Assembly: GCA_963839955.1 (NCBI GenBank)
Contig: CAWIXB010000001.1
Span: 3,672,248-3,736,247 of the forward strand
From: an uncultured Actinomycetota bacterium
Lineage (GTDB): Bacteria > Actinomycetota > Actinomycetes > JACCUZ01
Length of the DNA stretch: 64,000 bases
Reading direction: 5' to 3'
Numbering within the stretch: the first letter of the stretch is position 1; every line of letters starts with the position of its first letter. The notes beneath the pieces were generated by a model that did no database searches, was not told the DNA's origin, and was given only the letters and a program-made list of their open reading frames with translations. Positions 1 to 64,000 of the stretch are shown piece after piece. A program made the position numbers and the translations under genes.

Positions 1-252
1 CGTGTCGGCGGTCGCCCCGTAGGCATAGGTCACGAAGAGCTGGCCTACCTTCTCCTCCAGTGTCATATGGCGCATCAGGTCCCTGACCTGCTTGTCGATC
101 CGCGGGCCGTCGGGTGGCCCGGAGGGACCGGCGGGACCCTGCGCGGCCCGCGCATCCACCGGGGCCCCGACCAGTCCGGTGACGGCGAGGGTCAGCACCG
201 CGAGCAGCGCGAGGAAGACACGAAGGGGAGTCTTGCTGACGATGGCCGGCAT
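1..252 (-). CDS. Glycoside hydrolase family 3 (NagZ-like beta-N-acetylhexosaminidase), N-terminal fragment running off the left edge
   Basis: Not in the ORF track because there is no stop in the window. Minus-strand ATG at 252 is preceded by GGAGG. Hand translation gives MPAIVSKTPLRVFLALLAVLTLAVTGLVGAPVDARA (signal peptide), then RHMTLEEKVGQLFVTYAYG, the EEKxGQLF N-terminal signature of GH3. Confidence 0.55.
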   Translation of the reverse strand, partial: MPAIVSKTPLRVFLALLAVLTLAVTGLVGAPVDARAAQGPAGPSGPPDGPRIDKQVRDLMRHMTLEEKVGQLFVTYAYGATADT

Positions 253-394
253 GGTGCCTCCGGTGACGGGAACGGCGGCGGGCAGGGCAAGGAGCAACGA
301 AGAAACGCTCCGGTTGGAAAGTTAGCTACATCACAGGTTCGGGGTCAATGCCCGTGTGTGTCCTAATTCGCACATTCTGTCCTGACCCGGCCAG

Positions 395-410
395 ATTGGT
401 ATAGTCCACC
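395..410. promoter_or_regulatory. dre-like (DasR/NagR-type GntR) operator candidate in the GH3 / SIS divergent promoter
   Basis: ATTGGTATAGTCCACC matches 12 of 16 positions of the Streptomyces dre consensus ACTGGTCTAGACCACT. It lies 32 nt upstream of the ATG at 442. Confidence 0.4.
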
Positions 411-441
411 GCGTGGCCCGCCGTCCGATGACCCTGCCGCG

Positions 442-1485
442 ATGACCACCGTCATGCGGGCCGAGATCGCCGAACAGGCGGCGGCGGTGGCCCGCACCCT
501 CGAGGTGCTGACCCCCCAGCGGCCAGCGCTGCGCGAGCTGTCCACCGCCCGACGGCAGGTGCTGTTCGTGGCCCGCGGCTCCTCCGACAACGCCGCCGTG
601 TACGGCCGCTATCTCGTCGAGGTGCACGCCAGCCGTCCGGCGGCGCTGGCCGCCCCCAGCGTCGCGACCCACTACGGCGCCGACCTCGACCTCTCCGACG
701 CCCTGGTCGTGAGCATCTCCCAGTCGGGTGAGACCGACGAGATCGTCGCGACCCAGGCCTGGGCCGGCGCGTGCGGGGCCGCCACGGTGGCAATCACCAA
801 CGGGGAGGGCAGCCGGCTCGCCGAGGGAGCCGACCACGCCCTCGTCACGCAGGCCGGACCCGAGCGCGCGGTCCCGGCCACCAAGACCTACACGACCCAG
901 TTGGCCGCGGTCACGGTGCTCGCGACGGCGCTGGGCGCCGACATGACGGCACTGGACGCCGACCTCCTGCGGGTGCCCGCCGAGATCGCCCGGCTCGTTC
1001 AACGCGGCGACGGCGTCGACGAGGCTGCGGCCGCGCTGGCGGAGACGGCCGAGATCATCGTCACCGGCCGCGGCCTGGTCTACGGCACGGCGCTCGAGAC
1101 GGCGCTCAAGCTCGAGGAGACGTGCCTGCGACCGGTGCGCGGCCTCTCCTACGCCGACCTGCGCCACGGCCCTATCGCCGTGGTCGACCACGACGTGACC
1201 GCCGTGCTGGTCGCCGCCGCCGACGGGCCCATGCTCGCCGCCATGACCGAGCTCGTCACGGACCTGCGCGCTCGCGGCGCCCGGACAGTGGTGGTCGGTG
1301 GCGACGCCGTCCTGCAGCGCACCTGCGACCTGCACGTGCCGGGGCCCGACCTGCCCGAGCTGCTGGCCCCGCTCGCCCTCGTCGTTCCGGCTCAGCTGGT
1401 CGTCGAGGCCCTGGCCCGCCGCCTCGGCCTCGATCCCGACGCACCTCGCGGGCTGTCAAAGGTCACCCAGACCGACCGGCAGTGA
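442..1485 (+). CDS. Double-SIS sugar-phosphate isomerase/deaminase (AgaS / GlmS-C-terminal / NagB-II like)
   Basis: 347 aa. Motifs seen: VARGSSDNAA, ISQSGETDEI, TKTYTTQL, LETALKLEET. This gives two SIS-type repeats. Confidence 0.8.
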   Translation: MTTVMRAEIAEQAAAVARTLEVLTPQRPALRELSTARRQVLFVARGSSDNAAVYGRYLVEVHASRPAALAAPSVATHYGADLDLSDALVVSISQSGETDEIVATQAWAGACGAATVAITNGEGSRLAEGADHALVTQAGPERAVPATKTYTTQLAAVTVLATALGADMTALDADLLRVPAEIARLVQRGDGVDEAAAALAETAEIIVTGRGLVYGTALETALKLEETCLRPVRGLSYADLRHGPIAVVDHDVTAVLVAAADGPMLAAMTELVTDLRARGARTVVVGGDAVLQRTCDLHVPGPDLPELLAPLALVVPAQLVVEALARRLGLDPDAPRGLSKVTQTDRQ

Positions 1486-2761
1486 GCAGCGCGACCGACC
1501 TGTCCAGCGCCCGCTCGCTCTCACCAGCCGCGACCGGCGAGATGAGCACCTCGTAGTCCTCCCGTCCGAACGCGTCTGATGTCGGCAGGTAGCCGCAGTA
1601 GCCGTTCGTGTAGCCGAGGACGACCGCACCGTCGACGGTGAGCGCGGCCCGGGCCGCCAGGGCGGAGTAGGGCTCGGCACCCAGTCCGAAGAGCAGCACG
1701 CCGCCGAGGTCGAGCGCGCTCACCACGCACGGCACGGCTGCGCCGTCGCCGGCGGCCGCCTCGGTCAGCGCCACGCCCTGCAATGCGGTGGCCGCCTCAC
1801 GGGCACCGACCACGTCGCCGCAACGTACGGCGTCGTCGTGGCGTGCCTGCGCGCGGGCGCGAGCGCCTTCGGCCTGCTCGCGGGACATGGGTGCGCGTGA
1901 GGCCAGTTCGACGACGTCGTGCGCACCGGCGAGAGGCCGCGCCGCGTCGAACCGGCGGACCGCGGTGGTGGCAAGCAGATCGCGCAGCTGCGGCGCGGCC
2001 ACTCCGGCCAGGCGGTCGACCTCCGCGGCCGTCTGCGCGCGCCGGTGCGGTCGCGTGCTCATGTCGCCGGCCACACCGGTCGCGACCACGGACCACGGCG
2101 CGGCTTCGCGCTCGGTCGCCAGTTCCGCGCGGAGCGCGCGCCGCACGCCACCGGTGAGGTCGGCCGAGACGGACAGGTTGGTCGCGGCGAGGACGGTGGG
2201 GTGCACGGCGAGGACGGTCACGGCGCCGAGCAGGCGGCCGTCATCGGGACGGCGGACGCCCAGGGCGGCGACCGGCGCGGTCAACGCCTTGGTCTCGCCC
2301 GCTCGCTGACCTCCGACGTGGGTCAGCTCTCCGATGTGCACGGTCAGATCCGCCGGCACGGCCGCCTCGAGGGCCCGCTCAGCCGCCGCCACGGCGGCGG
2401 CAGGCAGCACGTCGTCCCAGGGTGGCGGGGTGACCCCTCCACGGGGTGTGCAACCGGTGTCCGGGCCGGCGTGCGTGTGCGTCGCGGCCAGCCACACCAG
2501 GTCGGGCGTCGTCCCGGCCAGTTCCGCGACGCGGACTCGGGTGGAGTCGGCGACGTCGCGGTTGACCGACACGACGTCGGCGACGCACACCACCGCGGTC
2601 GACCCCTGGTGGGAGACAGAGACCGCCGACACCTCGAGCGCATCGAGCGTGCCCGTCGAGGGACTGCTGCGCTCGCCGTAGCCACCGAGCACGGTGCCGG
2701 GATCGACCTGCAGGTGGGCCACGCCGTGGCCGATCCGGGGGTACGACGATGTGTCAGCCAC
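1463..2761 (-). CDS. Neutral/alkaline ceramidase-like hydrolase family protein
   Basis: C-terminal LGYTNGYCGYLPT and N-terminal GGYGERS and THTHAGPD motifs. I place the start at GTG 2761 (VADTSSYPRIGHG), inside the overlap GTGGCTGA with the murQ stop. The ORF-track N-terminus (to 2899) is Arg/Pro shadow frame. Confidence 0.6.
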   Translation of the reverse strand: MADTSSYPRIGHGVAHLQVDPGTVLGGYGERSSPSTGTLDALEVSAVSVSHQGSTAVVCVADVVSVNRDVADSTRVRVAELAGTTPDLVWLAATHTHAGPDTGCTPRGGVTPPPWDDVLPAAAVAAAERALEAAVPADLTVHIGELTHVGGQRAGETKALTAPVAALGVRRPDDGRLLGAVTVLAVHPTVLAATNLSVSADLTGGVRRALRAELATEREAAPWSVVATGVAGDMSTRPHRRAQTAAEVDRLAGVAAPQLRDLLATTAVRRFDAARPLAGAHDVVELASRAPMSREQAEGARARAQARHDDAVRCGDVVGAREAATALQGVALTEAAAGDGAAVPCVVSALDLGGVLLFGLGAEPYSALAARAALTVDGAVVLGYTNGYCGYLPTSDAFGREDYEVLISPVAAGESERALDRSVALLTAGRSG

Positions 2762-3662
2762 CCACGGCCTCCCGTACGGTCGCACCTCCGGCGAGCCGCT
2801 CCCTCGCCACGGCCGCGTCGACTCCCGCGAGCAGCATGACAACGGCCACCTTGGTCTCGTCACCCGCTGCGGCCAGCGCCGCGGATGCCTCGTCCGCACT
2901 GACGCCGGTCGCCTCGACCACGATGCGCCGCGCCCGGTCGCGCAGCTTCACGTTGCCGGCGTGCAGGTCGACCATGAGGTTGCCGTACGTGCGACCGATC
3001 TTCACCATCGCCAGCGTCGACAGCGCGCTCAGCACGACCTTCTGCGCCGTGCCGGCCTTGAGCCGCGTGCTGCCGGCGAGCAGCTCGGCCCCGGTGGGTG
3101 TCTCGATCGCCACGTCTGCGACGTCCGAGATCAGTGCGTCGACGTTGTTCGCCACGGACACAGTGAACGCACCCCGCTCGCGGGCCGCGCGCAGGCCTTC
3201 GAGGACGTAGGGGGTGCGACCGCTCGCGGAGATGCCGACGACGGCGTCCGCGGCCCCCGCGCCGACCCGGTCCAGCGCCCGTACGGCGCTGCCGCCGTCG
3301 TCCTCGGCCCCTTCCTTGGCGCCGACGACCGCGTCCTCGCCGCCGGCGAGAAGTGCCACCACGCGCTCGGGCTCTACGCCGAAGGTCGGCGGGCACTCCG
3401 CCGCGTCCAGAGCAGCGAGGCGGCCCGGTGTGCCGGCACCAAGGTAGAGAAGCCGGCCCCCGCGACGCAGCCGGTCGGCGACACCGTCGACCGCGGCGGC
3501 GAGCGCCGGTGCAGCCGACTCGAGGGCATGGTCGACGGCGTGCTGCTCGGCGAGCATCAGCGTCACGAGGTCCGCCGTCGAGCGCTGGTCGAGGTCGGCG
3601 AGCTCGGGTCGGCTGCCCTCGGTGGCCAGCGTCGCGAGGTGCTCGGTCGCCTCACTCACCAC
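2754..3662 (-). CDS. murQ: N-acetylmuramic acid 6-phosphate etherase
   Basis: 302 aa single-SIS protein. Motifs seen: LLYLGAGTPGRLAALDAAECPPTF, GISASGRTPYV, GSTRLKAGTAQK. Confidence 0.9.
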   Translation of the reverse strand: MVSEATEHLATLATEGSRPELADLDQRSTADLVTLMLAEQHAVDHALESAAPALAAAVDGVADRLRRGGRLLYLGAGTPGRLAALDAAECPPTFGVEPERVVALLAGGEDAVVGAKEGAEDDGGSAVRALDRVGAGAADAVVGISASGRTPYVLEGLRAARERGAFTVSVANNVDALISDVADVAIETPTGAELLAGSTRLKAGTAQKVVLSALSTLAMVKIGRTYGNLMVDLHAGNVKLRDRARRIVVEATGVSADEASAALAAAGDETKVAVVMLLAGVDAAVARERLAGGATVREAVGG

Positions 3663-3807
3663 GGCCTCCCGGTGTCTCTGTCTGCGGGGACATCGTCGTA
3701 CAACCTTGCACCGCGCTCGCGGCTGACCGGCGCTGCACGCGGTTAGGCTCTGTCAGGGCTTGACGACGGGCAAACCCCGCCCGCCGCACGGAGGAGGCAG
3801 CCGCGCG

Positions 3808-4566
3808 ATGACGGGACCGGCGCCGCGCCGCGCGGCACTGCCGAGGAAGCTCGCCGGGCCCAAGGGCGCGGCCCTGCAGGAGATTCTCGAGTCCTACGTC
3901 GCCGAGCTCGAACCCGGCTCCCCGCTCCCGAGCGAACGCGAGCTCGCCGAGCACTTCGGGGTCGCCCGCATGACGGTGCGTGCCCAGATCGAACGCATGG
4001 CCCACCGGCGCCTGGTCTACCGCCAACAGGGACGCGGCACCTTCGTCGCCGAACGCCGCCTCGCGCACACCGAACACCTGACGTCGTTCACCGAGGACAT
4101 GCGCAAACGCGGCCTGGTGGCCGGCGCACAGCTGCTCGATGTCAGCACGGTGCGTGCGGGGCAGGCGCTGGCGGTGAGCCTGGAGGTGGCGGCCGGCTGC
4201 ATGGTCACCCGGGTACGACGAGTGCGCACCGCCGACGGCGTCCCGATGGCCGTCGAGGAGACGCATCTCCCTGCTGACCGCTTCCCGGGTCTCGCCGACC
4301 ACGACTTCATCGAGAACAGCCTCTACGAGCTGCTGGCCCAGCACTACGGCGTGCTCGTCGCCGAAGCAGCGCAGCGCGTCACCGTCGTGACGCTGCAGCA
4401 GGGTGAGGCCGACCTGCTCGAGACCCCCGAAGGCGAGCCGGCGTTCCAGATCGAACGCGTCACCCGCGACGGCGACGGCACCGTCGTGGAGTTCGCCTGC
4501 TCGGTCTACCGCGGTGACCGCTACGAGGTTCTGATGCACGCGCGACGTGACGCGCCCTCCACCTGA
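3808..4566 (+). CDS. GntR/HutC-family transcriptional regulator (DasR/NagR-like, UTRA C-domain)
   Basis: HTH segment LPSERELAEHFGVARMTVRAQIERM. ATG 3808 lies 10 nt after GGAGGAGG. The ORF-track TTG 3760 is an alternative start. Confidence 0.85.
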   Translation: MTGPAPRRAALPRKLAGPKGAALQEILESYVAELEPGSPLPSERELAEHFGVARMTVRAQIERMAHRRLVYRQQGRGTFVAERRLAHTEHLTSFTEDMRKRGLVAGAQLLDVSTVRAGQALAVSLEVAAGCMVTRVRRVRTADGVPMAVEETHLPADRFPGLADHDFIENSLYELLAQHYGVLVAEAAQRVTVVTLQQGEADLLETPEGEPAFQIERVTRDGDGTVVEFACSVYRGDRYEVLMHARRDAPST

Positions 4567-4571
4567 CGGGG

Positions 4572-4991
4572 TCAGCTGCCCGACCCCGCGTCACGCAGCC
4601 GGCTGCGCACGTCGATGACACCGGCCGGGCCTGCGGCAGCCGCGGTGGCGGCCATGTCGGCTGCGCTCGTGTCGACGCTCGAGAGCACTTCCAGGGCCAT
4701 GGGCAGGTTGAGGCCGGTCACCAGTTCGACGCCGTCCCGGCGCAGCAGCTCGGTGGCGACCGCGTTCGCTGGACTGCCGCCGAACAGGTCGGCGAGCACG
4801 AGCAGCTCTCCGTCCTCTCCCGCGTGCCCCTGCACCGCCTCGACCACGGCACCGGGGTCCTGTTCGGGGGTCATGCCGACCGCGTGGACGTCCTCCTGCG
4901 GACCCATGATCATCTCGACGGCGTCGAGCACGCCGCGCGCGAGCGCGGCGTGCCCGACGAACACCACAGTTGCCCGTGTCGACTCAGGCAC
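4572..4991 (-). CDS. PTS mannose/fructose/sorbose-family EIIA
   Basis: VVFVGHAALARG (phospho-His context) and LADLFGGSP motifs. 139 aa. Confidence 0.85.
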   Translation of the reverse strand: MPESTRATVVFVGHAALARGVLDAVEMIMGPQEDVHAVGMTPEQDPGAVVEAVQGHAGEDGELLVLADLFGGSPANAVATELLRRDGVELVTGLNLPMALEVLSSVDTSAADMAATAAAAGPAGVIDVRSRLRDAGSGS

Positions 4992-5000
4992 GTGCGGTCC

Positions 5001-5903
5001 TCACTCGCCTTCCTTGGGCAGCTCGGGCACGAACCAGTCGAGCCAACCCAGGGTCAGCCCGAGGATGAACACACCGAGGATCGCCCACAGCGGGTTGAGG
5101 TTGAACTTCTTCAGCGCCCAGTAGATGACTCCCGTCAGAATGACCGGCAGCATGTAGGGCAGCACCGTGTCGAGCTGCGTCTGCAGCGGGACTTCCTGCT
5201 GCACTTCCTCGCCCCGGACCGTGACCGTCTGGCTGTAGGTCAGTGACGTGCTGATCTTGACGATCGATGGGATGAAACCACCGAGCACGACGAGACCGAG
5301 CACGGTCGCGGCTTCGCTGACACGCTCCAGGGCACCACCGGCGATCGATGAGATGAGGTTGCGGCCCTGGTTGTAGCCGAAGAAGAACTGCCAGCGGCGT
5401 ACCAGGAAGTACGGGACCAGCACCATGAACGCGGCGAAGATCGGCCCGATCGCCTTGCCCTCGAGGGCCCAGGCCGAGCCGATCGTGAAGATGATGCTGT
5501 TGTACAGCGCGAACGTCAGCGTGTCGCCGACGCCGGCCATCGGACCCATGAGCCCGACCTTCACGCCCTCGGCGGAGCCCTTGGCGTGCCTCTCCTCCAT
5601 GGCGATTGCCGAGCCGATGATGAGCGGCGCGCCGATGATGGGGCTGGTGTTGAAGAACGACAGATGCCGGGTCAGCCCTTCGCGGTACTCCGCCTCGTCC
5701 GGGTAGATCTTCCGCAGGCAAGGCTGCATCGCGTAGGCGAACCCCAGCGCCTGCATGCGCTCGTAGTTCCACGAGATCTGGAACGACGTGAAGAACCGCC
5801 AGAACGACTTGTTGAGGTCGGACTTGGTGAGCACCGACGGAGGGATCTGCTCGTCTGGTCCGTCCGGACCGCCGGTCGTGGTGTGCGTCGCAGTGTCAGA
5901 CAT
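5001..5903 (-). CDS. PTS mannose-family EIID
   Basis: FWRFFTSFQISWNYERMQALGFAYAM signature. The start overlaps the IIC stop by 8 nt. Confidence 0.9.
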   Translation of the reverse strand: MSDTATHTTTGGPDGPDEQIPPSVLTKSDLNKSFWRFFTSFQISWNYERMQALGFAYAMQPCLRKIYPDEAEYREGLTRHLSFFNTSPIIGAPLIIGSAIAMEERHAKGSAEGVKVGLMGPMAGVGDTLTFALYNSIIFTIGSAWALEGKAIGPIFAAFMVLVPYFLVRRWQFFFGYNQGRNLISSIAGGALERVSEAATVLGLVVLGGFIPSIVKISTSLTYSQTVTVRGEEVQQEVPLQTQLDTVLPYMLPVILTGVIYWALKKFNLNPLWAILGVFILGLTLGWLDWFVPELPKEGE

Positions 5904-6654
5904 TGACGGCCTCCCTCGGCTCGCGGTACTTCAACGTCATGAAGATCGCCGCAAGGGCTACACCGAAGATGGCGATGCCGACGAGTGGCACCTGCAAGTA
6001 GGCGAACAAAACGAATCCGATCAGAAGCATGTACCAGTACCTGCGCACCGGCATGATCTTGAGCAGCATCGCGAAGCCGACGGCCGGCAGCATGGCGCCC
6101 ACGAGCGTCATGCCTCGGACGAAGCCTTCCGGGATAGCGTCCTGGAAGTTCTGCACCGTCTCCGCGGTTGCCAGCGCCGCGAGGAATGTCGGGATGGCCC
6201 GGGTGAGGCCCCATGGTATGAACGCCGTCCAGTGCGCCCACGACATTCGTCTGTCGTCACCGGCGGCCGCGTAGCCGTCAGCGCGATGTATCCAGAAGGT
6301 CGGCAGGAAACGACCGATCGGGTCGAGGCTCGCGAGCAGGATGGCGGCAGGGATGCCGACCGTGATGCCGAGCGCGAGCTGCCCGCTGAACGCTCCACTC
6401 GCGTCGGCGGCCAGCGCGGTCCCGACGATCGCACCGGTCTGGTAGTCGGGCGTCGTCGCGCCGCCGTAGGTATAGATGCCGAGAGCGGTCAGCTCGAGCG
6501 TGGCGCCGACCGCCATGCCCAGCGTCGGGTCGCCGACGATGAGACCGGCGACGCTGCCGGCGATCAATGGTCGGCCGGCGTAGAAGAGGGTGGGGCCGAG
6601 CACGTCGTAGATGCATAACGTGCCCCAGATGGCAAGGATCAAGGCTTCAAACAA
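5896..6654 (-). CDS. PTS mannose-family EIIC
   Basis: 252 aa polytopic protein. GATLELTALGIYTYGGATTPD is a IIC-Man type motif. Confidence 0.9.
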   Translation of the reverse strand: MFEALILAIWGTLCIYDVLGPTLFYAGRPLIAGSVAGLIVGDPTLGMAVGATLELTALGIYTYGGATTPDYQTGAIVGTALAADASGAFSGQLALGITVGIPAAILLASLDPIGRFLPTFWIHRADGYAAAGDDRRMSWAHWTAFIPWGLTRAIPTFLAALATAETVQNFQDAIPEGFVRGMTLVGAMLPAVGFAMLLKIMPVRRYWYMLLIGFVLFAYLQVPLVGIAIFGVALAAIFMTLKYREPREAVNV

Positions 6655-6749
6655 GGGGACACCTCACTCGGGTGGGCGTTTCCGGTCGGATGGGTCGGCT
6701 TGTCGCGGGCGCCGTTGCCCGCTCAGGGGCCCCGCGTCATTGCCCCACG

Positions 6750-7997
6750 TCAAGGGACGGACTCAGGCGCTGCGTGCGGATCGGGAACCGGGACGGGCCG
6801 GCCCTCGGCGTACGTCGTGTGCAGGCTGCCGTCGGCGCGCAGCCGCACGAGGTCGGCGCGCAGCCCGGGTGCGAGCGTGCCGACCTCGTCGGTGCCGAGC
6901 AGCCTCGCCGGCACGGAGGTCGCCATCGCGACGGCGGTGGCCACGTCGAGACCGAGCAGGCTGACGGCGTTCGCCACCGCGTCGGCCATCGTCAGGGTGC
7001 TGCCCGCGAGGATGTCGGTGCCCGAGACGACCACCCGGTTGGCCGTGACGTCGACGATCGAGCCACCGAGCTCGTAGGTCCCGTCGGGCATCCGTGCGGC
7101 GGTCATCGCGTCGGTGATGAGGCAGACCCGGTGGCTGCCGGCGGCCCGGACGAGCACTCGGGCCGCGAGCGGGTCGACGTGGATGCCGTCGACGATGAGC
7201 TCGCACACCAGCCTGTCGTCGTCCATGGCGACGCCGACGCCACCCGGAGTGCGGTGGTGCAGCGGGCGCATGCCGTTGAACGTGTGCGTGACGCTGGTCG
7301 CACCCAACTCGACCGCAGCCCGCATGGTTTCGGCGTCGGTGTCGGTGTGACCCAGGGAGACGATGAGACCGAGGCCGCGCGCCCGCCTGACGAGGTCGAG
7401 GCCTCCGGGCAGCTCCGGGGCCAGGGTGATGGACCGCACGTGACCGCGCCCAGCACTGACCAGGCGCGCCAGCTCGTCGGGGTCCGGGGCACGCAGCTGT
7501 GCCTCGTCGTGCGCACCGCGGCGCCGGCCGGACAGGAACGGTCCCTCGAGGTGGATGCCGAGTAGCCGCGCCGCAGCGGTCTGCTGCGCTGCCCCGCCTG
7601 AGTCGCTGTCGTCGGTTTCGTCGATGTCGTCAGCGAGTCGCCGGACCGCGTCGAGCAAAGTGGCGGCGTCGGTCGAGACGGTCGAGGCAAGCATCGACGT
7701 CGTGCCGTGGCCTGCGTGCAGCTCGCGGACGCGCCGGCGGGACGCCGGATCGGGGCTCATGAACTCGCCGCCACCGCCACCGTGCACGTGTACGTCGACG
7801 AAGCCCGGTGCCAGCCAGTCGCCTGCACAGTCGACCAGCTCGGTCGCGTCGAGGATCGGCGTGCCTTGACCAAGCGCAGTGATCCGGGCGTCGGTGACGG
7901 CGACCCAGCCGTCGGTCAACTGCTGTCCGCGGGCGAGCAACCGTGCCCCGGCCAACACAAGGTCGGCAGGGCGATCCGGCGGCATTGGAGCAGTCAC
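6750..7997 (-). CDS. nagA: N-acetylglucosamine-6-phosphate (or GalNAc-6-P) deacetylase
   Basis: Motifs seen: FVDVHVHGGGG, LGIHLEGPFLS, SLGHTD, THTFNGM. GTG 7997 overlaps the upstream stop as GTGA. Confidence 0.9.
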   Translation of the reverse strand: MTAPMPPDRPADLVLAGARLLARGQQLTDGWVAVTDARITALGQGTPILDATELVDCAGDWLAPGFVDVHVHGGGGGEFMSPDPASRRRVRELHAGHGTTSMLASTVSTDAATLLDAVRRLADDIDETDDSDSGGAAQQTAAARLLGIHLEGPFLSGRRRGAHDEAQLRAPDPDELARLVSAGRGHVRSITLAPELPGGLDLVRRARGLGLIVSLGHTDTDAETMRAAVELGATSVTHTFNGMRPLHHRTPGGVGVAMDDDRLVCELIVDGIHVDPLAARVLVRAAGSHRVCLITDAMTAARMPDGTYELGGSIVDVTANRVVVSGTDILAGSTLTMADAVANAVSLLGLDVATAVAMATSVPARLLGTDEVGTLAPGLRADLVRLRADGSLHTTYAEGRPVPVPDPHAAPESVP

Positions 7998-8734
7998 GTC
8001 GCGGGCTGCGGATCAACGTTGTAGCTGACGAGCACTCCCGGGTCACGACCGTTGCGCGCCAGCCTGAGTGCTGCCTCGCACACGATCGACTGCAGCAGCA
8101 CGGAGCCGGCGACGGTGGAGACAGGCCCGACCTTCTCGGACCGGTCGGGCAGCGACACGGTTGCGTCACCGAGCGGCGCCGTGTTGTCGAGCACGACGTC
8201 GGCGACCTCCATGAGGCGGCGGCCGCTGGGTGCGCGCGAGTCGACCGACCCGCTGTGCTCTCGCGACGTGACGGCGATGACCGTCGCGCCGCGCGCCTTC
8301 GACTCCTCGGCGAACTCGACGGGCACTGCGTTGCGCCCGGAGCTGCTGGCCACCACGACGACGTCGCCCTCGCCGACGCCCGCGTTGGCGACGAGGATCC
8401 GCGCGTAGCCGGTCAGCTTCTCCAGCGCCGACGACTTCGCTGCGCCCTCGTGCAGCATCAGCGACGGCTCCAGGACCGCCTCGATGCCACGCAGTCCCCC
8501 AGCCCGGGTGTAGAGCTCTTCGGCCAGCAGGTGGGAATGACCCGTGCCGAACGCGAAGACGCGCCGGCCGTTGCCAAGCGCATCGGCGACGTGTCCCGCG
8601 GCTCGTTCGATCTCGTCGACCTGGGCCGCCACGCGCGCGATCGCCCGCCCGGCGGCGGCGAGGTAGGCGCGGGCGCCCGAGCGCGCGTCGGCGTCCGGGC
8701 TCACGTCGTCAGCACTGGGGCCGGCTGGGCTCAC
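7994..8734 (-). CDS. Single-SIS domain protein (UPF0309-like sugar isomerase domain)
   Basis: Motifs seen: RRVFAFGTGHSHLLAEE, VVASSSGRNAVPVE, ATVIAVTS. I place the start at GTG 8734, overlapping the IIB stop as GTGA. The upstream part of the ORF-track entry is shadow frame. Confidence 0.75.
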   Translation of the reverse strand: MSPAGPSADDVSPDADARSGARAYLAAAGRAIARVAAQVDEIERAAGHVADALGNGRRVFAFGTGHSHLLAEELYTRAGGLRGIEAVLEPSLMLHEGAAKSSALEKLTGYARILVANAGVGEGDVVVVASSSGRNAVPVEFAEESKARGATVIAVTSREHSGSVDSRAPSGRRLMEVADVVLDNTAPLGDATVSLPDRSEKVGPVSTVAGSVLLQSIVCEAALRLARNGRDPGVLVSYNVDPQPAT

Positions 8735-9222
8735 AGCTTCTTGTCCTGCAGGACCTTGAGAAAGTCGTTTCTCCGGTCGTTGGGCATCATCCGCTGCTCG
8801 AGGCCGAAGCCCTTGGCCGCGATGGCCCGGAACGTCTCGGCGTCCTCCGACGTGACCGCGATGGAGCGGCTCACCATCTTGAACTTCGTGCCGGGTCGCG
8901 GCGCCTGGTTGCCGACGTTGATCTCCTTCGGCTCCAGACCGCCCTCGACGAGCGCGAGGGCGTCGGAGGGCAGCTTGGCGATGATCATGATCTTCTCGCG
9001 GTCGCCCTTGTCGCCCAGGCAGTAGGCCAGGGTGTCCGCCACGCTGAGAACCGACGTCTTCACGCCGCGGGCGGCCTGGGGCAGGATCATCCGCTGCATC
9101 TCGTCGGCCGCCACGTCGTCGTTGGTGACGATGAGGTGGTCGGCGCCCAGCGCACCCACCCACGAGATCGTGACCTGTCCGTGGATCAACCGATTGTCGA
9201 TGCGCATGTGCGCGACGGGCAT
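8731..9222 (-). CDS. PTS mannose-family EIIB
   Basis: MPVAHMRIDNRLIHGQVTISW (phospho-His motif). ATG at 9222. The ORF-track N-terminal extension is implausible. Confidence 0.9.
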   Translation of the reverse strand: MPVAHMRIDNRLIHGQVTISWVGALGADHLIVTNDDVAADEMQRMILPQAARGVKTSVLSVADTLAYCLGDKGDREKIMIIAKLPSDALALVEGGLEPKEINVGNQAPRPGTKFKMVSRSIAVTSEDAETFRAIAAKGFGLEQRMMPNDRRNDFLKVLQDKKL

Positions 9223-9232
9223 CAGCGCTCCA

Positions 9233-9248
9233 AGTGGACTAGACCAGT
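9233..9248. promoter_or_regulatory. dre-like (DasR/NagR-type) operator immediately upstream of the PTS operon
   Basis: AGTGGACTAGACCAGT matches 15 of 16 positions of the palindromic dre consensus AGTGGTCTAGACCAGT. It sits 11 nt upstream of the IIB start. Confidence 0.6.
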
Positions 9249-9393
9249 CTGAACTCGTGCACCTTAGGACCAGTCGCCACCCCGGGACAAGAGGTACATG
9301 CGTTCGCATCTCGCCCGGCGGCCCATACTGGTCGCGTCCGTGCTGACGGCGTACCGGCCGATACCCCTCGCGGGTGCGCGTCTGCGGGGACGA

Positions 9394-9478
9394 GGAGGGT
9401 TCGCATAGTGGCCGAGTGCATGCGCCTTGAAAGCGCACGACGGGAGACCGTCCGTGGGTTCAAATCCCACACCCTCCG
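9394..9478 (+). tRNA. tRNA-Ser (anticodon TGA)
   Basis: Folded by hand. Acceptor GGAGGGT/ACCCTCC, D-stem GCA/TGC, anticodon stem TGCGC/GCGCA with loop CTTGAAA. Long variable arm GACGG-GAGA-CCGTC, T-arm GTGGG-TTCAAAT-CCCAC. CCA is not encoded. Confidence 0.9.
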
Positions 9479-9523
9479 CCCGGACCGGGACTGAGCGACC
9501 TGGGTCGCCGGCGAACCGGTGGG

Positions 9524-10489
9524 TCAGTTCAGCTCGGCGTGCAGGACGACGGCCGGCTGCCAGGCGTTGGACCCCAGCAACGACTCGGACGCAATGGCGG
9601 TCATCCAGTCGAAGATCGTCAGCTCCGCGTCGTCGAGCATCCGCTGCACCACGGCCGCCTCGAGCAGACGACCGGGCGCGTAGCGCGCCCACTGCGTGAC
9701 GAAGCGGCCTTCGAGAAGCCGGTAGGTGACACCGTCGCGCGAGCCCAGGGTGAAGGCGACGGTGGCGTCGTTGAGCTGCATCGTCGCCAGCTCGAGCTGG
9801 CCGGCGGCGGCCATGGAGCGCATCCGCAGGTTCCATGTGTAGCGCCGAGCCTCGTCGTCGAGCTGCGCGACGCGCCCATGGGAGTGGTCACGCTCGCGGT
9901 GGCACCGTTCCAGGGCAGGAAGGGCAGACGCGATCAGGCGGGGGTCGTCGGTGAAGGCGACCGTCGCGTCGAGGTCATCACGGTGCAGCCGGTTCCGGGC
10001 CTTCCGCAGGGTCCGGTTCGCTCCGTGCGACAAGTAGGACTCGACGTCGCCCGCGCCGTTTCGCTCGATGATAGGGATGGGCGCCACGGACGTCGACGCA
10101 CCGCCGAGGCCAGCAGCGAAGGAAGCCACGATCTGGCCAGGGATCAGCGGGCCGAGGTGCAGAGCCTTCAGGCGTCGCTCAGTCGCAGCGGCCATGACCG
10201 CGCGACCGAGGCCGGCCGCGATGATGGGCTCGAGTGCGAGCACCGCGCCGCGCTGGACGGTGTCGGTGCCGAGCAGCTGCGTCACTCCGTGCGGGTCGTC
10301 GACGAAGACGACACTGGCGGAGAGCTGCCCGCGCCCGTCACGGGCGACGACCGCCCACGGCTCGGCGTCGACAAGCGAGTCGAGGGTGGCGCGCAACCAC
10401 GGCTCGCGGGCGGTGAGAGGAGCGCCGCAACGAGCGGCCAGCGTGTCGAACTCCTCGAGCATGCCGCGCAGGGACTCGACGCCGGACAC
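9524..10489 (-). CDS. GNAT-superfamily acetyltransferase (CelD/BioF2/FemAB-like domain)
   Basis: 321 aa with clean composition. The family call comes from the C-terminal YRLLEGRF..YAPG..L pattern, so it is only moderately supported. GTG 10489 is the earliest possible start because an in-frame TGA lies just upstream. Confidence 0.6.
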   Translation of the reverse strand: MSGVESLRGMLEEFDTLAARCGAPLTAREPWLRATLDSLVDAEPWAVVARDGRGQLSASVVFVDDPHGVTQLLGTDTVQRGAVLALEPIIAAGLGRAVMAAATERRLKALHLGPLIPGQIVASFAAGLGGASTSVAPIPIIERNGAGDVESYLSHGANRTLRKARNRLHRDDLDATVAFTDDPRLIASALPALERCHRERDHSHGRVAQLDDEARRYTWNLRMRSMAAAGQLELATMQLNDATVAFTLGSRDGVTYRLLEGRFVTQWARYAPGRLLEAAVVQRMLDDAELTIFDWMTAIASESLLGSNAWQPAVVLHAELN

Positions 10490-12893
10490 GACGCCCGCCG
10501 ACTGGCGGACGGTGCCTTGCGCGAGCGGCAGATGCTGTCGTGCTCAGCACCGAGGGCCGACCGGGGCGTTGTGGCGACCTGCTGAGAGGTCTTCCGCCTC
10601 GGTCCGTGCGTCGATCCAGCGCTCCAGGGCCGACGGGCTCCAGGGCCGGGGAGTAGTAGAAGCCCTGCACCTTGTCGCACTGGTAGGCGGCGAGCTGCCG
10701 GGCAGCGCCCTCGTTCTCGACCCCTTCGGCGACCATGGTCATGCCGAGGGCGTGCGCCAGGTCGATGGTGGAGCGCACGATCGCCGCGGCGCGCGGGTCA
10801 TCGGCCATCGGCTTGACGAACGATCGGTCCAGCTTCAGCTCGTCGATCGGAAGCTCTCGCAGGTACGCCAGGCTGGAGTACCCGGTCCCGAAGTCGTCGA
10901 CCGAGACCCGGATGCCGGCGTGGCGGAGCTCCGCGAGGATGTCGCGGGCGCGTTCGCGGTCGCCCATGAGGAAGTCTTCGGTGATCTCCAGCTCGAGCGC
11001 GTCCGACGCGAGCCGGCGCACGGAGAGCAGCCCGCGCACCCGAGCGGGGAGCTCGGCGTCCACGAGGGACGACGCCGACAGGTTCACCGCCACATTCAGG
11101 TGCCGTCCCGCGGCGCGCCAGACACGCACCTGGTCGAGGGACACCTCGAGGACGGCGTCGGTGAGGTCGCGCATCAGGCCGGCGTCCTCGACCAGCGGCA
11201 GGAAGTCGCCGGGCAGCAGCAGGCCCCTCGTGGGGTGCTCCCACCGTACGAGCGCCTCGACGCCGACGACGGCGCCGCTTCTCGCGTCGAGCTTCGGCTG
11301 GTAGTGCACGACGAGGCTGCGGTCGACGATCGCCGACCGGAGGTCTTCGAGGTCACGCAGACGCTGCTCGTCATGCCCGGCGTCGAGGTCGTCGCTGTAC
11401 ACGCGGTGGCCGACCTTGGTCGCCTTCGCCTCGTACATGGCGCGGTCGGCACGTCGCAGCAGCGTCGAGACGTCGCCGCCCTGGCTGGGGTAGAGCGCGA
11501 TGCCGATGCTTGCGGTGAGCCGCACGGTCACGCCGTCCAGGCTGAAGGGTGCCTCCAGAGCGTCGCGGAGCCCGCGAGCGGCCGAGATGCCCGCTGCCTC
11601 GTCGGCGCCGTCGAGCAGGGTGGCGAACTCGTCACCCCCGAGGCGGATCAACCGGTGTTCGTGTTCGCTCGACTCCAGCGAGGCGAGCGAGGCGAGCAAG
11701 CGTGAGGTGACATGGCGCAGCAGCGTGTCGCCTGCCTGGTGGCCGAGGCTGTCGTTGACCTCCTTGAACCGGTCGAGGTCGAGCAGCAACAACGCTCCGG
11801 GCGCGCCGTCCGGACCGAGACGGTGCGAGACCTCCTCGTAGAACGCGCGCCGGTTGCCTAGCCCGGTCAGCTCGTCGGTGAAGGCGAGGGTGTGGCTGTC
11901 GGCGAGGGAGGCGACCTCTCTGAAGGTGACGATGAGGCGGCCCAGCGCAGCGACCACAGTCGCGGCACAGAGCAGGATCGCCGCGAAGTTCAGCTGGTTG
12001 CTGTGGTCGTAGATCAGCGTCGCCAGCGCGGCGAGGGTGGCGACGACAGGGAAGCCGACCCGCACCCAGCTCGGCAGCGCCGTGTTGGCGGAGGCCATCG
12101 CCCGCCGGCCGGGGGCGAACGCGATGACCAGGGTCGCGACGACCCAGATCCCGTCGTTGAGGCCACCAGGCTGATAGGTCCCGTTGTTGGCCGAGAACAG
12201 GTACACGCCGTCGGCAAGGGAGAACATCGCCATACCGGCGGCGACGAACCAGAGCCCGACCGGAGGTCGCCAGTTGAACAGCGCCAGGACCGAGGTGACG
12301 ACGAGCAGCACGAGCACGTCGAGCACCACGTGTGCCAGCGTCGTGACGACGGCAGCCTTGCTGCCTCCGGTCTCGGCGACGATCGGGTTGAAGAGGGCGG
12401 CGGCGACACCGGCGACGGCGAGCCCGCCGACGAGACCGTCGAGCCACAGGCTCAACGGCACGTCGTCGACGGTGCCACGCACGAACAGCACCAGCGCGAT
12501 GAGCGCGCAGGGGTAGAACGACAGCCACAGCCCGTCGGCGATCGACGGGAAGGGCTCGGGGTCCTGGGTACGGACGAAGATCGTCCAGAACACGTTCCCC
12601 GACCCGTAGATCGCGAGCCCGACGCCGAGGAAGAGGTAGCTGGCCCGGTAGGTCGTGGCGCCGCGGGCGCGAACGAAGCAGACCACGGCGCTGAGCTCGT
12701 ACGCGATGTTGTTCAGGAACCCGTCGAGCAGGAGGTTGTAGCCCGGGTTCGGGCGGACGCCCGGGATGGTCGAGACCAGGAAGACGCCGAAGACGAGAGC
12801 GGTCGCTATGTAGACGCCGGTGGAGAGGCGCATTCGAGGGCGGCGCGGCGACAGTTGAGGCAGGACAGCCCTCATCGTGGGAACGCCAGTCAC
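10338..12893 (-). CDS. Membrane-anchored diguanylate cyclase/phosphodiesterase (GGDEF + EAL), C-terminus apparently frameshifted
   Basis: Multi-TM N-terminus. GGDEF domain motifs DLDRFKEVNDSLGHQAGD and RLGGDEFA. EAL domain motifs EALVRW, ELEITE, DDFGTGYSSL, KLD and QGFYYS. The last roughly 100 codons are an Arg-rich tail overlapping the next gene (see findings). Alternative starts are ATG 12875 and the later MRLSTGV. Confidence 0.8.
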   Translation of the reverse strand: MTGVPTMRAVLPQLSPRRPRMRLSTGVYIATALVFGVFLVSTIPGVRPNPGYNLLLDGFLNNIAYELSAVVCFVRARGATTYRASYLFLGVGLAIYGSGNVFWTIFVRTQDPEPFPSIADGLWLSFYPCALIALVLFVRGTVDDVPLSLWLDGLVGGLAVAGVAAALFNPIVAETGGSKAAVVTTLAHVVLDVLVLLVVTSVLALFNWRPPVGLWFVAAGMAMFSLADGVYLFSANNGTYQPGGLNDGIWVVATLVIAFAPGRRAMASANTALPSWVRVGFPVVATLAALATLIYDHSNQLNFAAILLCAATVVAALGRLIVTFREVASLADSHTLAFTDELTGLGNRRAFYEEVSHRLGPDGAPGALLLLDLDRFKEVNDSLGHQAGDTLLRHVTSRLLASLASLESSEHEHRLIRLGGDEFATLLDGADEAAGISAARGLRDALEAPFSLDGVTVRLTASIGIALYPSQGGDVSTLLRRADRAMYEAKATKVGHRVYSDDLDAGHDEQRLRDLEDLRSAIVDRSLVVHYQPKLDARSGAVVGVEALVRWEHPTRGLLLPGDFLPLVEDAGLMRDLTDAVLEVSLDQVRVWRAAGRHLNVAVNLSASSLVDAELPARVRGLLSVRRLASDALELEITEDFLMGDRERARDILAELRHAGIRVSVDDFGTGYSSLAYLRELPIDELKLDRSFVKPMADDPRAAAIVRSTIDLAHALGMTMVAEGVENEGAARQLAAYQCDKVQGFYYSPALEPVGPGALDRRTDRGGRPLSRSPQRPGRPSVLSTTASAARARHRPPVGGRRVRRRVPARHARGVRHAGRSLRRSSHRPRAVVARHPRLACRRRAVGGRRP

Positions 12894-13140
12894 GCTGCAC
12901 CTCCCTGTTTTCGCCTAGACCCTGAATCTCGGATGTCTGGGCACTGACCTTGAGAGTCGGTCGGCGCTCAGGGCAGCGCCGCGCGGCCACCGGGGCGTCG
13001 GCCGAATCGGACCGAGGCAGTTGGGGCGGTTTGTCCGACCTCACCCACCGGACGGGAGGCCAACGCCAACCGAACCAACACCGCCTAGCCGCCCCCGAGC
13101 CCCCCCGAGCCCCCGAGCCCCCAAGCCCCACCCCTCGCAG

Positions 13141-13217
13141 TTCGACCACGTTGGGTAGGCGCAGCAGTGCCTCAACAGGCGGAGCGGCCTGTTGCGGCAG
13201 TGCTGTGCCTGTTGCGG
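13141..13217 (-). repeat. REP/MITE-like palindromic element, copy 1 (reverse orientation)
   Basis: TTCGACCACGTTGGGTAGGCGCAGCAGTGCCTCAACAGG-cggagcgg-CCTGTTGCGGCAGTGCTGTGCCTGTTGCGG. Confidence 0.85.
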
Positions 13218-14036
13218 CTGGGCCTAGCCGAGCGAGGGCAGAGCCGCGTGCCGGCGGTGGGCGCGCGGCGAAGGTCGGCGGTCCAGGCGTACGCCGAGCA
13301 GCGCCCGGGCGGCGTCAACCGTCCCTCCATCACCAGCGCGCACAGCAGGGTGTCCTCGACGACCTCGCGCTGAGCCAGGCTGCTCCGACCCGGTGCAGCG
13401 ACGACGCCAGCGACCGCAGGCTCTCGACGGCGTCGGACCAGCGCGACTCGATCACAGCGGCAGGCCCACCGCACAGCCGCGCCGCGACGTCGCGCAGGCA
13501 CGAGTCCTGGCTCGCGTCCAGGTGCGCCTGCAGCCTGCGTGCGTCGACGTCTCCCGCGGCGGTGCCCCAGGGCGGCGTGCATCGCCGTGAACGCGGTCTG
13601 CGGACGTTCGAGCAGGTCGACCTCGACGGCGTCGAGCACCTCGCGCACCTCACGATCCGGAGACTGCCAGGCCCCCCTGACGTGGCAGCGCCAGAGCAAC
13701 GAGGCCGAGTCGACGAGCGCCCGCATTCCGAGAACCGCCGGCGGCGCCAGCTGCTGGGCGTACCGCACCCGCACGGCCGCGACGTCGCCCCAGGCCAGCT
13801 CGTGCAGGGCCGCATGCCACGAGAAGTGGGCGCGGTGCGATGCCCCGCCCGCCGAGCTCGATCCAGGGGCTGAGCCAGCCGAGCCCGGCGGCGTGCTCGC
13901 CGGTCTCGTAGAAGACGTGCGCGCGGGCGTGCGTTCGCGACCGTTCAACAAGACCTCTCCTATTGTCAGTTTTATCGGCCGAAAATATGCGGTCCTCGAC
14001 CTCGATCACAAGCGCGCCACATCCCTTGGCGTACAT
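13172..14036 (-). pseudogene. Degraded gene, possibly TTC38-like TPR family; N-terminally truncated with at least 3 frame changes
   Basis: Protein-like segments hop between three minus frames. They read HVFYETGEHAAGLGWLSPW, then HFSWHAALHELAWGDVAAVRVRYAQQL...ERPQTAFTAMHAALG. These continue as GDVDARRLQAHLDASQDSCLRDVAARLCGGPAAVIESRWSDAVESLRSLASSL, then LAQREVVEDTLLCALVMEG. Confidence 0.5.
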
Positions 14037-14044
14037 GTCGCGAG

Positions 14045-14121
14045 CCGCAACAGGCGAGGCAGTGCCTCAACAGGTCGGCAGACCTGTTGAGGCACTGCTG
14101 CGCCTACCTAACGTGGTCGAA
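14045..14121 (+). repeat. REP/MITE-like palindromic element, copy 2 (forward orientation)
   Basis: CCGCAACAGGCGAGGCAGTGCCTCAACAGG-tcggcaga-CCTGTTGAGGCACTGCTGCGCCTACCTAACGTGGTCGAA. Confidence 0.85.
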
Positions 14122-14179
14122 TCCCCGGGAGGCTGGGCCTTCCAGCTGCGTGCTAGCGTCAGGCGTTCCACAACAGCAC

Positions 14180-14270
<91 letters not shown>

Positions 14271-14388
14271 CACCAGGTGCGCAGCGCGTCCGTCGCCGAC
14301 CAGGCACGAGTCTGGGCGGCTGACCGGACGCGCGCGGCGTCCCCGGTGGCTCGCGGCACGACAGCTCCCGTCCGCCTCTGGACAGGAG

Positions 14389-15048
14389 ATGAGTGACTTG
14401 GCTATGCCAGTCGAAAAGGCCGGGCACGCCGACAACGAGCCGGCCGACACGGACACCACGTCCCCGACCGGTCTGCCGACTCGTTGGCGCACCGTCGACA
14501 TCGTCGTCGCGTCGGCGATCGCGGTCGCCTTCGGTGTCGTGTTCTGGGCGTGGGGCCTGCTGTGGAACAGCATGCAGGCCGCGTTCGCCGGCTTCCCGCC
14601 GGCACAGGGATTCATGTACGGCGTGTGGCTGCTGCCCGGCGTCCTCGGCGCCCTGGTGATCCGCAAGCCCGGCGCGGCCCTGTACACCGAGCTCGTTGCC
14701 TCCATCGTGTCCGCGCTGCTGGGCACCGCCTGGGGCCTCTCGGTCGTCGCCTACGGCCTGGTCGAGGGCGCGGCTCCGGAGCTCGTCTTCGCCCTGCTCC
14801 TCTACCGGTCGTGGCGGCTGCCGACGGTCGTCGTCGCGGGTGCGGTCGCCGGGGTGGCAGCCGCGCTGCTCGACCTGTCGTTCGCCTACACCGACTGGCC
14901 GGGCACCTGGCAGCTGACCTACGTGGCCGTGCTCGCCGCCAGCTCCGCTGTCATCGCCGGCGCAGGCGCCTGGGTGATCTCGCGCGCGCTGGCCCGCACC
15001 GGCGTCCTGGCGCCGTTCCCGGCCGGCCGCGAGCAGGCCGCCGTCTGA
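14389..15048 (+). CDS. ykoE: ECF transporter S component, YkoE-type (HMP/thiamine precursor)
   Basis: 219 aa, about 6 TM segments. It sits directly downstream of the TPP riboswitch and is followed by a duplicated ATPase and a T component. The start may instead be TTG 14398 or ATG 14404, because AGGAG abuts ATG 14389. Confidence 0.75.
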   Translation: MSDLAMPVEKAGHADNEPADTDTTSPTGLPTRWRTVDIVVASAIAVAFGVVFWAWGLLWNSMQAAFAGFPPAQGFMYGVWLLPGVLGALVIRKPGAALYTELVASIVSALLGTAWGLSVVAYGLVEGAAPELVFALLLYRSWRLPTVVVAGAVAGVAAALLDLSFAYTDWPGTWQLTYVAVLAASSAVIAGAGAWVISRALARTGVLAPFPAGREQAAV

Positions 15049-16523
15049 GCAAGGTCGCCACCACGGCCCCGGTCGCCGTCGACGCGCGCGGCTGGGGCTG
15101 GCGTCACGGCGGCCGCCGCGCGTGGTCGTCGCGCGGGCTCGACCTGCAGGTGGCACCCGGCGAGCGGGTGCTGCTGCTCGGCCCGTCCGGCGCGGGCAAG
15201 AGCACACTGCTCGCCGGGCTCGCCGGCCTGCTCGACGTGAGCGACGCGGGTGAGCAGGAGGGCACGCTGTACCTCGACGGCGTGCCCGCCCGCCGCGCGC
15301 GGGCCCGCGCCGGGTTGGTCATGCAGGACCCCGAGTCCGCCCTCGTCATGGGCCGCGCCGGTGACGACGTGGCGTTCGGGCTGGAGAACCGCGCCGTCCC
15401 CGCGGCCGACATCTGGCCGCGGGTCGACGAGGCGTTGGCGGCGGTGCGGTTCCCCTATGGTCGCGACCGGCACACCGCGGCACTCTCCGGAGGTGAGCAG
15501 CAGCGCCTCGCGATCGCCGGGATCCTGGCGCTGCGCCCGGGACTCCTGCTGCTCGACGAGCCGACGGCGAACCTCGACCCCGATGGCGCGGCGCTGGTCC
15601 GAGCCGTGCTGCGCGACGTCCTCGATGCGACCGGCGCAACCGCGGTGCTGGTCGAGCACCGGGTCGCCGATTTCGTCGACCTCGTCGACCGCGCGGTGGT
15701 GCTCGAGCCCGGCGGCGGAGTGCTCGCCGACGGCACACCTGAGGAGGTCTTCGGCCGGCACGGCGAGTCCCTGGCGGCACGAGGTGTCTGGGTGCCGGGC
15801 CGCAGCCCCGACGTACGCCGGCGGGCTGTCGCCCCGGCCGGGAGCCCCCGGATGACCGCGGAACAGGCAGCCTTCCGCTACCCGGCGGCCACGACGGCGG
15901 CACTGCCCCCGACCGACGCGATTCTCTGCGCCGGTCGCGCCGTCGCCGTCACCGGTCCCAACGGCTGCGGGAAGTCCACCCTCGCACTGCTGCTCGCCGG
16001 ATTGCTCCGCCCGTCGCCGGGGTCGGTGCGCGCCGCCTCGGACCTGGCGCCGGACGCGGCCGGCCGCGACCCGTCGCGCTGGCGGGCCCGCGACCTGGTC
16101 CGCGCGGTCGGCACCGTGTTCCAGGACCCGGAGCACCAGTTCGTGACCACCTCGGTGCAGGCCGAGCTCGCCCTGGGGCCGCGCCGCGCAGGGGCGTCCA
16201 CGGCGGAGGCGCTGGCCCGCGCCGCCGACCTGATGACCAGGCTGCGACTCGACGGTCTGGCGGCGGCCAACCCCTTCACCCTGTCCGGAGGCGAGAAGCG
16301 CCGGCTGTCAGTGGCCACCGCCCTGGCGACCGCCCCGGAGGTCGTGGTGGCCGACGAGCCGACGTACGGCCAGGACTCCCGCACCTGGGCCGAGCTCGCC
16401 CATCTGCTCGCCGACCTGCGCGACGAGGGATGCGCGCTCGCGCTCATCACCCACGACCGCGCGCTCGTCGACGCCGTCGCCGACACCCGCCTCGACCTCA
16501 CCACCGCGAGCGCTGCCCGGTGA
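15045..16523 (+). CDS. ykoD: ECF transporter duplicated ATPase (YkoD-type, two ABC domains)
   Basis: Two Walker A motifs (GPSGAGKST, GPNGCGKST), two signature motifs (LSGGEQQR, LSGGEKRR) and two Walker B motifs (LLLLDEP, VVVADEP). The start is assigned to CTG 15045 for lack of any canonical start (see findings). Confidence 0.75.
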   Translation: MSKVATTAPVAVDARGWGWRHGGRRAWSSRGLDLQVAPGERVLLLGPSGAGKSTLLAGLAGLLDVSDAGEQEGTLYLDGVPARRARARAGLVMQDPESALVMGRAGDDVAFGLENRAVPAADIWPRVDEALAAVRFPYGRDRHTAALSGGEQQRLAIAGILALRPGLLLLDEPTANLDPDGAALVRAVLRDVLDATGATAVLVEHRVADFVDLVDRAVVLEPGGGVLADGTPEEVFGRHGESLAARGVWVPGRSPDVRRRAVAPAGSPRMTAEQAAFRYPAATTAALPPTDAILCAGRAVAVTGPNGCGKSTLALLLAGLLRPSPGSVRAASDLAPDAAGRDPSRWRARDLVRAVGTVFQDPEHQFVTTSVQAELALGPRRAGASTAEALARAADLMTRLRLDGLAAANPFTLSGGEKRRLSVATALATAPEVVVADEPTYGQDSRTWAELAHLLADLRDEGCALALITHDRALVDAVADTRLDLTTASAAR

Positions 16524-17320
16524 GCATCCTTGCGCCCCTCGCGCCCGACCCCGACGCCCCCCTGAGCCGGCGCAACCCGGTCGCCAAGCTGGCCGCCGCC
16601 GGCATCATCCTGGTCGGCCTGCTCGTCACCCTCGACCCCGTGACGCCGGCGTTGCTGCTCGGTCTCGAGCTCGCCGTCCTGCCGTTCACCGGTGTCCGCC
16701 TCGGGACACTGACGCGCCGGTGCTGGCCGCTGCTCGTCGGCGTCGCGGGGGTCAGCCTCACCAACCTGCTGGTCGTCGACGGCGGGCGCGTGCTGGTGGA
16801 GATCGGTCCGCTCGACATCACCTCGGACGCGGTCACCTCGGCGCTCTCCATCGCACTGCGCCTGCTGGCGATCACGCTCCCCGGCATCCTGGTGCTGGCC
16901 AGCACCGACCCGATGGACCTCGCCGACGCGCTCGTGCAGCGCTGGCACGTGCCGCCGCGGTTCGCCTACGGCGCGCTGGCCGCGCTGCGGCTGCTGCCCC
17001 TGCTCTCCGCCGACTGGCACTCGATGGCCCGGGCGCGGCGGGCGCGCGGCATCGACGCGGGTCACTCGCCCGTGGCGGCGGTGCGATTGTTCGCCTCGCT
17101 GGTGTTCGGGGTGCTCGTGGCGGCGATCCGCCGCGGTGTGCGGCTGGCGACGGCGATGGAGGCCCGCGGGTTCGACACCGGTGAGCAGCGCAGCGTGGCC
17201 CGGCCGCAGCCGTTGCAGCCAGCCGACTGGGCGCTGATCGCCGCGGCGCTCGCGGCGGTCCTGGCCGCCACCGCCGTGTCGGTGGCCGTCGGGAGCTGGC
17301 GACTGCCCTTCAGCAGCTAG
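16520..17320 (+). CDS. ykoC: ECF transporter T component (CbiQ/EcfT family, YkoC-type)
   Basis: GTG 16520 overlaps the ykoD stop as GTGA. Polytopic protein with a conserved ARRARG loop. Confidence 0.8.
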   Translation: MSILAPLAPDPDAPLSRRNPVAKLAAAGIILVGLLVTLDPVTPALLLGLELAVLPFTGVRLGTLTRRCWPLLVGVAGVSLTNLLVVDGGRVLVEIGPLDITSDAVTSALSIALRLLAITLPGILVLASTDPMDLADALVQRWHVPPRFAYGALAALRLLPLLSADWHSMARARRARGIDAGHSPVAAVRLFASLVFGVLVAAIRRGVRLATAMEARGFDTGEQRSVARPQPLQPADWALIAAALAAVLAATAVSVAVGSWRLPFSS

Positions 17321-18213
17321 GACGCCGCGCGACTCGCCGCCGCAGTCCCCGTACGCCGCTCGGCTGCCGCCGCAGCCGGACTGCGACCCAGCAGCGCCGC
17401 GAGTAGCAGTGACGTGGCCCGGCCCACCAGCCGGGCCGGGACGGCCGGCAACAACGGCCGCGCCGCGAGCAGGTCGCGCAGGTCCGAGGGCAGCGTGGCC
17501 GCCGCAGCGGCAGCGATCACCCGGTAGGGCGCCCGGATGTGCAACGGGAACGGCGGGTCCAGAAGGAAGCGGTGAGCGTTCGCGGTCGTCGCGGTGCGCG
17601 CAAGCTGGGGCCGGTAATGGCCGTAGGAAGCCCGCAAGTCGGCGACGCTGTGCGGCACGTGAGCGGCCCCCAGGTACTCGCCCACCCTGGCGGTCTCGTC
17701 GAGATAGCGGTCACCGTCGAAGACCGTGGTGCCGTAGCGGCGCACGGCCTCGGCGAGCGAGTCGACCAGGGCGAGATGGACCCAGCCGAGCAGCTCGGGG
17801 TCCGCCGCGTCGTACGGCTCACCCGTCTCCGTCGTTCCGCGGACCGGCTCGTGCGCCCGGCGCACTCGTTGGCACGCCTGCTCGGCCTGCTCTGACGTGC
17901 CGAACGTCGTTACGGTGACGAAGGCGGCGGTGCGCTGGAGGCGTGACTCGGGGTCCTCGCGGTAGGCCGAGTGCTGCTCGAAGCCCGCCAGCACGGTGGG
18001 GTGCATCGCCTGGACGAGCAGCGCGCGGACCGCACCGACGAGGGTGGCCGCGTCGGCGTTCACCCGCCAGGTGGTCGAGCCGGGCCCGAACCAGCCCGCG
18101 TCCCCCGGCTCGTCGATCGCCCGCAGCCAGGGCGCCCCGGCGTCCGGGTGCCCGGTGAGCAGGGTGCGGACGGCGGCGCGCGGTGATCCGACGGGCAGCG
18201 CGAGTCCGGCCAT
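17317..18213 (-). CDS. DUF2236 / MpaB-family oxygenase-like protein
   Basis: Motifs seen: GPGSTTWRV, LLVQAMHPTVLAG, RLQRTAAFV, LLGWVH. ATG 18213 is preceded by GGGGAAGGGGG. Confidence 0.7.
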   Translation of the reverse strand: MAGLALPVGSPRAAVRTLLTGHPDAGAPWLRAIDEPGDAGWFGPGSTTWRVNADAATLVGAVRALLVQAMHPTVLAGFEQHSAYREDPESRLQRTAAFVTVTTFGTSEQAEQACQRVRRAHEPVRGTTETGEPYDAADPELLGWVHLALVDSLAEAVRRYGTTVFDGDRYLDETARVGEYLGAAHVPHSVADLRASYGHYRPQLARTATTANAHRFLLDPPFPLHIRAPYRVIAAAAAATLPSDLRDLLAARPLLPAVPARLVGRATSLLLAALLGRSPAAAAAERRTGTAAASRAAS

Positions 18214-18352
18214 GCCGACCCCCTTCCCCAAGCGACGCGCGGATCCCCCCATTCCCGCGACAAGTGTGCCTCCAGTCGCCCACAAGTCGGCGGCAGCACG
18301 GTGTATCCGAGCCGGAGCCCGCCGCATCCACGAAGTAGCACCCGACAAGCCC

Positions 18353-18438
18353 CCTGGTTGCCGGCTCCGCCGGCAGCCCCTGATTGCCGGCTCCGCCGGC
18401 AGCCGATGCCGGCTCCTGATTGCCGGCTCCGCCGGCGA
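18353..18438. promoter_or_regulatory. Array of TGCCGGC-TCC-GCCGGCA palindromes in a divergent promoter region
   Basis: Full 17-nt palindromes at 18359-18375, 18385-18401 and 18421-18437, each within a 26-nt repeat unit CCCTGrTTGCCGGCTCCGCCGGCAGC. A half-site lies at 18407-18416. Confidence 0.6.
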
Positions 18439-18462
18439 CACGCACCACCGAGAGGGAACGAC

Positions 18463-19011
18463 ATGACCGCCACGCTCACCCGAAGCCGCGACCTCGCCCT
18501 GCCGCAGGCCGGCACCTGGGCGATCGACCCCGCGCGGGCGCGGGTCTCCTTCTCCGGCCGTACGTCGTTCCTGACGCCGACGATGAGCGCCCGGTTCACC
18601 GACGTGAGCGGCCGCATCAACGTCGGCCACGAGGCCGAGTCGGGCGAGATCGACGTCGAGGTCGGCGTCGACTCGGTGACGACCGGCACCCGGGCGTACG
18701 ACGAGCTCATCTCGTCCTTCGACCCGTTCGACGCGAGCCGCTTCCCCGTCGCGACCTACCGGAGCACGTCGATCACCTGGTCGGGGTCAGAGGCGCTGGT
18801 CGAGGGTGCGCTGACACTGCGTGGTGTACGGTGCTCGGTCGCGCTCACCGCGGCGTACGCCGTGAGCCGCGACGACCGGATGCTGATCCGCGGTGGCGCC
18901 ACCATCGACCGCGAGGCGTTCGGGGTGCGCTTCGAGATCCCCGGGCTCGGCCGGATCGTGCCGCGCGCCATGCGCCTCGAGATCGACGTCGACGCCACCT
19001 GGCTCGGCTGA
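18463..19011 (+). CDS. YceI-family polyisoprenoid-binding protein
   Basis: 182 aa. Motifs seen: GTWAIDPARARVSFSGR and AFGVRFEIPGLG. ATG 18463 follows GAGAGGGA. Confidence 0.8.
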   Translation: MTATLTRSRDLALPQAGTWAIDPARARVSFSGRTSFLTPTMSARFTDVSGRINVGHEAESGEIDVEVGVDSVTTGTRAYDELISSFDPFDASRFPVATYRSTSITWSGSEALVEGALTLRGVRCSVALTAAYAVSRDDRMLIRGGATIDREAFGVRFEIPGLGRIVPRAMRLEIDVDATWLG

Positions 19012-19016
19012 GTCGG

Positions 19017-19649
19017 TCAGGCGTTCATCCGCGACATCGCGAGCGTGACCAGCGTGATCAGTGCCTGCTTGGTCGCCTGTCGTGAGCGCGCGTCGGTGTA
19101 GAGGACGGGCACCTCGGCGCGGATGGCGAGCGCCTCGCGCACCTCTTCGAGTGAGTGCCTGGCCACGCCGTCGAAGCAGTTAACCGCGACCACGAACGGG
19201 ATCTGGCGGGACTCGAAGTAGTCCACGGCGCCGAAGCACGCCTCGAGGCGACTCGTGTCGACCAGCACGACGGCGCCGATCGCCCCGCGCACCAGGTCGT
19301 CCCACATGAAGTGGAAGCGGTCCTGGCCGGGGGTACCGAACAGGTAGAGCCACAGGTCGCCCGGCAGCGCGATGCGACCGAAGTCCATCGCGACCGTCGT
19401 GCTGGTCTTACGATCGGCCACGTCCCCCGCGTCGTCGACACCGAGGCTGTGCTCGGTCATTGCCGCCTCGGTCGAGAGCGGCTCGATGTCGGAGATGGAG
19501 CCGATGAAGGTCGTCTTACCGACGGAGAAGCCGCCCGCGATGACGATCTTGACGGTGATGGGCGCAGCATGCTCCGCGACGTCCTCCGGCGGCTGCGGCA
19601 CGGTGGACGTGTCGACCTGCGCCGCCACGTCAGAGCGAGGAAATGCCAT
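19017..19649 (-). CDS. cvnD: Conservon small GTPase (CvnD / MglA-like ATP/GTP-binding protein)
   Basis: P-loop GGFSVGKTTF, plus LFGTPGQDRF and VAVNCFD motifs. Confidence 0.85.
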   Translation of the reverse strand: MAFPRSDVAAQVDTSTVPQPPEDVAEHAAPITVKIVIAGGFSVGKTTFIGSISDIEPLSTEAAMTEHSLGVDDAGDVADRKTSTTVAMDFGRIALPGDLWLYLFGTPGQDRFHFMWDDLVRGAIGAVVLVDTSRLEACFGAVDYFESRQIPFVVAVNCFDGVARHSLEEVREALAIRAEVPVLYTDARSRQATKQALITLVTLAMSRMNA

Positions 19650-19995
19650 CGAGAACACTCTCCAGAACCTCGAGGTTGTCTGCGGGTGACACAGAGTCGG
19701 ACGACGCGCCGTGCACGACGACCAGCCGTTCGTCGGCCAGGTCGCCGACCAGGACGCGGATCACGCCAATCGGAAGGGACAGGTGGGCCGAGAGCTCGAC
19801 GACCGAGAGGACCTTGTCGCGGACGAGCGCCACGATGCGGCCCCGCTCCGGTGCGCCGACGGCGAGCGTGGGAGCACCCACGGCTCGGACCAGCGCCTCG
19901 AGAGGGAGGTAGCCGCGTCTCGCGGTGGTACGTCCCCGGGTGAGGGTGTACGGCCGGACCAGCCGATCACCCCGCTCCAGGTCGTCCTCGGACAC
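19630..19995 (-). CDS. cvnC: DUF742 protein (CvnC)
   Basis: VRPYTLTRGRT motif and a winged-helix-like SVVELSAHLSLPIGVIRVLVGDL segment. Confidence 0.85.
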   Translation of the reverse strand: MSEDDLERGDRLVRPYTLTRGRTTARRGYLPLEALVRAVGAPTLAVGAPERGRIVALVRDKVLSVVELSAHLSLPIGVIRVLVGDLADERLVVVHGASSDSVSPADNLEVLESVLDGISSL

Positions 19996-20003
19996 GTCGA
20001 GTC

Positions 20004-20459
20004 CTAGCCCTGCACGCCGGCGAACTGACCGGCCTCGCCGAGCGGCAGCCGGGCACGCATCTCACTGACCAGCTGCGGGGTCAACGTCGCTTCGGTGCGC
20101 GTGACGAGCAGGGTCATCTCGTAGCCGACCATCCCGACGTCACAGGCACCCTCGGCGACGACCGCGAGCACGGACCCGTCGCTGATGCTGGTGACGAACA
20201 GGAACAGGTCATCCATCTCGACGATGGCCTGGCGGACCTCGCCCGCGTTCAGCTGTCGCGCGGCGCCGCGCGTCAGGCTGGACATGCCCGAGACGATCGC
20301 CGCGAGCTGGTCGCCGCTGGTGCGGTCGAGCTCGTCGGACATGGTCATCAGTAGGCCGTCGGCGGACACCACGAGGGTATGCCGCACGCCCGGCACGTTC
20401 TTGACGAAGTTGGCGAGCAACCAGCTGAAGCTGGCCGCCTCACTACTGAGAATGGTCAC
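20004..20459 (-). CDS. cvnB: Roadblock/LC7 domain protein (CvnB)
   Basis: SWLLANFVKNVPGVRHTLVVSADGL is typical of the roadblock/MglB family. Confidence 0.85.
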   Translation of the reverse strand: MTILSSEAASFSWLLANFVKNVPGVRHTLVVSADGLLMTMSDELDRTSGDQLAAIVSGMSSLTRGAARQLNAGEVRQAIVEMDDLFLFVTSISDGSVLAVVAEGACDVGMVGYEMTLLVTRTEATLTPQLVSEMRARLPLGEAGQFAGVQG

Positions 20460-20482
20460 GTCGGTTTCCTCCGGCTCGCGGA

Positions 20483-23400
20483 TCAGCTGGTGGGTTCGGA
20501 ATCGGGCACAGGCGCCTCGGCCGGCGGCTGGGATGGCGGTTCGGACGGAGGATCTGCCTTCTCACCCTCGGCGTCGCGACCGCGCTCTACACCGGCCCGG
20601 AAGCCGGAGAGCATGCCCCGGACCTTGTCAGCATCGCGTTCCGGACGTGGCGCGGCGGGGGCGTCGGCGACGGCCGTTGCGGCTGCTGCCGGGCTGCGTC
20701 GGGTGAGACCCTCGCGGGCCGCCGCGGCCTGGCCTGCGCTCGGCGTGAACGTCGGCTCGTAGAGACCACGCAGCTCCGAGAGCGCGTCGGAGTGCAGTTG
20801 GGCGCTCTCTGCGCGCTGAGCCAGCGACTGCGGTTCGACGGGTGCTGCGGCGGCCACCACGGGTACTGCTTCTTCCTCGACAGGCTCGTCCGGCGCCTCG
20901 GCCGGGGGACGGTCGGGTGCCGCGAACGTGTCGGCGGCGAAGCTGGGTACCGGTTGGGCAGGCGCGAACACCGTCGCGGGCGCGGCGGACTCCGTCACGG
21001 GCGGCGCAGTCGTGCTCGCCGCTCGTTGCGGAGCTGTACCGATCGATGCGGGCGCGGTCGGTGCGGCGGGTACGACGGGCGCCGAGGCAGCGTTCGCGGC
21101 CTCCAGGGCTCGCGCGGCCTTCCTGTCCTTCCGGCTGGACTTCGCCGGCCTGGCCTTCATCGGCCCACCAGGCAGGATGTCGACCGCGGGGGCGTAGACG
21201 AACAGCGGGCGTGCGGGCTCGGGCTGGGGCTGGGGCTGGGGCTGGGGCTCGGGCTGAGATTGGGGCTGGTGCTCGGGGAACGCCTCCGGCGCGGGGACCG
21301 CGGCCGCGAGCTCGGACGAGAACCAGGACGCAGACGGAGCAGGCTCGTCGTCGGAAGCCTTCAGCGCGGCCAGGACGGCGGGCAATGCCTCGGCAAGCTC
21401 GTTGGTGTCCACGGCGGCCGCGTCGGCCGCTTCGGTGATCGACTCGTCGACCGTCACGTCGTCGGAAACCGACTCGTCCGGGATCGGCTCGGCGACCTTC
21501 GCCGACTTCGCGCCGCGGCTGAACATCCGGTGGCGGGGGGCCGGGACCGGGACAACCTCAGCAATGGGCTCGTCGATCACCTCACCATCAGGCTCGACGA
21601 CCGGCTCATCGACTCTCTCGACGACCTCGGCCACCGGCTCGCCGTGCGTGTCACCCACGTCGACAACCGGCTCGGCGCTCACCTCGACAACCTCGGCAAC
21701 CGTCTCGTCCGCTGCCTCGGCAACCGGCTCGAGCACAAGGCCCCGGCGGTTGTGGCGGGTGAAGCGACGGCGGCGCACCGGAGGTGCTTCGCCGGTCACT
21801 TCTGCGGCGTGCTCAGCGGTCTCGACAGCGTCATCGTCGAGCATCTCGGCGACAAGCTCGACGGGTTCGTCGTCCGAGGTCCCGACCGCGGTCTCGACCG
21901 GCGTCTCGTCCGGGGTCTCGTACGGCAGCTCCTCGGCCGCCGGCGCCGGCGGCCCTGCGTGCGCCTCGTCGGGTGCAGCGTCGAAGGCCACCAGATCGTC
22001 GGCGTCGTCAACTGCCGGCGGGACAACGTCGGCGCGGTTCGACGACGACTTGCGAGAGAAACGTTTGCGGCGCGGCTTCGACGTCGGCCGGTCCTCGACG
22101 TGGTGGCCGGCCAGCTTGGCGGTCAGCTCGTCCGTCACGTCGTAGGAATGCTCGTACTCGTACTCGAGGTCGAACCCGGGCTGGGTCGTCGGCTCTGCGA
22201 CCTCGACGACAACCTCGACAGCTTCGTCCGCAACAACCTCGTCAGCAGCCTCGGCAACAACCTCGTCAGCCGCCGCGGCGACTACCTCGTCAGGAACGAC
22301 CTCAGCAGCCACGACCTCGGCGGCAATTTCGTCGACCACCACCACGGAGGGCGCGTCGGCGACGGCATCGGGGACCTCGTCGGTCGCTTCGGCTGCGGCC
22401 TCGTCCGCGAACACCAGGGGAGCGGCCATGCCCTCGAACACGGTGTGCGGCAAGGCAACCGCGACGACGGTGCCCGTCGAGGCGCCGGGGCGCAGCTCGA
22501 CGGTCGCACCGAGCCGTGCGGCGAGACGGCCGACGACCAGCATGCCGACGCGCTGCGACACAGCGATCTCGGCGATGGGCGGGTCGACGATGGTGGCATT
22601 GGCCGCGGCGTACTGCTCGGTGCTCATGCCGAGGCCGGTGTCGGTGATCGTGAGGTCGACGCTGTGCGCGTGCATGACGGCAGACACCACGACGCGGGTG
22701 TCCGGGTTGGAGAAGTGGGTCGCGTTCTCCAGCAGCTCGGCGAGCAAGTGGGCCGCGGGGAGTGCGAGGTGGGCCGAGACGTCGCGATCCTCCGTCATGG
22801 ACAGGTCCACCCGGTCGTACGCCTCGATCTCACCGACTGCTGTGCGGATGACGTCGGAGAGCGGCTGCGCGCGGCGCAGGCGACGGGTGGCATCGATGCC
22901 CGCGAGCACGAGCAGGCTCTCGGCGTTGCGGCGCATGCGGGTAGCAAGGTGGTCGAGTTTGAAGAGGTCGTCGAGGGTCGCGGGGTCTTCCTCGCCGGCT
23001 TCCATCCGGTCGAGGTTCGCGAGCTGGCGGCCGAGCAGGACCTGGTTGCGGCGCGCGACGTTGACGAACATCTCGGCGATGCTCGCGCGCAGCGCGGCCT
23101 GCTCGCCGGCGACGCGGACGGTGATCTCGTTGACGGTGTTGAAGGCTTCGGCGAGCTGTCCGATCTCGTCGCGAGACTCGGCGGCAATCGGTTCGACGTG
23201 GACGCCGGGTCCGTCGCCGGGGGTCAGCATCCGGGCCACCATGCGCGGCAGCTCCTCGCCGACCTGGGTGGCGGCGAGCGTGAGGCGGCGCAGGGGGCGG
23301 GTGATGCGAGCAGCCAGCGCGACGGCCAGTGAGACGGTGACCAGCAGGCCGAGCCCGGCGGCACCGACGAGCAGGTAGGCCTGCCCCTCGGACGCCTCAG

Positions 23401-23494
23401 CGCGCACCAGCAGCGTGGTCGCGGCGACGAGAAGCACAGTCGGGATCGCCAGGACGGCCAGGAGCTTCGTGCGAACGCCGGCGTGACGGAGCAT
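20483..23494 (-). CDS. cvnA: Conservon sensor histidine-kinase-like protein (CvnA) with a roughly 570-aa low-complexity C-terminal tail
   Basis: ATG 23494 follows GGGAAGG. Two closely spaced TM segments, HAMP (DEIGQLAEAFN) and HATPase_c (LLENATHFS, DTGLGM). After that the sequence is A/E/V/D/P-rich to the stop. Confidence 0.85.
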   Translation of the reverse strand: MLRHAGVRTKLLAVLAIPTVLLVAATTLLVRAEASEGQAYLLVGAAGLGLLVTVSLAVALAARITRPLRRLTLAATQVGEELPRMVARMLTPGDGPGVHVEPIAAESRDEIGQLAEAFNTVNEITVRVAGEQAALRASIAEMFVNVARRNQVLLGRQLANLDRMEAGEEDPATLDDLFKLDHLATRMRRNAESLLVLAGIDATRRLRRAQPLSDVIRTAVGEIEAYDRVDLSMTEDRDVSAHLALPAAHLLAELLENATHFSNPDTRVVVSAVMHAHSVDLTITDTGLGMSTEQYAAANATIVDPPIAEIAVSQRVGMLVVGRLAARLGATVELRPGASTGTVVAVALPHTVFEGMAAPLVFADEAAAEATDEVPDAVADAPSVVVVDEIAAEVVAAEVVPDEVVAAAADEVVAEAADEVVADEAVEVVVEVAEPTTQPGFDLEYEYEHSYDVTDELTAKLAGHHVEDRPTSKPRRKRFSRKSSSNRADVVPPAVDDADDLVAFDAAPDEAHAGPPAPAAEELPYETPDETPVETAVGTSDDEPVELVAEMLDDDAVETAEHAAEVTGEAPPVRRRRFTRHNRRGLVLEPVAEAADETVAEVVEVSAEPVVDVGDTHGEPVAEVVERVDEPVVEPDGEVIDEPIAEVVPVPAPRHRMFSRGAKSAKVAEPIPDESVSDDVTVDESITEAADAAAVDTNELAEALPAVLAALKASDDEPAPSASWFSSELAAAVPAPEAFPEHQPQSQPEPQPQPQPQPEPARPLFVYAPAVDILPGGPMKARPAKSSRKDRKAARALEAANAASAPVVPAAPTAPASIGTAPQRAASTTAPPVTESAAPATVFAPAQPVPSFAADTFAAPDRPPAEAPDEPVEEEAVPVVAAAAPVEPQSLAQRAESAQLHSDALSELRGLYEPTFTPSAGQAAAAREGLTRRSPAAAATAVADAPAAPRPERDADKVRGMLSGFRAGVERGRDAEGEKADPPSEPPSQPPAEAPVPDSEPTS
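21215..21273. repeat. Hexanucleotide tandem repeat (GGGCTS)n inside cvnA
   Basis: Seven uninterrupted GGGCT[G/C] units at 21215-21256, plus degenerate units to 21273. They encode PEPQPQPQPQPEP on the minus strand. Confidence 0.9.
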
Positions 23495-23687
23495 GAGGGC
23501 CTTCCCACTGGTGGGCGGTCGTGACGGTCGGATGAGCGTGCTCGGAGCGTGCGGGTCGAGCGGGGTCAGGGCCGGAGGGGGCAAGCGTCGGACCGGCACA
23601 GACAAGACAGTGACTTTGATCGGCCGAATACCGGCGATCCTTGAGGCGGCCGGCCCGCCTCTACGGCGCCTCCCTACGCTGACCGGC

Positions 23688-24674
23688 ATGAAAGCGGTGA
23701 CCATCAGCGAGCCAGGCGGCCCGGAGGTCCTCACCTGGGCCGACGTCCCCGACGCCCGGGCCGGGCGTGGCGAGGCCGTCGTCGAGGTCGTCGCGACGGC
23801 CGTGAACAGGGCAGACCTGCACCAGCGCGCGGGTCGCTACGACCCGCCGCCCGGCGCCTCGCCGTACCTCGGTCTGGAGTGCTCGGGGCGCATCGCCGCG
23901 CTCGGCGAGGGCACCGAGGGGTCTGGCTGGTCCGTCGGCGACGAGGTGTGCGCGCTGCTCTCCGGGGGCGGGTACGCCGAGCTGGTGGCGGTCCCCGTCG
24001 GCCAGCTGCTGCCCGCGCCCAAGGGATCGACCCTGGTCGAGGCCGCCGCCCTGCCCGAGGTGGTCTGCACGGTCTGGTCGAACGTGTTCATGCTCGCCGG
24101 GCTGCGCCCCGACGAGACCCTGCTCGTCCACGGGGGTTCGTCCGGAGTCGGCACCATGGCGATCCAGCTCGCCGCCAACCTGGGCGCGCGGGTCGCCGTT
24201 ACCGCAGGCACGGCCGGCAAGCTCGAACGCTGCAAGGAGTTAGGCGCAAGCATCCTGGTGAACTACCGCGAGCAGGACTTTGTCGAGGTGGTGAAGGAGG
24301 CGACCGACGGGAACGGCGCCGACGTGGTCCTGGACAACATGGGCGCGAAGTACCTCGCGCGCAACGTCGAGGTGCTGGCCGCCAACGGTCGGCTCGCGGT
24401 CGTCGGCATGCAGGGTGGCGTCAAGGCCGAGCTCGACATCGGCCTCCTCATGCGCAAGCGCGCCGCGATCCTGGCGGCTCTGTTGCGCGCACGGCCGACG
24501 AAGGAGAAGGCCGCGATCGTGGCGTCGGTGCGCGAGCACGTCTGGCCGCTCATCGAGGCCGGCGACATCCGGCCGATCGTCGATCGCACGGTTCCGATCG
24601 AGCAGGCCGCAGAAGCGCACCGCGCCGTCGAGGCCAGTGAGCACGTCGGCAAGGTGCTGCTCACGCGTTCGTAG
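23688..24674 (+). CDS. NAD(P)H:quinone oxidoreductase (zeta-crystallin/PIG3 MDR family)
   Basis: MKAVTISEPGGPEVL, VNRADLHQRAG and GGSSGVGT motifs. ATG at 23688. Confidence 0.85.
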   Translation: MKAVTISEPGGPEVLTWADVPDARAGRGEAVVEVVATAVNRADLHQRAGRYDPPPGASPYLGLECSGRIAALGEGTEGSGWSVGDEVCALLSGGGYAELVAVPVGQLLPAPKGSTLVEAAALPEVVCTVWSNVFMLAGLRPDETLLVHGGSSGVGTMAIQLAANLGARVAVTAGTAGKLERCKELGASILVNYREQDFVEVVKEATDGNGADVVLDNMGAKYLARNVEVLAANGRLAVVGMQGGVKAELDIGLLMRKRAAILAALLRARPTKEKAAIVASVREHVWPLIEAGDIRPIVDRTVPIEQAAEAHRAVEASEHVGKVLLTRS

Positions 24675-25662
24675 TCGACCGCGCCTTCGCGTCAGCAGCA
24701 GTGGCCCGGCGTACGACGGGCACGCGCTTGGCGAACGCGTCCATCTCGAGAACCGGGCGCATGCCGACGGACTCGTAGAGCGCGAGCGCACTCGTGACGT
24801 TGGCGACGTCGACGTGCAGTACGACCGCCGCGCGCCCGTCCTCGCGGGCCGCCGCGAAGTAGAGGCGCAGCATCGCCTTCGCGACACCGCGGCCCCGACC
24901 GCGTGGGAGGACACCCAGGGTGCGCACATACCCCGCGTCCTCGGTCTCGACGAACTGCGCAGTGCCGATCATCACGCCGACCGGGTCGCCGTCGAGCTCG
25001 GCCAGCCAGAGGCGCACCCAGGCCGGGGGGTGCTCGACCAGCCACTTGTGCCAGTCGTCGAAGGACTGCGGCACGACGCCGTAGTGGTCGGCGAACGACT
25101 CCTCGTTGATGACGTAGGCGGCGTGCAGGTCGTCCTCGTTCTGGCTGACGTCGACGGTGAGGTCGATCTCACGGATCACGACGCCGGGTGCCGGAACCGG
25201 TGCCGTGCTGTCGGCACCGGAGACTTGTTCGAAGTCCACGCGCATCCGCGTGAACGTGGTGCCCACGTCGTAGCCCCTGGCCCGCAGCCAGCCTTGAGTG
25301 CGGGTGTCCTGGCGGTAGGCGGCGGTGTCGAAGAGCACGTCGTCGTGCCCGTGCTCGGCGGCCATCGCCAGCCCGGCCGACTCGAGGTCGCCGACGAGGT
25401 CGATGCCGAGCGCGGCGTCCCGGTCGGGGTGCACGTAGGCGTCGAGCTCGGCCTGGGTGGAGCCACTGCGGACCTTCACCCAGCCGTAGGCGGCGAGAGT
25501 GCCGTCGTCGTACCACCCCACCTGGTGCACGTTGTCGCGAGCCAGGTCGACCTCGAGCTCGGTGAGGGTGTAGTCGCTCTTGCCCAGCACCGCGGTGTCG
25601 CTGGCCATGAGCAGCGCGAAGATCTCGGGGGCGTCGTCAACGGTGACCGGTCGGGACTGCAC
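24661..25662 (-). CDS. GNAT-family N-acetyltransferase with two tandem GNAT-like halves
   Basis: RGRGRGVAKAML acetyl-CoA loop in the C-terminal half. The start is ambiguous. GTG 25662 is preferred because ATG 25731 would overlap the divergent bpa start. Confidence 0.65.
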   Translation of the reverse strand: MQSRPVTVDDAPEIFALLMASDTAVLGKSDYTLTELEVDLARDNVHQVGWYDDGTLAAYGWVKVRSGSTQAELDAYVHPDRDAALGIDLVGDLESAGLAMAAEHGHDDVLFDTAAYRQDTRTQGWLRARGYDVGTTFTRMRVDFEQVSGADSTAPVPAPGVVIREIDLTVDVSQNEDDLHAAYVINEESFADHYGVVPQSFDDWHKWLVEHPPAWVRLWLAELDGDPVGVMIGTAQFVETEDAGYVRTLGVLPRGRGRGVAKAMLRLYFAAAREDGRAAVVLHVDVANVTSALALYESVGMRPVLEMDAFAKRVPVVRRATAADAKARSTTNA

Positions 25663-25729
25663 GAGCGCCAGGGTGACACGGCCGCACCCTGGGGAGCCAC
25701 CGCATTGCGGGTGAGTGAGGATGGTCGCC

Positions 25730-26308
25730 ATGACGGAGCAGGAGAACGGCAGCGAAGGCATGGACCCGCAGCGCGTGGTCGTGGTGGGCCCCGAGGGAAT
25801 GGCGATCGAGGGCACCAACGCGGAGGGTGAGGACGAGCAGCGATCGGTCACCGAGCTGGTCGACCAGCCGGCCAAGGTGATGCGCATCGGCAGCATGATC
25901 AAGCAGCTGCTCGAAGAGGTCCGCGGCTCGGAGCTGGACGAGGCCAGCCGCGTGCGCCTGAAGGAGATCCACACCCGGTCGATCAAGGAGCTCGAGCAGG
26001 GCCTGGCTCCCGAGCTGGTCGACGAGCTGGAGCGGATCTCGCTGCCGTTCACCGAGGACTCGGTGCCGAGCGAGTCGGAGCTGCGGGTCGCGCAGGCTCA
26101 GCTCGTCGGGTGGCTGGAAGGGCTCTTCCACGGCATCCAGACGGCGCTGTTCGCGCAGCAGATGGCGGCCCGAGCCCAGTTCGAGGATCTGCGCCGCCGC
26201 GCCCTGCCTGCGGGCATGACGCTCCCGGGTGGACCTGGCACTCCGGGCAACCCCGGTGAGCCCGGTGAGGGGCCGCAGACCGGCCAGGGCACCGGCCAGT
26301 ACCTCTGA
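25730..26308 (+). CDS. bpa: Bacterial proteasome activator (Bpa/PafE family)
   Basis: The C-terminus ends in GQYL, the proteasome-docking motif of Mycobacterium Bpa (Rv3780). The core is helical (IGSMIKQLLEEVR). ATG 25730 lies 9 nt after GAGG. Confidence 0.75.
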   Translation: MTEQENGSEGMDPQRVVVVGPEGMAIEGTNAEGEDEQRSVTELVDQPAKVMRIGSMIKQLLEEVRGSELDEASRVRLKEIHTRSIKELEQGLAPELVDELERISLPFTEDSVPSESELRVAQAQLVGWLEGLFHGIQTALFAQQMAARAQFEDLRRRALPAGMTLPGGPGTPGNPGEPGEGPQTGQGTGQYL

Positions 26309-26664
26309 ACGGACCCTTCGCCGCCGTACTCGTCGCCCTGGCACTGGCCACGGCGGCGTGGAGCGGCCTGCGCGCAGCCCGCGACCGGTGGATCGACGGC
26401 GTCGTTCTCCTCGCCATGGGCGCGCTCGAGCTCGGACTGCTCGGCTACGTCGCTCTGGCCGCGGTCGCGTCCGCGCGCGGTGACGGGGTGGCCGACCCCG
26501 CGGTGTTCTGGAGCTACGCCGTGGCGAGCGTCGTCATCCCGGTTGGTGGGGCGTTCCTCGCTCTCACCGAGCGGACCCGGTGGGGAGCCGTCCTGGCCGC
26601 CGTGACGTGCGTGGTCGCGGCGGTCGTCGTGCTGCGCATGCACCAGGTGTGGGTCAGTGGCTGA
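26305..26664 (+). CDS. Small membrane protein (3 TM if started at CTG 26305; 2 TM if at ATG 26416)
   Basis: High third-position GC and TM-like sequence (PFAAVLVALALATAAWSGL) continue upstream of ATG 26416, back to the bpa stop. There is no ATG/GTG/TTG in between. Confidence 0.45.
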   Translation: MNGPFAAVLVALALATAAWSGLRAARDRWIDGVVLLAMGALELGLLGYVALAAVASARGDGVADPAVFWSYAVASVVIPVGGAFLALTERTRWGAVLAAVTCVVAAVVVLRMHQVWVSG

Positions 26665-27067
26665 CCGCGGTCGGGCCGCCGACCGGCGGCGCGGCGTACG
26701 GCTGTTGCTTGTCGCGCTCTATGGGACCTTCGCGCTCGCCGCCACCGGGCGGGCGACGGTGCAGATCATCACGCGGTACGACGAGGCGCCGCTCGCCTAC
26801 CTGCTCTCCGCCCTCGCGGCTGTCGTCTACATCGTGGCGACCGCGGCCTTCGCGGTCGGCAGCGCTCGCGGCCTTCGGTTGGCGATCGTCGCGTGCAGCG
26901 TCGAGCTGGCCGGGGTGCTGGTGGTCGGCACGCTCAGCGTGGTCTCGCCCGAGCGGTTTCCGGACGAGACGGTCTGGTCGGGGTTCGGGGCGGGCTATGG
27001 GTACCTGCCGCTCCTGCTGCCGCCGGCCGGGCTGGCGTGGCTGCTCGTCAACCGCCGCTCGGGCTGA
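26657..27067 (+). CDS. Membrane protein, unknown function
   Basis: 136 aa, 4 predicted TM segments. GTG 26657 overlaps the upstream stop (GTGGCTGA). Confidence 0.55.
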   Translation: MADRGRAADRRRGVRLLLVALYGTFALAATGRATVQIITRYDEAPLAYLLSALAAVVYIVATAAFAVGSARGLRLAIVACSVELAGVLVVGTLSVVSPERFPDETVWSGFGAGYGYLPLLLPPAGLAWLLVNRRSG

Positions 27068-27076
27068 CGCCGCGGG

Positions 27077-27877
27077 TCAGAGGTCGAAGACGTCCTCGAG
27101 GATGCGCGCGACGCCGTGGTCCTCGGGGGCGGCCGCGAGCAGTTCGACCGAAGCGAGCACCTCGGGATGCCCCCCGGAGACGGCGTACGACGTGCCAGCC
27201 CAGGCCAGCATCGGCAGGTCATTGGGCATGTCGCCGAACGCCAGCACGTCGGCCGCGTCGATGCCGCGCTCGGCACAGATCTTGGCCAGGGTGGTTGCCT
27301 TCGAGACACCGGCCGCCGAGATCTCGAGCAGGCCGGACTTCGACGAGTGCGTCAGCTCGGCGAGGTCGCCCACCACCTCGCGGGCTCGGCCGAGCAGCTC
27401 GTCGGAGCCCATCGCCGAGTGCCGGGCGAGCAGCTTGACGGCCGGCTCGGCGTAGATGGTCTCGATGGCCGCGATCTCGCGCGCGGTGTTGACGTCCCAG
27501 CGGGCCTCGTAGCTCTCCTCGTGCGAGAAGCCGTCCAGCGTCTCGACCGCGAACGCGATGTCGGGCAGCGCCTCGCGGAGCCGGCGCGCCACGTCGAGCC
27601 CCACCTCCACCGAGAGGGGGAACACCTCGACGATCTCCTCAGTGTGCAGGTCGTAGAGCAGCGCACCGTTCGCACAGATCGCGACCCCGGTGTGCCCGGT
27701 TCGCTCCGCCACTTCGGACATCCACCGGGGCGGCCGGCCGGTGACGAAGACCACCGGCACGCCGAGCTTCTCCACCGCCTGCAACGCGGCGACGGTGCGG
27801 TCGGTGATGATGCCGTCCCAGGGCACGATCGTGCCGTCGAGGTCCGTCGCGACGAGCTTGGGGCGGTGAGGGGTCAC
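27077..27877 (-). CDS. Cof-type HAD-IIB family hydrolase
   Basis: Motifs seen: LVATDLDGTIV, VTGRPP, FGDMPNDLPML. GTG 27877 follows GAAGG. The ORF-track N-terminus would run into the repeat element. Confidence 0.85.
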   Translation of the reverse strand: MTPHRPKLVATDLDGTIVPWDGIITDRTVAALQAVEKLGVPVVFVTGRPPRWMSEVAERTGHTGVAICANGALLYDLHTEEIVEVFPLSVEVGLDVARRLREALPDIAFAVETLDGFSHEESYEARWDVNTAREIAAIETIYAEPAVKLLARHSAMGSDELLGRAREVVGDLAELTHSSKSGLLEISAAGVSKATTLAKICAERGIDAADVLAFGDMPNDLPMLAWAGTSYAVSGGHPEVLASVELLAAAPEDHGVARILEDVFDL

Positions 27878-27917
27878 GCCTTCATTGTCCTGGTCTGGCT
27901 GCCGGCGCCCGCCTCCG

Positions 27918-27994
27918 CCCCAACAGGCGCAGCACTGCCTCAACAGGGCGGCACGCCTGTTGAGGCAGTGCTGCGCCTACCTAACGTGGTCGAA
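27918..27994 (+). repeat. REP/MITE-like palindromic element, copy 3 (forward; best-preserved)
   Basis: Perfect 22-bp stem (27926-27947 pairs with 27956-27977), an 8-nt loop, and the conserved tail TACCTAACGTGGTCGAA. Confidence 0.9.
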
Positions 27995-28003
27995 TCGGCA
28001 GGC

Positions 28004-29263
28004 CTAGCGGGGTTCGAGGAGGTCGCGGCCGCCAAGGTAGGGGCGCAGGGCCTCGGGGACGACGACCGAGCCGTCCTCGCGCTGGTGGTTCTCGAGGATC
28101 GCGACGATCCAGCGGGTCGTGGCGAGCGTGCCGTTCAGCGTCGCGAGAGGGCGGGTGCCGTCGGCGTCGCGCAGCCGCACCCGCAGCCGCCGGGCCTGGA
28201 ACGTCGTGCAGTTCGACGCCGAGGTCAGCTCGCGGTAGCGACCCTGCGTCGGGACCCACGCCTCGCAGTCGTACTTGCGCGCGGCCGAGAGGCCGAGGTC
28301 GCCCGCGGCCACGTCGATGACGCGGTAGGGCACCTCCACCTTCGCCAGCATCTCCTTCTCCCACGCGAGCAGCCGGGCGTGCTCGTCCGGCGCCTCCTCC
28401 GGGCGGACGAAGGAGAACATCTCGACCTTGTCGAACTGGTGCACCCGCAGGACGCCGCGGGTGTCCTTGCCGTAGGACCCAGCCTCGCGTCGGAAGCACG
28501 ACGACCACCCGGCGTAGCGCAGGGGCAGGCGATCGGCGTCGATGACCTCGTCCATGTGGTAGGCCGCGAGCGGCACCTCGGAGGTGCCGACCAGGTAGAG
28601 CTCCTCCTCGGGCAGCCGGTAGACGTTCTCGGCCGCCTGGCCGAGGAAACCGGTGCCCTCCATGGCCTCGGGCTTGACGAGCACCGGAGGGATGACCGGG
28701 ACGAAGCCGGCCTCGATCGCCTGCTGCATCGCCAGGCTGAGCATCGCCAGCTGGAGCTGGGCGCCGACGCCGGTCAGGTAGTAGAAGCGCGCACCGGAGA
28801 CCTTGGCGCCGCGCTCGGTGTCGATGGCCCCGAGCCGCTGCCCGAGGTCGAGGTGGTCGCGCGGCGTGAAGTCGAACTCCGGGGGCGTCCCGACGTGCTC
28901 GAGGACGGCGTAGTCGTCCTCACCGCCGGGTGGGACGCCCTCTTCGACCAGGTTCGAGAGCCGGCGGAACATCCCGTCGTACGCCGACTCGGCGGCGTTC
29001 TGCGCGGCCTCGGCCTCCTTCACCGCCGCCGAGAGTTCCTTGGTGCGGACAAGCAGTGCAGTCTTCTCCTCACCCGAGGCCTGGCTGATCTGCCGGCCCA
29101 GGCCCTTCTGTTCGGACCGCAGCGCGTCGAAGCGGGCGATGGTCTCGCGCCGGGTGCGGTCGGCGTGGAGGACGGCGTCGACGAGGCTCGGGTCCTCCCG
29201 TCGCGCACGCTGGGAGGCGCGGACCGCCTCGGGGTCGTCGCGGAGCAGCTTGGCGTCGAGCAT
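28004..29263 (-). CDS. serS: Seryl-tRNA synthetase
   Basis: 419 aa. N-terminal coiled coil [12 protein letters not shown] and class II motifs ([15 protein letters not shown]). Confidence 0.95.
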
Positions 29264-29379
29264 CCGGCGAGCGTATCCAGCCGCGGTGGGGGCACGCTCG
29301 CCTAACCTTCCGCGTACGGAGTGCGGACAGTCCGGCCGACGGTCCAGCGGGGCAGGCCAGAGCAGGGAGGGAGACGCGG

Positions 29380-30135
29380 ATGCGCAGCGGTGCCGACACC
29401 CGGCTGGCGAGTCGGTTGACCCTCGGCGCCCTCGCCGCGTTCCTCTTCGCCGTCCCGTTCACCCTCCTGCTGCTGCTCGTGGTGACGAGCTGGGAGCCGC
29501 TGGAGCGCCTGGACACCGGCGTCGCCAACCACCTCAACGAGTTCGTGACGGAGCGGCCGTGGCTGGACGATTTCCTGCAGTTCGTCGCGGACGCCACTGA
29601 CCCCTGGGCCTTCCGCCTCGTCGTACTCGCCGTCGTGATCTGGCTGTGGGTGCGCGGTGCTCATCGGCTGGCCTGGTGGGCCGCGGCGACGACGGTGTTC
29701 GGTGGCCTGCTGACACTGGTGCTCAAGCAGCTGGTGGAGCGTGCCCGGCCGACGTTCGACGAGCCGGTCACCCACGTGGGCGGGTACAGCTTCCCGAGCG
29801 GGCACGCGCTGAACTCGCTGCTGTGCACCGGTGTCCTGCTGCTCGTCTTCCTCCCGGTGCTGCACCGGGGCGGGCAGTGGCTCGCGTACGGCGTGGGTGT
29901 CCTGCTCGTGCTGCTGACCGGCTTCGACCGCATCGCGTTGGGGGCCCACTACGTCAGCGACGTGCTGGCCGCCTGGGTCGTGGCGCTGGCATGCCTCGCC
30001 GGCTCGGCGGCGGCGTTCGAGATCTGGCGACGGGAAGAGGGCCACAGACCTGCCAATCCCGCAGAGGGTGGCGTCGACCCGGAGGCCGGGTCAGACATGT
30101 CCGACCCTCCCCGGGACCGGCAGGTGCGTTCGTGA
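29380..30135 (+). CDS. PAP2-family phosphatase (membrane)
   Basis: Motifs seen: [29 protein letters not shown]. Confidence 0.8.
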
Positions 30136-31724
30136 TCGCCCGAGTCGCGCGCATCGCGGGCCAGGTGGTGCTGCTGCTCGCCGTGCTCTACGCGGTGCTG
30201 GTGGGCCTCGGGCTGCTCCTCACCAAGGTCGTCGACGACACCGAGCTCGTCGACGCCGAGGACGCCGTCAACAGAGGTCTCGCGTCCATACGAACCCCCG
30301 AGATGGACGACGTCACGTACCTGCTCTCGGGCGTTGGCGCCACCGTCGCCATCGTCGGCGCCATGCTGGTGGTGGCGGTCTGCCTTCGGCTGGCGATGCA
30401 CCGCTGGCACGAGCCGGTCTTCCTCGCGGTTGCCGTCACCTCGCAGGCGCTGGTCTTTTTGCTGGTCACCCTTGTCATCTCCCGGCAGCGGCCCGACGTG
30501 CCCCAGCTCGACGACTCACCACCGACGTCGAGCTTCCCCAGCGGTCACACCGGCGCTGCCACGGCGCTGTTCGTGGCGAGCGCTCTGCTGGTGGCGTGGT
30601 ACGTACGGCGCCGCGCGGTGCGGCTGCTCGCCGTCGCGGTGCTGCTCGCCGTCCCTCTGCTGGTTGCTTATGGCCGGCTCTACCGCGGCATGCACCATCC
30701 CACCGATGTTCTCGCAGCCTTCCTCAACGGCGCGGTCTGCGTCGGCATCGCGAGCGCGATCGTGCTCGGCCGGCTCCCATGGTCGCGGCGACGGGTGGCG
30801 AGGGAAGCCCCCTCGTCGAACTCCGACGACGGGAGCCACACCAGTCGAGCCGCGATTGTCTACAACCCCACGAAGATCCCGAACTTCGCGGGCCATCAGC
30901 GCCGGGTGCTGCGCTTCATGGCGACCGCCGGGTGGGACCCGCCGCTCTGGCTTGAGACGACCCGCGACGACCCGGGCATCGGCATGGTGGAGCGGGCGAT
31001 CGAGGAGAAGTGCGACCTGGTCTTCGTCTGCGGCGGCGACGGCACCGTGATGGCCGCGGTGACCGCGCTCGCGGGCAGCGAGATGCCACTCGCGATCCTG
31101 CCGCTGGGCACCGGCAACCTGCTCGCCCGCAACCTCGGAATCCCCATCGCCGACGAGGCGGCCGCCCTGCGCGTCGGAGTGCACGGTCGCGACCGGCGCA
31201 TCGACGTGTGCGCAGTCGACGGACGGCGGTTCGCGGTGATGGCCGGCATCGGCTTCGACGCGGCGATGATGCGCGACGCGCCGGAAAGGCTGAAGAAGCG
31301 GATGGGCGGCGCGGCGTACGTCTTGTCGGGCGCGCGGCACCTCCGCGGGCGGGCGATCCGGGTGAAGCTCACTCTCGACGACGGGGAGCCACTGCACCGC
31401 CGGGTCCGCACCGTCGTGGTCGGGAACGTCGGGCGGCTGCAGTACGGCATCCCGTTGCTGCCCGAAGCGGAGGCCGACGACGGCATCCTCGACGTCGTCC
31501 TGGTCGCGCCTCGCCACGCGCTCGACTGGGCCCGGCTGGCCGGGCGCGTGATCCGTCGCGCGAATGTCCCCGACCGGCGGATGGAGCGGTTCCGCGCCAA
31601 GCACGTCGTCATCGAGGCCAGCCGTCCGCAGCCCCGCCAGCTCGACGGCGACCTGGTCGACGAGGGCACCACGCTCGACGTACAGATCGAGCCGGGCGCG
31701 CTCATCGTGCGTGTCCCCCGCTGA
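30132..31724 (+). CDS. Bifunctional PAP2 phosphatase / diacylglycerol-kinase-catalytic-domain (DAGK_cat, YegS/LCB5-like) fusion protein
   Basis: N-terminal half has SFPSGHTGAA and YRGMHHPTDV. C-terminal half has VCGGDGTV and LGTGNLLARNLG. GTG 30132 overlaps the upstream stop as GTGA. Confidence 0.8.
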   Translation: MIARVARIAGQVVLLLAVLYAVLVGLGLLLTKVVDDTELVDAEDAVNRGLASIRTPEMDDVTYLLSGVGATVAIVGAMLVVAVCLRLAMHRWHEPVFLAVAVTSQALVFLLVTLVISRQRPDVPQLDDSPPTSSFPSGHTGAATALFVASALLVAWYVRRRAVRLLAVAVLLAVPLLVAYGRLYRGMHHPTDVLAAFLNGAVCVGIASAIVLGRLPWSRRRVAREAPSSNSDDGSHTSRAAIVYNPTKIPNFAGHQRRVLRFMATAGWDPPLWLETTRDDPGIGMVERAIEEKCDLVFVCGGDGTVMAAVTALAGSEMPLAILPLGTGNLLARNLGIPIADEAAALRVGVHGRDRRIDVCAVDGRRFAVMAGIGFDAAMMRDAPERLKKRMGGAAYVLSGARHLRGRAIRVKLTLDDGEPLHRRVRTVVVGNVGRLQYGIPLLPEAEADDGILDVVLVAPRHALDWARLAGRVIRRANVPDRRMERFRAKHVVIEASRPQPRQLDGDLVDEGTTLDVQIEPGALIVRVPR

Positions 31725-31741
31725 CCCGCGCAGCACGGAGG

Positions 31742-32680
31742 TCAGCTGCGGCCGCTCCGCACCCGACCGAGCCAGGCAGCGGCGTCGCGGTAGACGACGT
31801 CGTCGCGTGCCCAGGCGACGGGAGCAGCGTCGTCGGCCCGGGGGTAGGACCCCAGGAACCGCACGTCGGAGCACACCCGGCGCAGGCCCATGAGCGCCTC
31901 GCCCACCCGTGCGTCGTCGACGTGGCCCTCGCAGTCGATCGAGAAGCAGTAGCGGCCGAGCCGCTCTCCGGTCGGCCGCGACTCGATGCGCGTCATGTTG
32001 ACCCCGCGCACCGAAAGCTCGGTGAGGATCTCGAGCAACGCTCCGGGGTGGTCGTCGGAGATGAACGCGACCAGTGACGTCTTGTCGTGCCCGCTCGGCA
32101 ACGGCGGCTCGGCCGGGCGGGACACCAGCACGAAGCGGGTCATCGCGTCGGGGTTGTCCTCGATCTCCTCGGCGAGCACGTCGAGCCGGTAGTGCTTCGC
32201 GGACAGGGGCGAGGCGATCGCCGCGTCGTAGTCGGCGGTGCCGTCGGCGAGGGCAGCCGCCGCGCCCGCGGTCGACAGTGCCGGGATCACCGCAGCCTCC
32301 GGCAATGCCAGGGCGACCCAGCGACGACACTGCGCCTCGGCATGCGGGTGGGTGGCGATCCGGCGTACGGCGTGCAGTCCCGTGCCGGGCGGGGCCAGGA
32401 GCGCGAAGGAGACCGGCAGCAGCACCTCCCGGGTCAGCATCAGCGGCTCGCCCGAGGCGAGCTCGTCGAGGGTCGCCGTGACCGAGCCCTCGACGGAGTT
32501 CTCGATCGGCACCAGCGCCGCGGTCGCCTCACCGTTGCGGACCGCGTCGAGCGCCGCGGCGACCGTCGCGTGCGGCACCCGCTCGGCCTTCGCCGCGGCC
32601 GGCAGTGTCCGCAGCGCGGCCTCCGCGAATGTCCCCTCGGGACCGAGGTAGGCGTAGCGGGCGGGCGGAACTCCGGGCAT
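31742..32680 (-). CDS. pheA: Prephenate dehydratase
   Basis: Motifs seen: YLGPEGTFAE, IENSVEGSV, TRFVLV, plus a C-terminal ACT domain. Confidence 0.9.
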   Translation of the reverse strand: MPGVPPARYAYLGPEGTFAEAALRTLPAAAKAERVPHATVAAALDAVRNGEATAALVPIENSVEGSVTATLDELASGEPLMLTREVLLPVSFALLAPPGTGLHAVRRIATHPHAEAQCRRWVALALPEAAVIPALSTAGAAAALADGTADYDAAIASPLSAKHYRLDVLAEEIEDNPDAMTRFVLVSRPAEPPLPSGHDKTSLVAFISDDHPGALLEILTELSVRGVNMTRIESRPTGERLGRYCFSIDCEGHVDDARVGEALMGLRRVCSDVRFLGSYPRADDAAPVAWARDDVVYRDAAAWLGRVRSGRS

Positions 32681-32710
32681 GCGCCGCACCTTAGTCGGCG
32701 TACGCGCCGG

Positions 32711-33169
32711 TCAGCCGGTCCGGGCGGCGTCGATCGCGGCCTGCTCCTCGGGTGAGATCCGGTGCTCGCTCGTGAGGCCGGTGAGCTCCTTCGCGTAGGT
32801 TCGGGTCTCGCTGCGGCCGTTGATGGAGGACAGGACGAGACCGTCGCCGTTGTCGTTGTAGATCGCGGCCGAGAAGGACATCCGCCCGCCCATGTCAGCG
32901 AAGGCGTCGTAGCGCACCACCCCGATGTGGCGCAGTGCGCTGGCATCCTCCGCGTCGGCGCCGGCCGCGGCCGTCGGAGCGTCCGGCCGCTTCGACGCCG
33001 GGCGGCGCAGTCGCCTGCGCAGTCCCCGGACCCGCGCCAGCGCCAGCAGGGCGAGCAGGAAGGACAGCGCCGCCACTGCTGCGGCCGCGACCGCGACCAT
33101 CTCGAGCTCGTCGCGGGTCAGCTGGATCTCAACGTCGATCGGCATCGGCAGCAGACTAACGGCAGACAC
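32711..33169 (-). CDS. DUF4446-like membrane-anchored protein
   Basis: One TM segment, then VVRYDAFADMGGRMSFSAAIYNDNGDGLVLSSINGR. ATG 33145 is an alternative start. Confidence 0.65.
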   Translation of the reverse strand: MSAVSLLPMPIDVEIQLTRDELEMVAVAAAAVAALSFLLALLALARVRGLRRRLRRPASKRPDAPTAAAGADAEDASALRHIGVVRYDAFADMGGRMSFSAAIYNDNGDGLVLSSINGRSETRTYAKELTGLTSEHRISPEEQAAIDAARTG

Positions 33170-33193
33170 GAGGCGAACCCGCTCAACACATGC

Positions 33194-35311
33194 TCAATCC
33201 GTATGGACCAAAAGTGCCAGCACCTTCCAGTACACGCCCTCGATGTTCGAGATCCGCAGGTCCACGTCGCGACCCGCGTCGGTGCCGTCCAGGGTGATCT
33301 GCTCCCACCAGTACTCCCCCGTCCCGACCGAGGGACCGGTGGGCAGCACGACCGAGCCGTCGGCCTCGATCTGGATCCCGGTCGTCGCGTTGTCGTGGTC
33401 GCCGCGCAGCACCGACACCACGTTGCGGCCTGCCGCCAGATGCAGTCTGAGCACTGCAGCGTCGGTGTCGGTCACCATGTCCCGGCGCAGCGGGTCAGGG
33501 CCGGTGCGGTCCCGCGACTCGGGCACGGCGTCGACCCACCCGAAGCCGACGGCGGAGTCCCACCGGCTGCTGGGCGTGAGCCGACGGTACGACGTGAACA
33601 GCGCGCTGGTCGCGGTGCCCGCGTCGAGGGCGAGCCTGCTCTCGGCGCCGTCCGGCGCGACCGCGACCGACGCGCGCGGAGCACCCGACACCGCGAGGCC
33701 GGCGGCCGTCACCCGCGCGGTCAGCGTGACGGTGCGCAGCAGTCCCGGCACGGGCCCACCCGCAGGAGCGACGAGCGGGACGTCGACGACGACACTGCTC
33801 GCCGGTTCCACTGCGCGCGTCACCGTGCTCACAGTCCACCCGTCGGGAGCGTCGACGGTCACCACGACCTCGACAGCCTCCGGCGGCCCTTCGCCGGGAA
33901 CCCGTTCGATGGTGACCCGGGCCGAGTCCTGGCGACCGGCGAGCAGAGCCGGGCCTGCATCGAGGCGGGTGACGCGCAGCGGCCCGGTGTAGCCCGCGCC
34001 CCGGACGTCGGCCTCGTGGTCGGCCGCAATCCGCTGCAACCGGGCCACCACATCGGGGTGCGGTCCGGCGAGGTTGTAGCTCTCCTGGGGGTCGCGACTG
34101 AGGTCGTACAGCTCCGGCAGATTGCGCTGGTCACTGCCTCGCCGTACGACGTGCAGCTTCCACCGCCCTTCGCGCACGGCCGCCAGCCGGTCGCTGAGGT
34201 AGTAGTACACCGGCGGATGGTCGGTCGCACGATGCCCGGCCAGCGCGGCGCCGACGTCGGCTCCGTCCAAGGTCACCGCGGGGTCGGGCGTGACGCCGGC
34301 GAGGGCGCACGCCGTCGGCAGCACGTCCAGCGAGGACACCACGGCGTCCGAGACCTCACCGGCTGGGATGACTCCAGGCCAGCGGGCGATGAACGGCACC
34401 CGCATCCCGCCCTCGAACGCGTCGAACTTGCGACCGCGCAGCCCGCCGACCGAACCTTCGAACCAGGGGCCGTTGTCACTGACCACCGCGACGAGCGTGT
34501 CGCGCTCGAGACCGCGTGTCCGCAACGCGTCGAGGAGCCGGCCCACGTGATGGTCGAGGGACTCGATGGCGTCGCCGTAGAGACCCGCCCGCGACCGACC
34601 GTCGAACGGTGGCTCCACGGCGAGCGGCAGGTGCGGCATGACCTCGGCGAGATAGACGAAGAAGGGCCGGTCCCCCGCCGCGTCGATGGCGGCGATGGCC
34701 TCGTCGGTGAAGCGCCGGCTCAGTGTTGCCAGGTCGGCGTCGCTGTCGACCGAGTCGACCACCTGGCCGTCGCGCCACAGGTCGAAGGGGTAGGTGCCGG
34801 CGGTGTAGACGCCGTTCAGGCCGAAGAACCGGTCGAAGCCGTGGTTGGTCGGCGCGTGCTCCGGTGGGCGGCCGACGTGCCACTTCCCTACGCACGCGGT
34901 CGCGTAGCCCGCGTCCTGCAGGTACTCCGCCACCGTGCGTTCCTCCGCCGGCAGACCCTTGGCGTCCTCCGGGTAGAGGACGTCGGTCAGCCCGGAGCGC
35001 GGCGGCACCCGCCCGGTGAGCAGCGCGGCGCGCGAGGGCGTGCAGACGGGGGCACCCGAGTAGCCCTGCGTGAACCGTGTGCCCTCTGCGGCCAGCCTGT
35101 CGAGGCGCGGCGTGCGCACCAGCGGCGAGCCGTAGCTGCCGAGGTCGCCGTAGCCGAGGTCGTCGAGGTAGACCAGCAGGATGTTCGGTCGGCGGCGGCC
35201 GGCTGTCGCGGCCGCAAGACCAGCGCCCGAGGTGGCGAGACCGAGCCCGGTGCCGAGCAGCGCACCGGCGCCGCCGGCGAGGACGGCGCGGCGGGAGACT
35301 GTCGAAGGCAT
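33194..35311 (-). CDS. Tat-secreted sulfatase with a roughly 250-aa C-terminal extension
   Basis: Twin-arginine signal SRRAVLAGGAG. Exact sulfatase signature PVCTPSRAALLTGR and LVYLDDLGYGDLG. AGGAGG precedes ATG 35311. Confidence 0.85.
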   Translation of the reverse strand: MPSTVSRRAVLAGGAGALLGTGLGLATSGAGLAAATAGRRRPNILLVYLDDLGYGDLGSYGSPLVRTPRLDRLAAEGTRFTQGYSGAPVCTPSRAALLTGRVPPRSGLTDVLYPEDAKGLPAEERTVAEYLQDAGYATACVGKWHVGRPPEHAPTNHGFDRFFGLNGVYTAGTYPFDLWRDGQVVDSVDSDADLATLSRRFTDEAIAAIDAAGDRPFFVYLAEVMPHLPLAVEPPFDGRSRAGLYGDAIESLDHHVGRLLDALRTRGLERDTLVAVVSDNGPWFEGSVGGLRGRKFDAFEGGMRVPFIARWPGVIPAGEVSDAVVSSLDVLPTACALAGVTPDPAVTLDGADVGAALAGHRATDHPPVYYYLSDRLAAVREGRWKLHVVRRGSDQRNLPELYDLSRDPQESYNLAGPHPDVVARLQRIAADHEADVRGAGYTGPLRVTRLDAGPALLAGRQDSARVTIERVPGEGPPEAVEVVVTVDAPDGWTVSTVTRAVEPASSVVVDVPLVAPAGGPVPGLLRTVTLTARVTAAGLAVSGAPRASVAVAPDGAESRLALDAGTATSALFTSYRRLTPSSRWDSAVGFGWVDAVPESRDRTGPDPLRRDMVTDTDAAVLRLHLAAGRNVVSVLRGDHDNATTGIQIEADGSVVLPTGPSVGTGEYWWEQITLDGTDAGRDVDLRISNIEGVYWKVLALLVHTD

Positions 35312-35366
35312 GTCGGATGAACCTCCTGCCCGACGTCGTCGCGTCAGGCGTCCAAGCCCCCCCGGG

Positions 35367-36281
35367 CTACAGCGCGTCGCGCTCGGTCATGGAGAAACGC
35401 AGCTTGGCCATCATGTTCTCGACCTGCGGGCTCAGGCCGCTCTCGTCGAAGAGCTCGTGCACCCGTCCGGCGAGCCCTTCCGGGCTCCACCGGGTGTCAT
35501 GGTTCTGGATCACCGCGACCGAGGTGAACGGCTGGTAGAGCTCGACGGCGTCACCCTGCACGCCGAAGACCTTGCCGCTGATGTCGCCGGCCGCGTCGCT
35601 GCAGAGGTAGGCGACGAGCGGGGCCACGTTGTCGGGGTGCCAGAAGTCGAACTGCTCGTCGCCGTCGGGGCTCATGTCCTTGAAGCTGCCGTAGGCACTC
35701 TCGGTCATCCGGGTGCGCGCGGCGGGGGCGATCGCGTTGCTGCGGACGTCGTAGCGCGCCATCTCCATCGCGACGATCGTCGAGAACGCGGCAATGCCCG
35801 CCTTCGCCGTGCCGTAGTTCGCCTGACCGAAGTTTCCCAGCAGACCCGAAGTCGACGCGGTGCACACGATGCGCCCGCCGCCGCCTGTTTCCTTCCAGTA
35901 CGCGCATGCGTAGTGGGTCGGCAGGAAGTGTCCGCGCAGGTGCACCCTGAGCACCGCATCCCACTCGTCGGCGCTCATCTTCGCGACAGTGCGGTCGCGC
36001 AGGATCCCCGCGTTGTTGACCAGGGCGTCGAGGCGGCCCCAGGTCTCGATCGCGCGGTCGATGAGCGCTCGCGCCGCGTCTTCGTCGGCGCAGTCGCCGG
36101 TGTCGAGGACGGCCTCGCCGCCGGCGTCGACGATCTCCGCGACGACCTGCTCCCCCACCTCGGCGTCGAGCTCGTTGACGACCACCCGGGCGCCCTCGCG
36201 CGCCAGCTCGTGTGCCTCGCCCCGGCCGATGCCCCGGCCGGCGCCGGTGACGACGGCGACCTTCCCACCCAGGAGTGCCAT
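35367..36281 (-). CDS. SDR-family oxidoreductase
   Basis: TGAGRGIGRG, NNAG and YGTAKAG motifs. ATG at 36281. Confidence 0.85.
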   Translation of the reverse strand: MALLGGKVAVVTGAGRGIGRGEAHELAREGARVVVNELDAEVGEQVVAEIVDAGGEAVLDTGDCADEDAARALIDRAIETWGRLDALVNNAGILRDRTVAKMSADEWDAVLRVHLRGHFLPTHYACAYWKETGGGGRIVCTASTSGLLGNFGQANYGTAKAGIAAFSTIVAMEMARYDVRSNAIAPAARTRMTESAYGSFKDMSPDGDEQFDFWHPDNVAPLVAYLCSDAAGDISGKVFGVQGDAVELYQPFTSVAVIQNHDTRWSPEGLAGRVHELFDESGLSPQVENMMAKLRFSMTERDAL

Positions 36282-36291
36282 GCGCGGAACC

Positions 36292-36753
36292 CTAGGGGAC
36301 AGCGCGGCGCAGTGCAGCGGGCAGGTACGCCGCTCCCACACTCTGGTCGGCAGCCCGGTCCGACGGGTTGGAGATGCCACACCGTCGCAGCGAAAGGCAG
36401 CCACAGCCGATACACGAGTCGAGCCCGTCACGCAGGGCCTCGAGCGCGCCGATCTGGTCATCCAGCCGTGATCGCCAGAGTCGCGAGATGCGCGTCCAGT
36501 CCGCCCGGGTCGGTGTCCGCGACGCGGGAAGGGACGCGAGGGCGGCGCGTACTTCGTCCAGGGTGAGCCCCACGTTGCGCGCGGCACGGACGAAGGCAAG
36601 CCGCCGCAACACGTTGCGCTCGTACCGACGCTGCCCTCCGCTGGTCCGGCTGGCGTTGATCAGGCCCTCGCGTTCGTAGAAGCGCAGGGCGGACGCCGCA
36701 AAGCCGCTGCGCTCGGCCACTTGGCCGACGGTGAGCAAGTCCGTCGTGTGCAT
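36292..36753 (-). CDS. soxR: Redox-sensitive MerR-family regulator SoxR
   Basis: MerR HTH LTVGQVAERSGFAASALRFYE and the [2Fe-2S] cysteine cluster CIGCGCLSLRRC. Confidence 0.85.
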   Translation of the reverse strand: MHTTDLLTVGQVAERSGFAASALRFYEREGLINASRTSGGQRRYERNVLRRLAFVRAARNVGLTLDEVRAALASLPASRTPTRADWTRISRLWRSRLDDQIGALEALRDGLDSCIGCGCLSLRRCGISNPSDRAADQSVGAAYLPAALRRAVP

Positions 36754-36832
36754 CCACACAGCCTACTTGACTTAAACCTGACTTCAACTTGCACCCTGGC
36801 AGCACTTCATTCATCGACCAGGGAGTTCACAC

Positions 36833-37537
36833 ATGCAGGTCGCACTCGTCACCGGAGCCTCGCGCGGACTGGGTCTCGCGCTCGCCCGCGAGCTCGCGCA
36901 CCGGGGCTGGTCCCTCGTGCTCGACGCGCGAAGGGCCGACGACCTCAACCGAGAGGCAGCCGTGCTGAGCCAGATCACCGAGGTCGTCGCGCTGCCCGGC
37001 GACGTGGCCGATCCGGAACATCGTCGCGCCTTGTCGGACGCCGTGACCCGGCTGGGCCGGCTCGACCTGCTGGTCAACAACGCGAGCACGCTCGGGCCGA
37101 GCCCGCTGCCGCCGTTGTCGGTCTACCCGCTCGACCAGCTCGAGGACGTCCTACGGACGAACGTCGTGGGTCCGCTGGGACTCGTCCAGGAGCTGCTCCC
37201 GCTGCTCGTCCGCAGCGATGGGACCGTCGTCCAGCTCAGCTCGGACGCGGCGGTCGAGGCCTACCCCGGCTGGGGCGGGTACGGCGCGTCGAAGGCCGCC
37301 CTCGACCAGGTCACCGCGGTCCTCGCGGCCGAGACGCCGGAGCTGCGCTGCTATGCCTTCGACCCTGGCGACATGCGCACCGAGATGCACCAGCGGGCCT
37401 ATCCGGGAGAGGACATCTCCGACCGGCCGGAGCCCTCCACCGTGGTCCCCGTCCTGTTGCGCCTTCTTGCCGACGCGCCGCCGAGCGGGCGCTACCGCGC
37501 CGGCGAACTCGCCGTAGCAGTCCCGGCGTCGCGATGA
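36833..37537 (+). CDS. SDR-family oxidoreductase
   Basis: Motifs seen: TGASRGLG, NNAS, YGASKAA. Divergent from soxR. Confidence 0.85.
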   Translation: MQVALVTGASRGLGLALARELAHRGWSLVLDARRADDLNREAAVLSQITEVVALPGDVADPEHRRALSDAVTRLGRLDLLVNNASTLGPSPLPPLSVYPLDQLEDVLRTNVVGPLGLVQELLPLLVRSDGTVVQLSSDAAVEAYPGWGGYGASKAALDQVTAVLAAETPELRCYAFDPGDMRTEMHQRAYPGEDISDRPEPSTVVPVLLRLLADAPPSGRYRAGELAVAVPASR

Positions 37538-38586
37538 CGCCGCTGCTGGCCCCGAGCGTCCGCTTCGAGCTTCCCGCCGATCTGGCCGCGACGAGCCCAC
37601 CGGAGCATCGCGGCCTGGCCCGCGACGGCGTGCGGCTGCTCGTGGCCGACGACGCCCGCGTGCGGCACGCGCGCTTCCACGACCTGCCGCAGTTCCTCGC
37701 GCCCGGTGACCTCGTCGTCGTGAACACCTCGGCGACCCTTTCGGCCGCTGTCGACGGCACACGCAGGGGTGGCCCCGTGACCCTGCACTTCTCGACACCG
37801 CTGGACGACGGGACGTGGGTGGTCGAGCTGCGCAGTCCCGACGGGGCGCAGCGGGTGCGCGACGGGCGCTCCGGCGAACGCATCGGGCTGCCCGCCGGAA
37901 CCGTGCTCACGCTGCTCGGGCCTCACTCACCCGGCCTCGACACCGGCGACGTACGCCTGTGGCGCGCCCACGTCGCCGTCGAAGGGTCGGTCGAGTCGTT
38001 CCTGGCCAAGGTCGGCCGTCCCATCAGCTACGGGTACCTCGACGGCCGCTGGCCGATCGAGGACTACCAGACGGTGTTCGCCAGCCACCCGGGCAGCGCC
38101 GAGATGCCCAGTGCCGGTCGCCCGTTCAGCGCCTCGACCGTGGCCGACCTGATCACGGCGGGCGTCCTCGTCGCTCCGGTCACCCTGCACGCCGGCGTCT
38201 CGTCGCTCGAGTCCGGCGAACCACCGCCCGCGGAGCGCTTCCGCGTTCCGCAGGCCACCGCTGACCTCGTCGGCCTGGTGCGGCAACGCGGTGGCCGAGT
38301 GATCGCCGTGGGGACGACGGTCACGCGCGCACTCGAGAGCGTGGCCGGCGACGACGGGTCAGTGCATGCCGCCGAGGGCTGGACAGACCTCGTCCTCGGC
38401 CCCGGCCGCCCGACCCGGGTCATCGATGGCATCGTCACCGGTCTGCACGACCCCGACGCCTCACACCTGCTGCTCCTCGAGGCGGTGGTCGGCGCGGAGA
38501 CCGTGGTCCGGTCGTACGACGAGGCGCTCGCGACGCGCTACCTGTGGCACGAGTTCGGCGACAGCTGCCTCTTGCTGCGTGGGTAG
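37534..38586 (+). CDS. QueA-family (S-adenosylmethionine:tRNA ribosyltransferase-isomerase-like) protein
   Basis: Motifs seen: LVVVNTS, VTLHAGVSS, GGRVIAVGTTVTRALES, VTGLHDPDASHLLLL, WHEFGDSCLL. ATG 37534 overlaps the SDR stop as ATGA. Confidence 0.75.
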   Translation: MTPLLAPSVRFELPADLAATSPPEHRGLARDGVRLLVADDARVRHARFHDLPQFLAPGDLVVVNTSATLSAAVDGTRRGGPVTLHFSTPLDDGTWVVELRSPDGAQRVRDGRSGERIGLPAGTVLTLLGPHSPGLDTGDVRLWRAHVAVEGSVESFLAKVGRPISYGYLDGRWPIEDYQTVFASHPGSAEMPSAGRPFSASTVADLITAGVLVAPVTLHAGVSSLESGEPPPAERFRVPQATADLVGLVRQRGGRVIAVGTTVTRALESVAGDDGSVHAAEGWTDLVLGPGRPTRVIDGIVTGLHDPDASHLLLLEAVVGAETVVRSYDEALATRYLWHEFGDSCLLLRG

Positions 38587-38766
38587 ACGAAGCGGGCGGC
38601 CCGGCAAGGCCCGGATCATCGATACGGCCAGGAATGACGATGCATTTGCCTCAGACAGCCTCGAAAGCTTGCTGAGAAGCCATGGCGTCGTCTTTCTTGT
38701 CCGAATCGCTGATCCGGCCTTGTCGAAACGACGTGCCGTCCACCCCCTCCGCCGTAGCCTTCGGCC

Positions 38767-39969
38767 ATGTCGCGTGCACCCGGGGTGGACAGTGAGGTCG
38801 GTCGCCTGCGCACCGTGCTGCTGCACCGCCCCGGCGACGAGCTCAAGCGGCTGACCCCCCGCAACAACGACAAGCTCCTCTTCGACGGCATCCCCTGGGT
38901 TGGCCGGGCGCAGGACGAGCACGACGCCTTCGCAGCCGCGCTGCGCGACCACGGCGTCGAGGTGCTCTATCTCGCCGAGCTGCTGACCGAGGCACTCGAG
39001 GTGGAGGCGGCGCGCGAGGAGACCATCGCCGCAGTGCTCGCCGACCCGCGCCTCGGCGAGGCGTTGCACCGGGCCGTCGGGGCCCATCTGCGCGGGCTGC
39101 ACCCGGCCGACCTGGCGGCCGTACTCACCGCCGGGCTGGCCCACGAGGAGCTCAGCCCGGTCGGCGGGCTCCCCTACCTGCTGATGGACCGGCACGACTT
39201 CGTCATCGACCCGCTGCCCAACCTGCTCTTCACCCGGGACTCCAGCGTCTGGATCGGCGACCAGGTGGCGGTGACCAGCCTCGCCATGCCGGCCCGGTCG
39301 CGCGAGACCACGCTGACCCGAGCGATCTACCGGCATCACCCACGCTTCGTGGGCACCCGCCACGTCTACAGCCCCGACTTCGAACCGCTCGAAGGCGGTG
39401 ACGTCCTCCTGCTCGCGTCGGGGGTGGTGGCGGTCGGCGTCGGGGAGCGCACCACGCCGGCCGGTGTGGAGCGCCTCGCTCGCGCCGTGTTCCACCAGGG
39501 CCTCGCCTCCACCGTCCTCGCGGTGCCGATCGCCCAGGAGCGGGCGACCATGCACCTGGACACGGTGTGCACGATGGTCGACGTCGACGCTGTGGTGATG
39601 TACCCCAACGTCGCCGACACCCTGTCCGCCTACACCGTCACCGACGGCGAGGCGTTGCACGTCAGCGGGCGCGAGCCGTTCCTGGTGGCCGCGGCGAAGG
39701 CCATGGGCATCGACACGCTGCGGATCATCGACACCGGCCTCGACCCGGTGACGGCGGAGCGGGAGCAGTGGGACGACGGCAACAACACGCTGGCCATCGG
39801 AGCGCGCCTGGCGGTGGCCTACGAGCGCAACACCGAGACCAACGCCCGCCTGGAGGAGGCCGGGATCGAGGTCGTGGCGATCGCCGGGAGCGAGCTGGGC
39901 AGCGGCCGGGGCGGGCCCCGCTGCATGTCCTGTCCGATCAGTCGTGACGGCGCTGGTGCTTCGTCCTGA
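38767..39969 (+). CDS. arcA: Arginine deiminase
   Basis: [25 protein letters not shown] and the catalytic-Cys context [10 protein letters not shown]. Confidence 0.9.
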
Positions 39970-40010
39970 TTTCGTGGCACCAGGGGCCGAATCACCCCGG
40001 AAACAGGGGA

Positions 40011-40050
40011 GCCCGAGCGCGACCGACGGGGGATGCAGTAGCGCTCGGGC
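40011..40050 (+). terminator. Hairpin downstream of arcA (10-bp stem, 20-nt loop)
   Basis: GCCCGAGCGC ... GCGCTCGGGC is a perfect inverted repeat. There is no U-tract, so terminator function is uncertain. Confidence 0.3.
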
Positions 40051-40145
40051 CTGCACTCAACGATATCCGAAATGAGGATCTAGGTACGACGTTCGGTACC
40101 AGTTCGACCGCGCGTCGGCCCCGCTCGCACGCAGCGTGAGAGGGC

Positions 40146-41102
40146 TCAGCGCAGCGTGAGTTGACGGCTACGCAGCCCGTCCCGCGCTCGCCGCTGGTCC
40201 GGCCGCAGCGGGCTCGTCTCGGCGAGCGCCTCGTCCAGGCGAGCGGCGAGCGCCACCGCGGGCTCCTCGACCTCCTCGGCCGACGTACCAGCGGGCAGGT
40301 CCCAGACCGGCACCAGCACCCCGTGGGCGCGGAACGAGCCGATGTAGCGGGTGCCCTCGCCCAGCCGGTCGCCGTCGGCGACATGCAGGCGAGCGAGCGC
40401 GTCGAGCAGGGTGTCCTCGTCGTGGGGCATGACCCACCGCAGGTGCCGGCGATCGCGGATGTCGCACCAGTACGCCGCCTCGACGGAGGCCAGCCGCACG
40501 GTGGGCACGACGGCCTCGTTCGCCCGCTCCATCGAGGCGACCACCTCGGGGCTGCGTTCCTCGCCACTGGCGAACCAGAAGTCGAACCCCTCGTGCACGG
40601 TGACCTCGAGCGGGCGGGTGAGGTCGAGCAGGTCCTGCAGTCGCGGGGCCGGCTTGTCCGCTGCGCCCGCGTCGACCTCGAGCGCGCGCAGCAGCGCCTC
40701 GGCGACGTCGCGGCTCGGATCGCCCGACCCCCCGGGCACCTGGAGGCCGACGAAGACCGTGCCGTCCTCGCGGACCAGCTCCGGCCACGCCATGGGCAGC
40801 ACCGTGGCGAGCGTGACCTCGCGAGCACCGAGATCCTCGGTGACCTGGAGCGCGGCGGTCGCCGCGGGCACGATCTCGCGCAGTGCCACCCAGTCGCACT
40901 CCCCGGGAAGGCCCTCGAAGGGACGGGCGACGAAGGCCTCGGCCACCGCGCCGGCCGCTCGCCCGTGGCACGCCTTGTAGCGGCGCCCCGAGCCGCAGGG
41001 GCACGGCTCGCGCCCGCCGACGACCGGCACCTCGCTGGACGGCCCGGCCGAGGCCTTCGTGGCGGGACCGTTCGAGGGTCGGCGGGCGGTCTTCTTGCCC
41101 AT
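40146..41102 (-). CDS. SEC-C motif / DUF5926-like protein
   Basis: CPCGSGRRYKACHG metal-binding motif near the N-terminus. ATG at 41102. Confidence 0.7.
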   Translation of the reverse strand: MGKKTARRPSNGPATKASAGPSSEVPVVGGREPCPCGSGRRYKACHGRAAGAVAEAFVARPFEGLPGECDWVALREIVPAATAALQVTEDLGAREVTLATVLPMAWPELVREDGTVFVGLQVPGGSGDPSRDVAEALLRALEVDAGAADKPAPRLQDLLDLTRPLEVTVHEGFDFWFASGEERSPEVVASMERANEAVVPTVRLASVEAAYWCDIRDRRHLRWVMPHDEDTLLDALARLHVADGDRLGEGTRYIGSFRAHGVLVPVWDLPAGTSAEEVEEPAVALAARLDEALAETSPLRPDQRRARDGLRSRQLTLR

Positions 41103-41238
41103 GAGGCGGCTCCGTGGGGTGCTGCGCCGCGGGCTGGGAGATTGCCGGCGCAATTCGCGCGAGACTAGCGCGGAGGGTAGGTGGTCCCGTCGGTCATCCG
41201 CTGGTGCCCATGCTGACGGCTTGCCGTGCGCGTTGCGC

Positions 41239-41670
41239 TCAGCCCGCCGTGCTCATGCTCAGCCGGCTGCGCGGCACCTCGGCCCAGACGGTCACCGAGT
41301 CGGCGGCCTCCTTGACGCCCCACTTGCGCGTCACGTGGCGCACGATCTCGAGCCCACGCCCGCCCAGGGCGGACACGGCGGCGACCGCCGCGTGCGGCCG
41401 GGTGGTGGCGCCACCGTCGGTGATCTCGATGTACATGCAGTCATCATCGACCGACCAGCGAACGGAGATCTCGCCGGTGGCCAGCGGAGCCGCGTGCCTG
41501 ATGGCGTTGCTCACCAGCTCGGAGAGCACCAGCACCGCGTCGTCGCTGTCCATGGCGTCGACGCCGCGCTCACGCAGCTCGTCGGCGAAGGCATGCCTGA
41601 CCATGGCAACGCTGGAACGCGAGTGCGGCACGGAAACGTACGACGAGACGCCACGCTGGGCAGTCATCAT
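41239..41670 (-). CDS. ATP-binding anti-sigma factor / RsbW-like serine kinase (HATPase_c_2)
   Basis: LSELVSNAIRHA and DGG...GGRGLEIV motifs. 143 aa. Confidence 0.75.
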   Translation of the reverse strand: MMTAQRGVSSYVSVPHSRSSVAMVRHAFADELRERGVDAMDSDDAVLVLSELVSNAIRHAAPLATGEISVRWSVDDDCMYIEITDGGATTRPHAAVAAVSALGGRGLEIVRHVTRKWGVKEAADSVTVWAEVPRSRLSMSTAG

Positions 41671-41781
41671 GCGTTTCCACTCCTGCCCGGTCGGCGTTTT
41701 TTGGGTATGGATGTCCCGTTCCCGAGAGCGGGGGGCCGAAACAGCATGGGCGCCGCCATCGGGCCTGGCACGAGAGCAATG

Positions 41782-42651
41782 TCACCCGTATGCGCGGCCC
41801 AAGGCGGAAAGCACCCGACGCGGCTTGTTGGTGATGATGGCATCGACCCCGAGCTCCAGGCACAGGTCGATGTCGGCGCGGCTGTCGACCGTCCACACGT
41901 GCGCGAGGTAGCCCTTGCGGTGCAGCCGGTGGATGTAGCCGGGGTCCGCACGGACGATCTCGATGCTCGGCCCGGCCAGGCCGGCAGCGGGCGGTAACGA
42001 TCCGTCACGGAAGCGGAGCGGGAGACGCTCCATGAGCAGCGCCGTCGGCAGCTGGGGCGCGAGCTGGCGTACCCGGCGCAGCGAGAGCTGGGAGAAGCTC
42101 ATCACCCGGGCAGCGGGCGGCCCGTCCGGGCCGGGGCGGGTGAACCCGAACCCGTCGAGCAGCTCGATGAGGCGGCGCTCGACCAGCCCGGCGTACCGCG
42201 TCGGATGCTTGGTCTCGACAGCCACCTCGACCCGGCGACCTGCGTCCGCGACGGTCTCCAGCAGGCGGCGAAGCGTCAACAGCTCGGCGCGGTCGCGGTC
42301 GGGCACCTCCGGCTCCTCGAGGTCTTCCCAGGTGTCCCGCCAGGACCCCCAGTCGAGCTCACTGAGCTCGGCGAGCTCGAGGGTGGACACGACACCACGC
42401 CCGGAGGATGTCCGGTCGATGCGGCGGTCGTGCACGCAGACCAGGTGCCCGTCACGAGTGAGTCGCACGTCGCACTCGAGGGCGTCGGCGCCGTCTTCGA
42501 TGGCTCGGCGGTAGGCGGCCAGGGTGTGTTCGGGCGCCTCGTCGGAGGAGCCGCGATGAGCCACGACCTGGGTCGTCCCGAGGGCGCTCGGGTCCGCTTC
42601 GGCCACGCCACCATCGTGCCACCCGCGGGGTCGTGCCACCGCGCGGCACAC
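41782..42651 (-). CDS. Glycerophosphodiester phosphodiesterase
   Basis: VVAHRGSSDEAPEHTLAAY, ECDVRLTRDGHLVCVHD and HVWTV motifs. GTG 42606 is an alternative start. Confidence 0.85.
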   Translation of the reverse strand: MCRAVARPRGWHDGGVAEADPSALGTTQVVAHRGSSDEAPEHTLAAYRRAIEDGADALECDVRLTRDGHLVCVHDRRIDRTSSGRGVVSTLELAELSELDWGSWRDTWEDLEEPEVPDRDRAELLTLRRLLETVADAGRRVEVAVETKHPTRYAGLVERRLIELLDGFGFTRPGPDGPPAARVMSFSQLSLRRVRQLAPQLPTALLMERLPLRFRDGSLPPAAGLAGPSIEIVRADPGYIHRLHRKGYLAHVWTVDSRADIDLCLELGVDAIITNKPRRVLSALGRAYG

Positions 42652-42677
42652 CGCCAGTGCAAGCCGGCCTCAGTGTC

Positions 42678-43538
42678 TCACTTGAGCAGGCGCGAGAGCC
42701 GACGGTCGGCCAGCGGCTTGCCACCCGTCTGACAGGTCGGGCAGTACTGCAGCGACGAGTCGGCGAAGGACACCTCGCGCACCTCGTCGCCGCAGACCGG
42801 GCAGGGCAGGCCGGTGCGGCCGTGCACCCGCATGGCCGACTTCTTCTCCGCCTTCAGCTTGCCGGCGCCGAGACCGCGGGAGCGCTCGACGGCGTCCTCC
42901 AGGACGTGTCGCAAGGCGTCGTAGAGACCTTCGACCTCCTCCTCGCGCAGGCTGCCCGCAACCCGGAACGGCGAGAGACGCGCCGCGTGCAGCACCTCGT
43001 CGGAGTAGGCGTTGCCCACCCCTGCGAGCACCGACTGGTCACGCAGGAGCCCCTTGAGCTGCTGGCGGGCGCCGCTCAGGATCGCCGCCAGCGCAGCGAC
43101 GTCGAAGCCGGGCGCCAGCGGGTCGGGCCCCAGACGGGCCACCCCGGGCACGTCGTACGGCGAGCGCACGACGTAGACGGCGAGGCGCTTCTGCGTCCCC
43201 GCCTCCGTGAGGTCGAACCCCGAGCCGTCGTCGAGGTGCACGCGGGCGGCGAGCGGTCCCTTGCCGGGCTTGGGCGGCACGGAGGACAGCGACTCGCTCC
43301 ACCGAAGCCAGCCGGCGCGGGCCAGATGGGTGACGAAGTGCAGGCCCGAGACGTCGAGGTCGAGGAACTTGCCGAGCCGCTGGACCCCCGTCACCTCGAG
43401 CCCCTGAAGGGCGCTCACGGGCGGGTCGTAGGTCTTGAGCACGCTGAAGGCGGCCAGGTCGACCCGTGCGACCACGCGGCCGACCGCACGCTCGGTGAGG
43501 AAGTCGGCCAGCGCCTGCACCTCGGGAAGCTCGGGCAC
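42678..43538 (-). CDS. Fpg/Nei-family DNA glycosylase
   Basis: GTG 43538 gives (M)PELPEV, the catalytic N-terminus. C-terminal zinc finger CPVCG...CPTCQ. Confidence 0.85.
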   Translation of the reverse strand: MPELPEVQALADFLTERAVGRVVARVDLAAFSVLKTYDPPVSALQGLEVTGVQRLGKFLDLDVSGLHFVTHLARAGWLRWSESLSSVPPKPGKGPLAARVHLDDGSGFDLTEAGTQKRLAVYVVRSPYDVPGVARLGPDPLAPGFDVAALAAILSGARQQLKGLLRDQSVLAGVGNAYSDEVLHAARLSPFRVAGSLREEEVEGLYDALRHVLEDAVERSRGLGAGKLKAEKKSAMRVHGRTGLPCPVCGDEVREVSFADSSLQYCPTCQTGGKPLADRRLSRLLK

Positions 43539-43774
43539 CGCTCGATTCTGCCGCACGGGCCATCCGAGTGGATGTGTCCAGTCGGATGACCCTTCTGCCG
43601 AACTCAAGGGAGACGCGCCGGCACGCCTCCGCAGGTGTCGTCCGGCCCGGTCACGCGGAGGCGCCTGGTCTCAAGTTTCGTGCACGACGGCTCGCCCACA
43701 GACGCGGCGCCGGTTCCGGGAGGAGGGGCCCGGGACCGGCGCCGTTCCAATGTCAGGCGCACCTCACACGCCCG

Positions 43775-43858
43775 TGCGCGAGGGGGGAGTTGAACCCCCA
43801 CGTCCTTTCGGACACACGGACCTGAACCGTGCGCGTCTGCCTATTCCGCCACTCGCGC
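43775..43858 (-). tRNA. tRNA-Leu (anticodon CAG)
   Basis: Folded by hand. Acceptor GCGCGAG/CTCGCGC, anticodon stem CACGG/CCGTG with loop TTCAGGT. Variable arm GTCC-GAAA-GGAC, T-arm GGGGG-TTCAACT-CCCCC. Confidence 0.9.
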
Positions 43859-44038
43859 GAGCGCCGAAATGCTACCAGCCGTGACGATGCCGACCCGGTG
43901 GCCGATCCGCCCCCTGGCACCGTGAGGCATAGCCCCCAGCCGCACGGGGAACAGGCACCTTCCAGCGCCCGGATACGATCGCGTAGCCGGGCCTTGACGT
44001 ATGGAGATGCCCCGGCCAATCGGCTGAGGAGGTGAGGC

Positions 44039-44776
44039 ATGGGCGTCCTGCAGCGCTTCGAACGGCGAATCGAGGAGATGGTGAACCGGCCCTTCGCCCG
44101 TGCCTTCAAGGCCGAGGTGCAGCCCGTCGAGATCGCCAGCGCCCTCATGCGTGAGTGCGGCGACCGGGCCGCGATCGTCGCGAAGGGCCGGACGATGGTG
44201 CCCAACGAGTTCACCGTGGCGCTCGGTGCACATGATCACGAGCGTCTCAGTGTCTATGCCGGTCCGCTCGGCGAGGAGCTCGCCTCGATGGTGCGCGACT
44301 ACGCGCAGGAGCAGCGCTACTCCTTCCTGGGCCCGGTCACCGTTGTCTTCGAGCGCGACGAGGAGCTCGACACCGGGCGCTTCCGGGTCCGCAGCACGGC
44401 GGTGGCCGGCGCGGTGCCCAACACCGCTGACCGGGGTACGACGGGCGTGGCCGTAGGCGGCGACCGCGGGACCCCGTGGCTCGAGGTCGGGCGCACGACT
44501 TACGCACTCGCCGGTCCGGTGACCCGGGTCGGGCGGGGCAATGAGACCGACCTGCGCATCGACGACCCCGGCGTCTCCCGCAACCACGCAGAGTTCCGCG
44601 TTCGGGACGGCGAGGTCACCGTCATCGACGTCGGGTCGACCAACGGTGTGGTGGTCGAGGGCAGGCGAGTGAAGCAGGCACCGCTCGACGACGGCGCCAC
44701 CGTCGTGCTCGGCAACACGACGCTCGTCTACCACTCCGGCTCCGGGGCCGGTTCGATGCCCGGCTCGATGCCATGA
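44039..44776 (+). CDS. fhaA: FhaA (DUF3662 + FHA domain)
   Basis: MGVLQRFERRIE N-terminus and C-terminal FHA domain (GRGNETDLRIDDPGVSRNHAEF). Confidence 0.85.
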   Translation: MGVLQRFERRIEEMVNRPFARAFKAEVQPVEIASALMRECGDRAAIVAKGRTMVPNEFTVALGAHDHERLSVYAGPLGEELASMVRDYAQEQRYSFLGPVTVVFERDEELDTGRFRVRSTAVAGAVPNTADRGTTGVAVGGDRGTPWLEVGRTTYALAGPVTRVGRGNETDLRIDDPGVSRNHAEFRVRDGEVTVIDVGSTNGVVVEGRRVKQAPLDDGATVVLGNTTLVYHSGSGAGSMPGSMP

Positions 44777-45276
44777 GCGAGATGTCCGAGCTCACCCTCA
44801 CGATCATCCGACTCGGCTTCCTGGCGGTGCTCTGGCTGTTCGTCCTGACCGCGGTCAAGGTCATGAGCTCCGACCTGTTCGGCCGGCGCGTCACCAAGGG
44901 TGCCGGCCGGCGCCCGGCTGCTGCTCCCGCCCCGCGCCAGCAACGACAGGCCAAGCCACCCAAGCCCGCGAAGGGCAAGCGAGGGGTGCCCAGCGTCCTC
45001 GTCGTGACGCAGGGTGCCCTCGCCGGCACGAGCGTGCGCCTCGCCGAGGCAGCCGTCACACTCGGCCGGTCGCAGGAGTCCACCATCGTGCTCGACGACG
45101 ACTACGTGTCCAGCCGGCACGCGCGGGTCTTCCCGCGCAACGGTCAGTGGTACGTCGAGGACATGGGCTCGACCAACGGCACCTACCTCGAGCGGGCCAA
45201 GGTGAGCGGTCCGACCCCGGTGAAGATCGGCACGCCGATCCGTATCGGCAAGACCGTCGTCGAGCTGCGGAAGTAG
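44773..45276 (+). CDS. fhaB: FhaB/FipA (TM + FHA domain)
   Basis: ATGA overlap with fhaA. FHA motif GRSQESTIVLDDDYVSSRHARV. Confidence 0.85.
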   Translation: MSEMSELTLTIIRLGFLAVLWLFVLTAVKVMSSDLFGRRVTKGAGRRPAAAPAPRQQRQAKPPKPAKGKRGVPSVLVVTQGALAGTSVRLAEAAVTLGRSQESTIVLDDDYVSSRHARVFPRNGQWYVEDMGSTNGTYLERAKVSGPTPVKIGTPIRIGKTVVELRK

Positions 45277-45280
45277 GCCG

Positions 45281-46627
45281 ATGGCGCTCGCGCTCCGCTA
45301 CGCCGCTCGCTCGGACCTGGGTCTGATCAGGGACGGCAACGAGGACTCCGGCTATGCCGGACCTCGCCTTCTCGTTGTCGCCGACGGGATGGGTGGGCAC
45401 GCGGCCGGCGAGGTGGCGTCGACCATCGCAGTGCGCATCATGGCCAATCTTGACGAGGACTCACCCGGCGGTGACCTGCTCGACGAGCTGACGGCGGCGG
45501 TCAAGGACGCCAACGCCCACCTGCGCGACATGGTGGCGGGCGACCCGGACCTCAACGGCATGGGCACGACGCTGACCGCCCTGCTGCGCGCGGGCTCGCG
45601 CTTCGGCCTCGTCCACGTCGGTGACTCGCGCGCCTACCTGCTCCGCGACGGCGAGCTCCAGCAGATCACCCGCGACCACACGTTCGTCCAGGGACTCGTC
45701 GACGAGGGCCGGATCACCGCGGAAGAGGCCGACCACCACCCGCAGCGCTCTCTGATCACCCGCGCACTCGACGGACGCGACGAGGTCGAGCTCGACCTGT
45801 CGGTGCGCGAGGCGCGCGAGGGCGACCGCTACCTGCTCTGTAGTGACGGACTGTCCGGCGTGGTCAGCGAGCGCACCATGCAGGAGACGCTGGCCGAGAC
45901 CAAGGAGCCCGACGAGGCGGTCAGCCGGCTGGTCGAGCTAGCGCTGCGCGGGGGCGGCCCGGACAACATCACCGCGATCGTGGCGGACGTCGTCAACATC
46001 GAGGTCGTTCCCTCCGCGGTCCCGGTGACCGTGGGGGCGGTGTCCGAGGGCGCCGCACGCCGCCGCACCACCACCGACTCGGCCGCCAGCAAGGCGGCCG
46101 CCCTGTCGCCGCAGCCGGACGAGGTCGGCGACGACGACTCCGACGACGGACCCCAGCGGCACTGGGGGCGCCGCATCGTCTTCCTGCTGCTCGTGCTCGG
46201 CCTGCTCGGCGCCGGCGGGTACGCCGCGTGGAACTGGTCGCAGCAGCAGTACTACGTCGGTGCCGACCAGGAGAACGTCGCGATCTACCGTGGCCTCACC
46301 CAGGACGTCGGCCCTCTCAAGACCTCCCGGCTCTTCGAGACCGAAGACGTCGTGCTCAGCGACCTGCCCGCCTTCCACCGCGAACGCGTCGAGAGCGAGA
46401 TCCCGGCCGCCGACCTCGTCGCGGCCAAGCGCATCGTGTCCACGTTGCGCGAGCAGGCGGCGCTGTGCCGGGCCGAGAAGGCCGCCTCGGCCTCTCCCGC
46501 TCCGACCGCGACCGCTTCGCCGTCGCGGTCGCGCGCCGCGTCACCCAGTCCGAGCGCGCCCGCCTCGCCCAGCCCCGGCTCGTCCGCGTCGCCCGGTACC
46601 TCCACGCAGTGCGGGAACAGCTCATGA
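45281..46627 (+). CDS. pstP: PP2C-family Ser/Thr phosphatase
   Basis: NEDSGY, VADGMGGH, LLCSDGLS and GGPDNIT motifs, followed by a TM segment. Confidence 0.9.
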   Translation: MALALRYAARSDLGLIRDGNEDSGYAGPRLLVVADGMGGHAAGEVASTIAVRIMANLDEDSPGGDLLDELTAAVKDANAHLRDMVAGDPDLNGMGTTLTALLRAGSRFGLVHVGDSRAYLLRDGELQQITRDHTFVQGLVDEGRITAEEADHHPQRSLITRALDGRDEVELDLSVREAREGDRYLLCSDGLSGVVSERTMQETLAETKEPDEAVSRLVELALRGGGPDNITAIVADVVNIEVVPSAVPVTVGAVSEGAARRRTTTDSAASKAAALSPQPDEVGDDDSDDGPQRHWGRRIVFLLLVLGLLGAGGYAAWNWSQQQYYVGADQENVAIYRGLTQDVGPLKTSRLFETEDVVLSDLPAFHRERVESEIPAADLVAAKRIVSTLREQAALCRAEKAASASPAPTATASPSRSRAASPSPSAPASPSPGSSASPGTSTQCGNSS

Positions 46628-48027
46628 GCCGGCGCAACCCCCGCCCCCCGCGCCGGCGCAACCCTCGCAACTCCGAGCTCGTCCTGCTGATCTTCGCTGT
46701 CGTGCTCGCGATGGCGGCGTGGGCATCGGTCGGCCTTGCCCAGGAGGGCGCCATACCCCCAGGCATGGCGGGCTACGGCGGCGGGCTTGCGGTGCTGTTC
46801 GGTTTCGCTCACGTCACGCTGCGCCGCTTCGCCCCGGACGCCGACCCGGTGCTGCTGCCGGCGGCCGCGTTCGTCAACGGGCTCGGCCTCGCCGTCATCC
46901 ACCGGCTCGACCTGGCCGACGCCGACCGCGCCGCGGCGCGTGGCATCGAGGCACCAACCGCGGCCGCCCCTGCCCAGCTGACCTGGACAGCGGTCGGCAT
47001 CATCGTCTTCGTCGTCGTGCTGGTCATGATCCGCGACCACCGCATCCTGCAGCGGTTCACCTACACCGCGATGCTCGCCGGCCTGGTCCTTCTCGTGCTG
47101 CCGCTGCTACCGGTGATCGGTACGACGATCAACGGCGCCCGCATCTGGATCCGGCTCGCGGGGTTCTCGTTCCAGCCCGGCGAGCTCGCCAAGCTGGTCC
47201 TGCTGGTCTTCTTCGCCGGCTACCTGGTCATCAAGCGCGACGTGCTCGCCCTCGCCAGCCGGCGGGTCCTCGGCATCGACCTGCCTCGCGGCCGCGACCT
47301 CGGCCCGATCCTGGTCGCCTGGTTGGCGAGCCTCGGCGTGCTGGTCTTCGAGCGTGACCTCGGCACGTCGCTGCTGTTCTTCGGCGTCTTCGTCGCCTTG
47401 CTCTATGTCGCCACCGAGCGTCTGTCGTGGCTGCTCATCGGCCTCGGGCTCTTCCTGTCCGGCTCGTTCCTCGCCTGGTCGATGTTCTCCCACGTGCAGG
47501 AACGCGTCGACATCTGGCTCAACGCCTTCGCCGGCCGCAACGTGAGCGGTGACAGCTACCAGCTCGTGCAGGCGCTGTTCGGCATGGGCACCGGCGGCAT
47601 CCTGGGCAAGGGCCTTGGCCAGGGCCGGCCGGACATCGTGCCCTACGCAAAGACCGACTTCATCATCGCCGCGATCGGCGAGGAGCTCGGCCTCACCGGG
47701 CTGATGGCCCTGCTCCTCGTCTACGCGATCATGGTGCAGCGAGGGTTGCGGACGGCGGTCGCGGTGCGCGACTCGTTCGGCAAGCTGCTCGCGGCGGGGC
47801 TCGCGTTCAGCCTGGCGCTGCAGGTGTTCGTCGTCGTCGGCGGGGTGACCCGGCTGATCCCGCTCACCGGCCTGACCATGCCGCTGCTCTCGCAGGGCGG
47901 TTCGTCGCTTGTCGCGAGCTGGGCGCTGGTCGCCTTGCTGCTGCGCGTCAGCGACGCGGCGCGCCGGCCCGCGCCGCCACCGGCCGTCTCGCTCGAGGAC
48001 GCGAGCACCCAGGTGGTGAGGCTGTGA
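46624..48027 (+). CDS. rodA: FtsW/RodA/SpoVE-family peptidoglycan polymerase
   Basis: ATGA overlap with pstP. SFQPGELAKL and PLLSQGGSS motifs. Confidence 0.9.
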   Translation: MSRRNPRPPRRRNPRNSELVLLIFAVVLAMAAWASVGLAQEGAIPPGMAGYGGGLAVLFGFAHVTLRRFAPDADPVLLPAAAFVNGLGLAVIHRLDLADADRAAARGIEAPTAAAPAQLTWTAVGIIVFVVVLVMIRDHRILQRFTYTAMLAGLVLLVLPLLPVIGTTINGARIWIRLAGFSFQPGELAKLVLLVFFAGYLVIKRDVLALASRRVLGIDLPRGRDLGPILVAWLASLGVLVFERDLGTSLLFFGVFVALLYVATERLSWLLIGLGLFLSGSFLAWSMFSHVQERVDIWLNAFAGRNVSGDSYQLVQALFGMGTGGILGKGLGQGRPDIVPYAKTDFIIAAIGEELGLTGLMALLLVYAIMVQRGLRTAVAVRDSFGKLLAAGLAFSLALQVFVVVGGVTRLIPLTGLTMPLLSQGGSSLVASWALVALLLRVSDAARRPAPPPAVSLEDASTQVVRL

Positions 48028-49475
48028 ACGCGCCCCTGCGCAGGCTTTCACTCGCCGTTCTGGTGATGTTCGGCCTGCTGCTCGCCAACGTCAACTACCT
48101 CCAGGTCCTCAAGGCCGAGGAACTGCACAACGACCAGAGCAACCCGCGGCTCATCCTCGAGGAGTACTCCCGCGAGCGCGGCCCGATCCTGGTGGCGGGA
48201 CGGCCTGCCGCCAAGAGCGTCGAGACGAACGACCGGTTGAAGTTCGAGCGCCGCTACGACAACGGCCCGCTCTACGCCCACTCGACCGGCTTCTACTCCC
48301 TCGTCTACGGCGCCACGGCGGTCGAGGCCACGCGGAACTCCGTGCTCTCCGGCACCGACGACAGCCTGTTCGTTCGTCGCGTGATCGACCTGCTGACCGG
48401 CGAGCAGCCCAAGGGCGCCAGTGTCGCGCTGAGCCTCAACCCGCGCGCGCAGCGAGCGGCTGTGGCGGGGCTGGCGGGACGCAAGGGTGCAGTCGTCGCG
48501 ATCGACCCGTCGACGGGCGCCATCCTCGCGATGGTCAGCACCCCGTCGTACGACCCGAACGAGCTGTCGTCCCACGACACAGCAGCCGTCCGCAAGTCCT
48601 ACGCGAAGCTCAACACAGACCCCGACAAGCCCATGCTCAACCGCGCCCTGCGCCAGACCTACGCACCGGGCTCGACGTTCAAGATCGTCACGTCGGCGGC
48701 GGCGCTGGAGAGCGGCAAGTACAAGCCCGACAGCAAGGTCTACGGCGGTGCCCGCCTCGACCTGCCGCAGACCACCGCCAACCTGCCCAACTTCGACGGG
48801 CAGCCGTGCAACCCCGGCGGCGGGCAGGCGACCTTGCAGGGTGCCCTGGAGCGCTCGTGCAACGCCGCCTTCGGCCGGATCGGCCTGGACCTCGGCGCCG
48901 AGGCGCTGCGCAGCCAGGCCGAGAAGTTCGGGTTCAACGACACGTTCGACATCCCGATGGACTCGGTCGCCAGCAGGTTCCCCGACGAACCCAACGAGCC
49001 GCAGACGGCGCAGTCCGCCATCGGCCAGTTCGACGTGCGTGCCACGCCTTTGCAGATGGCGATGGTCGCGGCGACCGTCGCCAACGGCGGGAAGATGATG
49101 GCGCCCTACCTCGTGCAGGAGGTACGCGCCCCCGACCTGTCGGTGCTCGACACGACGCGCGCCAAGGAGCTGCGCGAGGTCATGACCCCGCAGTCGGCCG
49201 ACGCGCTCAAGCAGATGATGGTCGGCGTCGTCGAAGAGGGCACCGGCAGCAACGCGCGCATCGACGGCGTTCGTGTCGGCGGCAAGACCGGCACCGCCCA
49301 GCAGAACGAGGACCGAAAGCCGCACGCGTGGTTCGTGTCGTTCGCCCCCGCTGACGACCCCAAGGTCGCCGTGGCGGTTGTGCTGGAGGACGGCGGCGGC
49401 GCGCCGGAGGTCAGCGGCAACCAGCTCGCGGCGCCGATCGCGAAGCGGGTCATGCAGGCGGTGCTGCGCCGATGA
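48024..49475 (+). CDS. pbpA: Class B penicillin-binding protein
   Basis: Active-site motifs SxxK (GSTFK), SxN (SCN) and KTG (GKTGTA). GTGA overlap with the upstream gene. Confidence 0.9.
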   Translation: MNAPLRRLSLAVLVMFGLLLANVNYLQVLKAEELHNDQSNPRLILEEYSRERGPILVAGRPAAKSVETNDRLKFERRYDNGPLYAHSTGFYSLVYGATAVEATRNSVLSGTDDSLFVRRVIDLLTGEQPKGASVALSLNPRAQRAAVAGLAGRKGAVVAIDPSTGAILAMVSTPSYDPNELSSHDTAAVRKSYAKLNTDPDKPMLNRALRQTYAPGSTFKIVTSAAALESGKYKPDSKVYGGARLDLPQTTANLPNFDGQPCNPGGGQATLQGALERSCNAAFGRIGLDLGAEALRSQAEKFGFNDTFDIPMDSVASRFPDEPNEPQTAQSAIGQFDVRATPLQMAMVAATVANGGKMMAPYLVQEVRAPDLSVLDTTRAKELREVMTPQSADALKQMMVGVVEEGTGSNARIDGVRVGGKTGTAQQNEDRKPHAWFVSFAPADDPKVAVAVVLEDGGGAPEVSGNQLAAPIAKRVMQAVLRR

Positions 49476-50872
49476 CGCCCGACACCGATGTCCTGTTCGG
49501 CGACCGATACCTGCTCACCGACCGCATCGCCGGCGGCGGCATGGGCGAGGTGTGGACCGCGACCGACCAGGTGCTCGGCCGCGACGTCGCGGTGAAGGTC
49601 CTGCGCCGCGAGTACGCCGACGACCCGACGTTTCTGCAGCGGTTCCGGGCCGAGGCCCGGCACACCGCGCTGCTCTCCCACCAAGGCATCGCCGCGGTCT
49701 TCGACTACGGCGAGGACGACGGCTCGCCGTACCTCGTGATGGAGCTGGTGCGCGGCGAGCCGCTCTCGAGCCTCATCATGCGCGACGGAGCCATGACGCC
49801 GGAGCAGGTGCTCGACGTGGTGGCACAGTCGGCCTTCGCCCTACAGGTGGCCCATGACGCCGGGCTGATCCATCGCGACATCAAGCCCGGCAACCTGCTG
49901 CGTACGCCGGACGGCACGGTGAAGATCACCGACTTCGGCATCGCACGCGCCACCGACTCCGTACCGCTGACGCAGACCGGCTCGATCATGGGCACGGCCA
50001 ACTACATCTCGCCCGAGCAGGCCAGCGGGACCTCGGTGACACCGGCCAGCGACATCTACTCCCTCGGCGTGGTGGCCTACGAGTGCCTCGCCGGTCGGCG
50101 GCCCTTCGACGGGAACACGCCGGTCAGCGTGGCGCTCGCCCAGGTGCGCGAGGAGCCGCCGGCACTGCCGGCCGACATCCCCGGCCCGATCGTCGCCCTG
50201 GTCATGCGGATGCTCGCGAAGGACCCGGCCGCGCGGCCGGCGAGCGCCGGCGACGTCGGCCGGGAGGCGCAGGCCCTGCTCGCGTCGGGTACGCCGCTGG
50301 CCGCAACCCCGCAGACGCGCACGATGAAGGCGCCTCTCGACACCGACGCCACGCGCCAGGTGGCCTCGCCGAGCCGCCCCACGAGCAGGGTTCGCGTCCC
50401 ATGGGTCGTGGCGCTCGCCGTGCTCGCCGTACTGCTCGTCCTCTTGGTGCGCGCGTGCGCGACCGAGGCCACCTCACCCGACAACGCCGGGAACGCCGGG
50501 GGCGCCGGATCGAGCGGCAGTGCGAGCCCGACCCGGAGCGCCACCACGCAGGCAGCCACATCGGTCCTGGTGAGCGCCGCCGACTACGTCGGCCAACCGG
50601 TCGCGGAGGCGCGCGCGGCTCTTGTCGCGGACGGGCTGCGAGTCGATGTGGTCGCCGCCGGCAAGGGCGCCGAGCGTCCCGTAGGTACCGTGGAGGACGT
50701 GTCACCCACCGGTGAACTCGAGCGCGGCAGCCTGGTGACGCTCTCGTTCGTCGGCGAGACGACGGAGCAGGAACCGGACGACGGTGAGAAGGATGAGAAG
50801 AAGGGCGACGACGACGAGAAGGCCGACGACGAGCCGGGCGAGTCGAAGAAGAACCGCCCGGGTTCGGGCTGA
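49472..50872 (+). CDS. pknA: Ser/Thr protein kinase PknA-like
   Basis: GGGMGEV, HRDIKPGN and DFGIA motifs, one TM segment and an acidic tail. Confidence 0.85.
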   Translation: MTPDTDVLFGDRYLLTDRIAGGGMGEVWTATDQVLGRDVAVKVLRREYADDPTFLQRFRAEARHTALLSHQGIAAVFDYGEDDGSPYLVMELVRGEPLSSLIMRDGAMTPEQVLDVVAQSAFALQVAHDAGLIHRDIKPGNLLRTPDGTVKITDFGIARATDSVPLTQTGSIMGTANYISPEQASGTSVTPASDIYSLGVVAYECLAGRRPFDGNTPVSVALAQVREEPPALPADIPGPIVALVMRMLAKDPAARPASAGDVGREAQALLASGTPLAATPQTRTMKAPLDTDATRQVASPSRPTSRVRVPWVVALAVLAVLLVLLVRACATEATSPDNAGNAGGAGSSGSASPTRSATTQAATSVLVSAADYVGQPVAEARAALVADGLRVDVVAAGKGAERPVGTVEDVSPTGELERGSLVTLSFVGETTEQEPDDGEKDEKKGDDDEKADDEPGESKKNRPGSG

Positions 50873-50884
50873 GGGAGCGTTGGG

Positions 50885-52641
<1,757 letters not shown>

Positions 52642-52645
<4 letters not shown>

Positions 52646-53307
52646 ACGCCACCCTCGCCGGCACCGGCCGCGACGGTGCCCACGACCGGTGCGAGGCCGA
52701 CGCTGCGCGCCGGCGCGTCCGGGTCGCCGCACGTCACCAGCCAGTTGGCCAGCAGCCGGTGCCCACCCTCGGTGAGCACCGACTCGGGATGGAACTGCAC
52801 GCCCTCGACCGCGAGGTCGCGGTGGCGCAGCGCCATGACAACCCCGCCGGCGGTCGCACCCGTCACCTCGAGCTCGGTCGGCACGCTCTCCGGGTCCACG
52901 GCGAGGGAGTGGTAGCGCGTGGCCGTGAACGGGCTGGGCAGTCCGGCGAGTACGCCGGCACCGTCGTGCACCACCTCACTGGTCTTGCCGTGCAGCAGCT
53001 CCGGCGCGCGGCTCACCTCGCCGCCGTACGCCGCGGCGATGGCCTGGTGACCGAGACAGACGCCGAGCACCGGCACCCGACCGGCCACGTGACGGACCAG
53101 CTCGACACAGATGCCGGCGCGTTCCGGCGTTCCCGGTCCGGGACTGAGCAGCACACCGTCGTACGCCTCGGCGTCCTCAGGCGCCACCTCGTCGTTGCGC
53201 CGCACGGTGCAGTCGGCGCCCAACTGCGCGAGGTACTGGACCAGGTTGAAGACGAAGCTGTCGTAGTTGTCGACGACCAGGATGCGCCGCCCCGAGGCGG
53301 CACTCAC
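52642..53307 (-). CDS. trpG: Anthranilate/aminodeoxychorismate synthase glutamine amidotransferase component
   Basis: ILVVDNYDSFVFNLVQYL, GVCLGHQ and FHPES motifs. GTG at 53307. Confidence 0.85.
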
Positions 53308-53462
53308 TGTTCGACCGTCACGTCGAGGAAGGGCAACGCGTCCTCCGCCCAGGGAAAGACGATGGTGAAGAGCAGCGCGACCAAGGCTGCCACGAGAACC
53401 AGCGAGACGAGGGTGCGCACCGGCCAGGGGCCGGGAAGATGACGCCAGATCCAGGGATACAT
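53304..53462 (-). CDS. Small (52 aa) single-TM protein, not in the ORF track
   Basis: Hand translation: MYPWIWRHLPGPWPVRTLVSLVLVAALVALLFTIVFPWAEDALPFLDVTVEQ. The ATG directly abuts the sortase stop, and its own stop overlaps the trpG GTG as GTGA. Confidence 0.5.
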   Translation of the reverse strand: MYPWIWRHLPGPWPVRTLVSLVLVAALVALLFTIVFPWAEDALPFLDVTVEQ

Positions 53463-54137
53463 CTAGCCTCCCGCCGCGAGCACGTCGGGCGCGCCGTCGG
53501 CTACCGGCTGCGAGTCCTCGAGATGGGCAAAGACGATGAGCCGCTGCGTCGACGCCCACCGCGGATTGCAGGTGGTGAGCGTCAGCAGGCGCTCGGTCGG
53601 CTTGGTGCCGGTCTCGCCGGGCACCGGGGCGATGACCCAGACGTCGCTCGGTTGCACGATCTGGGTCTTGTCAACCCGGTAGGTGAACCAGGAGTCCTTC
53701 GTCTCGACGACGATCGCGTCGCCCTTGCGCATCCGGTCGAGGTGAGCGAACGGCTCGCCGTGCGTCGCTCGGTGCCCGGCCACGGAGAAGTTGCCCACCC
53801 GTCCTGGCGGCACGGTGTCGGGATAGTGGCCGACCCCCTTCGCGAGGTCGTCGAGGTTCACGCCCTCGACGACCGGGACGCTGAAGTCGTCACCCAGACG
53901 CGGAATGTGCATGAACGCGAACCCCTTGCCGAAGTCGGTGGGCTTGACCGGCTTCCCTGCTGGTTGCGGGTCGGCCGCCGCCCAGTCGTGGCGGATCTGG
54001 TCGGCCACCTTGTCCGCGGCGCGGTCGGCCTGCACGTTCGTCCAGATCAGCTGGTAGGCGCAGAACAACAGCACCACGACGCCCGCCGTGATGAGCAGCT
54101 CCCCGACGCCACGCATCACAGCACGAACGGCGTTCAC
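53463..54137 (-). CDS. Class E sortase
   Basis: VAGHR and LTLTTCNP (TLxTC) catalytic motifs. GTG 54137 overlaps the upstream stop as GTGA. Confidence 0.85.
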   Translation of the reverse strand: MNAVRAVMRGVGELLITAGVVVLLFCAYQLIWTNVQADRAADKVADQIRHDWAAADPQPAGKPVKPTDFGKGFAFMHIPRLGDDFSVPVVEGVNLDDLAKGVGHYPDTVPPGRVGNFSVAGHRATHGEPFAHLDRMRKGDAIVVETKDSWFTYRVDKTQIVQPSDVWVIAPVPGETGTKPTERLLTLTTCNPRWASTQRLIVFAHLEDSQPVADGAPDVLAAGG

Positions 54138-54856
54138 CCGGCCGCCTCGGCGTGCTGGAGCTCTAGTGCGCCGGCGAAGCCCGGCAGGCGTACGTCGGTG
54201 AGCGTCTTCGTCTCGTAGCCGAGACCGAATCGGTCGGCGTAGTAGCGGAAGAGGGCGACGTTCGCCGACGCGTCGAGCTCCTGGCGCATCCGGTCGGGAT
54301 CTCCGATGGCCGTGACGACAAACGGCGGGGAATAGACCCTGCCCTGCAGGATCAGCGTGTTGCCGACGCAGCGAACGGCGCTCGTGGAGATGATCCGCTG
54401 GTCCATGATGCGCATGGCTTCGGCGCCGCCGGCCCACAGCGCGTTCACCACCGCCTGCACGTCCTGCTGGTGCACGACGAGGTCGTCGGGGCTGGTGCCT
54501 TCAGGGAGCAGCCGGTCCGCCGCGCGCGGGGCGTCGGAGAGGCTCACCGACATCCCCGGGCCGCGTACCGCCTCCAGACCTGCCGCGGCGGCCAGCGTCG
54601 CCGACCTCTGGGCCTCGGCAGCCACTCGCCGGTCGGCCGCGCCGGCACGCTCGGTCGCATCGTCGACCTCCGACCGCAGCTGGTCCACCTGGCGGGTGGC
54701 GTCGTCGACCGTGGACTCCTGGGCGCGGATCAGGTCAGGCAGCTCGGTACGGGCGCCGCGCAGCTCGCCGCCTCGCGAAGCACCCGCGCTCGCGGCGAAG
54801 AGCAGCCCGGCCAGCCCGAACGCGACGGGCGCCGCGAGCCGCCACATTGCGCGCAT
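54134..54856 (-). CDS. DUF881 domain protein (Rv0012-like)
   Basis: Signal anchor, a coiled segment, and the VHQQDVQAVVNALWAGGAEA and TAIGDP motifs. Confidence 0.8.
   Translation of the reverse strand: MRAMWRLAAPVAFGLAGLLFAASAGASRGGELRGARTELPDLIRAQESTVDDATRQVDQLRSEVDDATERAGAADRRVAAEAQRSATLAAAAGLEAVRGPGMSVSLSDAPRAADRLLPEGTSPDDLVVHQQDVQAVVNALWAGGAEAMRIMDQRIISTSAVRCVGNTLILQGRVYSPPFVVTAIGDPDRMRQELDASANVALFRYYADRFGLGYETKTLTDVRLPGFAGALELQHAEAAG

Positions 54857-64000: not shown

Follow-up and report, generated by a model that had tools for sequence, protein, structure and literature searches.

The window analysed here, a stretch of 64,000 nucleotides from an uncultured soil actinomycete whose sequence was matched only in soil-metagenome DNA runs, carries near its left end an operon for a Man-family PTS. 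The operon lies on the minus strand and begins with IIB-Man (8731-9222; PF03830, 138 bits), followed by a single-SIS protein (7994-8734), NagA, IIC (5896-6654; PF03609, 218 bits), IID (5001-5903; PF03613, 287 bits) and IIA-Man (4572-4991; PF03610, 73 bits). Both phospho-His contexts are retained, as had been claimed from the sequence, VFVGHAAL in IIA (His14) and RIDNRLIHGQV in IIB, and we take them to correspond to His10 and His175 of E. coli ManX. The start/stop overlaps described earlier are present between IIB and the SIS gene (GTGA) and between IIC and IID (ATGTCTGA, 8 nt). The overlap proposed between the SIS gene and nagA is possible, again as GTGA, but the gene caller picked an alternative in-frame ATG 8 nt past the SIS stop, and nagA therefore extends over 6750-7997 (GTG) or 6750-7985 (ATG). 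IIC and IID score under all NCBIfam equivalog cut-offs, so that no substrate can be assigned by homology. The general proteins EI and HPr, which the preliminary description had left to be sought elsewhere in the genome, are both encoded and intact (G000:C1:1527635-1529589), and the PTS genes have native GC3 and codon usage, which gives no indication of recent transfer. A second Man-PTS is found at 2.68 Mb of the same contig (C1), beside a tagatose-bisphosphate-aldolase-like gene; the IIA gene of the window is the only IIA-Man gene of the genome, and its product, like AgaF, is probably shared by two permeases. No Glc-, Fru- or Lac-type EIIC was found anywhere in the genome, and an EIIC of the MurP type is thus missing too.

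NagA, a GlcNAc-6-P deacetylase (TIGR00221, 266 bits against a cut-off of 226), MurQ, a MurNAc-6-phosphate etherase (2754-3659, minus strand; TIGR00274, 312 bits against a cut-off of 302; PRK05441, 357 bits), and a double-SIS protein of the NagB-II/GlmS-C type (442-1485, plus strand) are present in one copy each per genome. The double-SIS protein scores 205 bits with NagB_SO3506, for which the cut-off is 430, and 207 bits with the GlmS isomerase domain. No classical NagB was found in the genome, and judged by its sequence the double-SIS protein is likely to be the GlcN-6-P deaminase/isomerase, for which it is the sole candidate. The single-SIS protein had been proposed as a deaminase, a claim that is not supported: it belongs to the UPF0309 (BH3325/NagS) family (SIS_2; PRK02947, 260 bits), as does NagS of Streptomycetaceae (SCO4393), a GlcNAc-6-P dehydratase, and distant NagS homologues of 26-36% identity were inactive as NagS (PMC12680351). 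The protein of the window keeps every residue found essential or important in NagS (H53, R64, E94, D179, S91 and N228) and matches its structure (9eol, E 7e-34); however, it is just 39% identical to NagS, is nearer to the uncharacterised BH3325 (3cvj, E 1e-47), and its gene has no adjoining dmdR1.

Pfam and NCBIfam searches bear out the gene content of the preliminary description, namely the four PTS subunits, NagA, the single-SIS protein, MurQ, a GntR/HutC regulator and the NagB-II-like protein, at the coordinates given here, but its list had left out a 432-aa gene (1463-2761, minus strand), whose GTG start codon shares bases with the stop codon of murQ (GTGGCTGA) in an arrangement of translational coupling. 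The product is a putative cytoplasmic Zn amidase with the catalytic fold of neutral ceramidases. Its PF04734 score of 31 bits is slightly under the cut-off, while its predicted structure (pLDDT 95) has neutral ceramidases as its only significant matches (E 1e-24, TM 0.72-0.74), among them P. aeruginosa PaCD (2zws/2zxc) and human ASAH2 (4wgk). The Zn-site residues (HxH, Arg, His, Glu, Tyr, Tyr), invariant among proteins of this type, follow the pattern seen in the ceramidases. In contrast to the ceramidases, to which it is 15-16% identical, this "mini-ceramidase" of about 430 aa lacks the C-terminal Ig-like domain and the signal peptide, and proteins of its type have many conserved Arg/Ser residues. 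In other loci the neighbours of the amidase gene are a kinase-NanE fusion, NagA, UPF0309, HPr-EI and NagB. Ceramide is an unlikely substrate because these contexts are always those of amino-sugar phosphates; most likely, the enzyme would deacylate a phosphorylated N-acyl amino sugar on which NagA works poorly.

At the left edge of the window (1-252, minus strand) lie the first 84 codons of an exported GH3 protein, a NagZ-like beta-N-acetylhexosaminidase (PF00933, 305 bits, and PF01915) whose top NCBIfam match, NagZ, reaches 175 bits and stays under the cut-off of 207. It had been described as secreted, and its N-terminus, MPAIVSKTPLRVFLALLAVLTLAVTGLVGAPVDARA, does show a signal peptide, although the rest of the gene lies left of the window. 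Beyond it (G000:C1:3661629-3672499) follow genes for an EEP-fold protein, NamZ, a PBP4B/AmiE-like protein of beta-lactamase fold, MurR/RpiR and an M36 protease; NamZ and the PBP4B-like protein carry signal peptides as well. The genes for the EEP-fold protein and the M36 protease accompany those of the exported hydrolases. Both murQ and the hydrolase operon are transcription units apart from the PTS operon.

The regulator gene (3808-4566, plus strand), divergent from murQ and convergent with IIA, encodes a GntR/HutC protein with a UTRA effector domain, the type of Streptomyces DasR and Bacillus NagR. A dre-like palindrome of 16 nt, AGTGGACTAGACCAGT (9233-9248), precedes the ATG of IIB by 10 nt and has one mismatch to the DasR consensus, which is that of Streptomyces; a second, ATTGGTATAGTCCACC (395-410), is placed 33 bp before the ATG of nagB-II, within the divergent promoter region of GH3 and nagB-II. 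In the 3.86 Mb genome the 13-mer TGGTNTAGTCCAC occurs at these two places only, and its core is conserved in some 30 related loci, ahead of either IIB or IIC. As in the DasR/NagR regulon, a predicted operator stands at an amino-sugar uptake promoter, but the transporter is of the Man family rather than NagE2/NagP, and the regulon is apparently local, with two specific predicted sites in the genome, both within the locus.

That Man-family PTSs are uncommon in Actinomycetota, as the preliminary description had supposed, agrees with our counts: such a system was present in 18 of 400 other genomes of the phylum (all from outside the class of the window), and Man-type IID in 7 of 400 other genomes of the class and 2 of 39 of the family. 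Sister loci of Nocardioidaceae and of one MAG of the same family, which form one clade with 97% support in the tree, group the PTS with NagA, GntR and MurQ, and in some cases also with NagB-II.

What the analysis shows directly is which genes are present, the fold and catalytic motifs, the operator sequences, and how the genes are distributed and ordered across genomes; the PTS substrate, each enzymatic step and the regulation we infer. The exported GH3, NamZ and PBP4B/AmiE-like proteins would cut wall fragments to GlcNAc, MurNAc and peptides, and phosphate would pass from EI through HPr, IIA and IIB to the sugar during its import by IIC/IID. The product would be an N-acyl-hexosamine 6-phosphate, that is MurNAc-6-P, GlcNAc-6-P or both, from which MurQ would take off the lactyl ether and NagA the acetyl group, before the NagB-II-like protein yields fructose-6-P and ammonium. 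The amidase and the UPF0309 protein encoded between IIB and nagA would be two further cytoplasmic enzymes of the system, with the GntR/HutC protein acting as a repressor at the two genome-unique predicted operators, in addition to the MurR/RpiR regulator. The same logic, in which exo-hydrolases free monosaccharides for PTS import and MurQ, is found in the B. subtilis MurNAc recycling operon, murQ-murR-murP-amiE-nagZ-namZ (PMC8054146), and MurQ, MurR/RpiR and the exported NagZ-type GH3, NamZ and PBP4B/AmiE-like proteins are present in both. In the window locus, however, the Man-family PTS takes the position of MurP, a Glc-family EIIBC; NagA and NagB-II lie inside the locus; and the amidase, the UPF0309, EEP-fold and M36 proteins, and a GntR/HutC regulator with dre-like operators beside MurR are added. 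Separate IIA, IIB, IIC and IID polypeptides are shared with E. coli ManXYZ and AgaVWEF/AgaBCD, and the E. coli aga cluster for GalNAc/GalN likewise holds a NagA/AgaA-family deacetylase and a SIS deaminase/isomerase. In contrast, no window subunit reaches an Aga or Man equivalog cut-off, the locus also includes MurQ and peptidoglycan hydrolases, and, as noted earlier, neither a tagatose-6-P kinase nor the aldolase was found in the locus.

A tentative alternative is that the PTS imports GlcNAc/GlcN only, working on amino sugars as ManXYZ of E. coli or ManLMN of streptococci does, and that MurNAc-6-P comes from AnmK acting on anhydro-MurNAc of the cell's own wall or enters via another carrier. 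AnmK is encoded in the genome and could supply MurQ independently of the PTS, and nagA lies within the PTS operon while murQ forms its own unit, at which a search found no dre site. The operator is also of the DasR/NagR type, for which GlcNAc-6-P and GlcN-6-P are the known effectors. However, NamZ and the AmiE-like enzyme would free MurNAc extracellularly, where the locus offers no other candidate importer and the genome neither a MurP-type EIIC nor a BadF-type MurK above cut-off, and MurQ accompanies the PTS subclade of the window in at least five loci.

An equally tentative alternative is that the PTS and the amidase, with or without the UPF0309 SIS protein, make up a module of their own for another N-acylated amino sugar (such as ManNAc, a hexosamine with an N-glycolyl or other N-acyl group, or a glycoconjugate with an amide link), placed beside Mur/Nag genes whose products act downstream. 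The amidase is the most constant partner of the PTS clade, the two forming an invariant core in 26 of about 31 informative loci, and in Pseudonocardiaceae and Lentzea nothing else lies nearby. Since this constant partner is the amidase and not MurQ or NagA, the ancestral cargo may have been another N-acyl sugar. The amidase family is also large (8,142 clusters at E<=1e-30) and uncharacterised, its members join an ABC transporter and kinase-NanE in PTS-free loci, and the co-occurrence of NagA and the amidase in the window suggests that they are non-redundant. Against this, conservation of the dre-like operator speaks for signalling of the GlcNAc type throughout the clade, MurQ, NagA and NagB-II are always adjacent in the subclade of the window, and murQ is translationally coupled to the amidase gene. 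It is highly improbable that the PTS genes are in decay, or serve regulation only, and have lost transport: PTS content is patchy across the family and a genome of the same genus has no PTS, but the four genes are intact, native in composition and translationally coupled, with both phospho-His motifs, intact EI and HPr, a conserved operator and 961 close metagenome homologues.

We return to the reading that this is probably the one locus through which the organism salvages and breaks down amino sugars from peptidoglycan, with a four-subunit Man-family PTS in place of the Glc-family MurP/NagP of B. subtilis and E. coli. The salvage of peptidoglycan amino sugars proposed earlier is strengthened because genes for NamZ, GH3, the PBP4B/AmiE-like protein and MurR are found immediately beyond the left edge of the window and because the genome-unique predicted operator is common to the PTS operon and the promoter region of nagB-II and GH3. 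A complete Man-family PTS in the sole amino-sugar locus thus stands from the earlier interpretation, without the single-SIS protein as a demonstrated deaminase; the cargo, for which MurNAc, GlcNAc and other N-acyl amino sugars are candidates, may not be plain MurNAc or GlcNAc. Cell-wall amino-sugar loci usually have a Glc-type importer, which here would have been swapped for a rare four-part Man-type PTS.

From its predicted gene content, the locus appears to be a catabolic cluster for peptidoglycan sugars in which the transporter is non-orthologous and two enzymes are extra. It lies in a two-contig genome of 3.86 Mb and 71% GC whose source sample type is soil. We chose reading frames by third-position GC (GC3) and then checked them with Pfam and NCBIfam. 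The PTS operon runs on the minus strand from IIB (9222-8731; PF03830, 138 bits) through a single-SIS protein (8734-7994) and NagA (7997 or 7985 to 6750) to IIC (6654-5896; PF03609, 218 bits), IID (5903-5001; PF03613, 287 bits) and IIA (4991-4572; PF03610, 73 bits). The preliminary description had recognized four separate Man-family PTS polypeptides, and all four components of TC 4.A.6, the IIA-Man, the IIB-Man, the IIC and the family-specific IID, score over their Pfam cut-offs. The two phospho-His contexts it mentioned are VFVGHAAL in IIA and RIDNRLIHGQV in IIB, whose histidines we take to be equivalent to His10 and His15/175, respectively, of E. coli ManX. The start/stop overlaps that it placed at the IIB/SIS, SIS/nagA and IIC/IID junctions are likewise present: a GTGA overlap at the first, at the second likewise a GTGA overlap unless translation starts at an ATG 8 nt later, and at the third an overlap by ATGTCTGA. 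The sole sizeable gap within the operon is the 95 nt between nagA and IIC (6655-6749), which contains a GC-rich hairpin, GCGGGC-AACGGC-GCCCGC, that is neither called as a terminator nor matched in Rfam. A tRNA-Ser(TGA) (9394-9480, plus strand) was the sole result of scans for promoters, terminators and Rfam families; it sits directly upstream of the operon and before an Acetyltransf_6 (FemAB-like) gene. At 9524-12893 on the minus strand the longest open reading frames of the Acetyltransf_6 gene and a GGDEF-EAL gene share about 150 nt; in the public annotation the pair is called as proteins of 341 aa and 782 aa.

The general PTS proteins that such a permease uses were sought in the rest of the genome, and EI and HPr are encoded side by side among housekeeping genes at 1.53 Mb of the same contig, CAWIXB010000001.1 (C1:1527635-1529589; HPr 85.6 bits, EI 370 bits against a cut-off of 341.7). 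Every NCBIfam equivalog or subfamily score for a Man-PTS subfamily of known substrate (ManXYZ, AgaVWE, AgaBCD etc.) is below its cut-off; for IID the scores are 210 vs 293 for TIGR00828, 168 vs 400 for AgaD and 122 vs 500 for AgaE. There is no match in the genome to PF02378, the Glc-family EIIC of the MurP type, at E<=0.01, and no EIIC of the Glc/Fru/Lac superfamily in the whole genome. The only other permease is a second Man-family set (C1:2680617-2684897), with the gene order IIC-IID-IIB-SIS-tagatose-1,6-bisphosphate-aldolase-like (LacD-like), about 30% identity to the set described here and, in an IIC+IID tree, a separating branch about 7 substitutions per site long. This second set is without its own IIA. 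Since the genome has a single PF03610 gene, the IIA gene of our operon, this one IIA is probably common to both permeases. AgaF of E. coli is a comparable IIA that serves two permeases.

The flanking genes fit a predicted route for peptidoglycan sugars. A GntR/HutC regulator with a UTRA domain (3808-4566, plus strand; GntR 56 bits, UTRA 141 bits) is convergent with IIA and divergent from murQ (3659-2754, minus strand; TIGR00274, 312 bits against a cut-off of 302). Directly after murQ, and overlapping it by GTGGCTGA, comes a gene for a 432-aa protein (2761-1463, minus strand), which is convergent with a double-SIS, NagB-II/GlmS-C-like gene (442-1485, plus strand). The genome has a single gene each for NagA, MurQ, the NagB-II-like, the single-SIS and the 432-aa protein, and no classical NagB, NanE or BadF-type kinase is encoded in it. 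For the left flank we used the gene calls of the identical public contig together with Pfam and NCBIfam scans. The GH3 protein described earlier as secreted does have a signal-peptide-like N-terminus; its gene starts at 252 on the minus strand and heads a string of genes in the left flank. GH3 N and C domains are present, and the best NCBIfam match is NagZ at 175 bits, below the cut-off of 207. Next in order are an EEP-fold protein, NamZ (NamZ_N 258 bits, NamZ_C 199 bits), a beta-lactamase-fold protein (best match PBP4B, 190 bits, below 385), a MurR/RpiR regulator with HTH_6 and SIS domains (best models 210 bits, below 378) and an M36 protease, and all the enzymes of this string, NamZ included, have signal-peptide-like N-termini. 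The exported EEP-fold (Exo_endo_phos) protein, encoded between GH3 and NamZ (C1:3669660-3670826, minus strand), has a Tat/lipoprotein-like N-terminus and GGAGNQGAA repeats, with VanJ as its only, weak, NCBIfam match; it might act as a phosphodiesterase and release MurNAc from its linkages to wall polymers. The M36 fungalysin-type metallopeptidase downstream of MurR (C1:3661629-3665591; 1,320 aa, exported, with a DUF11 domain) may digest the peptides of wall fragments.

The closest known arrangement is the B. subtilis operon murQ-murR-murP-amiE-nagZ-namZ (PMC8054146), which the locus and its left flank appear to match except for MurP, which the locus lacks. MurQ and an exported NamZ are identified here by their scores, whereas the GH3, PBP4B-like and MurR-like proteins remain below the cut-offs. 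As had been noted before, neither a tagatose-6-P kinase nor a tagatose-bisphosphate aldolase is found in positions 1-13000 or in the left flank, and we therefore reject a classical Aga (GalNAc/GalN) pathway for the locus. A MurNAc cluster with a Man-family PTS was not described anywhere in the literature that we searched.

Predicted regulatory sequences point to amino sugars as well. A 16-nt palindrome, AGTGGACTAGACCAGT, with one mismatch to the Streptomyces dre consensus, is located 10 nt before the IIB ATG (9233-9248), and only two sites with one mismatch or fewer occur genome-wide. The 13-mer TGGTNTAGTCCAC has exactly two genome copies, both at promoters of this locus; the second (within 395-410) lies in the divergent region between GH3 and nagB-II, 33 bp upstream of the nagB-II ATG. 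Both DasR/NagR-type features, a HutC-subfamily UTRA regulator and predicted dre-like palindromic operators at promoters, are thus present, and by the shared operator the PTS operon of this genome is predicted to be linked with the promoters of the deaminase and the hydrolases. In about 30 related loci, which belong to Nocardioidaceae, Pseudonocardiaceae, Lentzea and Actinosynnema, the core TGGTCTAG(T/C)CCA recurs at a distance of 25-136 bp before IIB or IIC; in the Pseudonocardiaceae the operator stands before IIC and not IIB. Through this footprint the PTS clade as a whole would be connected with a regulator of the DasR/NagR type and, by way of it, with amino-sugar signalling. We found no dre-like site at murQ, and no MurR-type box common to the murQ/gntR and GH3/nagB-II regions. 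A broad DasR regulon was considered and rejected: matches with up to three mismatches are noise (23 vs 34 in a reversed-sequence control), and the other sites with up to two mismatches flank unrelated genes.

The 432-aa gene coupled to murQ was missing from the gene list of the preliminary description. Its product scores 31.0 bits against PF04734, just under the cut-off of 32.1, and a sequence search of the PDB gave no match, so that only a fold search was informative. With an AF2 model (pLDDT 95.3, pTM 0.94) as query, the only significant Foldseek matches were 2zws, 2zxc and 4wgk (E 1e-24 to 1e-23, TMq 0.72-0.74), the neutral ceramidases of P. aeruginosa and human, and the modeled protein shares their catalytic-domain fold. 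In an alignment of 26 homologues H95, H97, R153, H187, E363, Y384/Y391 and Y403 are invariant, and many further Arg and Ser residues are conserved. The invariant HxH, Arg, His, Glu, Tyr and Tyr presumably correspond to the zinc-site and catalytic residues of PaCD and ASAH2. In contrast to the neutral ceramidases, which are secreted proteins of 630-670 aa, the 432-aa protein has no C-terminal domain and no signal peptide, and its start is coupled to murQ. The parsimonious inference is that it is a cytoplasmic zinc amidase acting on an N-acyl amino-sugar phosphate. A profile search collected 8,142 clusters at 50% identity (E<=1e-30), and about 140 of the best 150 are roughly 360-480 aa long, the others being longer proteins or fragments. 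In the literature searched, no enzyme of the ceramidase fold is described as part of amino-sugar metabolism.

The gene of this putative amidase is beside the PTS in 26 of the 34 loci of the clade, and three of the other eight loci are cut off at that point. Loci of Pseudonocardiaceae and Lentzea consist of IIB-IIC-IID-IIA-amidase only, with or without GntR, and Chloroflexota-type loci additionally carry two UPF0309 SIS genes, NagA, a HAD protein, HPr and EI. Outside the PTS clade, the amidase of a Firmicutes MAG has IIB on one side and two UPF0309 genes on the other, and NagA, HPr, EI and NagB are also there; in Amycolatopsis and Phytohabitans, which are without this PTS clade, genes for an ABC transporter and for NanE or a kinase-NanE fusion precede it, and UPF0309 may or may not be present. 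Four PTS-amidase loci (L031, L032, L038, L041) come from MAGs labelled 'Candidatus Melainabacteria'; they nest in the Pseudonocardiaceae clade with near-identical sequences, and these labels are probably wrong.

An SIS deaminase step had been proposed, and this holds better for the double-SIS protein, which judging by sequence is a better deaminase candidate than the single-SIS protein. The latter, encoded between IIB and nagA, is a UPF0309 protein matching 3cvj (E 1e-47) and NagS/SCO4393 (9eol, E 7e-34). In an alignment to 9eol it keeps every residue known to be important in NagS: H53, R64, E94, D179, S91 and N228. True NagS orthologues occur only in Streptomycetaceae, where they adjoin dmdR1 and have at least about 58% identity, and homologues at 26-36% identity were reported to be inactive (PMC12680351). 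The single-SIS protein shares the catalytic residues of NagS but not its dmdR1 adjacency, and with 39% identity and the wrong synteny we do not regard it as a true NagS.

The rarity of Man-family PTSs in Actinomycetota, suspected earlier, is borne out by IID (PF03613), which was found in 2 of 39 genomes of the GTDB family, in 7 of 400 other genomes of the class (4 of 174 genera) and in 18 of 400 other genomes of the phylum, where all 18 matches are outside this class, in three families with small genomes. A true EI is present in 11 and a Glc/Fru-type EIIC in 10 of the 39 family genomes; a genome of the same genus has neither, and both Man-PTS carriers of the family are without a Glc/Fru-type EIIC. 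The sequence of the locus occurs in soil-metagenome DNA runs only, and the PTS clade is common in soil metagenomes (961 clade proteins at E<=1e-20), with relatives that are 59-76% identical (119 other proteins among the matches listed). Subclades of the IIC+IID tree match locus architectures, and our PTS groups with a same-family MAG and Nocardioidaceae with 97% support. The comparison of GC and codon usage with the genome gave no sign of foreign origin: for GC3 and codon usage the genes of the locus lie at ordinary percentiles (21-84) and look native, and the low total GC of IIB, IIC and IID is owing to codon positions 1 and 2. Recent horizontal transfer was therefore rejected despite the patchy distribution, which would reflect old gain and loss and not a recent island. 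A tRNA-linked island was also rejected; the locus is on the 5′ side of the tRNA-Ser(TGA), and no further island features were seen.

We consider it likely that these genes form one scheme of catabolism. Exported exo-hydrolases would release GlcNAc and MurNAc, the Man-family PTS would import and phosphorylate GlcNAc, MurNAc or both, and MurQ, NagA and NagB-II would turn the product into fructose-6-P, under the control of the GntR/HutC repressor and MurR. The putative amidase and the UPF0309 protein would constitute an additional branch. A simple MurNAc assignment has to contend with the AnmK that the genome encodes, with the position of murQ outside the PTS operon and with the fact that across the clade the PTS has the amidase, and not MurQ, as its partner. 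A PTS that carries GlcNAc/GlcN only is rather unlikely in our view, and we are similarly doubtful that the module serves a different N-acyl amino sugar and was recruited beside the Mur/Nag genes. Both alternatives overlap the scheme of peptidoglycan-sugar catabolism, and the cargo is the sole difference. That the PTS is a non-transporting remnant is highly improbable; its four components are complete and carry both phospho-His contexts.

More tentatively, the Man-PTS, the cytoplasmic amidase and the UPF0309 SIS protein could represent an undescribed amino-sugar-phosphate pathway that extends across phyla, in which the amidase would be a non-orthologous N-deacylase and the SIS protein a dehydratase/deaminase, and which would serve here as the entry for cell-wall MurNAc/GlcNAc or an N-acyl variant. 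One possible chemistry is a NagS-like dehydration followed by deacylation to a 2-keto-3-deoxy sugar phosphate. Every characterised MurNAc/GlcNAc PTS importer is, to our knowledge, of the Glc family, and if this pathway is real it would include the first Man-family transporter of the MurNAc type.

Peptidoglycan is a large soil pool of carbon and nitrogen, and in this locus the idea of a Man-family PTS for its sugars takes a concrete form that can be tested. The PTS type concerned is abundant in soil metagenomes and nearly missing from cultured model actinomycetes. Two large protein families, the short amidases of the ceramidase fold (more than 8,000 clusters) and the UPF0309 SIS proteins outside Streptomycetaceae, both gain from it a defined and putatively co-regulated metabolic context in which few substrates are candidates. 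The system is open to experiment in cultured carriers, among them Lentzea and Actinosynnema.

What the first reader, a model, noticed from the sequence alone, without database searches (positions are those of the whole stretch)
27918..27994. Family of roughly 77-nt GTAG-headed palindromic intergenic elements (REP/MITE-like), four copies in 64 kb
The same element occurs at four sites:
- 13141-13217 (reverse orientation)
- 14045-14121 (forward)
- 27918-27994 (forward)
- 57803-57878 (reverse)

The consensus in the forward orientation is CCGCAACAGG-CGCAGCAsTGCCTCAACAGG-N8-CCTGTTGAGGCAsTGCTGCGCC-TACCTAACGTGGTCGAA. Copy 3 forms a perfect 22-bp stem with an 8-nt loop.

Copies 2 and 3 differ at one stem position on both arms in a complementary way. 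That pair is G:C in copy 2 and C:G in copy 3, so pairing is maintained. The loops differ in all four copies, while the tail AACGTGGTCGA is conserved.

Read from the tail side, every copy has GTAG immediately 5' of the stem. This is the hallmark of REP elements mobilised by RAYT (IS200/IS605-like Y1) transposases. All copies are intergenic: after serS, between convergent genes, and flanking a pseudogene. I do not recognise this particular sequence family.
Basis: partly seen in the sequence, partly recalled or inferred. Interest (0 to 1): 0.75.

Follow-up and report, generated by a model that had tools for sequence, protein, structure and literature searches.

The report
Hairpin DNA repeats with conserved tail
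Four copies of an ~86-base hairpin-forming non-coding DNA repeat from an uncultured soil actinomycete belong to a previously undescribed repeat family, and in related genomes the same repeats bracket a DNA-binding nuclease gene, which suggests a repeat-plus-enzyme partnership like REP/RAYT but with a different enzyme.

Summary
There are four copies, none expected by chance, at 13138-13223(-), 14039-14124(+), 27912-27997(+) and 57799-57884(-). Each has a 5' heptamer CAACAGG, a 23-bp hairpin with an 8-nt loop, and a conserved 3' tail CTACC-N-AACGTGGTCGAAYC.

The family matches no Rfam family and no searched paper. I found relatives only in uncultured Actinomycetota MAGs and soil metagenomes. Across genomes the tail and the top of the stem are conserved. 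The middle of the stem is genome-specific but stays complementary: 11 of 23 pairs show changes on both sides. Asymmetric and fully palindromic forms share one stem within a genome, which points to concerted evolution of a DNA-level repeat.

The REP/RAYT reading is only partly supported. A GTAG is present, but the stem is far longer than in described REPs. A further 13-nt tail is conserved, more deeply than GTAG. No Y1 transposase appeared in the 387 kb sampled, which is too little to exclude one.

In 8 of 8 related loci (two paralogous syntenic sites), these repeats bracket an AbiEi-type wHTH fused to a Vsr-like endonuclease, tails outward. The bracketing copies carry the host genome's own stem variant. 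That nuclease is my candidate partner; this is inferred, not shown.

The parts
13138..13223 (-). Copy 1 of the repeat (asymmetric form A). It has 3 stem mismatches and is the weakest hairpin.
   Evidence: 90.3 bits; z -2.5. It lies downstream of ORF 13172-13951(-), whose last codons and stop are inside it, and about 245 nt upstream of the GGDEF-EAL gene 10338-12893(-).
14039..14124 (+). Copy 2 (form A).
   Evidence: 95 bits; z -7.5. It lies between the start of ORF 13172-13951(-) and the TPP riboswitch 14176-14278(+).
27912..27997 (+). Copy 3 (form A), the finding's own copy, with a perfect 23-bp stem.
   Evidence: 98.7 bits; z -8.1. It fills most of the 126-nt spacer between the serS stop (28004) and the HAD-hydrolase start (27877), and it is antisense to both genes.
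57799..57884 (-). Copy 4 (form A), with 4 stem mismatches.
   Evidence: 89.1 bits; z -5.8. It lies between the convergent DUF5324 gene (57024-57749 +) and the PspC-domain gene (57899-58171 -).
27921..27927 (+). 5' heptamer CAACAGG of copy 3. It is a direct repeat of the top of the left arm and is complementary to the top of the right arm.
   Evidence: In relatives L003, L004 and L006 the three heptamers change together (GGACAGG / GGAGAGG / CCTGTCC).
27925..27947 (+). Left arm of the copy 3 hairpin (alignment columns 14-36).
27948..27955 (+). 8-nt loop of copy 3. Its sequence differs between copies.
27956..27978 (+). Right arm of the copy 3 hairpin (alignment columns 45-67). The right arm is better conserved than the left arm.
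27979..27997 (+). 3' tail ACCTAACGTGGTCGAATCG. With the last stem bases it reads CCTACC (GGTAGG on the other strand). The core ACGTGGTCGA is the most widely conserved part of the superfamily.
13087..13129 (-). G-run tract just 3' of the copy 1 tail (tandem GCCCCCGA x4.6 on the + strand). It may be part of the element or its preferred neighbourhood.
   Evidence: The mean G fraction is 0.53 after 39 true tails and 0.39 after 27 chance sites, p 2.5e-8.
57749..57808 (-). 21-nt tandem repeat (2.8 units) that reiterates the end of the copy 4 tail together with its 3' flank.

Best explanation
The four sites are copies of an ~86-nt non-coding, DNA-level dispersed repeat. It is probably a non-autonomous mobile or gene-converting element, not an RNA gene.

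Anatomy: a 5' heptamer CAACAGG; a 23-bp hairpin whose top is CAACAGG/CCTGTTG; an 8-nt variable loop; and a conserved unpaired 3' tail CTACC-N-AACGTGGTCGAAYC, often followed by G-runs.

Shown:
- The family occurs in several uncultured Actinomycetota genomes.
- The tail and the top of the stem are conserved between genomes.
- The middle of the stem is genome-specific and compensatory.
- Asymmetric (A) and fully palindromic (B) forms share one stem variant within a genome.
- In related genomes two inverted copies, tails outward, bracket a syntenic gene (seen at two paralogous loci) that encodes an AbiEi-type winged-helix DNA-binding module fused to a Vsr-like PD-(D/E)XK endonuclease. Where dispersed copies from the same genome were available for comparison (three genomes), the bracketing copies carry that genome's own stem variant.

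Inferred:
- This protein recognises the tail through its wHTH, as AbiEi antitoxins bind inverted repeats.
- It nicks at or near the extruded hairpin.
- That activity propagates or homogenises the repeats.
- The arrangement is therefore analogous to REP/REPIN with RAYT, but with a different enzyme class.

In the window the copies occupy spacers, mostly at gene ends. There the strong hairpin may secondarily act as a transcription barrier or an mRNA 3'-end stabiliser.
For: - Four copies against 0 expected by chance.
- No Rfam family matches.
- Relatives were found only in Actinomycetota MAGs and soil metagenome contigs.
- The hairpin covaries. With 9 copies, 93.7% of cells are paired, 9 of 23 pairs change on both sides, and covariation is 0.377 against 0.137 in shuffles (0/500). 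With 19 copies the values are 85.8%, 11 of 23 pairs, and 0.338 against 0.138. Slid controls give 30-50% paired.
- The stems are genome-specific: AGCACTGCCT in the window, TGGCCGGCGA in MFD02159, GGGCACAC in contig_4931.
- There is no G.T versus A.C bias (15 vs 11), and orientation relative to neighbouring genes is not fixed, so a DNA-level role fits better than a one-strand RNA role.
- Nuclease link: 8 of 8 loci of the gene have hairpin-plus-tail repeats on both flanks, tails outward. The loci are L009, L019, L020, L022, L024, L030, L033 and L037, in two paralogous syntenic contexts.
- 2 of the 7 true hits of the gene-blind DNA scan of genome contigs lie beside this gene.
- Bracketing and dispersed copies share the genome's own variant in L019/L029, in L010/L015/L017 and in L024.
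- Protein: the AF2 model has pLDDT 94. Its N-terminal part matches Rv2827c (1ZEL) and AbiEi (6Y8Q). Its C-terminal part matches Vsr (1CW0, prob 0.99) and the catalytic domain of homing endonuclease I-Bth0305I (3R3P, prob 0.97). PADLOC gives AbiEi at E 1e-21.
- The D...ExD...K residues are invariant or near-invariant.
- AbiEi-family proteins bind inverted repeats (PMC7319586).
- Short-read contigs break inside the repeats (L021, L031, L038), as expected for multi-copy DNA.
Against: - The nuclease gene is not in the window, and its presence in the window's genome is untested.
- Orthologous loci are not independent, so the association rests on essentially two independent loci plus the unbiased scan.
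- In the window a tails-outward pair (copies 1 and 2) brackets an unrelated ORF. The A4 profile scores it at E 0.43 and it is a domain of unknown function. Such pairs are therefore not exclusive to the nuclease gene.
- No insertion event was resolved. The serS-HAD spacer of relative L026 lacks the element but is too diverged to define breakpoints, and the L019/L020 comparison failed in the same way.
- No target-site duplication is visible.
- Vsr-like/AbiEi proteins are not known transposases.
- Exact-tail matches are few in the representative MAGs (4, 2 and 1), so high copy number is not demonstrated outside the window's genome and the contig_4931 genome.
Confidence: 0.5

Rival explanations
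1. These are classical GTAG-type REP elements mobilised by a RAYT (IS200/IS605-like Y1 transposase) encoded elsewhere in the genome.
For: - GGTAGG directly abuts the stem, and the CTACC columns are invariant in 19 copies.
- The copies are intergenic and often lie between convergent genes.
- No target-site duplication or terminal inverted repeat is seen in form A, which fits single-strand HUH chemistry.
- RAYTs are single-copy, so missing one in the sampled DNA is expected.
Against: - The 23-bp stem and 86-nt unit compare with 6-13 bp stems and 20-40 bp units in the 24 described GTAG families (PMC3733652). That survey's text does not mention actinobacteria.
- 13 further conserved bases lie beyond GTAG, and diverged relatives keep ACGTGGTCGA but lose GTAG.
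- No RayT-like ORF or HUH/Y motif was found in 387 kb.
- The gene found bracketed by the repeats is a different one.
Confidence: 0.12
2. It is a MITE: a deletion derivative of a conventional (DDE-type) insertion sequence whose terminal inverted repeats end in TCGACCACGT...ACGTGGTCGA. Form B and the ~225-bp tails-outward pair in L003 would be the miniature elements, and form A would be a rearranged or solo end.
For: - Form B copies carry the tail inverted at both ends (L002, L013, L016, L019, L022).
- L003 has a ~225-bp tails-outward pair.
- Assemblies break at the repeats.
Against: - No transposase ORF lies between or near any pair in the window or in any locus fetched.
- No target-site duplications are seen.
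- Form A, the only form in the window, has no inverted terminus, yet its 5' end is conserved across genomes.
- Strong compensatory maintenance of a 23-bp hairpin is not expected of DDE-type terminal inverted repeats.
Confidence: 0.1
3. It is a set of protein-binding or regulatory sites, not a mobile element. The tail is the operator of the AbiEi-like regulator, or a site for another DNA-binding protein, and the dispersed copies form its regulon or act as structural or insulator sites.
For: - The tail is conserved far more deeply than the hairpin sequence.
- AbiEi-family proteins autoregulate through inverted repeats (PMC7319586).
- Repeats lie on the promoter side of the gene in all loci.
Against: - Many copies lie between convergent gene ends, where there is no promoter to regulate (window copy 4; L002, L004, L006, L012, L015, L017, L029).
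- The repeats also sit downstream of the nuclease gene.
- Genome-specific stems shared by all copies in a genome need copying or homogenisation between sites, not independent operator evolution.
- Occupancy is patchy between relatives.
Confidence: 0.13
4. It works at the RNA level, as a family of intrinsic terminators, mRNA 3'-stabilising hairpins or a small RNA gene, and the conserved tail is an RNA motif.
For: - The hairpins are very stable.
- Many copies sit just after stop codons.
- Some G.U pairs occur.
Against: - Orientation relative to the upstream gene is not fixed: copy 3 is antisense to serS and HAD, and L014 is antisense to its neighbours.
- No T-run terminator signature or promoter was found.
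- Wobble-type mismatches are as common on one strand as on the other (15 vs 11).
- No Rfam family matches.
- Genome-wide homogenised stems are not expected for independent terminators.
Confidence: 0.07

Closest known systems
REP / REPIN elements with RAYT (GTAG-tagged REP superfamily; Nunvar 2010 PMC2817692, Bertels & Rainey 2011 PMC3116915, Di Nocera 2013 PMC3733652)
   Same: - Short GC-rich intergenic palindromes with a GTAG next to the stem.
- Subfamilies with complementary stem changes.
- Singletons as well as inverted arrangements.
- A preference for spacers at gene ends.
- A syntenic, apparently vertically inherited gene (found at two paralogous loci) bracketed by inverted copies of the genome's own repeat variant.
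   Different: - The stem is 23 bp and the unit about 86 nt, against 6-13 bp and 20-40 bp.
- There is an extra conserved 13-nt tail, and its core ACGTGGTCGA is conserved more deeply than GTAG.
- A 5' heptamer repeats the top of the stem.
- G-rich 3' flanks are common.
- The host is uncultured Actinomycetota.
- The bracketed gene encodes an AbiEi-wHTH/Vsr-like nuclease, not an HUH Y1 transposase.
MITEs, bacterial miniature inverted-repeat transposable elements (such as those reviewed in PMC3184786)
   Same: - Small, non-coding and dispersed.
- Form B and the L003 pair have inverted termini.
- They fold into long hairpins.
- They break short-read assemblies.
   Different: - Form A has no inverted terminus.
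- No target-site duplication is seen.
- No parental IS with a recognised transposase was found.
IS200/IS605-family ends and their palindrome-associated derivatives (PATEs); recalled from my own knowledge
   Same: - A subterminal hairpin followed by a short conserved single-stranded stretch.
- No terminal inverted repeats and no target duplication.
- An asymmetric element that depends on strand and structure.
   Different: - No TnpA(Y1) or TnpB gene was found nearby.
- There is a single hairpin rather than distinct left and right ends.
- The stem is much longer.
AbiEi antitoxin operators (S. agalactiae AbiEi; M. tuberculosis Rv2827c; PMC7319586)
   Same: The bracketed protein has the AbiEi fold (1ZEL, 6Y8Q; PADLOC AbiEi), and that family binds inverted repeats near its own gene.
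   Different: - There is no AbiEii (DUF1814) toxin neighbour.
- A Vsr-like nuclease domain is fused at the C-terminus.
- Repeats lie on both sides of the gene and are dispersed over the genome.
- The repeats are hairpins of about 86 nt, not ~23-bp operators.
Free-standing Vsr-like / EDxHD homing endonucleases (I-Bth0305I, PDB 3R3P)
   Same: The C-terminal domain of the bracketed protein has this nuclease fold, and the gene is a compact cassette bounded by repeats, as selfish nuclease genes can be.
   Different: - The gene is syntenic and apparently vertically inherited, with 46-73% protein identity between loci.
- No intron or intein context is present.
- The target is unknown.

Membership tests
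GTAG-type REP / RAYT system | A GTAG (GTRG) tag, unpaired, at one end of the palindrome. | tested here: met
   GGTAGG abuts the stem in all four window copies, and the CTACC columns are invariant in 19 copies. Two caveats apply. The AG of GTAG is base-paired. Diverged relatives lack GTAG.
GTAG-type REP / RAYT system | A small unit of 20-40 bp with a stem of about 6-13 bp. | tested here: not met
   The stem is 23 bp and the conserved unit is about 86 nt, against the ranges given in PMC3733652.
GTAG-type REP / RAYT system | A RAYT (Y1, PF01797) gene in the genome, typically flanked by the REPs. | tested here: inconclusive
   Searches with E. coli RayT and an HUH/Y motif over the six-frame translation of 387 kb found nothing. 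That is at most about 2% of any one genome, and whole genomes could not be fetched.
GTAG-type REP / RAYT system | High copy number (tens to hundreds per genome), mostly extragenic. | tested here: inconclusive
   There are 4 copies in 64 kb of the window and 5 in 42 kb of the contig_4931 genome. Only 4, 2 and 1 exact-tail matches occur in three whole representative MAGs. The source genome is not in the collection.
MITE | Terminal inverted repeats. | tested here: not met
   The window copies (form A) begin with CCGCAACAGG and end with GTCGAAYC, which are not inverted. Only form B relatives have inverted termini.
MITE | Target-site duplication and a parental IS with the same ends. | tested here: inconclusive
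   No direct repeats are visible at the borders of the copies. The empty-site comparisons are too diverged to use. The only cassette with these ends encodes a protein that is not a known transposase.
Any Rfam RNA family | A covariance-model score at or above the family's gathering threshold. | tested here: not met
   In the window only the TPP riboswitch and a tRNA pass. Around copy 3 there are only generic hairpin hits to miRNA models, far below threshold.
AbiE type IV toxin-antitoxin (for the bracketed gene in relatives) | An AbiEi-fold antitoxin. | tested here: met
   PADLOC gives AbiEi at E 1e-21. Foldseek matches 1ZEL and 6Y8Q.
AbiE type IV toxin-antitoxin (for the bracketed gene in relatives) | An adjacent AbiEii (DUF1814 nucleotidyltransferase) toxin gene in an operon. 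| tested here: not met
   The neighbours are fba and DUF3151 at one locus, and GT87 and Ala_racemase_N at the other.
Vsr-like PD-(D/E)XK nuclease (for the bracketed gene) | The nuclease fold together with conserved acidic and Lys catalytic residues. | tested here: met
   Foldseek matches 1CW0 (prob 0.99) and 3R3P (prob 0.97, TMt 0.67). D244 is invariant, and E255, D257 and K261 are conserved in at least 90% of 38 sequences. Activity has not been tested.

The most novel reading that the evidence does not exclude
A new kind of repeat-enzyme partnership exists in uncultured Actinomycetota. A vertically inherited AbiEi-wHTH/Vsr-like endonuclease gene (two paralogues, each with its own repeat type) is bracketed by inverted hairpin repeats. 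Its product recognises the ACGTGGTCGA tail and propagates or homogenises dozens to hundreds of ~86-nt hairpin copies across the chromosome. This would be a functional analogue of REPIN-RAYT built on a PD-(D/E)XK nuclease instead of an HUH transposase.
Probability: 0.38. Interest if true: 0.85.

Novelty: new variant of a known kind. Interest (0 to 1): 0.7.

Why it matters
Small palindromic repeats are a long-standing puzzle of bacterial genome architecture. Only the REP/RAYT pairing has a clear enzyme, and it is known mainly from Proteobacteria.

This case adds three things:
- A well-defined family in a poorly known actinomycete clade, with unusually clean evidence that the hairpin itself is maintained: genome-specific compensatory stems next to an invariant tail.
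- A concrete, testable candidate partner of a different enzyme class.
- A possible function for the many orphan 'AbiEi-domain + nuclease' genes of actinobacteria that have no toxin partner.

On the practical side, the repeats break short-read assemblies of these genomes and sit next to housekeeping genes and a riboswitch, so they matter for annotation.

Tried and rejected
1. Composite transposon, copies 1 and 2 around a decayed transposase or nuclease gene. Rejected. The ORF 13172-13951(-) has 153 homologues aligned in one frame. These carry no Pfam domain, or are C-terminal parts of ~900-aa NAD_binding_9 proteins. The AbiEi-Vsr profile scores the region at only E 0.43. My earlier inference of frameshifts from GC3 phase was not borne out.

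2. First genome-contig scan. It gave 0 hits because the pattern began with a T that is specific to the window's stem. Dropping it gave the true relatives.

3. Chance hits discarded: L005, L008, L011 and L018 (coding or lower-GC DNA); L014 1951-2034 (coding); and viral contigs L035 and L036.

4. Empty-site and breakpoint mapping. The serS-HAD spacer of L026 lacks the element but cannot be aligned. L019 against L020 downstream of SpoU also cannot be aligned. No boundaries or target duplications could be defined.

5. PDB sequence search with the protein profile found nothing relevant. Only the fold search was informative.

6. Type-2 palindromes (GAYCACGT-WWW-ACRTGRTC) are absent from the window.

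7. Terminator and promoter consensus scan around copies 1 and 2 found nothing.

8. Strand bias of wobble mismatches showed none.

Full report
**Observation**

- A 26-nt core pattern hits only these sites, against 0.00 expected in shuffles.
- The 11-nt tail AACGTGGTCGA occurs exactly four times without mismatch.
- The repeat finder reports no other dispersed family in the window, and it extends the similarity to about 86-88 nt.
- A covariance model built later finds only these four copies in the window, at 89-99 bits. The next hit scores 18-19 bits and is a generic hairpin.
- Copy 3 has a perfect 23-bp stem and an 8-nt loop.
- DNA folding z-scores are -8.1 (copy 3), -7.5 (copy 2), -5.8 (copy 4) and -2.5 (copy 1).
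It is also A:T in copy 4 but C.C in copy 1.
- The right arm and tail are much better conserved than the left arm.

**Setting**

The window is 70.9% G+C. It comes from an ENA metagenome assembly, ERZ25039516 contig_4873, 1.88 Mb. An identical SerS is also recorded on a 3.75-Mb contig. The nearest SerS proteins are 86% identical or less and come from MAGs labelled Nocardioidaceae, Actinomycetes or Sporichthyaceae. The organism is therefore an uncultured actinomycete.

Where each copy sits:
- Copy 3 fills most of the 126-nt spacer between the serS stop and the start of a HAD hydrolase gene, and it is antisense to both.
- Copy 4 lies between the convergent DUF5324 and PspC genes.
- Copy 2 lies between the start of ORF 13172-13951(-) and a TPP riboswitch.
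- Copy 1 lies at the 3' end of that ORF. The ORF's last ~15 codons and its stop are inside the element.

That ORF is not clearly a pseudogene: 153 homologues align with it in a single frame.

**Relatives elsewhere**
- Rfam has nothing at gathering thresholds. Around copy 3 a permissive scan gives only sub-threshold hits to miRNA hairpin models.
- The tail strings occur in no relevant paper.
- A first scan of 185,579 species genomes found nothing, because its pattern began with a window-specific base.
- The 19-base tail pattern found 5 true and 2 chance hits in JGI metagenomes.
- In the genome collection it found 7 true and 3 chance hits. The true hits are in MAGs labelled Sporichthyaceae, uncultured Actinomycetota MFD02159 (four loci) and Actinomycetota BP_174 (two loci), plus a 72.7%-GC contig of a 'Spirochaetaceae' MAG that looks misbinned.
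- Viral contigs gave only chance hits.

**Anatomy from the comparison**

Form A, the form in the window, reads: [CC]GCAACAGGCG, a ~10-nt variable stretch, xCAACAGG, an 8-nt loop, CCTGTTG, the complementary variable stretch, then GCGCCTACC(Y)AACGTGGTCGA(A/C)YC.

The variable middle of the stem is different in each genome but stays complementary.
- With 9 copies, 93.7% of cells pair, 9 of 23 pairs change on both sides, and covariation is 0.377 against 0.137 in shuffles (0/500).
- With 19 copies from at least 7 genomes the figures are 85.8%, 11 of 23 pairs, and 0.338 against 0.138 (0/500). Slid controls give 34-45% paired.

Within a genome all copies share the same stem variant. This includes form B copies, in which the tail is also present, inverted, on the 5' side, so that the whole element is one long palindrome (L002, L013, L016, L019, L022). 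This is concerted evolution, produced by recent copying or by gene conversion.

Further points:
- G.T-type and A.C-type mismatches are equally common (15 vs 11), and orientation relative to neighbouring genes is not fixed. The constraint therefore looks DNA-level rather than that of a one-strand RNA.
- The 5' heptamer repeats the top of the left arm and changes with it: GGACAGG / GGAGAGG / CCTGTCC in L003, L004 and L006. I cannot explain this.
- The 40 nt beyond the tail are G-rich, 0.53 against 0.39 at chance sites (p 2.5e-8). G-run tandem repeats lie next to copy 1, and the tail end of copy 4 is triplicated. I cannot explain this either.
- More diverged relatives keep only the core. L016 7634-7725, L024 and L022 have different hairpins and end in GAYCACGT-WWW-ACRTGRTC palindromes without GTAG.

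**The bracketed gene**

In L009 two elements, tails outward, bracket a single 355-aa ORF. A 59%-identical ORF abuts the element in L010. These two loci came from the gene-blind DNA scan.

The protein family has 470 hits at E<1e-5. I fetched loci for six further members. Counting L009, all 8 of 8 fully visible loci have a hairpin-plus-tail repeat on each flank, tails outward. They fall into two conserved syntenic contexts:
- fba - X - DUF3151: L009, L019, L020 (L010 is the same context with one flank visible).
- GT87 - X - Ala_racemase_N: L022, L024, L030, L033, L037.

In each locus the two flanking copies resemble each other. Where dispersed copies from the same genome are available, they carry the same variant (L019 with L029; L010 with L015 and L017; L024 internal). 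Short-read contigs that carry the gene end inside the repeats (L021, L031, L038).

The protein:
- The AF2 model (pLDDT 94) matches Rv2827c and S. agalactiae AbiEi in its first ~200 residues.
- Its C-terminal ~120 residues match Vsr endonuclease and the I-Bth0305I homing-endonuclease catalytic domain.
- PADLOC calls the N-terminal part AbiEi at E 1e-21.
- The putative catalytic D...ExD...K residues are invariant or nearly so.
- No AbiEii toxin gene is adjacent.
- AbiEi-family proteins are known to bind inverted repeats (PMC7319586).

**RAYT test**

phmmer with E. coli RayT and an HUH...Y motif screen found nothing in the six-frame translation of 387 kb of window plus loci. Because a RAYT would be single-copy, this does not exclude one in the unseen 98% of each genome.

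**Interpretation**

Shown:
- It is a new, structured, dispersed DNA repeat family of uncultured Actinomycetota.
- The hairpin is maintained by compensatory change and is homogenised within genomes.
- The terminal motif is conserved.
- The family is consistently associated with an AbiEi-wHTH/Vsr-like nuclease gene in relatives.

Inferred:
- The nuclease binds the tail and nicks at the hairpin, and so spreads or homogenises the copies. This would be a REP/RAYT-like arrangement with another enzyme class.
- In the window, the copies act at most secondarily as transcription barriers.

Weak points:
- The gene is not in the window.
- The association rests on two independent loci plus the unbiased scan.
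- Copies 1 and 2 bracket an unrelated ORF in the same geometry.
- No insertion event, boundary or target duplication could be resolved.

**Comparison with known families**

The element works most like REP/REPIN-RAYT, but it fails the size criterion of described GTAG REPs (PMC3733652). Its deepest conservation lies outside GTAG. Form A fails the terminal-inverted-repeat criterion for MITEs. It resembles IS200/IS605 ends in having a hairpin followed by a conserved single-stranded stretch, but no Y1 or TnpB gene is nearby. It belongs to no Rfam family.

I rate it a new variant of a known kind. As a bare repeat family it would be a new member of the class of small palindromic repeats. If the nuclease partnership holds, it would be considerably more novel.

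Noticed in passing
window 14176-14278 (+): A TPP riboswitch (Rfam RF00059, 67.7 bits) lies 52 nt downstream of copy 2. It is followed by a gene with an ABC_cobalt/ECF-type permease domain (14389-15048). The repeat therefore sits immediately upstream of the riboswitch's likely promoter region.
   Followed up: partly
It has 153 homologues (E<1e-3) aligned in one frame over residues ~31-217. The domain has no Pfam family. It occurs as stand-alone ~230-250-aa proteins and as the C-terminus of ~900-aa NAD_binding_9 proteins. The C-terminal ~15 codons and the stop of the ORF are supplied by copy 1.
   Followed up: partly
window 13087-13129; L009, L019, L020 and L022 flanks: G-run tracts lie on the element strand directly 3' of the tail. 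The mean G fraction is 0.53 against 0.39 at chance sites, p 2.5e-8. They could form G-quadruplexes. It is unknown whether they are target sequence, part of the element, or a by-product.
   Followed up: partly
window 57749-57808: A 21-nt unit, made of the last bases of the copy 4 tail plus about 15 nt of flank, is tandemly repeated 2.8 times.
   Followed up: no
L024 2397-2482, 9846-9880 and 11030-11085; L022 9860-9950 and 11030-11095; L037 flanks; L016 7634-7725: A second repeat type occurs in relatives. It has a different hairpin and ends in a short palindrome GAYCACGT-WWW-ACRTGRTC. It brackets the second paralogue of the AbiEi-Vsr gene and also occurs dispersed. It is absent from the window.
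   Followed up: partly
L013, L030 (GCA_026786145.1, JAJAYQ01): Contigs of a MAG labelled Spirochaetaceae are 72-73% G+C. They carry actinomycete-type synteny (ftsZ-ftsQ; rpsF-ssb-rpsR-rplI) and a SerS 82% identical to the window's. The taxonomic label or the binning looks wrong.
   Followed up: no
L021, L031, L038 (Logan short-read contigs): Contigs that carry the AbiEi-Vsr gene begin and end inside the flanking repeats. This suggests the repeats collapse or break short-read assemblies of these genomes.
   Followed up: no
upstream of the AbiEi-Vsr genes in L019, L022, L024, L030, L033, L037 and L010: A conserved motif CTGTGGAYGG lies between the inner edge of the upstream repeat and the start codon. 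It may be a promoter or operator element of the gene.
   Followed up: no
window 49869-50028 and 51294-51459: Two adjacent ORFs share 76-78% identical stretches typical of Ser/Thr protein kinase catalytic loops (HRDIKPxN ... DFGIA). They look like tandem PknA/PknB-like paralogues.
   Followed up: no
window 9394-9480 (+) and 43774-43858 (-): ARAGORN finds tRNA-Ser(TGA) and tRNA-Leu(CAG). Only the first was reported by the Rfam gathering scan.
   Followed up: no
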